This document shows, piece by piece, positions 1 through 64,000 of a DNA stretch of 64,000 nucleotides. Location of the stretch: assembly GCA_040954595.2 (NCBI GenBank), contig CM082594.2, positions 11,796,985 to 11,860,984 on the forward strand, written 5' to 3'. A program made the position numbers and the translations under genes. How positions within the stretch are numbered: position 1 is the first letter of the stretch; the number at the start of each line of letters is the position of its first letter. Below the pieces are notes generated by a model. It was not told where the DNA came from. It worked only from the letters and a program-made list of their open reading frames with translations, and did no database searches. The stretch comes from Balanoglossus misakiensis (taxonomy: Eukaryota > Animalia > Hemichordata).

Positions 1-2361
1 TGAAACTCAACTTTTGTTTTCTTATAATGTCCTTCTGCCAAAATTGTAATTCTTGAAGTGAACGTGGTAAGGACAGTTGCCCTGTTACAATGTAGATGCA
101 AACACCAATTCATTATTCTGAGAGGGTTGTAAGAATTTTTTTGCTGCTTTGCTGTCTTCAAATCAAATTTTAAAATACAGAAATTTACAATTACAGGAAA
201 GAGACATGTTAAAACACTTCAGTATCAAACAGTGTTATTTTATGGCTTCCTTTTTTCTGTATTTATTTAGGAATACTGGTATACTTTTACGATTCCCATA
301 CATTTATTTGTGCAAAATTTGTAAAACTACTAAATATACCACGACTAAAAACAAACTTAGCGTATTCATTTACCCATATGTACCTTGCCAGGATGAAGGG
401 ATAAATATAATTCAAAAGCCATTTAATAAATAAACAAACATGTAAACACATTTTGTGGTGCCAAAACTAATTTGACTTTTTGGAAAAATTATTTACAAAT
501 TATTGAAGGAAGAAAATGTTCTAAACTGAGCGCACTCAACGATTGTTAAACGTTTCACTAAAATGAAAAGCTGTTATGAGTAATTTTATAATTTAAAACT
601 CGGTGACCTTTTGAATAGTTTTTAAAATCTTTTTTTATACAAATCTTCCAAAAGTTTTCAAACCTTATTTGACAATTAACTGTCTTAGATTATAAACAAA
701 TCACCTTTTCCAAATATTAATACAAAAAAAAAACTCTGGTGCACTTTCTGCTACTTGTATGTTGATCAGAGATTCATTTCAAGGAGCAGAGAATTTGTGT
801 CCATTTCAATAATACATTTCACAAAACCTAAAATGTATCAAAATAATGATATACACATACATTGTATGTACATAGTTATATAAAAGTGATAAAAACTGGG
901 GGAAAAAACTCCATCATGTAAATAACCCAGATTAAATGCCATGGTGCGTGGATAATTTTGCAAGGAGTATCCATAAAATTCTTAGACTTACTTGCAAAAC
1001 TCAGACCACAGATTATATACTCCGGGTTTTGCAAGCAAAAAAAATTACACTAGTGTTTGACATACAAGATGGTGGATGAATCAGAAATAGATCGGCAAAC
1101 ATCAGATATAATTAATAATATCACAAGGAAAGCGACAGAAAATTAGTCATTTTTTTCTGGGAAATTGGGACACACCTACCCCTAGCTCAGAACCACCAGG
1201 ACTGGTGTACAGGTAGACCAATTCACGAATGAAGTAAGGGACGAAAATAATCGTCAAAAAAGTGAGAAATCCTGTCAGAAAGGCAGACCTGCCAATTACA
1301 TGAGCCCTCTTGTATAACGACCTTTCATATTTTAACAACCAAATGGTAATAAATTAGCAACAAATGCTGTTACAATGTCAAAATTCCGGCGAAAAATCTA
1401 CCAAAAGAACCAAAAAATTGGCCAAGAAAAAGAACGTTGGTATCGCTCACGCAAGAGTGAGTTTGGGAAAAGAATTCAGTTGTAGAAGTGGAGTGATCGC
1501 GAGAGAAAATGGCCGTTTTAGAACATCTAACATGTCAGAGGGATAATGGCTTTCAGCGTTGTTGTTTTTCAATAAAAGAAATCGGAGATTTTCAACAGCA
1601 ACGTTTCAGAAGGTCGCGATAAAGGGACGCAAATTAAGAGGTATCTCGTCACCATAATAACGGCATTCTGCTTGAAGATCATGTACGGTCACTCTTTCCA
1701 TCGAAATACTTCAAAATTTGGCGTGAACGGCTGTATTTTGTGGCCGAAACGATCGAAAATGAATCGCTCGGGTGTCCACCATTATATTTGCTCTTGTTTT
1801 TTATAAAGGACTCGGGATAAATTAAGAGGCAATTTATGCATGACACGGACAGCGGCGAAAATTCGCCGGTTGCAAACCGCAAACACGCTCCAGCTATGAA
1901 AACTGAAAAATAATATTTCAAACCTTTACTATTTTAACGTCTCTGGCTTATAAGAAGTGAAAGATCTGCGAGAAAATCGGTTAAAGTGGGTGGAAAACCC
2001 GGGCGATTAGCGCGACATAGTGTAGGGACGGCATTATTACAAGTATTTGGGATAGGAAAACACAAACAACGATTGAACGACGCGACCGGCTTGGCCGTCA
2101 AATGGAGCCAAAAATGAATCAAAACAACCCAAAAACACTATAGGACTTCTTTCTTGTGTCACGTAATATTCCACTGTACCATTATTATCCAAAATCTTCC
2201 GAGTTCCAGCGACAATTTTAGCCCTAAAGCGGGCTGGTTTGTTAAAGACTATTTGAGGGCATTTTGAACAAAGTAAAACCGACTCACAACAAAAAACTCG
2301 ATATTTGAACCGAAATTGGCATAAATTTTCCGATCAAGACACCGCAATACGCACACTCACC

Positions 2362-2760
2362 GTCAGCCTGATAGTCCCAGTGTCCACGATTCACTGTTGG
2401 TTTGCCGAAAACTACAGAAAATGCTCTAAAAACCTGCAGAAAGCTGGAGTCCGTTGAATCCGAGAGAATTAGGTTTTTCAGTCAGGTTTTAAGGTTGAGC
2501 GCATGTGGTTCCTTCAGTGTGTGACGTCACGCGGCCTGTAAAACAATGCCAGTGAAAGAAATAATGACTTGTAAGTGACCGCTCGCAGTTTTAAAATCGC
2601 CCTGTGTGCAAGTTTGTCCGTTTTCCACCAGTCCAGTCGTGTGGAAAAGATACAGCAATGTCCAGGAATCGTGTTTAACCCGACGAAAACCAGTTGTTGA
2701 TAAATTATACAGTTGTTAGGCGAGCGGCATAGAGTAGACTACATTCGACAAGCTACACTC
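2362..2760 (-). promoter_or_regulatory. Probable promoter and non-coding first exon of a minus-strand gene that runs off the left edge (divergent from LMBR1)
   Basis: CpG-rich stretch; palindromic CRE TGACGTCA at 2522-2529; GCGCATGTG (NRF1-like) near 2498; ACTACA-type motif near 2738; minus-strand donor ACG|gtgagt near 2360 with no ATG in the putative exon. No coding exon was found to the left. Confidence 0.35.
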
Positions 2761-3538
2761 GATTCAGACCCATAGTCTTTTTAAATACCCCTTTGTGTCC
2801 ATTGCTATAATTCTTTATTCTGTGGCTTTTCGGTTGACACGGCCTCTGTGTTCAGTGAACAAAAAAACAAGACTTTCGATCACGCGTTGAATATACTGGC
2901 ATACCAGACAGGGTTATCCACAGTGCCAAAATTGTGAGGAATAAGTTCGTTGGCGGGAAAAATACATTTCCGCTTGATGGGTTGACGTGTTATTTTCGCG
3001 CTGGAACCGCACTCGAAATGGACTTCCGAAGTCTAATGAAGACATGAAACGTACACTTCTAAAATAAATCTCTGAAACGTACATGTAAACTTGTGTGGTG
3101 TTGCATCCTTTATGCTCTCTACCTCGATATTTGCACACACACGTAATAGGCTTTGACACGACATGAACGTGAGTGGGTGAATATACCCATCGATACAAAC
3201 GTAAACTGTACAGTGCCCTCTAAACAACATTACCACCAGTGATTTTTATTACTTGAGGTTTAGATAGGCAGCCATATTATGAACTAATCGGTTATCTGCG
3301 GGTTCCAACAGATCAGTCACGCATTTTTTCCGTCTCTCTCCTTGAGCAGTTGATGAGCTAGCTGAGCATCGACAAAACTAGCCTGCAAAAATACCTGTAC
3401 CATACAAAAAAATAATATTGAGAGAAGAATGATCATAGATTCATTAACATTGTTGCTCAACTAAATCGCCAAACAAACATTTACATCAATCGGTGAATTA
3501 ATCAAGAAATAAAATAAAATATATATATAAATATAGGG

Positions 3539-3624
3539 TTGATTGATTGATTGATTGATATTAATTAATTAATTAATTAATTGACTGACTGACTGACTGA
3601 CTGACTGACTGACTGGTTGATTGA
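3539..3624. repeat. Compound tetranucleotide microsatellite (GATT)n-(TTAA)n-(GACT)n
   Basis: Directly visible consecutive runs of gatt, ttaa and gact units. Confidence 0.9.
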
Positions 3625-4476
3625 ATGTTAGATTGATTTATGTTAATCAACTAATTACAAAGTGAGATTTTGCCAGGAAACTGAATGTATGAAAAAGATC
3701 CATTTTGTTAAAGTGACATTGTTGTACTAGGATATTGTGCGATAGGAAGAACCACTGATTTAGACAAGGATTTTTTCAATATTTCGTGATTTGAGGCAAA
3801 AAGCGCCCCGGTCACGGTGGCAAGGTGGAGGTTTAAGTTTTAAAAGAAAGTTATAGTTCTGTTATAACTCTAGAGGGCGCCATTCATTTAACAAGTGTGT
3901 AAAATACAAAATACATGTACAAACCAACCAGCGGAGAAAAAAAAAAACTTTTTGCTGATCCTCAAGTATTGTTTTTTAACTCCGCTTGTACCAAATGCTG
4001 CTTATGCTAAATTGTGCTTTGTTGTGTACAGTATACTACAGTCAGACCCCTTTACCATGGTGCAAGGTTATTCGTCCATTGGTCCAAGATGACACGAATA
4101 TTTCCCCCATATCATTTTCACAAGTAATTTTATTATTCTATCAAGATCCCTCTATGGATATAGGGGCCGTGATTCTATGAATCAATACTTTTGTCCACGT
4201 TGCCAACGTACGAATACTCGACACGTCAGAAAACAAGCGAAACAAGAATGAATCGATGTCACGCGCGTCCATGTCAAAAGCAGGTCACCAGGTCAATGTT
4301 TAAACCACGTAAGATCACGCGGAATGCGAGACGAGACCAACAGCAGACCGCAAAAGACCAGTTTTGCACGACACTATGTGAATGTTTTGCTCTATTTTCC
4401 AGCGATCTGATGATGAGACTTGAACGATTTGGCCAGATCTTTTTCTGTGTTGACCAGACATAGCTATATAGAGAGA

Positions 4477-7400
4477 ATGGAATCAGAATGGGATAGCAGG
4501 GAACAGCATTTCTTGGATGCCGTAAGGGAAAACATCGTAAGTACTACAACTTGTGTAGCTCCCCCCCCCCCCCCAATTTTGTAAACAATAATTTGTTGTC
4601 GTTCGGTCCGCATTTGAGAACGTCATGCATCGCAGGCCAGGGCTGGGGAGGAACGCATCGCGTATATTTTTAGGGAGGGTGGTGTTCTTCTGTTACTTGA
4701 TATTCGAGAAATAGCAAGCAAAATGTATTAATATTTTTGTTTGGACTTGGAGTGCACCGGGGATCGTACTAATAATATTCATTCGAAAAATTGGAAAGTG
4801 GTATCTGTACACCACGCAAGATGATTTGCCAGGTTTATTACGAAATTCACCACCCTCCGCCCCTATCAATGACGACATGCAACCATGGCACGTCGATTTC
4901 ATGATGTAACTTCTCGTCAAAGTGAGACTTCGACCCCAGGCAGACATCTAGTTATTTTATTGTAACAAACAAAAATATGATCAAAATGTTCATGCACAAC
5001 TGAATATTTTATTCCAGATAATAATTTAATATTATATAAATAAAAATCACCTTTTATCTGGTATTCCCAATCCACTTGATATTTCCAGTCACACAAATTG
5101 TCCTAAATATAGCAAATTTCTGACAAATTCCAGACGGTGGAATTACCATGTGTAACACACTTCATTGTACCTTTGGACCGACCATTTGCATAAAATGTTA
5201 ATTTCTGAGTGAGTCATTTCTTTATACCAGAAACTGAGAAAGCCATGAAATCAGCCACACTTTCACATCTCTTCATATTTCCTTGTTTGAAATACAATCA
5301 CGTTTGTATTTTTGTAAATTTCACACGTCAACAATGAATGTAATTGTTAAGCTGATATCACACTAGCTACTTAAATTATAATACAAATCTTGAGAATATC
5401 ATAGCCAAGGTACTGTACATGTTCATTCTGAAATCTAGTTTGCTATATAACACTGGCTTTGTCTTTTATTTTTCCCCATAACATAAAAATTCAAGGAGTC
5501 ACAAATGATTACTGTAGGGGTCAGGCCAAGGCCATTGTCAAGGTTGTGTATGTTGTCATACATGGTATCAAAGTGTGCCTTTTAAAACTTCCTTTTGTAC
5601 TGACACTATTCATATTGGCTGGATCTCTAAAGTGCAATTTATATAATTGATTTCAGTTGGAGTTTAATTAATAATTGCCTTGGTGTTGGCAGATAAATGC
5701 ATGGAAATCAGTTGCAACATAAATTTAGTGAGAGACAATGCCATAAAACTGTTGTTGTTTTTTACACAACAGCAACGGATGAAACGAAACTTGTCTCAGA
5801 CAATTCAGCCATATCAAAATGCACGTAGAGTGTCTGTACAACCAAAGCTGCCTGTGTGCAAGGTAACAGCAGGTGAATTAGATAATACATGTTTATAAAT
5901 GTACTACAGACAGGTGAATGACTTCACTGTAAAGTACGTCACTCACTGTGTTATCTCCATGTGGTACCTTGTCCCTTTAACCCTTTCACCTCTCATTTTG
6001 CGAGATGGGTCCAACCCTACCCATGAAAACAATAGAGGTAGAACAAACAGTGGGTGGTGAAAGGGTATCAGTGGGAGGTCAACAATGAAGGTCACCTTGC
6101 TATCAAAATCATGTGGACAGACCAAAGTCTGAAAAGCACGCAGGAAACTCTTAATAAGCCAAATTGATATAGATGAGGCAAAATGGGCAAATCTCAAAGG
6201 GTTTTTCATCATTTGCCTGTGACCTCGTGGTTAATTTAATTTAGAATGTTATCAAAAGTGAATGGTATTATCTTAATTAGTGCTTGCCTGGTAACAAGCT
6301 TATTATGCAATGAAGATTAGGGAAATACTAGTGCTCCCTACCAAAGGGCTGAGATAAGTACATTGTACCCATATCCTTTAAAATCATAATTATGCATTAA
6401 CCATTGGCTAAATATTACATGTAGTAGTCTGATTAAAGAACCAAATCCAGTATTAGCAGATGATGGACTGTAATCCTAAGATCAGGGGGTCATTGTCCTG
6501 GGCCACACCAGACAGTGAACACAGTTCATGGAGTATTAATTTCAAATTAAAAAAGTGGAAAATATCTTCTTGTCAATAATGTCAAAGATGACAGTTTTCA
6601 CTTGGAGTCAATCGTGCATTAGTGGTGTTTGGTCAACCCAGGCGCTCAAGCATCTATTCAAGTTTAATCAGGTACACATGTACAAATGTATAGACACATA
6701 GAGAACTTCAAGCATCAGAAATATTTGAATACAATGTACGTTTGCTCCTGACTCTCTCACAACTCCTTCACACTTGTCACATGGCTACTCAAGTGCCTTT
6801 AATATCCTTCTATGCCAGGCTCAGCTGGGTAGGCAACCTACTATAGTTTCATAAGCAATGCTATGCTGGTTCTCAGAACACATTTCATGCATACCCAAAC
6901 CAGCAAAGTAGTTTAACATACTTGTTGATTGAGCAAGGTCATGTCAGCAGGGTTCCAGGCCAAATTGGTGTGTTGCATAATGTCTATATGGTTATGTCTG
7001 ACATACTGGTACAAATAAGACCGTGCAGAAGTTAGGTGACAAAATCAATCAATGTGGGTATTAAAGATGTAATTTTCTCATCATCATGTTTTGCTTTTTA
7101 TCTTTTCTAGATATCGGGATTGTTGTTGACAAGCCTGTACATCTTGTCATATTTTGTGATTTGCCGGTTTAGAAGACGGACTGAGAAAGAGGATTGTTAC
7201 ACAAGTAAGCAATCATTTATTTTAATTTGTGAGACACATCTGATGTTGTGTCCACAAATTTCAGCAGATGACTTCCCTGTGAATTGTGGGAGATAAAATG
7301 AACCAAGGCATGTGATGGAGTCGTTTGACTATAAGTCTGCATCCTATCCATGGTGTTAATGATGGTTAGCACGAAAGTGTGCGTGGAGCCTAGGCCAAGA

Positions 7401-10400
7401 TGCAATTTGATCTCTGACTGCAGACCACCAATTTTAGAACTACTCGGATCCCTAAAGGTTGAGTTGTACAAGCACTGGTGTTGATGTTGCCACATCTGCT
7501 CCTGTGGATGTACACACAATGACAGATGGATGGAAATGGAATGTGTTTTCTGTAAATAACTTAGCATGGACCCACAGAAAGTACAGAGGAATGAGGCTTG
7601 GGAATATGCCAGAATTGATGTCACCGAAGTGTTAACACAACTTTATCCAGCGCAAAAATGTACAACGTACCCACATCAGTTTCCTGCAGATCATAGGAGA
7701 CCTAGGCTACATGAAATAAATTTCAGGCAGCTGTCATAGATCATGATGATTTAATCCTGCACAGCTGAAAACTATTTTATTGTATCTTTCTTTCCTACTA
7801 AAACCTCAGCATCATTCTGGCCAGTTATTAGTGTAACCAAAGTATGAAAAAAGATGGAATCATATTCAATATAATTTATAATGTGATGGTATTTTATTTT
7901 ATTTTTGTTAGCTGATGATGAGGATGCAATGGTTTACAAGATTGCAATATGGATCTGCACATTTACATTGGCCGTGTCAGTGGGGGCCGTTCTTTTGCTG
8001 CCAATATCCATCATCACCAATGAGGTTTTACTCACCTATCCCAAAAGTTATTACGTCAAATGGCTGAATGAGTCATTAATACATGGTAAGAACTGCTTTT
8101 CAAAATCCTCCTTACAAATGCATTATTTAATTTCCTTTTTATTGTAAAAGCTTGTGAAGCTGATTTAGATTTTTTTTACATTGATGACCAAAGTGCCATT
8201 GCAAGAATTTGATATGAGTTTTGCATTATAATGGTAATTAATGAATTGAATGACTCATACCCATAGATGTATTTTGTGAACAGTAATGGCTGTAGTGTCT
8301 GTGTTGTGTCGATTTGTGATGTGACAATTGTAGAATAAAAACAGAAATAGATTTCAATTAAAATAGAAAATTTCCTCAAAATGCTATCATTCATCCAGTT
8401 TCGCCAATAATTTTATTTTTAACATGTTCATTGTGACAGGTTTATGGAATCAAATTTTCTTATCCTCAAACCTTGCGCTGTTTATACTCATACCATTTGC
8501 CTATTTTCTGACTGAATCCGAAGGCTTTGCGGGGTCAAAAAAGGTGAGTTGGTTGTATGAATGGTCATTTGTGAACAGAGAAAACTTTGGATTTTGCCAC
8601 ATTGAACAGATCTTATATTGAACTAAACTGTGAACACATGACAGCCACTGCAGCATAATTTGATTTCTGATTTCCAGCATGCTACTCTAATAGAAATTTA
8701 TTTTTCATTGAATATGCATTACCTAGTCTAGAGTGGCACCCTGATCATAATGAGTGTGGTGAATTCCTGACATGAGGCGTTTTTGTTTACCATCTGGTCT
8801 TGCAATTAAGACTCAAAATAACCTGTTAGCTAAATGACATGACTATGTTATTGATTTCCATATTGTAGTGACAAATATATCTTTGTGGATATTTATTATT
8901 AATAGGAATCCTAGTATATTGATTAAGCTTGAGCCACTGGTGACCTCTAAAATGCTCATGTGGTTGAATGCTTTCTCCTGTTAGGGTATCAAGGCACGGA
9001 TCTATGAGACAGTGGTTGTGTTACTTCTCCTAGGTATGCTAGTCTTTGGTTTTACAGTGGTGCTGTCTGCATTACTAGATGTGGATAAAGTAACTGAAGA
9101 GTCCATAAGTGGTGAGTTACATGTTATCTGGTTATCATGACCTGAACTTGTTTCCTCACTTTTTGCTCTGCTCAGATCTAGGCCACTGGTCACTTTGACA
9201 TTAACACTGTCAACTGTGGCAATGTCAACATCATCTCAGTTTGCCCAAAGACATCATCAAATGTTAATCCTGCATTTTTCGGTAGATTTCACGTGGTGTG
9301 AGTAGCTATTGATCTCGGATCAGATAGCAGATGATGACAGTACTTAGCTTTGAAGAGATGTTTATATTTGATATGGAACTATTTTAAAATGATGTCATCA
9401 GATCAGAACCTGGAAGTGTCAAATGACAGAGGAAATATGCTACATGCATGAATTGTCAAAATTTATCATCATCTAAATTGTTTATTCAGTATACATTTCC
9501 AATTTATCTTATTTATATAACTGATTTTCAAAAAACAAAATGCTATGTTATATCAGCTGTGTGATGACGGCCAAATAATTATATGAAGTTGCTATTTTGA
9601 GACTTGTGGCAGTTTAGTGAAGGCTTAAAATGTCAAAGTTTGCATGTCCAAAGTCTAAGGAATCATATGTTGAAATGCATAGAAACTAGAAACTGTGAAC
9701 AATTTTGCCACCCAGCTGTCACGTCTGTTTTGACAGTCATCCGAAACTTCTATTGCTTTTCTTGTCATTTGATAGTGTTATTAAATAGAAATGAAAATAA
9801 AAAATTGACTGCCACAGTTTCCTCGTCAACATGCCTTTAATATGCTGTAGTGGATATGAATTATACCATGGATTAATGGTTCCGTTTAAAGCAAATTATA
9901 TATCCCACTCCTTAATTTCAAATTCTTTATGTAACTCTTTTTCATGTATTCTTACAGATTTCTGGGATTATTACCTGCCATATCTTTATTCTTGCATTTC
10001 TCTGCTTGGAGTTCTGATGTTGCTTAGTAAGTATTGTCTTATTTTGATGTTTATTGGCGCGGTGATATATTGTGGTTTACTCCTACGCCTCCTAACACAC
10101 TTTGTCAGGAGACTAATCTGTAATCAGCACTGACATGCATTTGTCTGCCTCGAGAATACAAGATAAGTCCTCGTAAATTGAATGATTCTAGATGTATAGT
10201 CATCTAGATGAGCATTGATGGTGGTACCTGCATAGCCATTACCATGTAATGGTCAGGTTTCCACTCCCTGTGAATGCAATTATTTCAAAATGACCTCCTT
10301 ATGGCCATTATACCTGTATCTCTGTGTGATATTAGTTCTGGTTTATCTTCTACTGTCTGTGGCCGGTTTGTGCCATAAACTTCCAAATGCATGTTTTCTA

Positions 10401-11987
10401 AATATCAGTAATCTCTGTCCTTCCCATGATGCTTTGTTCCTTTAGTTTCCACACCACTGGGATTTACACGGATGTTTTCAGTCATCGGCCAGTTGGTGGT
10501 GAAACCTCAATTTATGCAAGATTTAGATGATGAATTTCATTCTGCCAAGTTTGAAGAAGACAACATCACCAGAAAACTGCAAGGCGAGTATTATGTATAA
10601 TTTCTTAGTTTTTAGAACAACGCTTTTGAAAGTTCTCAGACTCATTTGATGTAACCTGAACATTAGGTAATGGGGTGAAAGATTTATACGATTGATTAGT
10701 GACTTTTTCCAATTTTATATATCCCCCCATGCAGATCATACAGGCAACCATTTACACCAGAATGGGCAGAACAATCTGCGAAGACGTCTCAAAGAAGTAC
10801 GCAAAGAAAGGAAAGAACTTGAAAGAAAACAGAAGGCATCACCCTTACAGAGAAATGTAGTCTATCCCTTGCTTTGGTTGTTTTTGTTTGTGTTGACTGT
10901 GATATCGCTCTGTATGGTCGGACTGAATATATTTCGACTACTGCTTGGGTATGGATCTTTGCCAGGGGGAGTCAATGTAAGTATATATTGTATTGTATAT
11001 TCTGTGAAATATAATACACTATGGGATTTTTAACCTACATTTTCTAATGCAAATTCTATCTTGTTTCTGATAGGAACTTGCCCTGGGTAAGGCTTCACTC
11101 TCATCACTAGGATCCATAGGTGCTGCCATAGAAGTATTACTCATCTTGTATCCTTTATATTTATTTGTCAGATGTTTGCATTTGTAGATGGTAGTTAGAG
11201 AGTTCTGATTTGGACGAGGGAGAACTTTGACAGATTGAGTGGAAATTAGATCTTCAGATTCAAATACAAAGTGCACATTCATTAGCTCTAAGATTATCCA
11301 GGAATCATTTAGATTGAGACACAGACAATTGGTCTTCAGTGATCTGAATTCAGTCAGCTACAGACAGCAAAGGTAAATCTGTTGTTTAGAACACATCCTC
11401 CTTGACATGAATGTACAGATATGTAATGTCTGCTTCACTAGTTGGTTTCTACAGCGTACCTTGGTTCAAATGGTTGAGTCCCAAACACAAAGACACTGCC
11501 ATGACAAAGATCCTTGCAAACTCCACTGTGTTGTTGATACTCAGTTCAGCTTTGCCCTTGCTATCAAGGAGTATCGGTAAGTTATTTCAACTGTGCTATT
11601 CAAAACTGTAAGCCCAAATGCAGAAAGGATGGGGAGAGACTTTTGAGACAATAAAGAAATTGTCTGTTTGGCCAAATATTGTTAATTTTTTTCCAAATAA
11701 TATGATCTGGATTTGTTTCTTCTCAAGGAATCACAAATTTTGACCTGCTTGGTGATTTTGGACGCATCGACTGGCTGGGCAATTTCTACATTGTCTTTGG
11801 CTACAATGCAGCATTTGGTGTGGCCACAGCATTCTGCCTTGTCAACAAGTTCACAGTGACCATGCGAGACTATCTGTTGATGAGATTGGGGCTGTATCAG
11901 AACCGAGACAAATCTCTGCCAGCAAGCAATCCTCTCTCTGTCGCTGTCAATGGAAGAAGAAGCCTTAAACCACAGAATGTGGAGTGA
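4477..11987 (+). CDS. LMBR1: Limb region 1 protein homolog (LMBR1/LMBR1L family multipass membrane protein), 11 coding exons, ~499 aa
   Basis: Exons 4477-4536, 7111-7204, 7912-8085, 8440-8543, 8985-9111, 9958-10026, 10446-10583, 10735-10976, 11074-11147, 11419-11576, 11728-11987 join in frame (1500 nt). Peptides MESEWDSREQHFLDAVRENI, FTLAVSVGAVLLLPISIITNEVLL, YYVKWLNESLIHGLWN, FLTESEGFAGSKKG, YLPYLYSCISLLG, LILSSALPLLSRSIGITNFDLLGDFG match the LMBR1 family as I recall it. Confidence 0.95.
10584..10734 (+). other. GC-AG intron in LMBR1
   Basis: The frame needs a phase-1 junction (CAA G|AT CAT). The phase-1 donor at that point is AAG|GCGAGT; the nearby GT (GA|gtatta) is phase 2 and breaks the frame. 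Confidence 0.75.
11148..11418 (+). other. U12-type (minor spliceosome) GT-AG intron in LMBR1
   Basis: Donor GTATCCTTT; branch site TCCTTGAC at 11399-11406, about 13 nt from the 3' AG; no polypyrimidine tract; splicing restores LI-L-YVMSASLVGFYS. Confidence 0.9.
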
Positions 11988-14900
11988 CATTGGAACTCAT
12001 TGCAGTGTTGTTCAAAATGATGTCCACTGTCATTTTCTTCTGCTCAGACAATCAAGAAGTGGCAATCAACTGCAGCTGTGTTATTCTTTTGTTACAATCT
12101 GAGAAACAAGACATTTCTCTGTGCTGGGGACAAAATTTAGTAGTGGAACAATCATGCCATTTACTAACAGACTGCTTTCCTGTGACTGAACAAAGAAAAT
12201 AGTGGTCAAACCCTGCAGTGCTATTCTATAAATTCTGTTCTTGCAGAAGACCATCAATATTTTTTTGATCAAACTGAAGACAGGGAAAGCAAACTGTCCT
12301 GCTCTGCCAGATCAGTCTTTCATTGAAGACTTTGCAACAATTAGTGCAGTATTGTCATGGTCGTGTCACAGTTAGTGCAATATTGAAGAGCTGTATGTGG
12401 AAGACAAATCCTGAAGCACCTGCCACTTGTCTTGTGAATTTTCCTTGGCATATTTGGATGCCAAAGTTGAATGTACATTAAAAGTTTTCTTTTTCAGAAT
12501 CTACCTGCTGCAGAGATAGAGCACGCTTGTTTTGGACCATGGGTTTGTCATAATATGTTACTAGAAAAGACGGTCTAACCGTGGCTGAACTATATAGAAT
12601 GCCCTGACATGGAATGACAACCAGTGACAACCGTAAATCCAAAGGTGGATTTCATACATCCAGGATTCCAAAGATGGATTGGAAACACCTGGAAATCCCA
12701 GGATGGATGTGAAATATCCAGATCATGTAGTGTATTTGTATAGACAATTGGAATTAACAAGGATATTGTCAATTTCACTCTAAGTACACTGTATTTAAGT
12801 ATATTTTTTAGAAATCATTTAGAATGATTTTTGTTATCAGAGATACACATAACTGTGTCACCCCCCTGTGAAATGGGTGAAGCTCAAAAATTATAGTCTT
12901 TATCCATGACTGAGTTACTTCTGTTTTGAAGCCTTGGAACCTGAAGCTTTACTTAAATTAAAAGCAAGTTTTAATACACATTAATGTTGAAATTGGAGAA
13001 GGCTATGAAGACTAACTCAATGTAAAGTCTCTTTACCAAGTCGTGGAAAGTAATAGACAATAGAGGGCACACTCTATGGCCACATCTTCAAGCATGACAC
13101 CATAATGCAACTTATATTTCAAGGAAATAATGCTATTAACAAAGATACGTTACAGTGTTTCATATATAATTTCATAATTTTGAGCAGTTTGCTTGTTCAC
13201 ATATTATGATATGGATATGTAGACTAGTCTTACTGAAACTTTCTTTGATTTTATTTACTTGTTTATACGGCTGCAAAAATGGATTTTATTATTGTTTATT
13301 TTCAGCACTGGTATTTTGTTTTGCAGATGCATTGGCCAGTCTTATTTTATGGCAAATTAACTTTGTATATGCTTTACATAAATTTAAACTACGTCCAAGA
13401 TATTCTATAACATGTTAGTTATTACTAAAATCTTCTAAATTAAATTAAATTTGGCTAACTAGACTGGAAGCAAACATTGTCTTTTTAAAGTGTTAGCATC
13501 ATACTTTTGTTTCTTCAAACTTGTCATTTACTTTATTTAAAATGTTTGCTTGTACATGTACATTTACTTCATTAGTTGATTCCAGTGACTCTAAAGTACA
13601 CTGGCAAACTATGATGCTATGTTAATAGAAAAACAGCACAGGGTATACTTAAGCTTGACCTTGATTCTTAACTACACGAAAAGAAAGCATGAACAGTTTG
13701 GCTTTGCCTCACCTTGTGAAACACTACAGTAATCCTTATTTTTAAATACATATACAAGCCTTGCTTCAAACAAATTAAAATCCTATCCCATGGTAAAACC
13801 TTCCATCCATGCTCTGACCTGATTCACAAGTCCCTTTTGACTATATTCCAGCATAGCTGTGATGTCAACACAGTGTTCCTTTAACCTCATATACCCATGC
13901 TTAGGCAAATGTTTAATATGCAAGTTTCAGAAGGGAAAAAACACTTGGACGATTTTAGAATGACTCAACAGACATAATGTATTGTGTAATTTTATGTGCT
14001 CTAGTAAGAGACATCAAAGTAGACTTGATGAGATGAGTTTGTTTATGAAATGTGATGCAAAACTGTGTAGTCTTCCTGTAGCATTTTGACCTTGGTCAGC
14101 TATTACATTCCAAGAGATAAGTATAAGTCAACTTGTCTTTGATATATATTCAGTAGTCTTTCCTGCCAAATAGCAATGCAAAAAAAAAACTACAACCAAA
14201 GCAGAACACTTGGCAACAGATGGATGCTGTGTTTTATATTTATGCATCCATGAAACAACATTCGTCTCCATTGTTTCCGCTGTGTCTCATGTCAAAATAA
14301 AAACTTGAAATACGTCATGTTACTATGTATCTAATTGTTGCTGTATTATCTCTGGTTTTCTCTTCTGCCTTGATTGTGAAATGTTATATTTCAACTGCCA
14401 TTTCTAACTGGCTGTCTATCTTAGCTATCCCTCTGTAGATATCAGTTTGCATACTGCCCATGTTATCAGTCATTTTGTATGTTTGTAAATTTTCAAAACA
14501 GCATTTATAACTTGTGCTTAGACTAACAGAACTGATTGACTTGTCATGGTTTTGTGATGGAGTAACTAACCAATGGCATCGATATATTTTTTTGTAACAT
14601 AACAGAAACAGTTTCCATGACAAATGTGATTTCAAAGTGATGATGGTGCATACATTTTAGAAGTGAGACTTGAGAAATTGATAACAAAATATCTGCAGAC
14701 ATTCTGTGCCAATGCAAAAAATTCAACTTGTTTCAGCAAGTACCGTAGGAAAGAAGTAAACTCACCAAGACAATTGAGATACTTCTTTCAGAATTGATTA
14801 GATCAATTATTTTGGTGGATATTACATGTCCAGGGTTACCTGTTGTATGCTTTTAGAATGGACGTGGATGTTTGTAAATGTATTGAAGTAGTTCTTTTAT

Positions 14901-15479
14901 AAAACATGTGAAAGCAATAGACAATTACCCCCAAAAAATAAAAGTATTACATAAAAGTAAATTGTGTGCTTGTCATCTTTATATTTTGTATGTTCTTGGA
15001 AATCTGACTTGCTGAGTTGTGATAAAACTGGTACAGCAGGTCAAGAAGTCTGCACAACATTGAATAAAACAGAATCAAAATCACAACAGAAGTATTCACT
15101 TTTTTTTATTTTCAATATTTGCACTAGATGTAGGCAAGTCTTGAAGGTAACATCATATTTTCTGAGAAACTAAAGTTCTTTTCAGGCTTTGTACTCTTTC
15201 TCAGTTAAAATTATAAAGCACACAAGAAGTGTGGTATGCAATGATGTTTGCGATGGTCTCACTTGACCAATTTCTTTGGAAATGGTGGTCACATATTTTG
15301 GGGCTGAAAATGGCCTGTTTCATCTATGTCTTTGTTAAAGTTTTGCTACATTCTAGTCAAATATCTTATGATCAGAACTTAATGAAACCTCATGCACTTG
15401 TAAGATATTTCAACTGCTGGTTCTTGGACTATACATCACAAAGCATCATGGGATATTACACTTCCTGTGTGATTATGTA

Positions 15480-17293
15480 TCATTGTTCCTTTTGTTTACA
15501 ATTAAGAGACGCTACAAGACATCGTAACAGAGCCACACCAATCGGAATCAAGCTACTTTTCAGGCAACCGTAAACATAGAAAAGCAGTATGTTGTCCTGT
15601 GAGAGAGGAATCATCTCGACAGCCCTGCAATATACAAGACTGCAAAGTGCAGCTATGAGGCTTGCGAGAAAGTCCATCCCACTTCGGAGATTCTCTGGAA
15701 ACCGACTTTCAAGGCATGTCAGTATTACGCCCAGGCCTAGTACACACCCAGCATCCCGTGACAATGCATAGAATGGCGTTGTGTCCAGGTGGATATATTC
15801 AGACTTGACACACCATTTCATGGCCAGTGGCACACTCCATCCTGGGTCTAGGCCAAGGATTTGCAGCACAAAAAACAGAGCTACTGCAGAGGACACAATG
15901 AAGAAACTACCAATAATATAGGTGTGTAATTTCAAATCATCCAATGGAACTTGGTTGCATACAATTGCAAGTAAGACACCTGAAAGAACAGAAAAAGATA
16001 ATTTAGAACAGAAAAAGATAATTTCAAAGAGAATATTACAATAAGCTGCTTCTCAAATACAAAAAAATAATATTGGTAATTATTTTACTCTAATTTGGTG
16101 GATCTAAGAGCCTACAAGATAAGCATGCAGCTACCCATGCTCTGTTTGTGTGTATTCTACATTACCACATAATGATTGCAAGTCAGGAAACAATGCCAAA
16201 TGCAGCCAGACCAATACATGTATTCCATTTTTTTGTCAAATATTCTTTTGGTTGGACACTCCCTCACGCTATAGAGCGCCCTCAAACAGCAGATCAGTCT
16301 ATGTGGCAGGGTGGATAATATACTTACCCACAATTAAGCCAAGAAGTACTTGGTGAGGAAAGTGGGTAGAAATAAACAAACGTGATGTTGCAACCATCAC
16401 CATGACAACAGTAAACAGTATCCATGGCAGCACCGATTTTATCCTGCTACCAGAAGCCACTGTTTTAGTGGATACACTGTTAAATGCAGTTACCATGATA
16501 AACCATACAGCTGCTGTCACCATTGCATGACCGGAAGGGCTTCCTGTAGGATAGATTGAAAATAACATTTTAATAAAGTTTGAATGGTCTGATTGTTTTG
16601 CTGCATCTTGTCATATTATTGCAATAAAAGAAAAAAAGTTGTTGACAAACTTAAATGAATTGAATTGTCGCATTACCTGGCCCAGTCTCACAGGTCAGTG
16701 AAAACTGATGTATATCAGGCACATTGTCTTTGTCATAAATGGATGTCTCATGGATCCACCAGTATGGCCGTTGACCATACAACAACCTGTCAAAAGTTAC
16801 AAAATTTCACTGTTTAAATGTAGGTGTTAAAGTGATGACACTCCAATTTTGTAAAATTATCTTAAAATTGAAAACAATAGCTTAATTAAATAAATATTTC
16901 AGGAACAATATGTTTGGAATCTGTACAACAAAACAACAAACAATATGGCTTCCCAACACGGTTGACACTTCATCACTTCCCCATACTTGTAGCAATCGAC
17001 AAGGGGTGAAATCTGTTTGAATGTACAATATTTGAGATGGATGCAGGATGTATAACTGAAACTCTCTTCGCTTACCATTTTAAGATTGCATTCAACCATT
17101 CTGCGAAGGCTGCCACCAATAACACCCTTTGACCCGAGCTGTGACTGAAACAATACACCAACGGAAAATAGATCAGGAAGGCGTTCCTGGGGTCTCCCAT
17201 GTGAGACATGAACAGCATGCAATCTTCATAACGTGCGAAACTGTTCTGCAGAAGCTGGATGATACTGACTTCATGGGCGTGCAGCAGGTCCAT
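15480..17293 (-). CDS. G6PC: Glucose-6-phosphatase catalytic subunit (PAP2 superfamily), 4 coding exons, ~347 aa
   Basis: Exons 17293-17076, 16786-16677, 16543-16328, 15979-15480 join in frame (1044 nt). All three PAP2 motifs are present: KWLLYGQRP(YWW), CETGPGSPSGHAM, SRLFISTHFPHQV. The N-terminus is MDLLH..., and the C-terminal KQKEQ fits a KxKxx ER-retrieval signal. The paralog (G6PC1/2/3) cannot be assigned. Confidence 0.95.
15985..16024. repeat. Perfect 20-bp tandem duplication in the last G6PC intron
   Basis: agaacagaaaaagataattt occurs twice in tandem, within the minus-strand polypyrimidine tract. Confidence 0.85.
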
Positions 17294-20200
17294 GTCAGTT
17301 TCTCACGTCGCGGTCAGCTGTTTTCGGTACACGTTGCACGCCGGGCGCGGGCTTGTTGTCTATTTCTGTTTACAGACGCGGACGCCGGATATCGATCGCA
17401 GATTACGATAAAAATATTTGTTGCAAGACTGCATGTACTTTCGAACAAGCACAATAAAACAGAACTTTACGCATTAAGGCCAATAATTATGACATTTATT
17501 CATTTCTGATATTCTTTTCACCAGGAAAAAGTCACAATTATTACTCGTAATAAAAAGCCGACATTCCCGACCACTACTGACTGACGTAGGTGGCGCTCGC
17601 AGGAACTAGCTTTATGTCGCGATCGCGTCTCATAAGTTACTTTAAAGTTTGTGATTTAAACTTATACGAATTAGTGTTAGGGCAGGGGTTCTCAGAAATA
17701 TGATTAATCAGTCTCATGGTAGGTTTCAAGTGCGATTGAGAACATGAAGTAATAACAATAATGGCACACTTGTAAGTGACAGATAATTTTAATTGTTCAT
17801 TGCATTTTCTGTTTCAAAGATCATTTCTGTTCTGAGTGATGACAACACTGTTACGAATAAGATAGTGGGTCATCCCTAAATTCATTTGTAAAAATAGCAA
17901 TCGGAAAGTTGTTCATATGCGTCTAACTTGTGTGGAAATACTGGAAATTTCACGAGTCGCAACACGGCCACGGAGTGCCCGTAGCCTGAGTCATCATTTT
18001 TGCAGCTGGATTATTTTACTGGTTGCCAGCAGAGGCAGCCGGTAATTCTTATTGCCGGGTCTGGTGTTGACGAAGCTTGTGCCAGAAACGAACATTCAAA
18101 AGAAAAGAAACATGCGACGAAAATGACAGTTTACTAAATCTCAGTGATCGTGTGTGAAAACTATTAGCGCTCTTTACTTCAGTGCGCTAAATTTCCAAGC
18201 AACCGGCGGACTGACCATACGCGCGTATGCAGGTGCAAGGCAGCTGGATTTGTAGTGGACGAAGTCGCTTCTCTTGGACAGTTTATACACTGTATTTGAC
18301 TCGCTTCCATTTGCAGACACGCATTTTACATATCGTCGGTTTTCAAGGAAGCTCGATCGTGTTGATCGATTTGCGACAGGCTAATTTCCGTGAGAACTTT
18401 TGCCCTCTACATAACAGGAGGTTACTTCGCGGAGCACAGTACATTGTTTTCCTTAGCAACTTATTTGCATATGAGAGCGGCCGCACGCTAGTGTCACAAC
18501 AGAGAAAGGTACATCACGTCACTAAGGCCACACAATATATACAATACAACAAGTAGGCTATATACACCACTGTGTGTATATAGTGCTATCAAATATTAGT
18601 GCCGGCCACAGTGCGATCAGGCCAACACGAGGAACACCGAAATGAACGGACAATTGCAACTTACACACGATAGTGAGTACCACCCACTTTTATACCATTC
18701 CAAATTTCACTGGTTGGCGCAACGCGCGCGCGTACGCGTTAGATTTTCTAGTCCATTTCAGCACGCGTGGTTTCGCTGCCGCGTACATTTGATAACCCCG
18801 GCAATTGTAATCGCGGCCGGTATTAGAGAAATATCCCGTTCACAATAGATCCTGTGTAGTACTTGATTTACGTTAACATCACGACGCGTGAGTGTGCTTT
18901 ATCTAAAAGGAATCTATCGGAGAAACTCTTTCACAGACAGACCTTCTCCCGTATCGAATTTCGAACGCAGCACAAGCTTGTTCAACAAGGGTTATCACAT
19001 ATCAAACTATGTCATCTGGTGATCGAGGTGCATTTCTGTTTGTACTAAACGTTTTATTGAACTCGAGGGTCACTTTATAGACAATCTTGTTGACCATAAC
19101 TTAATATATTGACTATAAACTCGTGAAGTGCGCAAAATTAAGTCAGTTCGCAGCGCTACAAACTTCATAAACCCCACACAGCACGCAGCGCTGGACTTGA
19201 ATTGAAATATATTGTCCAATTTTCGACAAAACTTCCAACAAACTGTCAATGAAGTTTATATAAACTTTTTTTTAGTAACTTTACTGTTTCGTCGCAGCTT
19301 CCAAATAATGAAGTTGCCCGTCAACACAAGCATGGCGTTATTGCATACAAGAATAACTCCCTGTCAAACTAAACTCTCCGCAAACACAGACCAAAACCGT
19401 AACCTAAAATACGAACGCGAAAACGGGGACGTATATACCGGTACAGCATACTTCAATATAATTAATGAACATAGTTGTTTGCAGTATATTTGTAATTTAA
19501 TTTATACTGAGGTCACACTTCAATGATTTAATGAGACTTTGATTGAAAAAAACCACATGTATGAACATGTCACTTTTTACCCACAAAATAAAATAACTTA
19601 CAAACTGCGATCTTTTTGTGTAGACTCACTGAAGAAAAATATAATCTTTGGTACTTTGAATATTTTTTATCGCCTAAGTCCAACGTGCGTCCCATTTTGG
19701 TTCATTGTTTATAATCATAATGTCGCACAGGACCTTTAGATTGATAGATTGAAATACTCACTAATTGCTGTGTAATCGATTCCGAATGTTGCTAATACTA
19801 GGCGGTCACCAAGGCCTAGCCACTTAGAGAAAGCACAAATAAGGGTTTGTTCCGATGATTTTCGTTTGGGTACGCATTCTAAAAGAGTATGTGTTCCCCG
19901 TTAACAACAAATCCCACCACAAAATGCGGGATAAAGTTTGGATTTCCATGAAAACTCACTTGCTCCTCTTTGCAGATCATATCTTCCAGATTTGCACATG
20001 CAAAAGTGTAAACTTGGCAACTTTTACAGAAAAAAAACACCGCCACCCTCTGGCTATTTAACCTTGGTTTGATTCAGCTAATCTATCAGTGCCTTGCCAG
20101 AGTGAGAAAAGGTGATTGAAGTCAATTTAACTTGTTTACTTCAGACACATAGGCTGACAATGGACAATTATTTCTTCAGGCTATCGAAGTGATGTACTGG

Positions 20201-20832
20201 AAAGGGGGGGGGGGGGGGGGTTACATTCGAAAATTATTAGCACTGAAAATATATTAAACTTGTTATTTTTTACCGCTACCCCAATATACAATTAATGGTT
20301 CGTCCCTCCCTGATAAGTCAGCACCTGCTCTTTCTTTGATGGGGGTATCAGTTTCCACTTGGCTGTCTAACAAACCGATAAATATTTACAGTTGCAATCA
20401 GTGAGTCAACTGTAAACAGCATAAACTTGAAGTCAGCCATATCAACACCACAAATGATTCCCTGGGAGTCTTCCCGTAAAAATGCTATCATTTTTGGCAC
20501 CTGTAAAATCAGTTAAACTTTTAAGGTCCTTTTCATTTTTTTATGACAGTGCGTTCACATTTGGCAGTACATGCATAAGTCTTCCCTGTATCTAGGTAAA
20601 CTTTTTACGTTGGTTAACAATAACAATTTGGGCATGCCGTCTAGGTAAGTCCAGGTATGAGATTTCTGTAAAGTGTTTGGAGGATCTAGTTTTGAGACTC
20701 GGTGAAATTAAGTTTTAACAGTTCAATTTGTACACAATTGATTTGAAAAACCTCTTAATGACATAAAGCAGACAGGATTACAATAATTTGTACACAAATA
20801 CCCTGTGTCAGTTTGCATGGAAGTCAGAAGCT

Positions 20833-21406
20833 GTTTCCATGGTAACAGGCATACACAATGCTCTCTGCCAGGGGGGCATGGTAAGGCCATCCATGTACAT
20901 TGTAGAATACAGTGCAGGATCTCAAACAAAATGCCCTGGGGCTCTGGCTATAGAATTCCCCTGTTATTAAGTCATATAAATAGAGGTGATTTATTTCTAA
21001 AAAGTGGCTTAGATTAAAAGTAAGTCACATTGGTTTGTCCCCAGGCAAGTGGCTGCATACTTTTATAATCAGGTGCATTGCTTTGTGTAGTGTGGGTTTG
21101 GAGGTCTTCTGTATACATGTCTGCTTTGTGGCAAACTAATCAGAATTATGAATAAGACATTGTTTTAAGTATGTTTCTTGGTGGCATTTTGAAAAAATAT
21201 AATTTTTATGTTTCATTTTTGTTGGATAGATCGTAGTTGAGCTCTGCTTTTGAGTTTTTTAGGCCTTAATTTACAGCTTATTAGACTTTGTGTGTTTTGC
21301 GTTTGATAATTTGTTGTCCAGTTCTTGAAATTCAATATCTACCGATCAGTAATCTCATAGATCAAGAACAGGAAGTGTATGTTGCTAAGCATGTTACTAT
21401 GGCAAC
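20833..21406. promoter_or_regulatory. Two RFX X-box motifs upstream of the CSPP1-like repeat gene
   Basis: GTTTCCATGGTAAC (20833-20846) and GTTACTATGGCAAC (21393-21406) both fit the X-box consensus GTHNYY-AT-RRNAAC. Confidence 0.6.
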
Positions 21407-22454
21407 ACTGACTACATAGAGCAGTAGCAGACTAAACAGTTAAACAATCATACCAGCCTGTTAGCACTGAAAGCCTTTGAAATTCCTTTTTTTGCAATTT
21501 ATCAATACCTTTCACAGTCATGTTTATCTTTGTATTTTTTGCAATTATGTAGTTCAAACAGTTCTCACTGTTTGCAAATGACTGACTATTAGAGGGAAGC
21601 AGGTCTTTTGAAATTTAAATCTGTCCCTGTTGTATGCTCCATTGCGCAATGACTCAATGGACTTGTGTCATTTTTGAAATTTTTATTATTCTTCAACTTC
21701 ACTCGAAATTCTAATGGGGCATTTAAGATACCCAGTACTCTACATTATAAAAGCCATGATGTGCTCTGAGATTTAGTATGATGGCTATTCCTAACCTGGC
21801 TAAGTGTACTCATATTTAAATGTCTGGTTTGTTGAACATTACATATATTCTTTTTTAAGGATGGGAGAACAAAATAAAATCCCAACTGAGGCTGACTGAG
21901 GTACAGACACTAGTATCATGGGGATTCCGCAACATCTGAATACCTTAGTCATTAAAAATCAACAGGTGAATCAAACAAAATTCGCTTTCCCTTCAAACAT
22001 TTTGCTCCCACCCACTCATCATGGCAGCATTTGTGCTGAAAATGTACAGAATCCATTCAACTGGACAAATTTGCATATTCACGTATCAGTCCAAAGTCAT
22101 GAAATATGCATTGGGTTAGAAGGAGGGACAATAGGGTCAGCCGTTTTGTCGATTGCACTATGTGTTGTTGATGACAAGCGATTCAGTAAGACATTGATTA
22201 GTGTCGCTTGCTTTGCTGCGCTTTTGTGAAATCTCTCTTAAGCTGTAGTGGTTCTTTTATTTTCCATACCAAATGGAGAGCTGCATGAGGTCTAAACTAA
22301 GAAATGCCTATGGCATTGTATCTATCAAGGTCTATGGTTACTTCTCCTGCGTAGATGTATTTGTACTTGAATATTTTAAGTTTTCCAAAAGATCTTAAGT
22401 TCTAAGAAGTGTGATTGTCTCTTTATTGCAGCCACCCCGAGAGACTTTTCACAA

Positions 22455-25400
22455 ATGGAACGATCAGCCACTGATCTTCCTTCTCAACAGCCGCATAGTT
22501 ATCGTTTCCAAGGTTACCCAGGACACAGTTTTGTCTCACCTACAAAGCCTAAACTGGGAGGTCCTGCTGCCAATCCCATAGATGCACATAACTTCCACAA
22601 ACCACAAAAGTTTGTCGCAGGTGAGTAAGAAGGTAGATGGCAATACATGTAACTAAATGATAGTCAGGTTAAATTAAAATTATTTGTGTTGTATATATTA
22701 TTATTTTGGTTTGTTTCATACTTCAGAATAACAAGAAAGGCTTGTTAGAGTTTTATATGTTTTTGTAGTTGTAGTTTTTGTGTGAATAAACTGTCAGTGA
22801 AAAGTTCAAGTTCATTCCAAAGTTAGACAGTCTAATACCCACTCTGTTAAACTTCCACTAACTTCTTTTGGTTTAGGGATGCACCCTTTGGGATTTAAGC
22901 CTTCTTTCATAGAAACAGAAGCAGATCTGCAAACAAACTTGCTAAACAGCTTAGTCCTCGTATATGTGAATTAATTGACGTCACACAACTGTCATCGTCA
23001 GTACGGGTATTTAGCTGGTATGGCTCTAAATCCCTTTGGAGGAAATGAGAATTTACAACGTACCCACTGCAAGCAGGGTTTTGACACAAGGCATGGAATT
23101 ACAATGACCATGGATCAGGTTTAGCTATGCAGGGGGAATTAGTTACAGCTTGTTCAGTGAGATTTGAAGAAATGAAGCAACATCCAGAGATATTTTAAAA
23201 GTAACATGGTCTCTAGTTTAAATTCCATTCCAGTCCTTTGACTTACGCAATACAGACAGCAGCTGTACTGAAAATATATGTGTTGCTGTGTTTCAACGAA
23301 ACTCCACAAACAAAAACTATCAAACCATAAGCCTGTTGCGTGTACAAACTCAGTGCTTTGTCAACTTTTATACTGAGTCCAAAACATGCCACAGAATGTT
23401 AATTAAGATTTATGATGCCGGATGGCCGGGTGGAAGAAGACATTTTGTTTTAACAAACTATAGCTGTTACATTCTACTGTGAGATGTGACATCATATTTA
23501 AAATTACAGACCAATATGATAGTGACCTAAGGAATAAAATAACTCTGAAACTCCTGTAGTGTTTCCATGTTCTATATTAAGTTTACAATGTCAATCATTT
23601 CTCAAACTCCTGTGACTGTTTTTCTCTTAAATGTACCTCTAACCATTTCTTTCTAGATCACCATAGTGATTACAGCACTTATAGACTTAAGGATGTCGGC
23701 GTGCGTAGCGCCCCAAGTCAGCTAGGTTTCTACAGTTACCGTTCCCATGACAACATACCTACCAGCAACCATGATAGCAGTATGTTTTCTGCGTGTTCAT
23801 CTTGCTAGATGCTTAATATCGGCCTAATTGTGATTATCTGCAAGCTTTATGCATTGTGTGTGTCTCTGTTCACAATTTTGCAAAAATTAAACCATTTCTG
23901 TCTAAAAATATAAAAAGACTTAAATTCCATAACTCTTTATCCTTTAAATAAAAACCAACAACATTGAAAAACTAAGTAACGATATCATCCATAACTTAAA
24001 TAAGCTCATGGTTTTTACAGTGGTGTTGGGAACATTGGTTGTTTAATTCAGTAGTGCATACCAATTTAGTGCAATAATTGGTCTGTTGTCAAAATTTGCA
24101 AACACGCAATAGCCAAACAAAATAATTTAAGGTGGCAAATTGGAATCATCTCTTATGAGTCCCTTTGAGAATATAAATCATGTGAATACTGTATCTTACC
24201 TAAATTGGTTAATGTAACTGCAGACAGAGAAAAACTAACCAAGCTTATTTCTTTGACAAAAAGTTTTTGCGCTGCAAGCTTGTCTGCATGGTGTGGTGTT
24301 GTCCGAGGAAATGTCACAGTGCATGAGAAGATGTTTACTAATTATTTCTCTGCTACTGTTTTGTTTTGTTTTGCTTGTTGTGTCAAAATGCTTTATCCCT
24401 TCAAAGCTTTTTGTTATTGTTTATATGGTTGCACTAGATTGTTCACAACATAAGTTGACATGGTGTGCTGTTGATTATACTTGGACCATGCATGACATAT
24501 ACACATGTAATGTTCTTCTGTACATATTCATGGTGGTGGGGTCATTTCTTGTTGTATATAAATCATAACAGTCTTTTTGGAGTGGTCAAGAGGTCAAAAT
24601 CTAGAATAGCAAAATACTGCTCAGAAGTAAGTATATGTAGTATTCAAAATGTCAGATTGCTCCTTCGCCTCATGACCTCTCCACCCTGACTTAGAGACAA
24701 TAGCAAATTGGTATATTTTATGAAATGGGAGGTGACATTTGATGATGAACTTATTTTGATTGGCATGCTGATTGTCAGTTGTGCTGTTGTTGCTTTGTAT
24801 TTTCACATTTTATTATAAATTCATCATTAACATTTCATTACTTTGGTCATAACATGTGCATGCATCACCATTGCTAAATGAGGACTATCCTCCGACAATT
24901 AATTCTGCCTGGAAACCTTTAGAATGTTACTCTGAATCCCTTGGGCATGTTTCATGAAGATATCAATTATGAACACAGCCAAGTAATGATGCTTTTTGAA
25001 AAGAACTGATGAAGCTGTGAAAAAAAAGATATTAAAATGGCTGTGAATGCATGATCAGAAATAAATGGTTTCCAAATTTAGATTTGGATTAGATAAACTG
25101 AGTGACCCTTCCACCCTTTATGAATGGTTCAACTTGCACCTGGAAGTAGACCACATTTGGACACATGCCTTGGGATTCAGATCAATGTTTAAGGTTTTGG
25201 CTCAACATGATAAAATGATGATAACATGTTTTATGAACATCACAGGTGTACCTGTTAATGGGACTAATCAGGGTGTCATGTACAGTTCAGATGTTGCGCC
25301 GGTCAATTCACAGACGCCACAACCCAGAAAAACATTATTCAGATCAGATTATGGGTAAGTAAGAAAAATATATTCATGTTCATGTACATGTATTGTGGCA

Positions 25401-28400
25401 ACAAGACACAATTTTAAATGACAAAGCCACCTTCACTCAGCCCACCACCATCAATTACTGAAAACAAGAAAAATTTGAGCCAGTTTTGACGGTATTGTGG
25501 AATCATATTTGCCATTTTTGACTGTTAATTTTTCATGTGTGATATTTTTTACCTTGACATACAGCTCAGCAGAAGAAAGAAAGAAATTTTACCAAAAGCA
25601 AGAAGCAGATGAAGACATTGCCAGATTTAGAGAATATAAACAACAGCAAAATTGGTTGGAAGCAGAAACAAAAAGAAAGGTACATGTACAAACAGAAAAG
25701 TCTTAATGAAAGTCAATTTACAACTTAACAAGTAGTGAAATCACTATCTGATACATGTAAAAAAATTATCACCTACTTCTATCCTTGACAAAATTATCCT
25801 AAGGCGCTAAATCAATACATTAAACAATTGCATATTATTTTAAAAATACTCTAAGCAGATTTTGCACTTTGACAGTGTTGAATCATTGAATCATATAACT
25901 TTTCAAAAAAATATATCAATATTTTATCTGTTGAATCATTTAGCTAATGACTTGGAATGAATTCTAATCTTTTACACAGGATTTAATGATGTTGAAATCT
26001 TACCAACCATTTGGTAAACCAGGTGGAGGAGCACCAGCTGACAATTACAAACGGACTAAAAATATAGCACAGATGGATTTCGATGGAAAGAATGAGGTAT
26101 GATTACTCATAATATGTTTATGTAAGTTTCTGATATTGTGGTACAGAAACATGTAGTACATGTGGGTGGTAATTCATGGGATTTCAGTTTGGATGGTTTC
26201 AGACAATTGGTCAACTTTGTATGATGGAACCGTCTGTGCTTGGAGCAAGGAACTAAGGAACTTGCAATCATGATACTATATCCTGCAGCCAAAATAGCAT
26301 CCATGTCAAACAAAGGTTTAATTCTCACACTGGAGTTTAATTAAATAATAACACATGATAGCGAGGGCAATATCACAATTTGTTGCCTGCCCAAGGGTTG
26401 GTGACCATGACCGAAATATTGATGATGCCCGAGCCGAAGGCGAGGGCATCATCAATATTTCGGTCATGGTCACCAGCCCGAGGGCAGGCAACAAATTGTG
26501 ATATTGCCCTCGCTATCATGTGTTATTTATTTTATTACACCGAACATTCACACAGCATACAAGACAATATCACACAGTCAGGATTTATATTACCACAACA
26601 GTTTAATGGCCAAACACGAAACAACAATAAACCAACAATAAACGTACTGGGCATATTTCACAAAAGATAAATACTGTCATTGTTTTTGTCCAAGAAAAAT
26701 GTTAAAATTTCCTCCTGTGATCGTTGCACCTGCAAACAAGGATGCTGCAGCTGATTTGGGTGCGGGTATATTAATATTTGGCTGGGCCACACCACTGAAA
26801 GCAGGCTGCGAAATGATGGATGAAAGTGGTGAGCGATGTGCTTGTTGTGGGGGGCTTGATGTTGCGATGGCTGCACCGTGGTCACCAGTTTCGTCAGCAG
26901 CAGATGGTGTCATTGTTGCGGATGAAAGGGTTTCTGCCATCAATTTCTTCTGCTGGATTGACGTATCCCTGACATAGGAGGAGATGCTCCCTTCGTTTCG
27001 ATGGCGGCTCACACTCATGATGTGCCTATTGTTGAAGCCGGATTCGCTAAGAAGTGTGATGGACGTGGCACGAATACAATGATTTGTGTAGCGTTGACTT
27101 AATTCTGCTGCTGCAGATATAGTGGCCATCATCGCCGATAATGTATTTTTGCCGAGTGGTTTGTTCTCGTACCACAGCGCGTCGTCACTACTGTAGTTAT
27201 CGCGTGGTCGTTGAAATAGTGCGTCGCATTTACGGTTTATCTTCGAAATATACAGTTCGTAGGTACGAACGGGGCACCGAGATAAATTGGTGGGGTTGGC
27301 ATACATGATTCCGCCCGACACACCATCGTCATCATATTGGTGGTTTTTTGTCACCTCGCTCCCAACTTGGATCACGTACTTATTCCCACGGTCGTCCGTG
27401 TTAACCTGAAAGTTTTCAGGACGGAGGTCACGCTGCCCTTCTCTACCACGGCGACAAAAATACAACATGATATCGAACCATACCTTGTGCAGAAGTAAAG
27501 TTGCGTCGGTATTCGAGCGACTGAAGTAGGTGGCTAGTTTAGCGAGATCGCCCGGGAGTATGGCCGGTTTGTGTACAACATTTCCTTTGCCCTGGCTTTT
27601 CAGTCGCTTGCAAACTGCACTAAACATCTTCCGGCTATTGGAAAACTCATCGCCATCAACTATATCGAAATTTCGGCGCATTGGTGGCTGATTGAAAAAT
27701 CGCTGAATGCCGTATCGAAGTGATTGAAGAGACTTGTTCGTATATAGTTCTCCTTTCTGAGTTCGCACTTCAGCGTAGAATGTAGTCAGGGCTGCGTCCA
27801 GAGTCGTCGCTGTGAAGGTCTCGATCTCCCGGTGACTATATCCGTACTTGGCACTGAGATAATTTCGGAAAACGGATACTGCATTGTTGGTCGCTACTCT
27901 CGTGTTTTTGCTGTCCATTTGAAGTAAAATATCATCCAGTTGAGCTGGTGTCAAATCAGCGTGTCGTTTTGAAGCCATAGTGGTGGTGCGTTAAAGGGAA
28001 AGGGTTTGTTGTGAACGACAATTTGTTGATGCGCAGAAATGGTGCGCAGAACACAAAAACAACCCAGCGGGCTATATCAGCGCACGCGACAGGGCTTTAT
28101 CAACTCTAGCCATGTTATATCACTTTTTTCTCTATGTCACGTGAGCGCGTCTCAGCCAATCACGAATACGACATAATACGTGAGGTGTAATAAAAATTCT
28201 TAAGATTAAATGACTGCCAAGCAAGCATTAGCAAGCACTGGTTAGGAAGGTCAGTGTCATATCACTGGCATATTTCGAGTGATTAAGATTCACATGAGCG
28301 TATAGTATGTTCAACTCGCATAGACACGTGGCACTGGCAGATAATTTCACTGATTTTACATTGAGGTGTTTACATTCCATTTGTTTGCAACCAAGGTTAC

Positions 28401-29689
28401 TTTTTATGTAAACAAGGTTTATGCCCTGTCACCCACCAGTACTTAGAGAAGTCAGTTATTGACGACTCCTATCAACTTGGCATTCTATTGGTCTATAAAT
28501 TGACTTCTCAGACTTGACAGGGACGCTAAAGTTGTCAATGGTGTACATGTATCTACATTGCTGAATGACCATGTTTTGAATGGAGAGCTACTTGGTGTCC
28601 ACTCTGTTTTGTTTCTTATTGTGAAGGCTTAGGGACGCAGGAAATTTGGTGAACATTTTTAGTAGCTGGAACATTTTGAAATAAAGCTGTGCAGATTTAC
28701 ATGTATGATGTACTTATTCTTGCAGACGATTTCAACTTATGAAAATCCTAATGTAAGTGAAAAAAAACACAGAATTGCATGACGCCAAAATAAAAATATG
28801 TGTGGTTCACATAACGTGGTGTTCAATATTACATTTTGGAGGGCCTGTGATCAGGCTGTGGTTTAAAGTGGGGTCTGCTGAGTACAAGAAACACACATAT
28901 TTTCTTCGCCTAAATGCATGATGGTATAACTTAATAAAAAAATTAACAGCCACGATAATTCAAAGCATGAATTTTTACGATTGCTAATTTGAAAATATCT
29001 TCCCAATACTGACCCCTGTCCAAAATGTAATCTTTCTACTTGGATGTTTGGTTTCATGTATGATGTACTTATTCTTGCAGATGATTTCAACTTATAACAA
29101 TCGTAATGTAAGTGAGAAAAACAGAATAAAATAATTTTAAACAAAAAAACAAACAAACAAACAAACAAACAGAACAGATTTCCTGAAGTTTTTTTATGTT
29201 TTATTGAAAGTAACAAACAAAAGACCCCCAAACTGCAACTTCACCATAAAAATTCACTTGTGAATCATATCCTAAATAAATATAATGACATCTGAAATTG
29301 GGAATCGATCACAAATCGAGCAATTCATGTTTTCTGTGAGAATGATAATCAACATCTGCTTTGAAAAGTGATACAGGCAGCCATTGTTACCTAATACAGA
29401 GTGATGCTTTTCGTGTTCTGTATGATGTAGTGGTTGTGGTGTTGGTGGTGGTGGTGGTGGTTACCATAGCAGACATGGGATAGTGGTGATTTTTTAGTGA
29501 TGACTGATGTGTTGCTATGGGATGGTGTTGGGTTGCTGTTCCAGTGCTAGGATACAGTGTTAAAGCAACTGCAAGAAAAATGGGAAAATTATCAACAAAT
29601 CTGTCAGTTAGAAGCTGTAGCTGTGTCATCTGAAATTGGTGAATCTTTTGCATATACAATTTTGGTTTTCTCTGTACTTCTATTGATGT

Positions 29690-29720
<31 letters not shown>

Positions 29721-32700
29721 TTTTTTATTGTTTTTTTTAACAGTTTGAGTTTGGCAAGCCCGGTGCTGGTGCTCCAAGGAGGTCAGAGTCTGGGAATGTC
29801 GTAACGAATCTACGATCTGACAATGAAATTCATTTCCAGAAGAACAAAGGAGGCTTGACAACGATAAACAATCACAAGCGATACTCTGAAGGAATAGACA
29901 GAGCGCGCCAATACCATGGCGAATTAGGTAGGTCATTCAGTCAACTCGGGTGAAAATCTCACTTTTTTTATTAATATCTGTCAGTGGTTATTTCTTTGTG
30001 GTGGTTTGGTTTATATTAAAGGCAAGCTACAAAGCAATTGCTATACAGGTGTCAGGTTGCCCAGTGTATAGCACAGTTTTTTACTATGCGAACTATTTCA
30101 TGAAAGCTGTACTTCACGGTATTTTGAGCCTTTTTAGCCATGTGTAACCCAAATTTCTTGAAAGGTATACCAGCGTGAAGTAGCAGCAATGTTCTTTGGT
30201 TTTGATGTGGAGTTGAAATGGGAGTTGGTTGGCAACATTTTGTTGAGAACATATGGGAGATTAACTTCGCGTGTGATGTCGTGTGGTACGTGTCATCATT
30301 TCTGGTCAGGAGCTGTACATAACACATGTTATTGTGAAGGTTGAAGTAGCTATCCTGTTCCACATTGTTCCTGCCAATCAGACAGAACTGGTTCCACTAA
30401 ACCTTTTTTCTTCTTGATTCACTTGGGATTAAAGTGTCAGCTTGGTATTTTCTGTGATTTTGTTTTATTTGGACAGTTGTAAGTTAAGCATCTTTCTAAA
30501 TAATGGGATATGTTTCCATCCATCCGCTGTCAACAAACGCCACATGTCCGGTAATGAGTGATGTCTCGACATAATCTACACATGTTAATTTACAGGCAGA
30601 TCCACAGCTGGCCTTGTGTGTATCTAGTAAATCTATTACCCGTTTTCTCATGGATGAGGCAAGACAAATGTTGATTAATATAATCCTGTCTTTTTAAAAT
30701 CTTGTTTCAGAGAATTTAGCTCTTGAGCAAAGAACAAAGAAAGAAGTTGAAAAATACAATGAAAAGCAGGGTGAAAGAAAATCGGTAAGAATGAGATTGT
30801 TGTTGTGATTGTACTTCAAAGCATTACATGTAATATTTGCATTTTAATTTTTTTTATGATATGGATTTTTTATTTTGCCAAAAGCAGAGCAGCAAGGCCA
30901 AACACAAAGAAATATGAAATTCTTGAAATTGGATTTACAGCATAAAAGTAATTCCAGTGGAATTTATCCGATGGCATTGATGTTGGCAAACTTCAACTAT
31001 TTTACTTTTTATCTTCCAGTGGGATTATAATCCCTTTGGTAAGCCTGGAGCTGGCGCACCAATGAAAACAGATTCTGGTAAGTAGTTCCTGTTATTGTAT
31101 TTTACATTTTTCCTTACATGGTAATTCAAGATGCACAATTTCTCAGATTCTTTCCTTATTTGGATGTAAGTCATTGGCTTTTCCATAGTGATGATATTTT
31201 CATAATTGTATGGATTGCCCGCCCTTCTTAATTGTTAGTCTGAATTGTTAAAGTTATGAAGAGACTGACTGTGTTTTAACTTTTTTTCAAGGACGTCTCA
31301 AAGCTGGCCGTGAAATGACCCTTACAAATGACACTTTAGAAATGAGAACCGTTGAAACAAAGAAAGTTTACAGAGACATGACAAAACCACAAGGTTAGTA
31401 GGGGTTTTCGTTGGTATTTTAGAGACTAATGCAATATGATATTCCTGATGGGATTAAGATGGAAAAGCTAATCTGTGTGGTGGATTTATCAAATCCAAGC
31501 TCACATGAGGTAACTCCAAACAGGTGTATCATAAGAACATGGTCATGTTAGCATTAACTCAAAAATCAAAATGCACTTCTCAAGTAAATATCTATTATTA
31601 TGCTGTAATGAGTACTGATATATTAATAAATAATACTATTTACATATTCACTCATCTTTGTGTTTTCCATTTCAGTTAAGAGAGGGGAACAACAATCAAT
31701 CTGGCCAGAGGTAAATTCAATTTATCATTTCATTGTGAAACAGAGAGAAGTTCGTCATACCATTCGCTAGTGTGTTTTTTTGTTTACTTTCCATTGTAAA
31801 TCACTATGGAAACATAAGTAGAACACAGAATATAAATATTTTCCTCCTTAAGCAGAGTTAATGATAGCTTTACTGAAGGAAATTATATCATTTAAATAAC
31901 AGTCTACTTTCTTGAGCGTACTGAAGATTGCGATAAGATTTAAAGTAATAAGGCAAGGGGTTTTACGTTTCTCAGAAGGGGATTGAATATCTCAACTCTT
32001 GTGTTGTGAGAGCCATGCTCCCAATTGCAGCAAGCCTTTCACTGTTAACTGATGGTTGAAATGTAAACGTGCGTGTATAAAGTTACTCTGTCTGTGTTGA
32101 ATGCATTGAAGTGTAAAAGTAAAATTTCTTTCCCTCTCTGCCACTGTGCTAAGGTTCCCTTTGTCTTTCTTCCATTGTGATACGTTGTAAATAAGACTGA
32201 ATAAAATGTGAAAGTCGATCCCTAGATCTTTTATCCAATTGTGCAACGTCCTTGTGGTTTATCAGCTCTGTCAAACAAAATCACCATCAGTATGGTCATC
32301 GCTTTTAAAAGTGAAAATGAAATTACCGGAAGAGAAATTCCAGCCAAATTTACTGAGTAGCTGAATATTTTAAATAATTTGAATTAATGTGAATTAGTTT
32401 GTTAGAAGAATCAAGAATGTACTCTCATCCTTTTGAAGTACTTGGTTTTATAACTATAAAAAATCCACTATCCTTGTGGGTGCAATGTCAGATCACATGG
32501 TATAACAAGAATTGACAATTTCATGGCATTTTCTTCAGGATCGTCCCTCAAATTATGATCCCTGGGGCAAAGGTTATGGCGTGCCTAACAGAGATAACAG
32601 AGGCTATGTCAAAAGACACAAGTGGGGAGATCCTATTGGAGTCAGGGAATATGTCGATCCAGGTGTCAAGGTAAGCTTTTCCTTTGATTAGTGGTTGAGT

Positions 32701-35700
32701 TTTTTCCATAATAGTTTAGTGTTTTGATAAATTGCTTTGGTAATATGATCATGGTGATTGACATTTGAAATCTTTGGATTTTTCAGGGGGGTACCCTGGA
32801 GACCAAACCTTATGGTGGTGGTGGCCATCTTGTTGATGAGAAAGGTGAAAAAGTCACCAAGTTCAAAATTACAATGGAGCAAGACAAATTCGGAGGTAAG
32901 ACATAATCCGTAATGGAGTTGCAAAGCATAGGATTCTTTGTTTCAGAGCAGCAAAGAGCATTATGCTAATTTTGGTTTACAAATGACTGTCGGTAAAATG
33001 TGCTATCAACATGCGCAAATAGTTTACATTAAAAAGCAAATGTGGGACAAACAGGTTCATCCACCAATGAATATGCAACATGCACTAGCTGATAGCAACA
33101 GCACTCTGAACAACTGTCATGCAAGTCCAACTCAAGTTTACATTCACTACACTGTGCTTTCTTCACACTTGAAGTTTTGATAAGGTGAAATGACAGACTG
33201 TGGGTATTTCATTAAAAGGGTACCTGTACAGTGTTGGTACATGTATAATGAAGAGACATTTTGGTTGCAATGTGTAAATAAAAATTATTTTTCACCTATC
33301 TACTCAGTTTCTCTTGGCAAAGATGAAGGCCAGCCACAGACAAACTCTGTCATTTACGGAGTCCGAGGTATCCCAGAGATCTCTTGTGATATCTGATTAC
33401 TTTTGATGTTTACAAAAACAAAAAACGTAACCCTCTGATAATGCCAACTTTAATGAGCATGCTCTATTTCTGCCACTTTTTGCACCCTTTTGTTCCTGGT
33501 TTATGCCATGATTTTTCCTTGCATGAATGCACTGACTGATCATACCTTGTAAAGTAATTTGGTAACACTTTTTCTTCTGATTTTACTAGTGACAAGACAA
33601 AGTGCATTCTTATGTATGATTATACTATTGTGTACAAAAACCTTGATAATGACCATACTAGCTTTTTAGTACTGGAACAAGGCCACTTATTGGTAAACTG
33701 ACATGTGTACTGTACTTCATAAAAACACTTGATATTTAGTGGAAAGTGTAATGAGGATGTGTTCACAAAATCAATGAAACTCCATAGTGTTATAGTTGGC
33801 CTGTACGGTGTTTGAAAATAAGCCTGCATGCATGCACACTGACACATAAAATGCACAATGCTTATCTACATATGCACACAGAACATCAACATCATGAACT
33901 TGCAACTGGAATAGGCATGGACTTGTAATGCATGCATAAGCCTGTTGGCCTGACAATCCTTGTAACAACCACACTCACTCACTGTATAGCTCTCTCAGTG
34001 ACAACTATGAATTATTACTGTGGAGAAATAATTCATAATTCATTTTTAATATACATTGCCTGTATAAAGTACACTCGACTCAACATTCATGTCAGCCATG
34101 ATTGTTTATTTAGTAATTTATGTGCAATTTTTGCTCATGTACAAGTTATATTTTCTACAGAATTAGACTTTGAATGGACTAGAATGCATACTTGCACATA
34201 AATTGAATGATTAAAATTGCCATGGTCATTATCATTTCTCAGAAGCTTTAACAAATTCACAGTGATTTTCAGTGAGACAACTTATACATAATGGACATTA
34301 TGGTAGAATGAAGGTACCAATGTGAACTTGAAATGAAAATTGAACAGAACAGCTATCATGTCACAATGACAGACTAAACCTTTACTTTAAGTTGAAGCAT
34401 GTCACAGCACTTTCTAATTTTGATTCCTCAAATACAGGTGGCGTGCATGGTGCGAAAAGAGGGCCAGGTACAAAATTGCTATGTTTTTGCGTGTTGGTGT
34501 TGGTTGTGGGTTGCCTTAGTAACAATGACTCTGTTGTGTTTATACTGACACTGTCATTTCTGACATGGTGTGACAAACCTTGCCACTTGTTCTAGTAAAA
34601 ACATAATGTATCATTTGGGGAGATTCTGTTGGGTATAGAATTTGAGTGAGACGTGAAATGTTCGTTTCACACATTTTTTTTTTTTGCATTCACTATGGTG
34701 ATCTGACTTTTAACTTTCATCCATTGTATGTGTCTGTAGTGTTACATGTTTTGTTTTTGCCATTTGTTCTTTGTGTGTGGTATACTCTTTGCATGTAACA
34801 CATAATAGCCTGTTACATTGCGCACTCACTACTTCTGAAATTGTTTTGTATTTTCCCATATCACTCATCATCTCTGACTGAGTAGAAGTTTTCCCATCAC
34901 TTGGAACTTTGCAAACCCAATCATTAAAGGAACAAATTCACTCTTTACTGACATAATTTTGGTCATCTTTCTGCATCATATTTTTTTATTATATGCCTAT
35001 TGGTTCTGGCATAGTCATTGCTTTGATCTGATCTGATTTGAATTGGAAATCGCGGGAAAGTTGTCCTATTAAGTTTGGCTTGCATAGACAGTTTCGACTA
35101 CAATCTGACAAAATCATCAAACCTTTATCTATACTGCTACAATATGAACCACTTTATCTAACTTAACATAAGCACCACATAGTATTAAATACTAAATTCC
35201 TATTTCTTATGACAGTTATCCCACTGTCAGATTCCAGTTCATTTGAAACAGTATCAAGTTATCTCACACCCACCCATAAATCTTTTATTAGGAAATGTCT
35301 AATGTGTACAACCCTGGCATCTCTTGCAGAACCAATGACAAAATCCCTGATACAAGATAACACAGCCTACCACCCCTGGGGCAAGCCAGGGGCTGGTGCA
35401 CCAATTAAGGCTGATGATGGCAAAGTTGTGACTACCACAGCAGGCAAAATGTTGTACGACAAATTGGGTGGTCCCCATCCAAACAAAGAAGCTCAACATG
35501 TGTATCTTAAAGAACTTCGTAAGTATTCCTGTGACACTATTTCTACATTGATCTAAAATTTGAGGCCAGGTTTATCTGTATCAACCACTCTAAGTTAACA
35601 TCTTGTTTTGAGGAGGGAAGAGATTGAGTTTATAATACAGTAGTATTTCTGAAAGGCATACATTTGAATCCCACAGACTGGAGGTACAACATGTACAGTG

Positions 35701-38700
35701 TCCATGTTGTGTATCTAAATTTATACATGGATAGAACCTGTTAATCTTTTGATTCTTATGTTGGGCTTTTAGAATACGAAATGAGGGAACAAGAGCAAAA
35801 CAAGCAAAAACAGGAACAAGAAGTTAAAAGTGGCGGCATTGAAGTAGCGTCATGGATGAGGAATGGGCAGGTTGGTTATCCAAAGAAAGATCCCACCACA
35901 GGCCTTCAGTTGTCACATCCCAAGAAAACATCAGATGTTACAGCTCAGGTGAGTCATGTGATCAACAATGGAACAATGTCACTCTGATTGGTCAAGTAGT
36001 GTAATGTGATTACAAAACAACTGTTTGCCCACCAACTGATGAAGAATTCATTTTTTGTTCTTTCAGAGACTTGACATAAGACGACAGATGGATCCAGTTT
36101 ACCAAACACACTTAGAAAGACAGGCAACAGAACGCTATCAGAACCAAGCAGTTGCCAAGAAAGAATCAGCAAACCTGGCAGAAAGGGTACGACAACAAAC
36201 AATTCACATCATCATCACTTATGATATTTGTTTCTATGACACAATCCAAGTCAGTGATCAACAGGGCACAATCCATTTGGTGAAATACATTTACAGTCAA
36301 CAACTTAACCAATTCCTAAAGCTTGTCATTATTTGTATTTCAATATTATTTTACTTCTTCCTGGACACCAATTGTATTCAGTGTTGCAGTTAGCTCCGTG
36401 TGCAGAGTTAGTTATATAGTTGGGAGTCATTGGAATGGAAGGGACAGACTTGCCAATGCAGTCACATCCCTGTATCTTTCTGCTTGCTTATAGGGCCTTA
36501 GGTTTAGGGTACAATAATCTTGGAAAACTGCCTCCTCAAACAAACACTGCTCACTCTATGGTTCAGTTCTTTGATATATTAGAACCATAATCAGGAGTAA
36601 TTTTATGAAACTCATTTCAGAAGAGGCAGTTTTCTAGGATAGTACCTAACATAGCTTGCACGCTCTCTGCTTATTCTGTACTGAATTCACTTGCAGCATA
36701 TAAATACTATGGACACATTGTGGGGTCGGCCTGGAGGTGGGGCACCTAACAGTCTCTATGACAACAGGAAACAGCTTTTAGACTTGGAGAGGAGTCCACA
36801 GGTATGATGTTACCATGGTGACCTTTGTGGAATAGTGTGTCTGTATGTTTAGATTTTATTTACATATTAACACTCTGTTGTTAACAATCAAATTCACCTG
36901 GTTACACCTGGTCATTATAATATGTGTGGCACTGTGTAAGGAGAGATTTGATATCTAACTGGGACATTTGAGTAATCAGCATGTTTGATTTTGTGAGATT
37001 TTACATATTCTGTACACATGTATAAGAGGCTCAACATCCAAAACTCATCCTTTGTGATCAACAGTTTTTTTTAATGCAACAAGAAACACAAGCATATAAT
37101 CAGTAATGTGTAGTATTTTAAGCTACATAGACGTTTGTTATGCAAATATATTGAACTATAACAACAGTGTTGATGTTTTAAAACTGTTTATCAGATAACA
37201 ACATCTTTCTTCAGAAGTAGAGAAAACTGTTTCTTTTTTTACTCTATCAATAATCACCCATCAACCCAGTCTTTCACATCCCATACTTGTTTGCTGTGTT
37301 TGAAGACACTAATAAATTTGTTCCATTGTTTTACAATTATTTCCACACATCGTCAAAACAAAGTGATATTTGTGTTTAGACTGGAAGATACAAAGTCATG
37401 CAGTGGTAGATTTCATATAGGATAATATTATTATATATTTCAAAATGAAATGTATACATGTATTAGTGTAAAATGAAATCTACCATGTACACTTCTACCA
37501 TGTACAGAACAAAGAACAAATGATTTTTTTTTTATCTTTTTATTTTATCGTAGCGAGCAGAAAGTTTTAATCCTAGCACATGGCTGACTCCTAGCATAGG
37601 CAAACCTCAGATTAGACCATGGGCGAGAACTAAATCATTAGAAAAGCGTTTCAATTCTCCAAAAGAAATTCCAGGCTCTCAGGTATCTCTCACACATAAC
37701 AGTCATTATGAGTTATTCACTGTGTTTTCCTTCTTAGTTCCTGTCCAAGTATTTTCCCCTTGTTTGCTCCTCACCTCTCCGTACACCTAATAATTGCGTA
37801 GTATTTTTTTGTTTGTCAGTTGTTTGTGTCAACAGAAATAAATGGAGTGACAGCTTAATGGCATAGCTCTTAAACAGAGTAGTAGCTTTTGAGCATTTGG
37901 TTTCAGTAGCAAGTAGTTGTTCTGACGCAAAAGAATGAAAGCAAGTGTTAAACTGATTGAAATGATCGCTGACAATTAGTGTAAACTGCTTTTTTGAATT
38001 GTGTGAGCTTTGGCAACATTTCATATAATCATCCGGTTTGTATATCAGCATTTTCCATTTAATGTAAATACATCACATAGCATTGCCTGTTTTGTTTGAA
38101 GTGTAATGGGTATGGCAGTGAATTTTTTTAGGGGCAAAGCACTGAAACATACAAGAGTCCAAAATGGTCAAAATAATATCAAAGATGGCAACTGGAGTGC
38201 CATCAGGATAAATCGCCATTCTTCCATGTATAATTGTAGTGCAGAATTTTGAATTGAGCTTGGAAAGAAAACTTCAGAATGACATTATCATAGCTCACCA
38301 GGGGTAAGGGTGCTTCATATACAAATACATCAGTTACAGAAAAAAATGCTACAATGTGGAGACATGATATTTGATAGCAATTGTACTATGTTGGGAATAC
38401 CTGAAGTATATTTTTGGTTTAATAATACTAGACCATGACTCTACTGTCTATGGTGTGATTCATTAGAATTGTGTATCAACTCAATTGAAAGAAAAAATTC
38501 CATTGTTGAATGCCATTGGATGTTACTTTGTAAGTCTAACATCTGTAAACAGTATCTGATTTAAAATTTGTTTTGTGTGGACAGTAAATCTTTCTTTCTG
38601 TGACATTATTGACTATAGTTTAACTCTTACAGCTGTTTGATTATGTTTTTTTTTTTGCTGTGATAAGAAGCATTCTAAGTCACAGATTTCCTGTTTGAAA

Positions 38701-39250
38701 ATGGGTGATTGTCATTCTCATGTGAAGTGACAATTCTAATGCTCGTAGTGTATTTTCTCTCAAAGTTGTCTTATGCCGTTATGGCAAAGGTTCTGTTGCT
38801 GTTAAACTGGTTAAGGATAATTTCAGTTACTGACATTATTGATAGGAAAAACTTCTGGAGTAAAATCCCCTCAAGTTTTCTGTGGCAGTGATTTGCAAAG
38901 TGTGCTCACAATTTGCTCTTGCTGTTTCCTTACAAATTAGTTTACTAATTTCTTGACTACATATAAATGCCATCCTTGAGATGGCCTTTTTATTGTTATA
39001 TCTTAAATGGTAATTATGTCCAGAAGTAGATTTTTTTTCCACAGTTGTATTAAGTATGGTGACAGGTAGGACTTTTCAACACTTTCATGGAGTGTGGAAA
39101 GTTAAATTTTAAACTTGAATATCAAAAGTCACAGCTCCTGTTCTTGTCCACCATATTGACACCAACTGTGAGTTAACATTGTGTTTTGTTTGTTTTTTAC
39201 AGAGAGCACAACCGGCTGTTAGAGCACCATGGGCTGTCTACACTGTCTGA
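22455..39250 (+). CDS. Uncharacterised protein with repeated CSPP1-like P[FW]GKPG[AG]GAP motifs, probably ciliary or microtubule-associated; up to 22 coding exons, ~744 aa
   Basis: Hand-assembled GT-AG exons with consistent phases: 22455-22620, 23657-23779, 25246-25354, 25565-25679, 25980-26096, (28726-28752), (29081-29107), 29744-29927, 30711-30784, 31020-31077, 31292-31393, 31676-31710, 32539-32670, 32787-32895, (33308-33367), (34438-34467), 35330-35518, 35773-35948, 36067-36186, 36697-36801, 37554-37682, 39203-39250 (2235 nt, ending RAPWAVYTV*). Bracketed exons are frame-neutral and may be optional. The start codon and last exon are less certain than the middle. Confidence 0.8.
26347..26527. 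repeat. 181-nt near-perfect inverted repeat (hairpin)
   Basis: Arms 26347-26435 and 26439-26527 pair at 84 of 89 positions around a GAA loop (26436-26438). Confidence 0.97.
26677..27978 (-). CDS. Tyrosine recombinase of the Crypton/DUF3504 (KCTD1-, KIAA1958-, ZMYM-related) type, 433 aa
   Basis: Uninterrupted ORF with N-terminal core-binding motifs (SKNT..AT..AV..F..YL; L..FYAEVR...GE.Y...SL..LRYGIQRF). Catalytic set R (FCRRGRE), K (TKNHQ), H-x-x-R (YTNHCIRAT), H (SRHRN) and Y (SISSY) is present, plus the CPV and WYENKPLGKNTL motifs typical of DUF3504. Confidence 0.93.
   Translation of the reverse strand: MASKRHADLTPAQLDDILLQMDSKNTRVATNNAVSVFRNYLSAKYGYSHREIETFTATTLDAALTTFYAEVRTQKGELYTNKSLQSLRYGIQRFFNQPPMRRNFDIVDGDEFSNSRKMFSAVCKRLKSQGKGNVVHKPAILPGDLAKLATYFSRSNTDATLLLHKVWFDIMLYFCRRGREGQRDLRPENFQVNTDDRGNKYVIQVGSEVTKNHQYDDDGVSGGIMYANPTNLSRCPVRTYELYISKINRKCDALFQRPRDNYSSDDALWYENKPLGKNTLSAMMATISAAAELSQRYTNHCIRATSITLLSESGFNNRHIMSVSRHRNEGSISSYVRDTSIQQKKLMAETLSSATMTPSAADETGDHGAAIATSSPPQQAHRSPLSSIISQPAFSGVAQPNINIPAPKSAAASLFAGATITGGNFNIFLGQKQ
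28136..28163 (-). promoter_or_regulatory. Probable internal promoter of the recombinase element
   Basis: E-box GTCACGTGA (28136-28144) and CCAAT box AGCCAATCAC (28154-28163), about 160-190 bp upstream of the ATG and just inside the terminus. Confidence 0.5.
28700..29127 (+). repeat. Duplicated ~75-bp block, each copy carrying a 27-nt microexon
   Basis: 28700-28775 and 29055-29127 share catgtatgatgtacttattcttgcag-[27 nt]-gtaagtga...acagaat. Confidence 0.85.
36504..36649. mobile_element. Degenerate MITE-like relic
   Basis: Imperfect ~30-bp inverted ends ttagggtacaataatcttggaaaactgcctcctc / gaagaggcagttttctaggatagtacctaa around a ~80-bp core; no ORF. Confidence 0.45.
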
Positions 39251-40884
39251 ACAGTGTGTCTTCTCAACCGACTATATGGATTATTATCGTAATTCCGTCC
39301 TCAACAGTGCAATCTTCCATGCCATGAAACATATATCTCAAACACTGAAGTTGTGTGAAATAGTAGTCCAGGTTATCATTCATTATCTAAAGAACTACAT
39401 TATTTGTCTATGCAAATAAATGGGTGCCTTTGCATATGAAATAATATTGTTATCTGAAAATAATTAGTTCCAGAAATATGTGTGAGCATGGTATACTACA
39501 ATAAGTGAAATCTTGTATGATCAGGGCATGACAGTATTATTTGTAAATTACTTTGGTTCTGTGGTAACTAAACAATTTTGATTCTTCAGAAGTACTTTTT
39601 AGAATTTATTATGCTGATAAGGTGAGCAAAGAAATGAGCCTTTCCCCTCAAAAGTACTGAATTCACTGTGGTCTGGGAGGCGATATGAAAGATATCTAAA
39701 TATAGTTTTGCTGACACCAGTATCTGGTGTTGTTGCTGTCTTTCTTGCATTACAAATTTACATAGCCACAAAATTGTGTACGTGTGTGTGTGTGTGTGTC
39801 TTCAACCCAAATCATGTAAAAGTCTGAATATTTTAGGAGGCAAAATGTATTAATTTGCTTAGCCATGGGAATTTACGATGTCACACAATACAGGAACGAC
39901 TACCATTTTGGGTGTGTGATGGTCAAATATGAACACATAGTTTGCACTGCGTGGATACCTTCTGACTTAACTGAAATCTCATTGCGGCTTTTAATCAGTA
40001 ATACTTTGATAACCACTATGTAAATATTTCACACATCAATCTACTGTCAGAAGACATGGATGTATATTTTGAAATTTCTAGCCATGTTTATATTTTTTAT
40101 GGAGCATTATCAAAAACAACACAAAAGTTATTTTGATAATTGACTGTATATATTATGTGATGTTTTTTATAAATTGTTTAAAATGTCTTTGTGTATATTG
40201 GGATTAGAGTTTTTGATACGCTGCCAGACAATGTTTCTTTTTTCACTCTTAAAATCTTATTACATTTTTTTTCAGGTTATCAGTCAATTGATGCATGTTG
40301 TTATGGTTTAGCTGACTAGTTGTTTTACTAACAAATTCATTCATTATAATTTGGCAAAATGAAATAACAGGATACAATGCAGAGTATCACATATATTGCC
40401 ACAGATGCAATTGTCTCTTATGGCTACTTTATCCTCTATTTCCCACCCTGGTGAAATGCAGAATAACCTAACCCTGTGAATACAATAATTGTTGCATTTG
40501 TACTCAAGAGGGAGTACTTTGAGGTTACTTGTTCGCTTTACACATCACGCTACTTACTATCACTCACCTTTTAGATACATTAATATTCCTTGTCTGTGAG
40601 TACAGCTCTAAAATCAGACCAACGTCAACATGATGACACTCACAGGCTCCATGTGATATGTACCTACCTTCACCATTCGTGCTTCCTTCAATATTCATTT
40701 TCACTAAATGTTAGACTACAACTTGAATAATGCCATAGACTCTCTAGGAAAACAGCCATATGTAGGCAATGGCATATAACTGAAAACTTTCTCAATATTG
40801 TCACACAAACTTAGGAATATTTTTCAGCTATTCAATATACATGTACTAAGTTTGTGGTCAGATGTGAACAGTTATATCTCTTAC

Positions 40885-41308
40885 CATGCCTTTCTCTAGT
40901 TGACTCCGCTGTTGTCTGTGTGTCCGTTTCAAAGATGATGGCAGTGATGTTCTCGTAGCCGTTCCAGTTTTCTTTTCGGCAAATAATGTTGGTACAGGAT
41001 GGCTTATTGTAGGGCTGTCACAACCGCCCTCAAAATGTCTGAACAAATTCGCGAATAGTCATTTATAGGCGACCAACTTTCTTCACAGCGAAAAGTCTTG
41101 CCACGCCCACTGGCCGTTCAACTCACTGAGTACTCGAATTTTCGTGAAGTTGAGAAACAACGCATCCATGTTCCAGCTGCCAATTTCCTCTGTCCTTGGT
41201 AGCTATGCATCTATGAGTGTTACATGAATAACGGACCATTATGCTTGTTTTTCGGTGATAAATTTAACGAAATGCTTCGTTCGAACAGCAGACGACACGA
41301 AGCGCCAT
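40885..41308 (-). pseudogene. Decayed THAP zinc-finger coding remnant (pseudogene or DNA-transposon relic)
   Basis: Minus strand reads ATG-ALRVVCCSN...(stops/frameshifts)...EESWSPINDYSRICS-[1-nt frameshift near 41041]-RHFEGGCDSPTISHPVPTLF. This matches the THAP W.P...SR.CS.HF...VPT.F signature and is followed by a donor ATG|gtaaga at 40885. Confidence 0.6.
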
Positions 41309-42916
41309 TTTTAAATGCCTGACCCCGACTGAAAGGAATTATTCAAATGACCTTTGGTGTGCGCCCTCTACCAACACTATTGCTGTAAACTTTCGTTACG
41401 TTTTGCACACAGCCTGGAAATGTAGCTCAGATGTGGGTGTATTAAGTATTACGTGTAAACCAGCATTAAAAGTACTGTACATATACCTTTCAGAGTTTTT
41501 ATATAGAGTACCAAAATACCCAGTATTCAAGTTGTCAGCCTGCATGGTATGCAGAACAGTATTATTAGCAGTCAGCTCATTCCATGAATCTACTTCTTGG
41601 CACTGTTTCCAAACTCCACAGAAAAAGTAACGAAGAATTCATACCAAACCAACTGAATGTTTATAGTTGGCATTGCAGGCCTGTACATACAGTGTGTGGT
41701 TAAAATTTCAGTATTAATGCACCTTTTCCTTCAAAACAAGATAATCTGTTTTCAAGAGAGTGATTCATCTTTTTTATGGTGTGAAACATTTTTTAAAACA
41801 AAAAAGCAATAAAATAAATTATTTGGACATTTCTACGTTTTGCGACTGTGTTATTTGTTCATCTCGCTTTTTACTGCAATGGTGATTGACAATATGCAAG
41901 ATCAATGCATCATTTACATTTCTTCTGCCAAACTTTATTTTTGCATGTATGCATGTATTGTCCTGAGTTCCATGAAGATGTAACATTGGCCATCATATTT
42001 TTGGTGGGCATGGCACCCAAGAAATATTTACTCTCCATTGTGACTTGAAAAAAAACCCAGACACACCATCATAGAGTAACGTCTCTGTGTAAATAATTAC
42101 ACATTTTTTATATGAAACAAAATATAATACTTCTAAAATCCCCAAAACAAAATTGCATGAATATTCAAAGTGATTATATAGCAATTAAAAATATGCACTG
42201 TATTAAAGTATACATCTTTAGTGTCACCAGTGTAAGTATGGTTTGCAATTCCCACAAACTAAATGTTGCTCTCTCAGAACACGAATATTTGAGCAACAGC
42301 GCCATCAATGGTCAAAACATAACTCCTTACTCTATTACTATAAGTGTACAATCAGTCCTGCAACACAGAAACTTTGACAACTACAAATTAACAAGTTTTA
42401 CAACGTACAAACAATTTCGTAATTTACCGGTCAGCCTATTTGGATTAATAGAGAGATACATATTCTGCTAAGTACTGGCCATCTAAATTATAAACTGAAA
42501 AATTATTGTGTAATCTGTTGAGAATAAAAGTGACAGTCATTTAACCAGAGGAACAAGTTTCTGTTCTTTCAAAATTGTCTTGTTACAAAAATGGCAGACA
42601 TCTGAAAAAAGCATGAGTCCCATTACAATACCTTGATACATATTAAGCACCTCTCCCTAACAATGTTTTAAACAATGATTTCGAGTAAAACTTAAATATT
42701 GCTTTCAACTTGTTTTCACAGTAAGAATTAAGAGTTCCTCATAGACAACGAATGTGAACATTAACAATAACATTATCTGTCACCTATTTTTTCCCCTTTA
42801 CATTTGTACATAGAAAATAAATCTTGAATCAAAGAGACTGTAGAGTTAAGTAACAAGAGAATTCCTTATATGTATGTACATTTCCTAGACTAGAAGGTGC
42901 GTGAAAAAAGCTGTGA

Positions 42917-45110
42917 CTAGCTTGATGTTGTCGGGGGATGCATTGGTTGCGATGATAATTCCAACTGTTGTGTGCAAGGCGTTATGACAAATCCAGAACT
43001 GAAATCCACTGTTGTACCTTCTTTGTCCTGTAAATGAAGCAAAAACAATAAAAAAGTAAGCTTTGTCAGATCTGACATTTTATTCAGGAGTGGGCCTATT
43101 GACAACATGTATATATACAAGATAAAAATCACATTGATTTTGACTGTTAAACAGGAAGATAAAACTACCACGGCATGCACTCACTCATCACTCCTCCAAA
43201 CAGCTGTGTGTAATTTTTGTTTGAAATGAAACACTTTCATAAAATATTATTGTAGAAATGAAAACGTAAAACACCACTTACTGCTTTGTAATCCAGAAAC
43301 ATTTCTTTGAAGGCTAGGAAATCACTAAAGGTAAGTAACATTTCAAAAATTTCACCATTTAATTCATTTCTCCTGTTCCTGAAATGAGAGCAAAAGATCA
43401 GTGTGAAAATGCAGAATGAAATATTGTAAGGTTGAAATTACAGGCACATAAACTGTCAAGGGAAGACTGCACATGTGCACATATCTCACAATTGGGGTAG
43501 ATAGTTCTGTAGCCCATGTACTTACTGAAGTTGATCGGTAAACTCTGTCATTGTAAAACCAGGCATTCGTGCTGCAAGTTGATCTTCTATATATTTTTCT
43601 ATAAGTTCTGTCTGAGAATCATAAAAGAAAACACGGGTATTTTAGAATCTATTAACACCAACAGTGAAAACTACCAACATGCTCATTGTCAGTAGGATAC
43701 ACTTCATCATTCCTTTTTAACATTTGCTTGAGTCAAAAATCTCAATACATTCTATAGTTTTCATTCTATCTAAACAGCTATACCCATGTTAAATTCTTTT
43801 TTATTTTCCTTTTACCACTGATACTTACATATTCTTTAAATATATCTGTATATATGAACTTATTTTCTTCTGTGTCCTCAAAATGCTCATAGTATTTGTC
43901 CATGAAGTCTGTTTGTAGTTCTTGGAATTCATCATCTGTGGATGCATGGAGCAGATTCAAAATATCAGTTTTTATTTGGCACTTTCACTGGGACTGTTCC
44001 CAACCTTGTTAACACTATGGAAGTCTTGTCTAGATAACATTGATTTTATATCCACAACGGCATTTCATGTTTCTGGATTTTCTATAATTAGTGCATCATT
44101 GCTACGAGGGCACGCATTACAATGCTCTGTACACAGTAAAAATGTTAATGCTCAAAGAAACAAATGATCACGCTTCATGCAACTTACCCATAATGATATC
44201 TTCTATATGCCCTACTGTTATGTCAAATTTAGTGTCAGATATGCTGGAACTAAACACAAATAAATATTGGTAAAAGTAAATCTATCTTTTCGCAGAGTAT
44301 AGTGAGGCTAAATGTTTTAAAAATAACATTGTATCACTATGATCAATGAAGTTTTTTTTTAAATCTTTAGTGATTATTCAGAACAGAACTGACGCATTAG
44401 TAATATCTCAGTTATTGAAACAGCTACATGTACACACCTTACGTATCAAGGAAGTATTTCAAATGGTGACTGACCCCATTTTACTAATACAGAGAATGCT
44501 CATATTTATTCTGATCATGTTTACACTTGTAGCAGATTTGCAGACTGTAACACAGACTGGTATGGTCTGAGTTAACTAACGAGTGATGAAGGTGCACCAG
44601 TGGTGACAGAAAGACAGAGAATGTTGCAGAAGTCATTCAAAATGAGACCAAAGAAAAAGGTTTTTGCAGTGTGTTGTTGGGAGTAGAAAGAAAGGAAATC
44701 AAGACATACATGTACCTGGAAGTTGCTAAGTCTTCTTCTTGAAAATCCATTTCTTCCACCTCTTCACCTCCTGGTTCATGAACGAATTAAAATAGGACAC
44801 TGACTCAGAGACTGTCAATTGCAACATTTTCAGCAAATATTCATGGACTGGACAACGTTTGTTTATCATCCCCGTTATTACAACAATCAACATACTCATT
44901 GTCACTTACATGCATGTATGGCATCGGTTGGTAACTATAACATTACTCATGTGTTTTCACAGCGATACGTGTTGGAAATCAGCTCTAGTGAATCACAGAT
45001 ATGTAAGTGTACAACATCTACAATATAAATGATTAAAGTTGCTAAAATGTGCACGCTTGCCATTGACACAGTATATCAAGAAGTGACCTACCTGGAAGTG
45101 CGGACGCCAT
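42917..45110 (-). CDS. ARL2BP: ADP-ribosylation factor-like protein 2-binding protein (BART), 7 coding exons, ~178 aa
   Basis: Exons 45110-45092, 44770-44716, 44249-44188, 43935-43829, 43611-43526, 43378-43282, 43027-42917 join in frame (537 nt). FDITVGHIEDIIMDDEFQELQTDFMDKYYEHFEDTEENKFIYTDIFKEY and GEIFEMLLTFSDFLAFKEMFLDYKA match the BART domain. Confidence 0.95.
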
Positions 45111-45394
45111 TTTCAAAGATTGGAACGTACCGTTATGTACGAGATTTCAAGTTCTCGCGATATTTCGGCTCTGCAGCCTTCGCGACCTTTAACCTTTGCA
45201 AGACTGAAACTTCAGGTTTCAGTCAAAATTCAGTGCTTTATACCGGCACTTGTTTACATCTGCATGCGAAGCCGGTATTGTCAACAAATTCGTGTGTATT
45301 TAGTTAAGGATGGTGTAACTATTTTCAGGGATTTTTCTTGGCCAAAGCAACGAACTGCCATGCCTACAAGCAAATGTTACAGCGCCCCCAGTGT
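45104..45394 (-). promoter_or_regulatory. ARL2BP promoter region
   Basis: YY1-type AAAATGGCG overlapping the start codon, TCTCGCGATA (45153-45162), CpG enrichment, CTCF-like motif at 45381-45394. Confidence 0.45.
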
Positions 45395-46645
45395 TACTAA
45401 TAGAAAATAATTTGACCAGGGAAATTCATCTCCTTCCCAAATTAGTTTCACATATCGCTTCAGGCACAGGCATGGATCAAGTACTGTGCGAAGGCCCAGT
45501 GATTTAACATTAAAAAAGAGATTTTCTCCAAATCACATACAAGCACAGTATTGAGAAAATCATGAAAATAGTTTATATCTTTTCAAAAGAAGCTTCTGCC
45601 CCCATATTCATTAAAAGCTCCTTCTTTTTGGTTCTTCTTATAAGCTTGGGGGAAGGAATATTAGCAATTAATCAAAAGTTAGCCTCTTCTTAATTTGGAA
45701 CATAAAGATCACATTTAAATCTAGGCAAACAGTTATTTACAACATTTTATTTGATATTTCTTCAGTTTAAATATCCATTGTTTTCAAACGGTGGAAGGGT
45801 TAAATACACAAGAGTAAACAAGATCACAAGCATAAAATATATCCTATAACTTATGAAACATGTCCCGTATTGTATTGTTTAATAGTAACATGTTTTGGTA
45901 CGAAATGTCCAAGTTGATATTACTTTTTTCCATTACATGAATCTTTCAAAATATTTCACAGGATTGGCATAGATATATTTGTGCGTTTATCCACATAAGT
46001 ATTGGCATGTATTACATTTTAGTGTCACTGAAAATCAGTGTCTAAATAGAAAACTTTATATCTTAGATGCTATTTTGAACTTATAAAGTGGGCCTAATAC
46101 ACATGTCCTCAAATAAAGCTCCCCTGCCCTTTGTCATGATTTCCCCCTTCTTCGAACAAATACACAGCAGCCTAGTCAGTCTGAAACATAAAAACATTCC
46201 ATGTTGTACACATTGCAGTTTCCCATTGCTTGACTTTCATTTGGGACATTCTTTCTTTTTATGTTATGCTGTTTCCTTATAATACAGTTCTAGCAAAAAT
46301 AAAAATCATATAAATGACAATGTACAAATATAAACTTTATAAAAGTAAAATTTACAACCTCGTCAGAAGAAAAGTGATTCCAACGTTTTGTCAACCCACT
46401 TAATTAGAAAAAGATCAATTCACAGCAATTTCACAAAAGTGAATTGTTTCTTAGAATAAACAAACTAAAGTAGGTACATGTACTGGTATATATGAAATTG
46501 CCAGCACTGATGCTACATTTTAGGTTGTGTTTTCGAATTGAAAAACAGACCGGTATGTCATGATGGAGGCGAAACTTGGCATGCAAAATCATCTGCCCCC
46601 CCCCCCCCCCCACACACACACACAAAAAAAAAAACCCAACAACAC

Positions 46646-49565
46646 TTAATTAGACGGATATGTTTCATGTGGTGCAAGATTTAGTTGACTATTCCGCATG
46701 TAGGTCCTCTTCGTTTCTTTTATTTCTGAATGACTGAAGTAGAATCTTCCAGTTGGATCCAGTGGTATGTAAAACTTCACAAAGACAAAAACTCGATAGA
46801 AGACGTCGGCCAGGTGCAGGAGCACCACAGCTCTGAAGAAGTCCATCACATTGACATAGCACATTCGAGTGACCCTGTCTAGTCCACAGGACAGAATATA
46901 ACAACATCCAAGAAGGACAGAAATTTGGAGTGGAATCAAGCACATCAGAGCATTTCTGACTTCTATCATTTCAGCCTTCTCTCTTCTCTCAAGACTTGAT
47001 ATTTTTTGGTTGATGCGGACGTTTTCAGGAGGAAATTCCTGCAAAAAGTACAAATAAAGTGTTGGATCATTTTCTGTCTCGACCTGATTATCAAACTTAT
47101 GTGGTCTTATCCTGGTGATTTAGTATCTCTATATTTGAGTGTTAAACCATGGCTGTTCTGTATTCTTATAGCATACAAACATGTCAATCAGGCAAGATAT
47201 AGGCTCATACTTGTACAGAAATTACCATTTGTAGAGAAGTAAAGTTATAAATAACTGTAATTAAAGAGAATGGAAGGGATGTGATGAATTTCTGCTATTT
47301 GGATCGAGAAAAGCATAAGATTAAACTGAGCATTATAATTAAATTTCTTTGTCTTGATGATGAACCACCGTCTTGATTATCAAGTCAGATATTCAATTAA
47401 ATCTTCATTCAAGAGAAAAGAACAAAAATGGTGGATGGTGGTTGCAAGGTAATTCAACCAGCCTTTACCTCTTTCAGTTGGAGCAGTGCAGTTTTACGTA
47501 AAGATGTATCATGGAGCTTGGACATCCTTGGTTCCATAAACCAGGAAATGTAGACTGGAAGAGCAACAACTAGGTGTTCCAACATGCTGAAGGTATGGCC
47601 AGTTTCCCAGAAGGGTGTCAACAGCACTATGTCATTGAAGATGAGAAATATCAAAACAAACCTCTCCACGACACTCAAAGACACCAACCAGAAAGACACA
47701 AATCCATCATCTGTGCGAGTGCGAATTATGTATTTGTTAACAATTGATGCAACACAGTCGACGATTGCCCGGAGCAAAATCCAACTCTCACGAGTCACAA
47801 AAGTAATGTAGTATTTGCCAGCGTTGGTGGTGTGCTTCAACAAAAATGGTGGAAGGCGTAAGACAATTTCTGGAATGTTGTAAACACAAAGAACAAGTGG
47901 GTTCAGAATGAGGAGGTAGAGCAGCTTGCTAAAATGTGTCCACTGTTGCATATTGTGGGGAAGATGATCTAAAGAAAGAAAGAAAGAAAGATAAATAGAA
48001 ATGATGCTTTCACACCAGTCTTAACATATTCATGTGGTGGTAACACTTTATGCAATTGACATTCACCATCAACCTTTTCATAGGTTGATGGTGGCACTCT
48101 GACACCGGCTATTAATTCTCAGTTAGATTGATATCGCTTCATCTTTGAGAGTAAATCAATGCATCTTATCAACATTGTATGTTGCTGTGAAATCATGCAA
48201 GTCAGGATCAATTGTTGAGAGTATAAAGTTGTATATCGTATGTGACACAAAAAAGCATGCAAAGTGTTGGAAAGGGAAAAAAGATTAATACTAACCATAC
48301 TGAGATCCGTCTAACAGTCTGAGATCATAAGATAAAGCGCTCACGTCTAGTTGTAAGATATCGTCTATGGTGATATTCGGATCACCTGAAACAAGTAAAC
48401 AAACAAACAAACAAATAAGATTTTAAATGAAAGTGTATTTTTCTATTTGTTCTTGACTTGTATTATCCCAATCGCTATGTAATCAGGAAGTGTTGCGGAA
48501 AATCAATCATTTCATTCGTGAGTCTCAGGAGTAAGCCATCTTTCTCTACCCTTCAACATTTTGCTGCTTCATTTTGAACAGTAAGGATTTTGTAATTTAT
48601 CGGATGAGATTTTGAATGGTGCACCCTTTCAAAAATCTTCCAATCCCCCAGAATATAAAATTGTCCACCACAAATAGTGCTTGAGGAGGGAAGGGAGAGA
48701 TAGCCAGCCTGAGGAAAACAAAGAAATACTAGTAGCTTGTCACGATTTCTATAAAGTTTATGTTCTGTGCACTGAGGTTTAACTTTTTACTGAAATAAAA
48801 ACTTATGAAACTACTCTTATTATTCCATATTTTTACTGTAAACGTTCATATACACTAACATTTTATGTATCATATGTGTGTGCTGTTGATTTTCTGTGTG
48901 CTAGTTCCGCGTGGAATTTCCCAGTCTCTAACGATCTAATAATAGAAAATAGTTTGCATTACAATGAAAACCTTTGTCATATTCATCTTAATGGTCCAGT
49001 GGGTGCACAACCTCGCACATTTTTCATGACATCTTCTTTCAAGGTTACCTCAAACAACATTGAAACAAAGCTGAATTAAATTTGACAATACTTCTGTTAA
49101 TTATTTTTAAGCAGAAACTTTTGATGCAAATGTGATATCATTAAAGGTTATTAAAAGCGGTGACAGCTGTCTTGAGAATTAAGACGGTTCTGCTAGGTAC
49201 TGCACATGTTTATTATCAGTTGCATTTAAGACTAACTAACCTTTGTGTTCTTCGTTCAAGTGGCGAAACAATGTTTTTCTCGTCGCCTCTACGCAATCTA
49301 TCCGTTCCATTTCACCGAAAATCAAGACCAGCCGAGAAACGTCAACACTCCATCCACAGCGCTCCAAACCCTTCCGTGTGGGCGATCCTTCACCATGTCT
49401 AGATAGATTCACAACTTTCAAATAGGAAATGCCAAATTTCTCCAACAGCAACCTGTAGTCTTCACCGGTAACACTTTGGATGTCAAGTAGAATCGAAAGA
49501 TCATTGCAAAGCTCATGAAAGCATTTCAGTTCCAACAGTTTCACATTGCCAATGGTCGAACTCAT
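46646..49565 (-). CDS. Uncharacterised protein: N-terminal death domain plus C-terminal multipass transmembrane region, 4 coding exons, ~435 aa
   Basis: Exons 49565-49241, 48385-48296, 47968-47469, 47038-46646 join in frame (1308 nt). Exon 1 (LSILLD...GEDYRLLLEKFGI...SPTRKGLE...VSRLVLIFGEMERIDCV) follows the MyD88/IRAK-like death-domain pattern. Exons 3-4 contain several long hydrophobic segments. Confidence 0.75.
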
Positions 49566-52500
49566 GGCACGCCAGTTGGAATTTCGAGTTGATGTTTTGA
49601 TCACAGAAGCAGTCTACACTATGGTGTATAACTTATTCAGATCTGCTTGCAACACTGGAGAAACACAATACATGTACACCTGATCTATTGTCCATTAAAT
49701 AAAACATGGGTTAAGGCATGACTAGGGCAAAGGTCGGCTGTGTGACCAGACACATGGTTCATTTGGTTTAATATTCTATTGGCCAGAAGTGACAATGAAA
49801 CACTTGTTTTCTCATGATAATGTAATCAAAAATCTAGACATCATATCGGGACCCTCACGGAGAAACATACAACGTCTGGATTGTAGCCTAGGAATTTTGC
49901 AAAACGGGCAAGTTGGTTGACAGAAACACATAAAGTCGTTAGAACAACTACGTGTTACGAGGAGTACTACTTTAATACATAGATAGTATCAAAAACAACA
50001 ATAGCTTGCATTTGATTTTTAAACTGTATAAATTAGGATTTTTGTGTATGGCTATGTGTACAACCGCTCAATTAACTGATCGGTACAACTGCGTATTTGT
50101 CCTTCACCGATTGCAGTGCGCCCCCACAAGGTACATTTCACCATTTGTTCGTTTATCATCAGGCCCAGACTTTCTCCGAATGGGAAATGGACACATTGCT
50201 GAGTTCGTTCGCATGTCTCTGTTACAGGGCGACTGACACACTGCATTACGCCAAAATTATGGCAAGTTTAAAATACAACAAACGCACATCATATCATCAT
50301 ATCCCCACTACTTTTAACTCGGCCAACGCTACAGAGAAGTAACTGCTACAACGCTACAAAGCAAGAAATAAAAAAGAACACTGACAGCATGACTTCCAAA
50401 GGGTATATGGAAAATGTCAGAAAGAAATGTACCAGTACTTGTAAAAAGCAGTCAGACTGATTTTCCCACTTAACACAAAAATTTAGCACTCCATTAACTA
50501 TATGGCACGAACCCTTGAGCAGCATATCAGCGTGAGTACAAGTATGGAAAAGTAGGGCCAGGATACACATCACACAGCAGGACAAATGGAAAATCACCAC
50601 AATTTAGCAGTGGAAAATTTGCACCTGATCTGTGAAATTCTACACTACCAGTAATGACTCTCTCAGATGGTACTTAACAGTTCATTTCCGACTCTTTTCT
50701 AAACCATTCAGCTATGTGAATAGAGAGGAATCCTTACTAACATGTACAGGTAATGTATTCAGCGTAATTCGATCATCAAAATCCTATGACACTCGATTTC
50801 ATGACATCGTGATATTCATATACTTTGAAATCCTCTGAAATTGTTAAATCCAATTCAACCATCTTCAAAGACATTAATTATCTAAATCAGAAGCCAATTA
50901 TCCCTGCCTTGTTCATTATTTATTTGACTTGTCTCTATTGTTTTGATCATCTACGTTCGAAAAACAAGGACGATAATATCTGACGACGTATAACATACGC
51001 TGATAAACGTAATTGCTGGATGCATCGATAGTTTTTTGCATTCGGTTGCCTCTACGCATCAGTGGCGAAGCAGCATGTCGGGCTTGTGAATCGTAAGCCA
51101 CTTGACAATGCCTCCAATGCAGAGACGCCGACCAGACATTAACTGCTACCGACACGTCTTCAAGGGGACATATACGCACAGCTGCAGAGTCTGTGGTGAA
51201 GGCTTTGGAAACATCTGATTGTGTGGAGATATTGACAGTTGATTGATTAAAAGGTAAGTTCAATACATCAAGAGAATTTGCGACAAGTCCACGATAACCA
51301 AATGCGGAGGGTTACTTGCAAGGTAAGCTAACACGTTAGATGATGATGATGATGATGATGATAATGATCCTACTAGAATTAGAAGCTGTGTAGTATGATG
51401 AGTATTTGTAAATATTTCAACAGGTTCTGTAAAATGATATTCTGCTCTGTAACATAAACTTCACTCTAAAATTTCTGTAGTTCAATCCGGAGTTCATGTT
51501 AACCGAATATTTTGCCTCCCAGTCTTTTGATGGGCATGCCTACATAAACCGAGAACTCGACATAATGTGTCTGCTTTGTTGATTAATTAAGCTGCAGTCA
51601 TACACAATAATTGTTGCTTTTACATACAAGCATACACACATTCTCGTAGGTAAATACTAGTAGGTGAAGTCTGTTGTAAACTTCCTAACATGTTAACCAT
51701 CGCCAGTAAGACTGTGTTATCTCACTCCCCTTTCCCAAATCAGGAATATGTTTGAAAATTGTTATAGTGCCATTTACATAGGAAAACTAATAGATGTCGA
51801 GGAAACGCACTTTGTACCTCCTGTTGAGCTTTTGAGTTTCAGCTATTTGTCGCTGTCACTTATATTGAGCAACAAAACACTCACGCTTGAATGGAAAAGA
51901 GCATCCACATTTAATCAAAGACGTTTTAAGTTGCACTCTGCAAGAATAACCCGAATCGGAAAAATGTCAAAATTACATTTAAAGTAAACGTTGACACAAA
52001 GAGTAATGCCGAGGTGTAACACAGCGAAGCAAATGAAAGTGACAGAATGTCAACAGCACAGACAGAGAGAGTCTCCTCCCAGCATATGCTTTGGACGCGT
52101 TGAAAAGAGCCTATTGAACCCTAATAAGGAAGTCAAATTTACTAAAAGGCTAGTCAATAATTTCACTTCCATTCAGAAGAAGAAATATTTCTATGGTGGG
52201 TACCATGCTATGGCCCATTTACCAACAAATGTATCTGAGGTAAATTAATAAAACGGTCAAAGGGAAGACAAATGTGCATTTTCAACTGCGCACTGAACAC
52301 TGCAGGTGGCGGGTTGTTTCTCATAAAACATTCAAAAAAGACCAATTCATCATGGAAGAGAAGTTTTCCCCGAGCTATGTGACAATACCGAGATTAATTC
52401 AAGCAAAGCTCATGATAATGTTACATGTATTATAAATTGAACAGCATCTGAAAAGCATTTTCAAAAATCACACCAGTGGATGACGCGTGTCCCTGCCCCC

Positions 52501-55021
52501 AACAGCTCTTGCCTGTTGCCACCCAAGTCTTCCTTACATACATGTATCTTGGTCAAGTTCTCCTGACATTAAAAAACTCAATCGCCAATTTTCACATTAT
52601 GCAAACTCATTCAGTCAGCAGCCGTTATCCTCCCAAACTATACCTATGCCAACAAACACTCAATGTCTAACTCGCTTATCTCATAATGAACGAAGTTTTA
52701 AGCCATAAACACGCTTATCAAATTATATTGTTTTATATCATGACTGAGAACAGTAGATGCACATCAAAGCCCCCATCCCAAGGCAGAAACACCAAATCTC
52801 CATTTATCTTCTTATTCTGAGCCACCGGGAATATGAACTTGATAAGACTTTTACTCAGACAACCATGTTCTTGGAAGTATCACAACAAATATCTGTTGGA
52901 ATCCCTGTAGATCGAAATAATACAAGTTGCAAAATACGCATCGTGTGCACATATATACATACATATATTAAACTATGCTTTCTAACCATACACACTGAAA
53001 ATATTGAAAATATGCACTTGCTTTGTAGGATAAACAGAATGCAAAGAAAGTTTATGCTCCACTGTGTCATTCTACGTACTTTCTATAGTTTCCAATTTAA
53101 AGAGTAACATAATATCTAGCTGCGTTACTCGATGCTGTGGCCTTCATGAAAGGGACAACACTGAAAAATAAGAGTAATGTCTTTTCTGCAATGCTCTACT
53201 ATAGTGGAAATTGCCTTCTACAAAAATCTTACAAAAACTGGTCTTGTGTGACAGTATCTCTTAAGTAAGCCCGCATCTCTGCATTCCCATTCAGAATGAT
53301 TTGTGATGAAAGTAACACGTTATTCTAGCATTAAGTAAAGACCCTGCGGCATTTGCCTCTGTTCTCAAAGCAGTCGTTTTAGAAGGGTTCATACGTCGGT
53401 CATGAAACCCTGTCCAAGTACACCCATGGAACCACTTAACTCTGTTATCGTTCGCTAATTGCCGATTGGGAATAAATATTCAAATGTCGTATACAGTATG
53501 TGACCTGGAACTCCTCTTATACCCGTATATCTGTTCGGTTCAAGTCTTGTGTAGATTTTCAGATCAACGTATGTTTGAAGTGTTTATTATCCTCCAAAAC
53601 ATGTGCCCTTCCACAGCACTCGGTCAAATGAATCAAAATTCATGTAAGGACCGTGCAAGTTTATCAGGTACGGTATTGAATATCTGAAAGAAAACTTTTT
53701 TGAAGTTATGGACATAAAGAAGTGCAGTATCAAACTTTTATCGCCGTTAGGTTGTATCATCCAGAAAAAAGAGCTGTATATTCGAACTTATGTGCATAAA
53801 ACAACTGAAATTTTATCGATGTTTGATTTGATTATTCAGAAAAGTAAGAGCCGTATCCCTTTGAGAATCAATATCCACAATGACGTCATTGTTATCATAG
53901 AGGAATCAACGTCGTTACTGAATGAACAAGCATCTTCTCCTAGTTGAAAATCCATTCAAAAATTAAAAAAAAAGATTAAACTTGACGCCAGATTTCTGGT
54001 TGGTTGTGACTGATACACGATATCAATGCGTGTAGCAACAAAGGCAACAAAAGAAATCAGAAGTGGAACACAGATAACCTTATTTGTGCAACTCGGCCAG
54101 GACTCTGGCCGTTTCATACAGAAGTAGTTCACAACTTTCCAACTATATCTTTATTTGATTGGTTAAGCTCTTGGGGAAAGTTGTAGTACCCCTTCCCCAT
54201 ATGTCTATGTCCAACTGCACGTATGTTTTCTAGTGATACTTTTTAAACAGTAAACTTTCCGATAAGGAGAATCATGGGAACTTTGTGACCACCCAACTAT
54301 TATAGCTCCTCTGAGAAATCCTATGGTGCAATTTATAGTCGCAAAAATGGTTTGTAACACAAGGAAAACTAGGATAGCCTCGGGCACGCATCCAGTGTGT
54401 AACAATTATATATATACTTGAACGTGTCCCATATTGGGACTCGATCTTTTTAATAGATTATGGTATTTCTTTGTACTAGTGTTTCTTGGATTGAAATTGA
54501 AGTGTTATCTGTATTAACTGGAGCAAATCATTGCGAAACAATTAAGGCTCCAAACTGCCAAGTGTCAATGAAAGGAACATCATTTCATTTTGGCTTCTAC
54601 ATGCTACATGTATTTTCACGTTTCCAATGTCAAAAATCTTTCTATAAGATTCCACACAAGATATCCATTTCAAGAGTTTGTTATCCGATTCAGTTCTGAT
54701 GTGCAACTGCTGCTAAAGAAGATACAGGCAGTGTAGACCTTTTTGTCCACTACAAGTTATCATTTTAAAAAGCCCGAGGGCAAAATTCGTAATCTTGGTA
54801 AGTCTTTGAACACGCTTTTCTTCGGAACTGACGTTTCGTATTACCTATTGATAACAACGTCATGATTTTCCTACAGAACCATTTGACTAGGCATGGGATT
54901 TTCCCAATTAGCGCCCGTGTCCACATCCATAGGCTAAATTCTGAGTGGAGCAGTGTAGATTGAAAACAAAATGATCTTCAAATTGTGCATACGGTCTTCC
55001 CAAAAAGTTATATTACAAAGC

Positions 55022-55506
55022 TGTATGTATGTATGTATGTATGTATGTATGTATGTATGTATGTATGTATGTATGTATGTATGTATGTATGTATGTATGT
55101 ATGTATGTATGTATGTATGTATGTATGTATGTATGTATGTATGTATGTATGTACATGTATGTATGTATGTATGTATGTATGTATGTATGTATGTATGTAT
55201 GTATGTATGTATGTATGTATGTATGTATGTATGTATGTATGTATGTATGTATGTATGTATGTATGCATGCATGCATGTACCGGTATGTATGTATGTATGT
55301 ATGTATGTATGTATGTATGTATGTATGTATGTATGTATGTATGTATGTATGTATGTATGTATGTATGTATGTATGTATGTATGTATGTATGTATGTATGT
55401 ATGTATGTACATGTATGTATGTATGTATGTATGTATGTATGTATGTATGTATGTATGTATGTATGTATGTATGTATGTATGTATGTACCCGGTATGCATG
55501 CATGTA
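55022..55506. repeat. ~480-bp (TGTA)n microsatellite with recurring interruptions
   Basis: Directly visible; explains the six MYVC/HTYI pseudo-ORFs. Confidence 0.99.
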
Positions 55507-58500
55507 CGGTCTCAAGACATATGACAATCATATATCACAACTGGTTACAAAATGTTAATGGTAGCAAACATTGAAGTGAGTTGAGTCTACCTGTATCGCA
55601 GTTGTTCTTTATCAAATAACCCTCTGTCATAGCTTGTTATGCGAATTCATGGTACAATTGAAGTACATATGCTAGCATAATAAGGTTTAAGTGATTTCAA
55701 ATTCCCTCAAAATAATTCCATCCTCCCTAAATTGCTGGAGGGGATATAATCTTAAAAACAGGATGAAACGTTTTTTTTTTCGTTTTATATTTTTCCAAAC
55801 CAGGGCCTACGTTTGCTTCAACTAAAATACGCAACGAAATAATATTCCTCGACAGTCTAATTGTACTGTAGCCTACGGAGAGCAAGTCTCATTTGCTTGT
55901 TTTAGAAAAACAACATCTGTATCTAATTTACAGCCTGGCTTTTGCCGAGAGCATACACATTAACCTCAAATATTAACTACAAATACAGACTTCATGTGCT
56001 TTAAGAGCTAGGAAGAACATTGCGGGGTGAATTTGTTCATCTCTCAGTAGAAAAGCTCACTAAAGCTTACACCAAACTAAGGACAGGGTAATTGGGTTCT
56101 ACATCTGACGTACATGGCGGTCGATTAAAAGGAGGAAAACCTGATCCTGATAATACCCTGTAGGACACAAAATTACTGCAAAAATCACGTACGATGCCTT
56201 TTGGTACTTCCAAAGACCTCAACAAAATACCGCCGAAATAACAATGAAACATGACAATTAACAGGCTGTTTCGTTTTGCAGCAAACATCACGATATTCCA
56301 TTGTTGTTTACTGTGTAAAACTGAAAGACTGAAGTAGTCAGACCTGAACGCGTGGTAAAATCTTAGAGATAACACTTCCCAAAATTGTGCCAACAGATTT
56401 AATTACCTCATATTAATTGAGATTGACTGACCTAGCTACTAGTCGATTGATTGATTATAATGAGTTCACTGAAATTATGATATATTTCCGGGTACTACAG
56501 GTATTCAAATGTGTGCTGTGGTAACAGCAAAACACACTTAAACTATAAAGAAGAACCTTTGTTTGATGTTTTATGAAATATACGGTTTCCTCCGGGTCTA
56601 TCGATAGACAGATTTCTTTCTAGAGGGCATCAAAAACTTCAAAGATGCGCGCTTTATGAAAATGTCGCTTTCCATCTGCATATGCTGTTTTTTTGGTTTG
56701 GCGATACAAACAACATAGCGTCGAGACGTGCAAGTCGAAAAAGTTCACTGAATCACTGTTTGCTGAGCAGTGATGTCGGTATGTGTTGGAGACCTGTTAC
56801 TTCCATCCTGGATAGATGGTGCTACTGGGAATTATTAAGTGACCCTGGGCTATCGGATAGTCCATTTAAAAGGTTCACACTTTGCATATGATGAATGTGT
56901 GCAATGTGCGTTTGTGTATGGCACACAGCACCGTTACGAGTTTCCCTTACGAGTTTCAAAAGCAAACATTGACTTTCAAAACCTGCAATACTGCCATTCC
57001 ACGGATCGCTTTTATGTTTTTTTAAAGACGATAAAATATTATTCTTTGACGGATTTCTCCCTGGCGTATGTGAATGATTGTGAGTGCATAATTGTTACGT
57101 CACTCTCTGCACAGAAAGGTGATGTACTACATGTACCGGTACATCATTTGTTACACAGTACTCCATAACAGCAGTTGCCTAGCAAAATGACATAGACAAA
57201 AAGATGGTTAGTTCGTAAATTGGGTGAGGGAATGTGGGATCTATTAGGAGATAAATGAAACTCTTATCTGTACTGATTCGATACCATGCATGACATTTTC
57301 TCCTCAACATTCCCTTAAGGTCAGATGACACGGAAAACTTCATCATTGCGCATTACCGAGTATCTTTGTCATTAGTTATTGCTTTTTGTCTAATTACGTG
57401 TGGTGTTCTTCCTAATCCGATTTTAATACGAAACCTCTTTCAAACTGTGTTGCAAAATTGCTGTCACATTACGGTTATACTAATATAACGCCCCAGTAAA
57501 AGGTTTACATACCGGTACACAAACACGGGCGCGTAGTATGCGTAATATAATTAGGTTTGTAAATACAAACGCATTCTTTGCATAAATTATATGGCATCAG
57601 ACAAGTTATTCTGTGCAATCTTGTGATTAAAACAGTGTATAATACACTGAATGATGCTTTGCTGCTTTAATAAAATCACAAGTGAAAGCATATCTTACTA
57701 AGGTAAGATAAAAGGGTTGAACATGTTGGCTGCATTATGGTCGAAATCTCTTCAAAAACATCTAACATAACGATAATTTACCATCAAAGGTTACGTTTTG
57801 GACTGACCAGGCAATCTTTATTGCCTAGTTATAATCATCTTGCATAGATCCAATTCCTGGTAGGTGGTTATTAAATTGATAAAATATACCCTAGACGCAC
57901 TGCAGGTGCCGTAACTCACACTGGTGGGTTTTTTGATAATCCTTTATACTTCCTTCTCTGTGTTTTGTTTCTTAAGATGTTGGAAATGAATAGCTCAGGT
58001 CTCCGTGTTCACACTTTTTTCCATAAATCATGTTATATACAATCTCACTGGCATGATACGTCATGATCTTATCCCCTGGATATTTTCCGTGATTTCAGGC
58101 AAGGTACTTCTAGTTGTCTAACGAACCAGAATGAAAATCTTCGCAAGCTTTAGAATTCCCTTTAGGCATAGGAGCGTTTGCGAATGGTAGTTTGTTAAAA
58201 CTTTGAATGGTCCTCCGAGATTTGTTTGCTGTGAAACTGTGAATATACTCGGCAAGAAGAGCAACAACAACAATTAAGAATTTTTTTCCCGTCGAAACGA
58301 CAGTGGCAGGTGCAGATCGATACGCTAATGTCAGTATTCGCGCGCGCCATAATGGATGACTGAATATCTCAGCAAATGGAGGAAACACACAAGGCGTTTG
58401 TCGGCGTCAATGTATTAATCAAAAGGACGTGTGTGTTCCTGTCATGTTTCTTTGTGTGAATGGCTTGTATTCCTGGCAAAGATTACTTGCTAATGACTAC

Positions 58501-59879
58501 CATGCCATTAAAAAGCAATATTTGCCAAATTCCACCGGGATCGCAACATAGCCCATTTAGACCAACAATAATGCAACATATGTTAACGACAGATGCTTGA
58601 CACCTCTTCCAAATGAAAACGCTCAGGAGAAGAATTTTGAAGGGGGAACAATTTATCAGCGACACTTTTAACTTTGCAGGAGTCAAATTGTAAGCGTGGG
58701 AGTATAATTATTGTTCTTGCCGCAAATCGACTTAACATCAACAGTGCCATTTACAAAATTGTTTGCTAGATAATTTGATGAGAAAATCAATCGAATGGTT
58801 TCAAATATGTACAATGTAAAATTGCGTTACAGATTAGATGGTGCCTGGGCGTATCTCAGTGGGAACAAAAAGTAGTACTGATGTTCAATGCAGTTGTCAC
58901 ATGCCACAAGTCATTTGGGAGTAGGAACACAGGCAAGACTATGACGTGCGAGATCTCGCTGCATCTGTCAGCTTTAAATTTGCTTAAGAAGTTAACCTTT
59001 GCGAGATAACTGTCAAAGTTTTGAAAACAACACGAAATAGTTAATTATTCAACCATTTCCTGTAAATTGTGATCACATGTAATAAGGAAAGGAGTTGATG
59101 TTAAAATTTTTAGTTTAGCTGTATATGTGCATGTGTATGTTTTTGTTTCTGTGATAACATAACAGCATGTAGGTGATTTTGGCAAGCACACAATTTTCAT
59201 CATCAGAATATTTTCTGAGTGTTGATGGTACTAAAGAAGTTTATCGTCTAAGTGGCACAATTCTGTATGTAGCTTTACGTGATTTGAATGTTGTTTTTAG
59301 AAAAAAGTACCAGGAAGTAGATACTGCAAGGATACTTGTAACCGAGACACTCACTGCCTGGATGTTATTTTCGATTACAACAAATTGGCTAGCATCCAAA
59401 AATAATAGCCATTGACACCAGAAAGTGTAAAATTTGTATTGCACTCCAGTAATCCTGGCACAGAGTATTTCTGCAAGTCTTGCAAAATTTCTGGTGGGCA
59501 TGTAAATTACATATTTCTTTCCATGTTTGTCCACGGGTTAACATGTCTGTACCTTCAGGCTAACATAGTATTACTCAATTTTCTGTCTGTAAATACCGGT
59601 ACATGAAAGAGAGTCGAAATGTCACGACTAGTGGTGCAATATTAAATAAGCTGTAGTAAAGCCAAAAAGGATACAGGCATTAGATAACAGACGTGGCGGA
59701 ATCTGCAACTTCTCGTCTCAAGGGTTTCTAGTTACATTGGTTTTGCTTTGTAAATCATTACTTCGGGTTCTTTTGGGGACTGCCTGGCGACAGTAAAAAC
59801 ATAAGCGACTTGGCAGCCGATACAGCTCCACTGTGATACTTTGCATTATAAGCAGAAAACTGCTTCAGAATTAAATGGC

Positions 59880-60122
59880 ACACCAAATTTATAAGTAATC
59901 GGACACCATTGGTTTTACAGAAGAGGTTTTTTAAACCAAACACGACAAAAAATGATTGTAAAATACAAATATGCAAATTTCACCATAATTTGCACAATCC
60001 AGCTGGGAACCTGTATACCAAATGTCAGAGCAATCGGACAAACTTTACTCAGGTCACCCAAAGGAACCTGCACACTAAATTTCAAAGTAATCTGAAAAGC
60101 AGTTTCAGAGAAGAAGATTTTG
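59880..60122 (+). repeat. Fragment of an interspersed repeat with internal degenerate units (Helentron/HINE-like non-autonomous element)
   Basis: Three related units: caccaaatttataagtaatcgg, taccaaatgtcagagcaatcgg, cactaaatttcaaagtaatctg; two are followed by g(g)tttt/cagagaaga-type tails. The family assignment is from memory of invertebrate repeats only. Confidence 0.5.
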
Positions 60123-63100
60123 TATAATGACACAATCCATATGTTTTATGGAGTTGATTATTATTATACTGAGGTGGTGAATACAAACAGGTTCAAAACT
60201 CAACTCCCAAGGATGCAAATAATGAACTGAGTTAGCTAAACCCTTCATAATGTGTGTTCCCTGCTAAGTAAGCTTCTCAAAAGTAAATGACGTCAAATTT
60301 TCTGTTGGCAAATATCACTACTCATGTGAAGTGATCGAAGACTGGTTTTATTTTTCTAATAGTCACATATTCCTTGAAGCCATTTGAGCATGATGGGCTT
60401 TGGCATTGCATTTCTGTCTGAAATGTACTGTGTTCGAGTTTTCTTCGCCTCCAGAAAATCAAGGCATTCTTAAAGTTCAGTGTGTACAATTATTATTGTG
60501 TTTCAAAGTGCACATGTTACTTCGGCTATGCACTTTCAAAGGCCTTTAACAGTGCTTGAGCATTTGGTGACGACGGGTCTCGGGTTCTAGACCAAGTGAT
60601 TACCATCATATCATTTTCTGTTTTTTACACATACATGTTATAAAACTGGGACAAGTCAGCTGTGGACGATGACATATATCGTGTTGAAATTCAGCAACTA
60701 AGGTAGCTTTATTCATGATCACGATGTCAATTATACTTGGGCTATTTAAAGTGATTATATTTGCGTTAAGCTCACCAGTGCTATACTGAGGTTCATTATT
60801 TTTCATACAATTGATCCTCATATGTAACTGCATGAAAAACTCTTTCTCAATTCTAATGGCATATTGGTGGTTGATGGTATTCAACAGAGACTTTCATTTT
60901 CCCTAGCACCACATTTCATGAAACACAGTGTAACTCATATTAGTGTTTTCTTTAAATCTCACGTATTATTCTGTAACAGGCCGAGCGGAAAAAAATTACA
61001 GATTACCTTCGAGATGATGTTTACCGTGTTTGAATATTGCCATTTTGATAATGGCTGGAGTGAACTAAGCATGGGTATTTTGGTTCGGCTCTTGCGGGGG
61101 ATATAAGTGAAAACACAAGCCTGTATTAATGCAAGGAGAAAAAGTGACCTGACCAACAGTCATTGGTTGATATCGAACGTAATGAAAAGAATGTTTTTCC
61201 ATGGTGGCATAAATACTAAAATTGGGGATGAGGGATTAAAAGGTGTGGGCGTACATGCAATAAAAGCATGTAAAGAGTGGCAACGCAATACTTTGTGAGA
61301 CATTCATTTATGCAACACCCTTCCACACGTTCTTATTTTGAGTTGAAAGTACTAAATCATCTGTATTTCACTTTACAGTGGAGCTAAAAGCAAGTTATAT
61401 GTGGTGAACGTGATAAATCACAAGGGACATAGAGGTGGTGATAATTACTGCATTATGCAGACATGATCTATTTAATATCTTTACGAATTGCTATGGTTAC
61501 TGTACGTTTGCCTTTTTCATCATTAAAATATTTCACTACACTTAGCGGATCTTCACAGGACTGCTTTGGAGTTTGTATGCAACGCTGAAAAGCATTTGTC
61601 TGAAATCCTGTCAGAAAAATCCCAACATTCATCATGGTATAATGAGTGTTGCACACAAGCACTTTAACTTAATTTGAATACATTATAAATAAGCCATCAG
61701 AATTAAACAGTCACACATTCTTTGATCAGAATTACTCTAAATCAAAGCACACAAAATTGACTGAATAAGATGGGTTGTTTTTATCACTCAAAACATTTCC
61801 GTTTTGCGAAGGAATGGTTTCTCTCTGTGAGTCAGTGATAGGCTTGCGAAAAGCTCACAAAGCCGTGAAACCATTATTTGTTGTTTTCAATTTCTGGCTC
61901 ACAGATCGAATAAGTGCAAACAACTGTAGCACAGCCTACAGTAACCAGGAAAATGTCATCTGGACAGTGGTTGAAATCAACCCACACATTTTCAACCAGT
62001 ACGTGTCCATGACTAGAAAAGCATTGCGTTTATCTTTTAAAGGAAGTGATGGTGAATATCATTGTATCCACTGGGCATGTGGTGCTTTCAACAGTAAGGC
62101 GACGTGTATTGCCCTTTAACGAAATAAACAAGCATCCATGCAACCATGGTAATCGTAAATGCAACCATGATAATCGGAGTCAGAGTTGTAATTCACCATC
62201 TAATCTGAAGAATGTTTTTGCCATGACTAACTTGTTGCATAAATGTTTAAAAACGTGTGATACGTGGAATCACAACCAGCCAAAGGTGTTGTCGTTATCT
62301 ATTTTGTACTTCTCGCCCATATATGATGTTTCACAAAAGTGTCACTCAGGTTACACTTGAATGTACACAAAATGTCTGTGCAAACATGGTGACGTCATCT
62401 ATAGAATGATGCATGTCCTGACTATTCTCTGTGTATACGCATATACGTTGAGGACGCACTCGTGGAGCTGCAGTGATCTGTTATGCAAATCACCTGCGAT
62501 ATTTGACTGTCTGATTTGATACGGTTGGTTTATTACTCTATGCGTTTCAAGCGAGGACGTGTCAGAACTTATTCCATTTTCGTGCTGAGGGCAACCTGAG
62601 GTACAAGGTATGTAAAGTGGGGTATAGCATTGAGCTGTATCACGTAAAATACGGACAGAACTTAATTCCCGGTAAATAATCTTCTCCCACTTAGGATTCG
62701 GTAAACATGATGGCGATCAAATACGGTAGTTGTTGTACTCATTACCAATAATTACACTGTACCAAGAATAGTCTGACAGTTCTCACAACTCCATGCGAAT
62801 TTGCTAGCTCCGATGCACACGCAAACTTTAGAGCTGCTATGGAAATACTGATTTTACCCCTTATCCATTACTATCACATTAACAAGTATTATAAGCGCAA
62901 ACATGAAGTGTTAAAACTTTGTACTATCTTAACACAGGTTTCACACATCTTGTTTTCTCATACGTTTTTTTTCTTTACCACCCACATTCACAAACGTATA
63001 CTTGAACCCGTTACAATCAAACGCAATGTTTATGATATTATCTCCCTTTCTTGTTTCCGACAGAAGTTCTAAGTATTGTTTTAAATAAATTATTGGCCAC

Positions 63101-64000
63101 TGTCTCTGTTGAAAGATTCCCGCTCATCAAATATTCATTCTTCCTGCTTTATTTTCTGAGTAATATTACAAATCTCATAGACGTCAACTGTCTGGAAGAC
63201 ATGCTTTTAGACATCGAAAATTGCATAGACATTATCTATAGCAGATCCAAAGCCTTAATTGAACAGTCGGAAAGTAAATAATTCAAATACTTATAACTTT
63301 AACCCTTGAAATGCCAAATATAAACGTCATCTTGTGTCATCTTATCTGCCGATTGGCACTTTTTCCAAGAAGAGGAAGAATGGTAAAGCAATCCGATAAG
63401 TGATATTTGTGCGAAAATGTTTTTTACTGTAGGCTAATTCGTATTCCATTCATTTGTTACGTTTTATGATATGGTTCCTTTTGTGCTTAAAGGTGGTGGA
63501 AGTATCCCTTCTTTCTTTCCCCTAATCCAAATTAAATAATGTGATTGGTTTTTCTCATTTCTCCGTTTCGTGGAAGTATCACTATCTGTTAATAAACTTT
63601 CGTATGGCGAAATAAATGAATTAATAATTCAGTGGCGGCAAAATTGAAAATGCATATTCAAAAAGGGTATTCCATTTTCGAAAATATAGCCCTAGGGAGC
63701 ACCACATTCATTTCCTGCTTAATTTAATTGAAAATTTAGTGGTATATACCGTACTTGTGATACAATGTATTTTCAGTATCAACACGTTAACGAAACACAT
63801 GTTAACAAATGCATGTCTATATTGCAACTACAATCAACATCAGCTATGCATCATCCTCATCAGATTGAATGAGGGAATTAACTGGAGAGAACACAAGGTA
63901 TGAGAACAGTCAAACAGAATTCGACACACTGTCTTTAATCCCAATAGATGATTTTCTGCTTACTGCAAGATCTCGCTAGACAATAATAACTGTAGCAACG

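Follow-up and report, generated by a model that had tools for sequence, protein, structure and literature searches.

A terminal hairpin with a strand-specific mismatch code in an animal CryptonA-type transposon: a candidate folded single-strand recombination site

Why should a near-perfect 181-nt hairpin, whose few imperfections look suited to one DNA strand, lie behind the gene of a tyrosine recombinase? The question is raised by a locus of the hemichordate Balanoglossus misakiensis, which we analysed as one 64,000-nt stretch of DNA (hereafter, the window), and for which a sequence-only reading had proposed that selection acts on the folded plus (non-coding) strand as DNA. Based on sequence comparison and on the analogy with the attC sites of integrons, we propose, with moderate confidence, that the hairpin, which forms one end of an intact CryptonA-type transposon, probably serves the element's own recombinase as a folded single-strand recombination site, in the manner of attC.

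Among the 27 inverted pairs found in the window the hairpin is the sole long inverted repeat, far ahead of the rest (Table 1), with arms of 89 nt each (26347-26435 and 26439-26527) that are 94% identical and enclose a 3-nt loop. Direct comparison of the arms gives five mismatches (A26393·A26481, A26394·G26480, T26398·G26476, G26431·A26443 and A26432·G26442), in exact agreement with the 84/89-bp stem of the sequence-only reading, and the motifs that it had described are present both at the tip (CCC-GA-GCC-GAA-GGC-GA-GGG, 26428-26446) and at a second mismatch site (CCC-AA-GGG at 26390-26397, opposite CCC-GA-GGG at 26477-26484). The fifth mismatch, T26398·G26476, is absent from that reading; the plus strand has it as a T·G wobble and the minus strand as A·C. 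Folded as DNA, the plus strand reaches -106.3 kcal/mol (z = -27.5), with none of 200 shuffles as good, and the minus strand -104.6 kcal/mol, a gap of just 1.7 kcal/mol, and in several relatives the energy model prefers the coding strand; as modelled, nearest-neighbour energies would barely distinguish the two hairpin strands. That the hairpin is an assembly fold-back artefact is contradicted by independent contigs which span both arms at high depth, and by the existence of an empty-site contig. No variant at 26393 or 26398 is seen in the sample contigs, but the mapping of the two arms is ambiguous, so that the family consensus there may be either AA or GA. Rfam returned microRNA-like matches, all of them below threshold, the best at 51.5 bits against a gathering score of 75, short of membership in a microRNA precursor family.

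Table 1. Features of the element and its insertion site, in window coordinates.
Feature	Position	Strand	Basis or remark
Complete CryptonA-type DNA transposon, 1,853 nt	26341..28193	- (gene strand)	Empty-site contig and loose ends of other copies
TAA of the host target, identical to the far end's last 3 nt; microhomology, no target-site duplication	26338..26340	+	
Outermost bases of the hairpin end; after joining, this strand exceeds its partner by two bases, beside the joint	26341..26346	+	
Terminal hairpin, 181 nt	26347..26527	+	84/89 bp; predicted best fold is the non-coding (+) strand
Second mismatch site, 5' arm: AA (26393-94) opposite GA (26480-81), plus T26398·G26476 wobble	26390..26398	+	
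Tip: C(GAA)G triloop, 3-bp stem, tandem GA/GA mismatch (26431-32 with 26442-43)	26428..26446	+	Sequence
Second mismatch site, 3' arm	26476..26484	+	
Two candidate poly(A)-like hexamers: ATTAAA 26607-26602, AATAAA 26536-26531 (overlaps the inner box)	26531..26607	-	
Inner box, at the foot of the hairpin; repeats the far end's last 10 nt exactly, in inverted orientation	26532..26541	+	Counterpart in related families
DUF3504 tyrosine recombinase ORF, intronless, 433 aa	26677..27978	-	R176/R177, K211, H300, R303, H326, Y335 present
Conserved TGATTGG, putative promoter box	28156..28162	-	Starts 31 nt after first base of the element's 5' end
Far-end box (the element's 5' end as the gene reads); predicted partner of the inner box after end joining; inferred cut after A28193	28184..28193	+	

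The recombinase gene ends 150 nt from the hairpin and is the sole long ORF of the element. Its product is matched by the Pfam families DUF3504 (E 7.5e-15, 55.8 bits against a cut-off of 29.7) and Phage_integrase (E 3.2e-6, also above cut-off), while domain searches found neither a reverse transcriptase nor an HUH domain encoded by the element, and no extra C-terminal domain was found in the recombinase. An alignment of 30 sequences, made up of the query and 29 out of 120 listed homologues, shows no variation at R176, R177, K211, H300 and R303 and a conservation of at least 90% at H326 and Y335. Retention of the R-H-R-Y residues (R176/R177, H300, R303, Y335) suggests an active-type enzyme rather than a domesticated ZMYM/QRICH1 gene, the choice between R176 and R177 as the putative catalytic arginine being assigned by analogy. 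An AlphaFold model of the protein (mean pLDDT 80.2) has Cre as its best match (Z 18.3, rmsd 4.7, 280 aligned) and also aligns to the integron integrase 2a3v (Z 13.1, rmsd 5.7, 268 aligned). The nearest protein among the matches listed, at 79% identity, is labelled Ptychodera flava, and homologues among those matches carry the names KIAA1958-like, KCTD1_15 and ZMYM2-like. No relatives of the recombinase were found in viral contigs, and prokaryote genomes gave one weak match, on a 1.4-kb contig (L081), which was omitted from the family counts as a likely contaminant. The TGATTGG motif stands at equal spacing in several related families, and is a likely CCAAT promoter box.

The ends of the element were mapped with public contigs from three runs of one sample. 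A 1,592-nt contig links 26337 to 28191 and omits 1,853 nt, three letters (TAA) fitting either side of the junction; it differs from the window by 13 letters and 2 gaps, and therefore represents another haplotype without the insertion. Loose ends of other copies lie before 26341 in 14 and 16 contigs and behind 28193 in 8 and 1, and together with the empty site they delimit the element to 26341-28193. The hairpin begins 6 nt inside the 26341 end, which bears out its earlier description as terminal. A TAA target-site duplication, a feature of PIF/Harbinger elements, is ruled out, since the empty site holds a single TAA, without extra spacer letters, and the flanks of relatives vary against a fixed element end; a varying flank beside a fixed far end indicates microhomology, not duplication. 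Nor is the hairpin an independent MITE, as the sequence-only reading had allowed: the empty site lacks the hairpin and the gene together, and the same design is found 3' of the gene in 11 other families, tying the hairpin to the recombinase gene. There are no end-to-end terminal inverted repeats or LTRs, only the 10-nt box at one end with its copy about 190 nt inside the opposite end. Summed depth in run X2, which is not a copy number, is 94 in the flanks, about 95-910 in the gene bins and 49,000-89,000 at both ends, an excess that points to many gene-less copies keeping both ends. No circle junction was present among the joints listed from the sample contigs. By the features tested, namely gene, catalytic residues and ends, the element is a member of CryptonA.

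Relatives were collected by a profile scan of metagenome contigs, the best 80 of 307 confirmed being grouped into 44 families at 80% nucleotide identity; these families share descent, and counts of them are not counts of independent events. We searched them for the tip in a way that was blind to orientation and loop, allowing any of the 12 self-mismatching dinucleotides above a short stem-loop, provided that at least 10 of the 12 outer positions were paired. The one dinucleotide recovered was TC on the coding strand, which corresponds to GA/GA on the non-coding strand; it was present in 11 of the 44 families (from the best 80 of 307) and in the window copy, with no occurrence in the controls of 59,606 nt upstream or 20 rounds of shuffling. 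Read on the non-coding strand, these 12 families have the loops GAA (6), GCA (4) and GTTA (2), with C-G closure in all, on eight different inner stems. Of the 120 cells made by the ten pairs outside GA/GA, 119 are Watson-Crick (partly by selection), and 32 pair types are in use. Between these families the arms share 40% identity, and the proteins have a median identity of 41% (range 30-75%). Free variation of mismatches and loop among copies, which would have told against the sequence-only reading, is therefore not what we observe: GA/GA and a C-G-closed G...A loop are kept in 12 families, and it is the stems that vary. GNA and GNNA mini-hairpins, including GTTA, are described as extraordinarily stable in DNA and far less so in RNA, with poor SSB binding (PMC13037366, partial text), so that the GAA, GCA and GTTA loops fit the DNA mini-hairpin class, and do so on one strand only, and tandem GA-AG mismatches are described as stable through sheared stacking (PMC8163305, partial text). 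On the coding strand the tip of the window copy reads C-UUCG-G; a UUCG RNA tetraloop was considered and rejected, since UUCG is not kept among the families.

The same preference extends along the stem. In arm-to-arm alignments of 16 hairpins, the 12 families and four with damaged tips, we counted 88 G·A mismatches against one T·C (59 against one without the tip), and 29 of the 42 2x2 internal loops are GA/GA and none is TC/TC. The sites of mismatch are repeatedly the same, about 3-4, 22-25 and 41-45 pairs away from the loop. There is no strand bias of G·T against A·C in these 16 hairpins (20 and 19), and among isolated mismatches none is established either (15 G·T against 8 A·C, p = 0.21). The idea of selection on the folded plus strand is thus partly supported, by the GA/GA pairs and the loop, kept on the non-coding strand in 12 families, and not by the G·T and A·C counts or the near-equal folding energies. 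The window copy lacks the middle site, where it is fully paired, yet it keeps C-GA on one arm there. Its AA/GA corresponds to the third site, which is GA/GA in one family (L003) and GC/AA in four others (L020, L028, L044 and L073), and may, from these sequences, be a tolerated variant rather than decay; the site, described earlier as one transition away from GA/GA, need not be a decayed GA/GA.

The strict tip is present in 9 of the 22 families that have at least 700 nt downstream. The other 13 comprise five with damaged or tip-deleted hairpins of like design (L002, L006, L014, L016 and L038), one in which the box is present and most contigs stop just past it (L041), one with a degenerate 207-nt palindrome (L001), two with arms of merely 30 nt (L005 and L007) and four without a long downstream palindrome (L017, L037, L054 and L069), so that close protein relatives (L001, L007 and L017, 51-52%) are among those without the canonical tip. 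The 15-mer of the tip has 123 matches in viral contigs, none on a long stem (best 13 of 30 pairs).

The 10-mer of the box has exact matches in the window only at 26532-26541 and 28184-28193, and when the ends are joined in silico the stem runs on across the joint, with a predicted energy of -114.6 kcal/mol against -108.5 kcal/mol in the integrated form. Completion of the stem by joining of the element ends had been missed in the sequence-only reading. In all four families with both ends complete, joining lengthens the stem by the 10-12-nt box and leaves the joined strand longer by a net two bases beside the joint; in L009 the cut is ambiguous by one base. We examined the box more widely with the first 12 nt, placed at the TGATTGG register, of 27 loci from 15 families, a register that was chosen from the data and a test that was thus not blind. 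In 8 of the 15 candidate families the best downstream partner of the far-end box pairs at 10-12 of 12 positions and is located either at the foot of the hairpin or shortly before the contig stops; compared with shuffles, five of these 8 families give at most 1/300, and this window alone 16/300. The test failed in 7 of the 15, including two whose contigs stop short of the place. A further family (L033), additional to the 8, has a 14-nt exact box match, and in L040 both box mismatches are G·T on the non-coding strand. By hand count, the flank before the hairpin end is TAA or TAT in 12 of 16 distinct insertions, and across related families this flank varies and the far end is fixed. The duplex junction, as read from the sequences, has a loose inverted (dyad) symmetry and could be an ordinary site.

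In the mechanism that we propose, the non-coding strand would fold while transiently single-stranded, its C(GNA)G mini-hairpin nucleating the process, and interruptions that are TC/TC on the other strand would be tolerated on this one as sheared G·A pairs. The recombinase would cut the non-coding strand after ...TAA at both ends and join them into a single-strand circle, in which the base of the stem, together with the two extra bases and the far-end box, would make up the complete site. A single exchange of strands with a duplex target, itself cut after TA(A/T), would then insert the circle, leaving replication to resolve the junction, and gene-less copies retaining just both ends would have moved in trans. 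A single strand exchange is suggested by the attC-like layout, that is, a 3' hairpin, a non-coding strand, a base completed by the other end, unpaired bases and a three-base match to the target. As the GA/GA sites lie 60-100 bp from the presumed cut, it is more likely that they aid folding, stability or accessory binding (with a period of ~20 bp) than that they mark the cut, and their exact role is the least certain step of the proposal. In its widest form, the proposal would make CryptonA a eukaryotic, self-mobile counterpart of the integron cassette, in which a circle is made from one strand, the recombinase recognises a folded junction by its sheared G·A pairs and mini-hairpin, a target TA(A/T) pairs with the foot box and a single strand exchange completes insertion; this general statement we regard as evenly poised between right and wrong.

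The standing model for Cryptons (Goodwin, as cited in the partial texts of PMC3212892 and PMC13465315) is a double-stranded circle processed by two strand exchanges, under which the palindrome would act as an accessory cruciform or as a site for extra recombinase, with G·A pairs stabilising one of its arms. Such a route would suit the fold of the recombinase model, closest to Cre, as well as the loose dyad symmetry of the duplex junction and the near-equal energies predicted for the two strands. It leaves unexplained, however, the exact inverted copy of the far end at the hairpin foot, the constant 2-nt excess and the invariant orientation in 12 of 12 families, and sits poorly with an empty site that has no extra spacer letters, and we consider it unlikely. 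A smaller chance is given to a priming or replication signal, which would protect a single-strand circle and recruit primase or polymerase for the second strand, recombination itself taking place on duplex DNA. Similar mini-hairpins with poor SSB binding occur at the priming sites of phages G4, St-1 and alpha3 (PMC13037366, partial text), the GA/GA sites are distant from the cut, and the tip 15-mer does recur in viral contigs, but none of its 123 viral matches reaches a long stem and the pairing of end to foot would be unaccounted for. For the tip alone, a priming function is compatible with recombination of a folded strand.

It could also be argued that the strand bias is a by-product, arising if repair or arm-to-arm copying removed ordinary mismatches in the folded strand and missed sheared G·A pairs. 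Stems that are near perfect though unrelated across families suggest that arms are homogenised, and the window copy, fully paired at the usual second site with C-GA kept on one arm, fits this idea; the fixed positions of the mismatches and the constraint on the loop do not, the same strand must still fold and the box is unexplained, making this explanation very improbable. Least probable to our minds is an RNA structure, either a 3' hairpin of the mRNA or an antisense transcript with tandem G·A pairs, which are stable in RNA too. The C-UUCG-G of the window copy's coding strand and the sub-threshold microRNA-like matches would be in keeping with it. Coding-strand loops in the families nevertheless read TTC with other neighbours, TGC and TAAC, GNA and GTTA are loops of DNA mini-hairpins with much less stable RNA counterparts (PMC13037366, partial text), the element is without reverse transcriptase, and the end-to-foot pairing is again unexplained. 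The sequence-only reading had argued against an mRNA structure from the poly(A) signals, and the candidate hexamers do precede the hairpin; the argument is weakened by the last AATAAA, which overlaps the recombination-like box and is absent there in L003 and L044.

Whichever route is used, the element is a real CryptonA member by the features tested, and its end structure is new to print within the literature covered, in which we found no description of a Crypton terminal hairpin or of a single-strand route (Repbase, Dfam and subscription journals, beyond that coverage, may mention the palindrome). In the available parts of the papers cited, movement of animal Cryptons is undemonstrated and their ends are described as featureless. 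If recombination of the folded strand is true, a process familiar from integrons and CTXphi, in which a tyrosine recombinase recombines single strands, would also occur in animal nuclei, and the pathway would sit in the lineage that gave rise to the ZMYM, QRICH1 and KCTD1 genes. It would moreover provide a structural signature for classifying many gene-less hairpin repeats of animal genomes, and an integrase that is compact and needs a minimum of target sequence. The present copy offers exact ends, an empty target, an intact enzyme gene and a predicted substrate, which makes the question testable with oligonucleotides and one protein.

Like animal CryptonA elements, Glomhoppers and Eulor5/Eulor6, the element carries a lone DUF3504 gene with no extra C-terminal domain found, and as in the CryptonA literature there is no target-site duplication, a short microhomology at the target and an abundance of gene-less derivatives. 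Animal Cryptons were reported to have no terminal repeats (Kojima and Jurka 2011, PMC3212892), the fungal ends of Glomhoppers are poorly conserved and a circle model is given for them (PMC13465315), and the Eulor5/6 relics are classed as Cryptons with the hairpin unmentioned (PMC5753468), all as stated in the partial texts. Within the same partial texts, palindrome or stem wording is absent from PMC3212892 and PMC13465315 and hairpin or palindrome from PMC5753468, and the portions of PMC12810828 and PMC9004415 available to us contain nothing on Crypton ends. Unlike the Cryptons described, the element here has a 181-nt hairpin on one side, an inverted box of 10-12 nt that is split, and mismatches that follow a strand-specific code. 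One-strand hairpin end signals, the lack of a target-site duplication and insertion by a short AT-rich motif are known from the 'peel-and-paste' IS200/IS605 elements and from Helitrons. The present element resembles these in its one-strand hairpin end, lack of target-site duplication and AT-rich target motif, whereas they use HUH enzymes and short hairpins, and here we find a tyrosine recombinase and no HUH domain.

In attC, exchange is confined to the folded bottom strand, with the junction resolved by replication (PMC2727003 and PMC2811028, partial texts), just 3 nt, at the cut, are conserved, and the terminal structure is without a role in strand choice (PMC2727003, partial text). The present hairpin is like attC in its position 3' of the gene, in that the strand predicted to fold is the non-coding one, in a stem base completed by the other end, in the unpaired bases beside the cut and in the ~3 nt held in common with the target. 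Unlike integron cassettes, which are promoterless, the element has its own recombinase and a conserved CCAAT-like box, and is inserted at scattered TA(A/T) sites instead of at attI beside IntI. The stem is also longer (181 nt against 57-142), its asymmetry lies in GA/GA and GNA loops and not in a conserved extrahelical G and T, its ends read TAA or TAT where the attC R boxes have AAC/GTT triplets, and the recombinase is Cre-like, its model being closer to Cre (Z 18.3) than to the integron integrase 2a3v (Z 13.1). The mechanism of attC is proven, and here it is proposed from sequence. CTXphi provides a further parallel, in which XerCD acts on a folded single strand that imitates a duplex site, showing that a tyrosine recombinase can act in this way without a special single-strand domain (PMC4792948, partial text); where CTXphi is a single-stranded phage that uses host enzymes and one site, the element described here is a chromosomal transposon with an enzyme of its own.

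An X2 contig (X1 and X2 are two read runs of one sample, whose contigs were aligned to the window) joins position 29050 back to 28700, across a 70-nt direct repeat lying beside the CryptonA-type element. This junction, together with the repeat itself, suggests that a tandem unit of about 350 nt, variable in copy number, adjoins the element. Within the terminal hairpin of the element, position 26503 shows A>G at approximately 40–45% of the summed depth of X1 and X2, in contigs aligned to a region where the hairpin arms map ambiguously. The plus strand would then have a T·G pair at this point or, given a matching change in the other arm, a compensated one.

Features of the window and of related or tip-matching contigs
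Feature	Source	Position	Strand or orientation	Remark
Direct repeat, 70 nt	window	28697-28766 and 29052-29121		91% identity, spacing 355 nt (repeat finder)
Open frame	window	15480-16052	(-)	
TGTA microsatellite, long	window	55022-55487		115 copies
GA/GA stem-loop, small	L003	~4510-4535	coding-strand reading	within recombinase match
GA/GA stem-loop, small	L004	~3290-3312	coding-strand reading	within recombinase match
Second GA/GA-tip hairpin	L028	2153-2588	same as first	adjoins first
Second GA/GA-tip hairpin	L022	2927-3258	opposite to first	adjoins first
Further GA/GA-tip hairpin	L077	3061-3165	opposite	2.3 kb downstream
Palindromic insert, distinct	L014	~480-650 nt past gene match		arms ~49 nt
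Tip 15-mer	viral loci L084, L123, L132, L134, L152, L156, L161, L178, L188			

Elsewhere in the window, the open frame looks like a final exon encoding part of a glucose-6-phosphatase-like membrane protein; a Pfam search returned zero matches for this frame.

Among the metagenome-contig loci with related DUF3504 recombinase genes, additional hairpins bearing the GA/GA tip are found in L028, L022 and L077. Each is probably an element without a gene, stacked on or close to the end of another element. The palindromic insert of L014 abuts a Crypton hairpin from which the tip has been deleted. The stem-loop of L003 and L004 is the sole within-gene case that combines coding-strand orientation with 12/12 outer pairs.

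The 15-mer of the hairpin tip also occurs in viral contigs, and in several phage contigs it directly follows a second GAA mini-hairpin motif, a common context that lacks a long stem. Such an arrangement might function in single-strand priming or as a promoter signal.

Follow-up and report, generated by a model that had tools for sequence, protein, structure and literature searches.

The classification of Cryptons is set out in PMC11872487 and PMC8869645. Animal CryptonA elements, in the passages of PMC3212892 that treat them, encode a single DUF3504-type tyrosine recombinase, have neither a GCR1_C domain nor an RT, measure about 2 kb, lack direct and terminal inverted repeats and have apparent non-autonomous derivatives. 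Terminal repeats are entered as 'n.d.' in all CryptonA rows there, none having been found, and they are not detectable in fungal CryptonA according to the pertinent part of PMC13465315. Some CryptonV families insert into microsatellites (PMC8869645). Crypton movement is described as experimentally undemonstrated, with a duplex circle assumed (PMC13565253, 2026).

Folded single-strand recombination has so far been described for bacterial IntI and XerCD (PMC5027507). The integron attC site is used by a tyrosine recombinase as a two-arm hairpin with an unequal or unpaired spacer and one preferred strand; it has just a 3-nt motif in common with the target at the crossover, and a single exchange is followed by replication (PMC5027507). 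The strand marks of attC are an extrahelical G and T, and the hallmarks of integrons are IntI with a dedicated attI and a cassette array, and the RYYYAAC/GTTRRRY core. The attP(+) site of CTX phage is a folded tyrosine-recombinase site akin to attC. It is mentioned as a folded parallel of the same kind in PMC9345347.

In DIRS-1 an internal segment near the 3' end, the internal complementary region (ICR), is complementary to both extremities of an element that carries a tyrosine recombinase together with RT and gag; the exact 88-bp ICR is used after reverse transcription (PMC7192593). Helitron2 has asymmetric TIRs, in which a short 5' terminal sequence is inverted just upstream of the 3' hairpin, with compensatory changes and without target duplication (PMC3627910). 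The ancient vertebrate repeats Eulor5 and Eulor6 are of the Crypton class and self-complementary, and no junction complement or mechanism is given in the descriptions on which this comparison is based (PMC5753468, PMC9710123). Hairpins in Crypton relics have thus already been noted.

The element reported here lies in a window, the whole stretch of DNA that was analysed, of 64,000 nucleotides from Balanoglossus misakiensis (contig CM082594.2, positions 11,796,985 to 11,860,984). It has all of the animal CryptonA features listed above, and additionally a hairpin, an internal copy of the junction, a TAW-N6-WTA target and a one-sided spacer, which are undescribed in the passages of PMC3212892 concerned. 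With attC it shares, at the level of sequence, the features given above, the single exchange with replication being what is proposed here. It differs from attC in being eukaryotic, in encoding the enzyme inside the mobile unit, in having many dispersed genomic targets instead of one attI, in a TAW/WTA core, in strand marks that are G·A tandems, and in being known from sequence only. It shares the near-3' complementary segment and the tyrosine recombinase with DIRS-1, whereas its complement on the 5' side is 10-14 nt. It shares the inverted 5' end, compensatory changes and absence of duplication with Helitron2, which differs in its HUH Rep-helicase, a small hairpin 20-30 bp from the end and the lack of an arm-spacer-arm target (PMC3627910). 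Among the parallels drawn in an earlier note on this DNA, attC and CTX attP are the better ones and the DIRS ICR is less apt. A full-text literature search, with Repbase, Dfam notes and subscription journals outside its scope, gave no account of such anatomy or mechanism for Cryptons; curators of repeat databases may already have noted the hairpin and asymmetric repeat.

Element features

Copies in this genome were seen through contigs of runs X1, X2 and X3, from one sample that is possibly the window's own source, compared over 25800-28800. One X2 contig skips 26338-28190 and joins 26337 to 28191, with three letters that fit either side. Across about 1150 flanking bases it has 11 differing letters and 2 gaps, and is therefore a different allele; this empty allele could be the pre-insertion site or a clean excision. 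Contigs of other copies have loose ends before 26341 (14 from X1, 16 from X2) and behind 28193 (8 from X2, 1 from X3). The empty allele and the copy boundaries together define the element as shown in Table 1, with no bases duplicated or lost. Terminal direct repeats and classical TIRs are absent, the inverted copy of the 5' end being subterminal.

Table 1. Coordinates of the element and associated features in the window
Feature	Position	Strand	Remarks
Whole CryptonA-type element	26341..28193	-	1853 bp, without target-site duplication; from empty allele and loose ends of other copies
Alternative element boundary	26338-28190		boundary slidable by 3 nt
Target half-site at element 3' end	26338..26340	+	TTA on gene strand
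Spacer at element 3' end, 7 nt	26341..26347	+	outer 2 nt without partner in internal copy
Terminal hairpin	26343..26531	+	89-nt arms 26347-26435 / 26439-26527, 94% complementary; at element's 3' end
Arm 2	start 26348	+	follows 3'-end spacer
Second purine tandem	26393-94 / 26480-81	+	in hairpin stem
Hairpin apex	26431..26443	+	tandem GA·GA mismatch 26431-32 / 26442-43 and C-GAA-G triloop 26436-38
Internal complementary segment	26517..26541	+	arm 2 complement (to 26526), 5-nt spacer 26527-26531, arm 1 complement 26532-26541
Tyrosine recombinase ORF, DUF3504	26677..27978	-	433 aa from first ATG, one exon
CCAAT-type box	28156..28161	-	32 nt inside 5' end; spacing of 32 or 42-43 in most related families
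Arm 1, element 5' terminus	28184..28193	-	reverse complement of 26532-26541
Target spacer, 6 nt (28194-28199), and other half-site (28200-28202)	28194..28202	+	completes TAW-N6-WTA

The internal segment sits at the foot of the hairpin. Compared with the reverse complement of the true junction, formed by joining 28193 to 26341, it lacks 2 nt: the joined ends read arm 1-N7-arm 2 and the internal copy arm 1-N5-arm 2, in all seven families folded. In the window copy the spacer strands additionally carry 2 mismatches. The earlier note had given the letters and coordinates of this segment correctly. The 12-nt inverted match between 26530-26541 and 28184-28195 that it reported is exact, but the element supplies just 10 of the 12 bases, 28194-28195 being target DNA. 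The true left end lies six bases farther out than the note had placed it, and the right terminus is 28193. The circle junction predicted there presupposed a 6-bp direct repeat at both ends, which the empty allele rejects, and the segment, said to carry 9 extra nucleotides in its spacer, is in fact the shorter of the two.

Summed contig depth is about a hundredfold greater at both element ends than in its middle (a ratio that is not a copy number), consistent with numerous non-autonomous derivatives. Contigs matching the two ends, 26305-26506 and 28022-28223, greatly outnumber those matching the middle; several have shortened hairpins and other inner sequence, and these end-only contigs are probably non-autonomous families. 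The contigs of X1-X3, which show presence and not absence, include no listed junction 28193 to 26341, no circle and no single-stranded form.

The CCAAT-type box is a putative promoter element. Its distance from the 5' end is 32 nt in most families and 42-43 nt in two others (L076:720-770; L068:769-820), a difference of one helical turn. The element apparently lies antisense within an intron of a host gene with GT-AG bounded exons on the + strand (25980-26097; from about 29745). To its right the intron contains a 70-nt direct repeat (28697-28766 / 29052-29121, 91% alike). Elsewhere in the window a long TATG microsatellite (54929-55600) gives rise to spurious open frames.

Recombinase gene

The recombinase ORF is the element's sole frame of at least 120 aa. 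Its profile matches are PF12012 (DUF3504; E 7.6e-15, above the cut-off), Phage_integrase (3.2e-6) and, weakly, QRICH1. The catalytic residues R181, K215, H304, R307, H330 and Y339 are all present (numbering follows P0001, whose start is 4 residues ahead of the ATG). Among 42 homologues R181, H304 and R307 are invariant, and K215, H330 and Y339 occur in at least 90%; the R-H-R-Y residues are intact, unlike those of a domesticated gene. The nearest named relative is a protein of Ptychodera flava (79%), and further named matches come from mussels, corals, an anemone, a sea urchin and axolotl. The predicted fold has a mean pLDDT of 82, with QRICH1 and Cre as the best structural matches. Pfam gave no GCR1_C or other C-terminal domain, and the tail (371-412) has a pLDDT below 50. 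No RT, RNase H, gag or HUH Rep-helicase was found in the element by ORF and Pfam analysis. By the sequence features of PMC3212892 the element is an intact CryptonA-type transposon; the tree built here covers the 13 families of this comparison.

Related families and covariation

Relatives were taken from a metagenome scan as the best 80 of at least 406 loci, which with the window form 47 clusters. Viral contigs yielded no relatives, and prokaryote genomes one short 31% fragment on a 1.4-kb contig, which was left out. Candidate 5' ends were located by a rule, a W-T-W start 30-33 or 41-44 nt upstream of a CCAAT-type box, which yields a candidate in 50 of 81 loci; in multi-copy families the boundaries between copies agree with it. 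In 25 of these 50 loci (12 families) the complement of the candidate 5' end, with at most 2 mismatches, stands directly before the hairpin foot. The other 25 were left out as spurious box matches, ends of other elements, contigs ending before the hairpin, or loci with no match. A 13th family (the L042 group) was added from the boundary between copies, giving a covariation set of 13 families with 33-80% protein identity. The position of the internal segment is fixed independently by the 3' end in 9 of the 13; contigs of L057, L011, L013 and L035 end inside the hairpin, and their position was taken from the match, so that their scores are inflated.

The internal segment matches its own 5' end at 11.23 of 12 positions, against 7.72 of 12 for the 5' ends of other families, and none of 100,000 permutations reached the observed total. 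The earlier note had stated that a lack of covariation across families would refute its reading; the segment does covary with the 5' end. In columns 1-10, 126 of 130 cells are paired and 4 broken, and in 21 cells both sides deviate from the majority; the unit counted is the family and not the event. Compensated differences between sisters number four in L068/L076 (72% protein identity), three in L072/L035, two in window/L019 and one in L011/L013, and covariation extends to the first base (L009).

For seven loci the 5' end was also predicted from the internal segment alone. Sister copies contain two of the predicted ends, each at 11 of 12 positions (L034 in L041, L031 in L006). For L016, L005, L050 and L051 there was no within-family match in 57-463 nt of upstream DNA, which is probably too short; the L016 prediction matches the 5' end of L067 exactly, outside its cluster, and was not counted. 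The L052 prediction matches only with an indel. The foot of L002 is atypical. The covariation excludes a chance AT-rich origin of the match; it is not proof of pairing, since a binding arm present in two duplex copies would co-evolve too.

Hairpin and strand asymmetry

Folded as DNA, 26330-26560 has an energy of -107.9 kcal/mol (z -20.9). The apex and second tandems are purine tandems on the + (antisense) strand only. Strand marks were counted in 18 families with a hairpin, one locus each, from a strand-neutral alignment of the arms. The antisense strand carries 99 purine·purine mismatches (93 of them G·A) against 12 pyrimidine·pyrimidine; the purine·purine excess falls on this strand in 16 of 18 families, is tied in two and is reversed in none. 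An apex of the form GA..C-G(N)1-2A-G..GA occurs on the antisense strand in 13 of 18 families (all but L031, L002, L080, L051 and L005) and on the other strand in 0 of 18. CGAG occurs 46 times on the antisense strand and 5 times on the other. G·T and A·C mismatches, 22 versus 25, have no strand bias.

Folding energies of the two strands are nearly equal (-113.7 versus -111.3 for the circle, with the sense strand better in 2 of 7), and a whole-window minimum-energy comparison did not tell the strands apart; the strand argument therefore rests on the identity of the mismatches. Tandem sheared G·A pairs in CGAG blocks and GNA loops are reported as stable DNA motifs in the relevant parts of PMC10085684 and PMC13037366, the RNA form of the motif being much less stable according to the latter. 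In several families tandem G·A mismatches recur every 17-19 bp of stem, about two helical turns per repeat (L009:4388-4574, L060:2061-2247, L045:2161-2348, L034:3256-3443); in the window copy the gap between tandems is 36 bp.

Target sites

Read from the flanks, the target rule is TAW-N6-WTA, without duplication. The window's own empty site consists of TAA, six bases and TTA. Flanks were counted singly, since contigs sharing one flank differ in the other and left and right flanks cannot be paired. Among 29 distinct left flanks, A stands at -8 in 26 (p 1e-10), W at -7 in all 29 and T at -9 in 16; seven additional flanks, previously unused, have A in 6 and W in 7. Right flanks start with WTA in 17 of 20 cases. 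In L044 and L013, two of the three exceptions, the half-site stands at 7 nt; both are located within or beside other Crypton ends. At the element 3' ends of 11 families T, A and W occupy -10, -9 and -8 in 9, 9 and 11 cases; the target half-site is the same as this one, placed one base closer. With N7 at the joined ends and N5 in the internal copy against N6 in the target, both duplex sites of the element differ from the target in spacer length. In the folded strand 7 nt stand opposite 5, which leaves a 2-nt bulge next to the crossover. Unlike the CryptonV targets, neither the flanks of the window copy nor any of the 29 left and 20 right flanks counted are microsatellites.

The outcome of insertion is one-sided. 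In 21 left flanks the family's own 7-nt spacer never occurs (5 of 7 positions match at best), and at the 3' end the final 7 nt are constant in all six families with at least two 3' ends. The element begins with a base that is fixed in each family, whereas the right flank begins with A or T (10 and 10). Two comparisons of filled and empty sites show no bases gained or lost. The second set (L046 left flank, L042 right flank, empty L003/L004) has a single break without homology at -2, -1 and +1. A third, L073 against L075 (86% alike, a putative empty site), has a similar break, but its left half-site has no TAW-N6 fit. Tyrosine recombinases cut 3' of the bound arm. At a cut next to arm 1 this designates the antisense strand, and we infer that the one-sided spacer pattern is the product of that strand alone.

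Some insertions are nested. In L044:1-56 the left flank is the internal arm of a related Crypton in opposite orientation, the insertion lying 2 nt inside its internal junction copy, so internal sites are usable as targets. One Crypton family has a hot spot of nesting about 63 nt in from its 5' end, where two other families have inserted in opposite orientations, 3 nt apart (L003:640-675; L046:2260-2323; L037:3067-3110). The left flank at L013:2285-2310 is similar to a related family's 3' end and has a 7-nt spacer, possibly a head-to-tail stack.

Proposed mechanism and alternatives

The antisense strand of the element probably folds into a recombination site for the element's own recombinase, and the reaction would be one of a folded strand with a duplex, resolved by replication. 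As part of the same favoured reading, the site, with its 7/5-nt spacer and G·A-marked strand, would form only when both ends have been joined. Once the element is an excised circle, the antisense strand across its joined ends would pair with the internal segment, giving a site composed of arm 1, a spacer of 7 nt opposite 5 nt (the 2-nt bulge just 3' of the cut) and arm 2. The recombinase would pair this site with a duplex TAW-N6-WTA and exchange the antisense strand only, at the bond beside arm 1, predicted to lie between 28193 and 26341. Resolution of the junction by replication would then keep the target spacer at the 5' end and the element spacer at the 3' end, without duplication. Since after insertion the 5' junction is a duplex arm-N6-arm, the target-like form, and the 3' end is foldable, excision would mirror integration as a reaction of the folded 3' end with the duplex 5' junction, and one daughter chromosome would retain the element. 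The arm available for excision is weak: right-flank pairing with the internal arm extends over no more than about 3 bp at the donor. The fold could form on the replication template or by cruciform extrusion. A folded single-strand substrate had been proposed in the earlier note; covariation, target anatomy and strand asymmetry support it, although the junction predicted there was wrong.

That note had also envisaged a dumbbell, in which the internal segment pairs at the donor with both antisense-strand ends at once and splints them for excision. We consider this unlikely, though it fares best among the alternatives. It would provide a full arm of 10-14 bp at excision where the flank provides about 3 bp, and is compatible with all covariation and strand evidence. 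It requires both ends, 1.6 kb apart, to be single-stranded together, and no sequence feature demands pairing before circularisation; the 5' junction, already a duplex arm-N6-arm, can react without a splint, and only the circle requires pairing of the 5' end. The dumbbell is thus possible and not required. Its single-strand chemistry is that of the favoured reading with another excision intermediate, and sequence cannot choose between them.

Slightly less likely again is a duplex circle that undergoes two strand exchanges without homology, as in Tn916, with the internal segment as a second duplex binding site and the hairpin as an accessory. This corresponds to the model proposed in print (in the part of PMC13565253 concerned); the arm-N7-arm layout of the duplex junction is acceptable, and co-evolving binding sites would covary without pairing. 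The Tn1549 integrase has been solved with circular intermediates named CI5 and CI6, so that duplex recombination is not excluded by spacers of unequal length alone. After replication, however, a pair of staggered exchanges without homology would leave either spacer at either end, against the absence of the element spacer from all 21 left flanks, and the fixed 2-nt difference, the hairpin-abutting internal copy and the one-strand G·A tandems would be left unexplained.

An RNA route with RT supplied in trans, the segment restoring and joining cDNA ends as in DIRS elements, appears improbable. The layout is shared with the DIRS ICR, on which retrotransposition depends; the cDNA of DIRS is likewise antisense and its RT acts in trans (all in the relevant parts of PMC7192593). 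The element, however, has no RT or gag, its only frame of at least 120 aa being the recombinase ORF, and its segment is 2 nt short of exact complementarity to both extremities in seven of seven families, whereas the DIRS ICR is an exact 88-bp complement. The triloops are of the DNA-type GNA form, and there is no excess of G·T over A·C. The position of the CCAAT-type box 32 nt inside the 5' end suggests transcripts lacking that end, which a complement of 10-14 nt could not restore.

A shade more improbable still is strand-biased copy-out on duplex ends, like that of bacterial SE elements, with the G·A hairpin mainly priming or protecting a single-stranded circle and not itself cleaved. SEs do circularise one strand by tyrosine recombinases (PMC9345347), and single-strand priming sites can have GNA mini-hairpins, for which SSB has little affinity (PMC13037366), as stated in the passages concerned. 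Junction-spanning pairing in a fixed 7/5 register would remain unexplained, and SEs bring 6 bp of donor flank to the new site, a kind of variable sequence not seen here.

An AT-rich match by chance is refuted: inverted matches of at least 12 nt somewhere in the stretch are unremarkable (32 of 200 base shuffles, overlapping palindromes counted), but the position here is fixed at both ends. For a 10-nt match between a terminus located by independent evidence and the site adjoining the foot of the hairpin, p is about 1e-6, and 12 further families have such a match in altered sequence.

Significance

The finding is real as a conserved feature of a known superfamily, with a site anatomy undescribed in the searched literature and a mechanism that is directly testable. 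The exact ends, the TAW-N6-WTA rule, a predicted cut bond and strand and an intact single-exon enzyme bring Crypton movement within reach of an oligonucleotide assay. On balance we think it more likely than not that animal CryptonA is a eukaryotic counterpart of an integron cassette, one that brings its own integrase and would paste a single folded strand into any duplex TAW-N6-WTA, with replication finishing the reaction. If this is true, folded single-strand recombination would extend from bacteria to animals, many hairpin-ended repeats would gain a rule for their annotation, and the enzyme would point to a compact integrase needing almost no target homology. The domesticated DUF3504 proteins ZMYM2-4, QRICH1 and KCTD1 would then descend from an enzyme that reads folded DNA.
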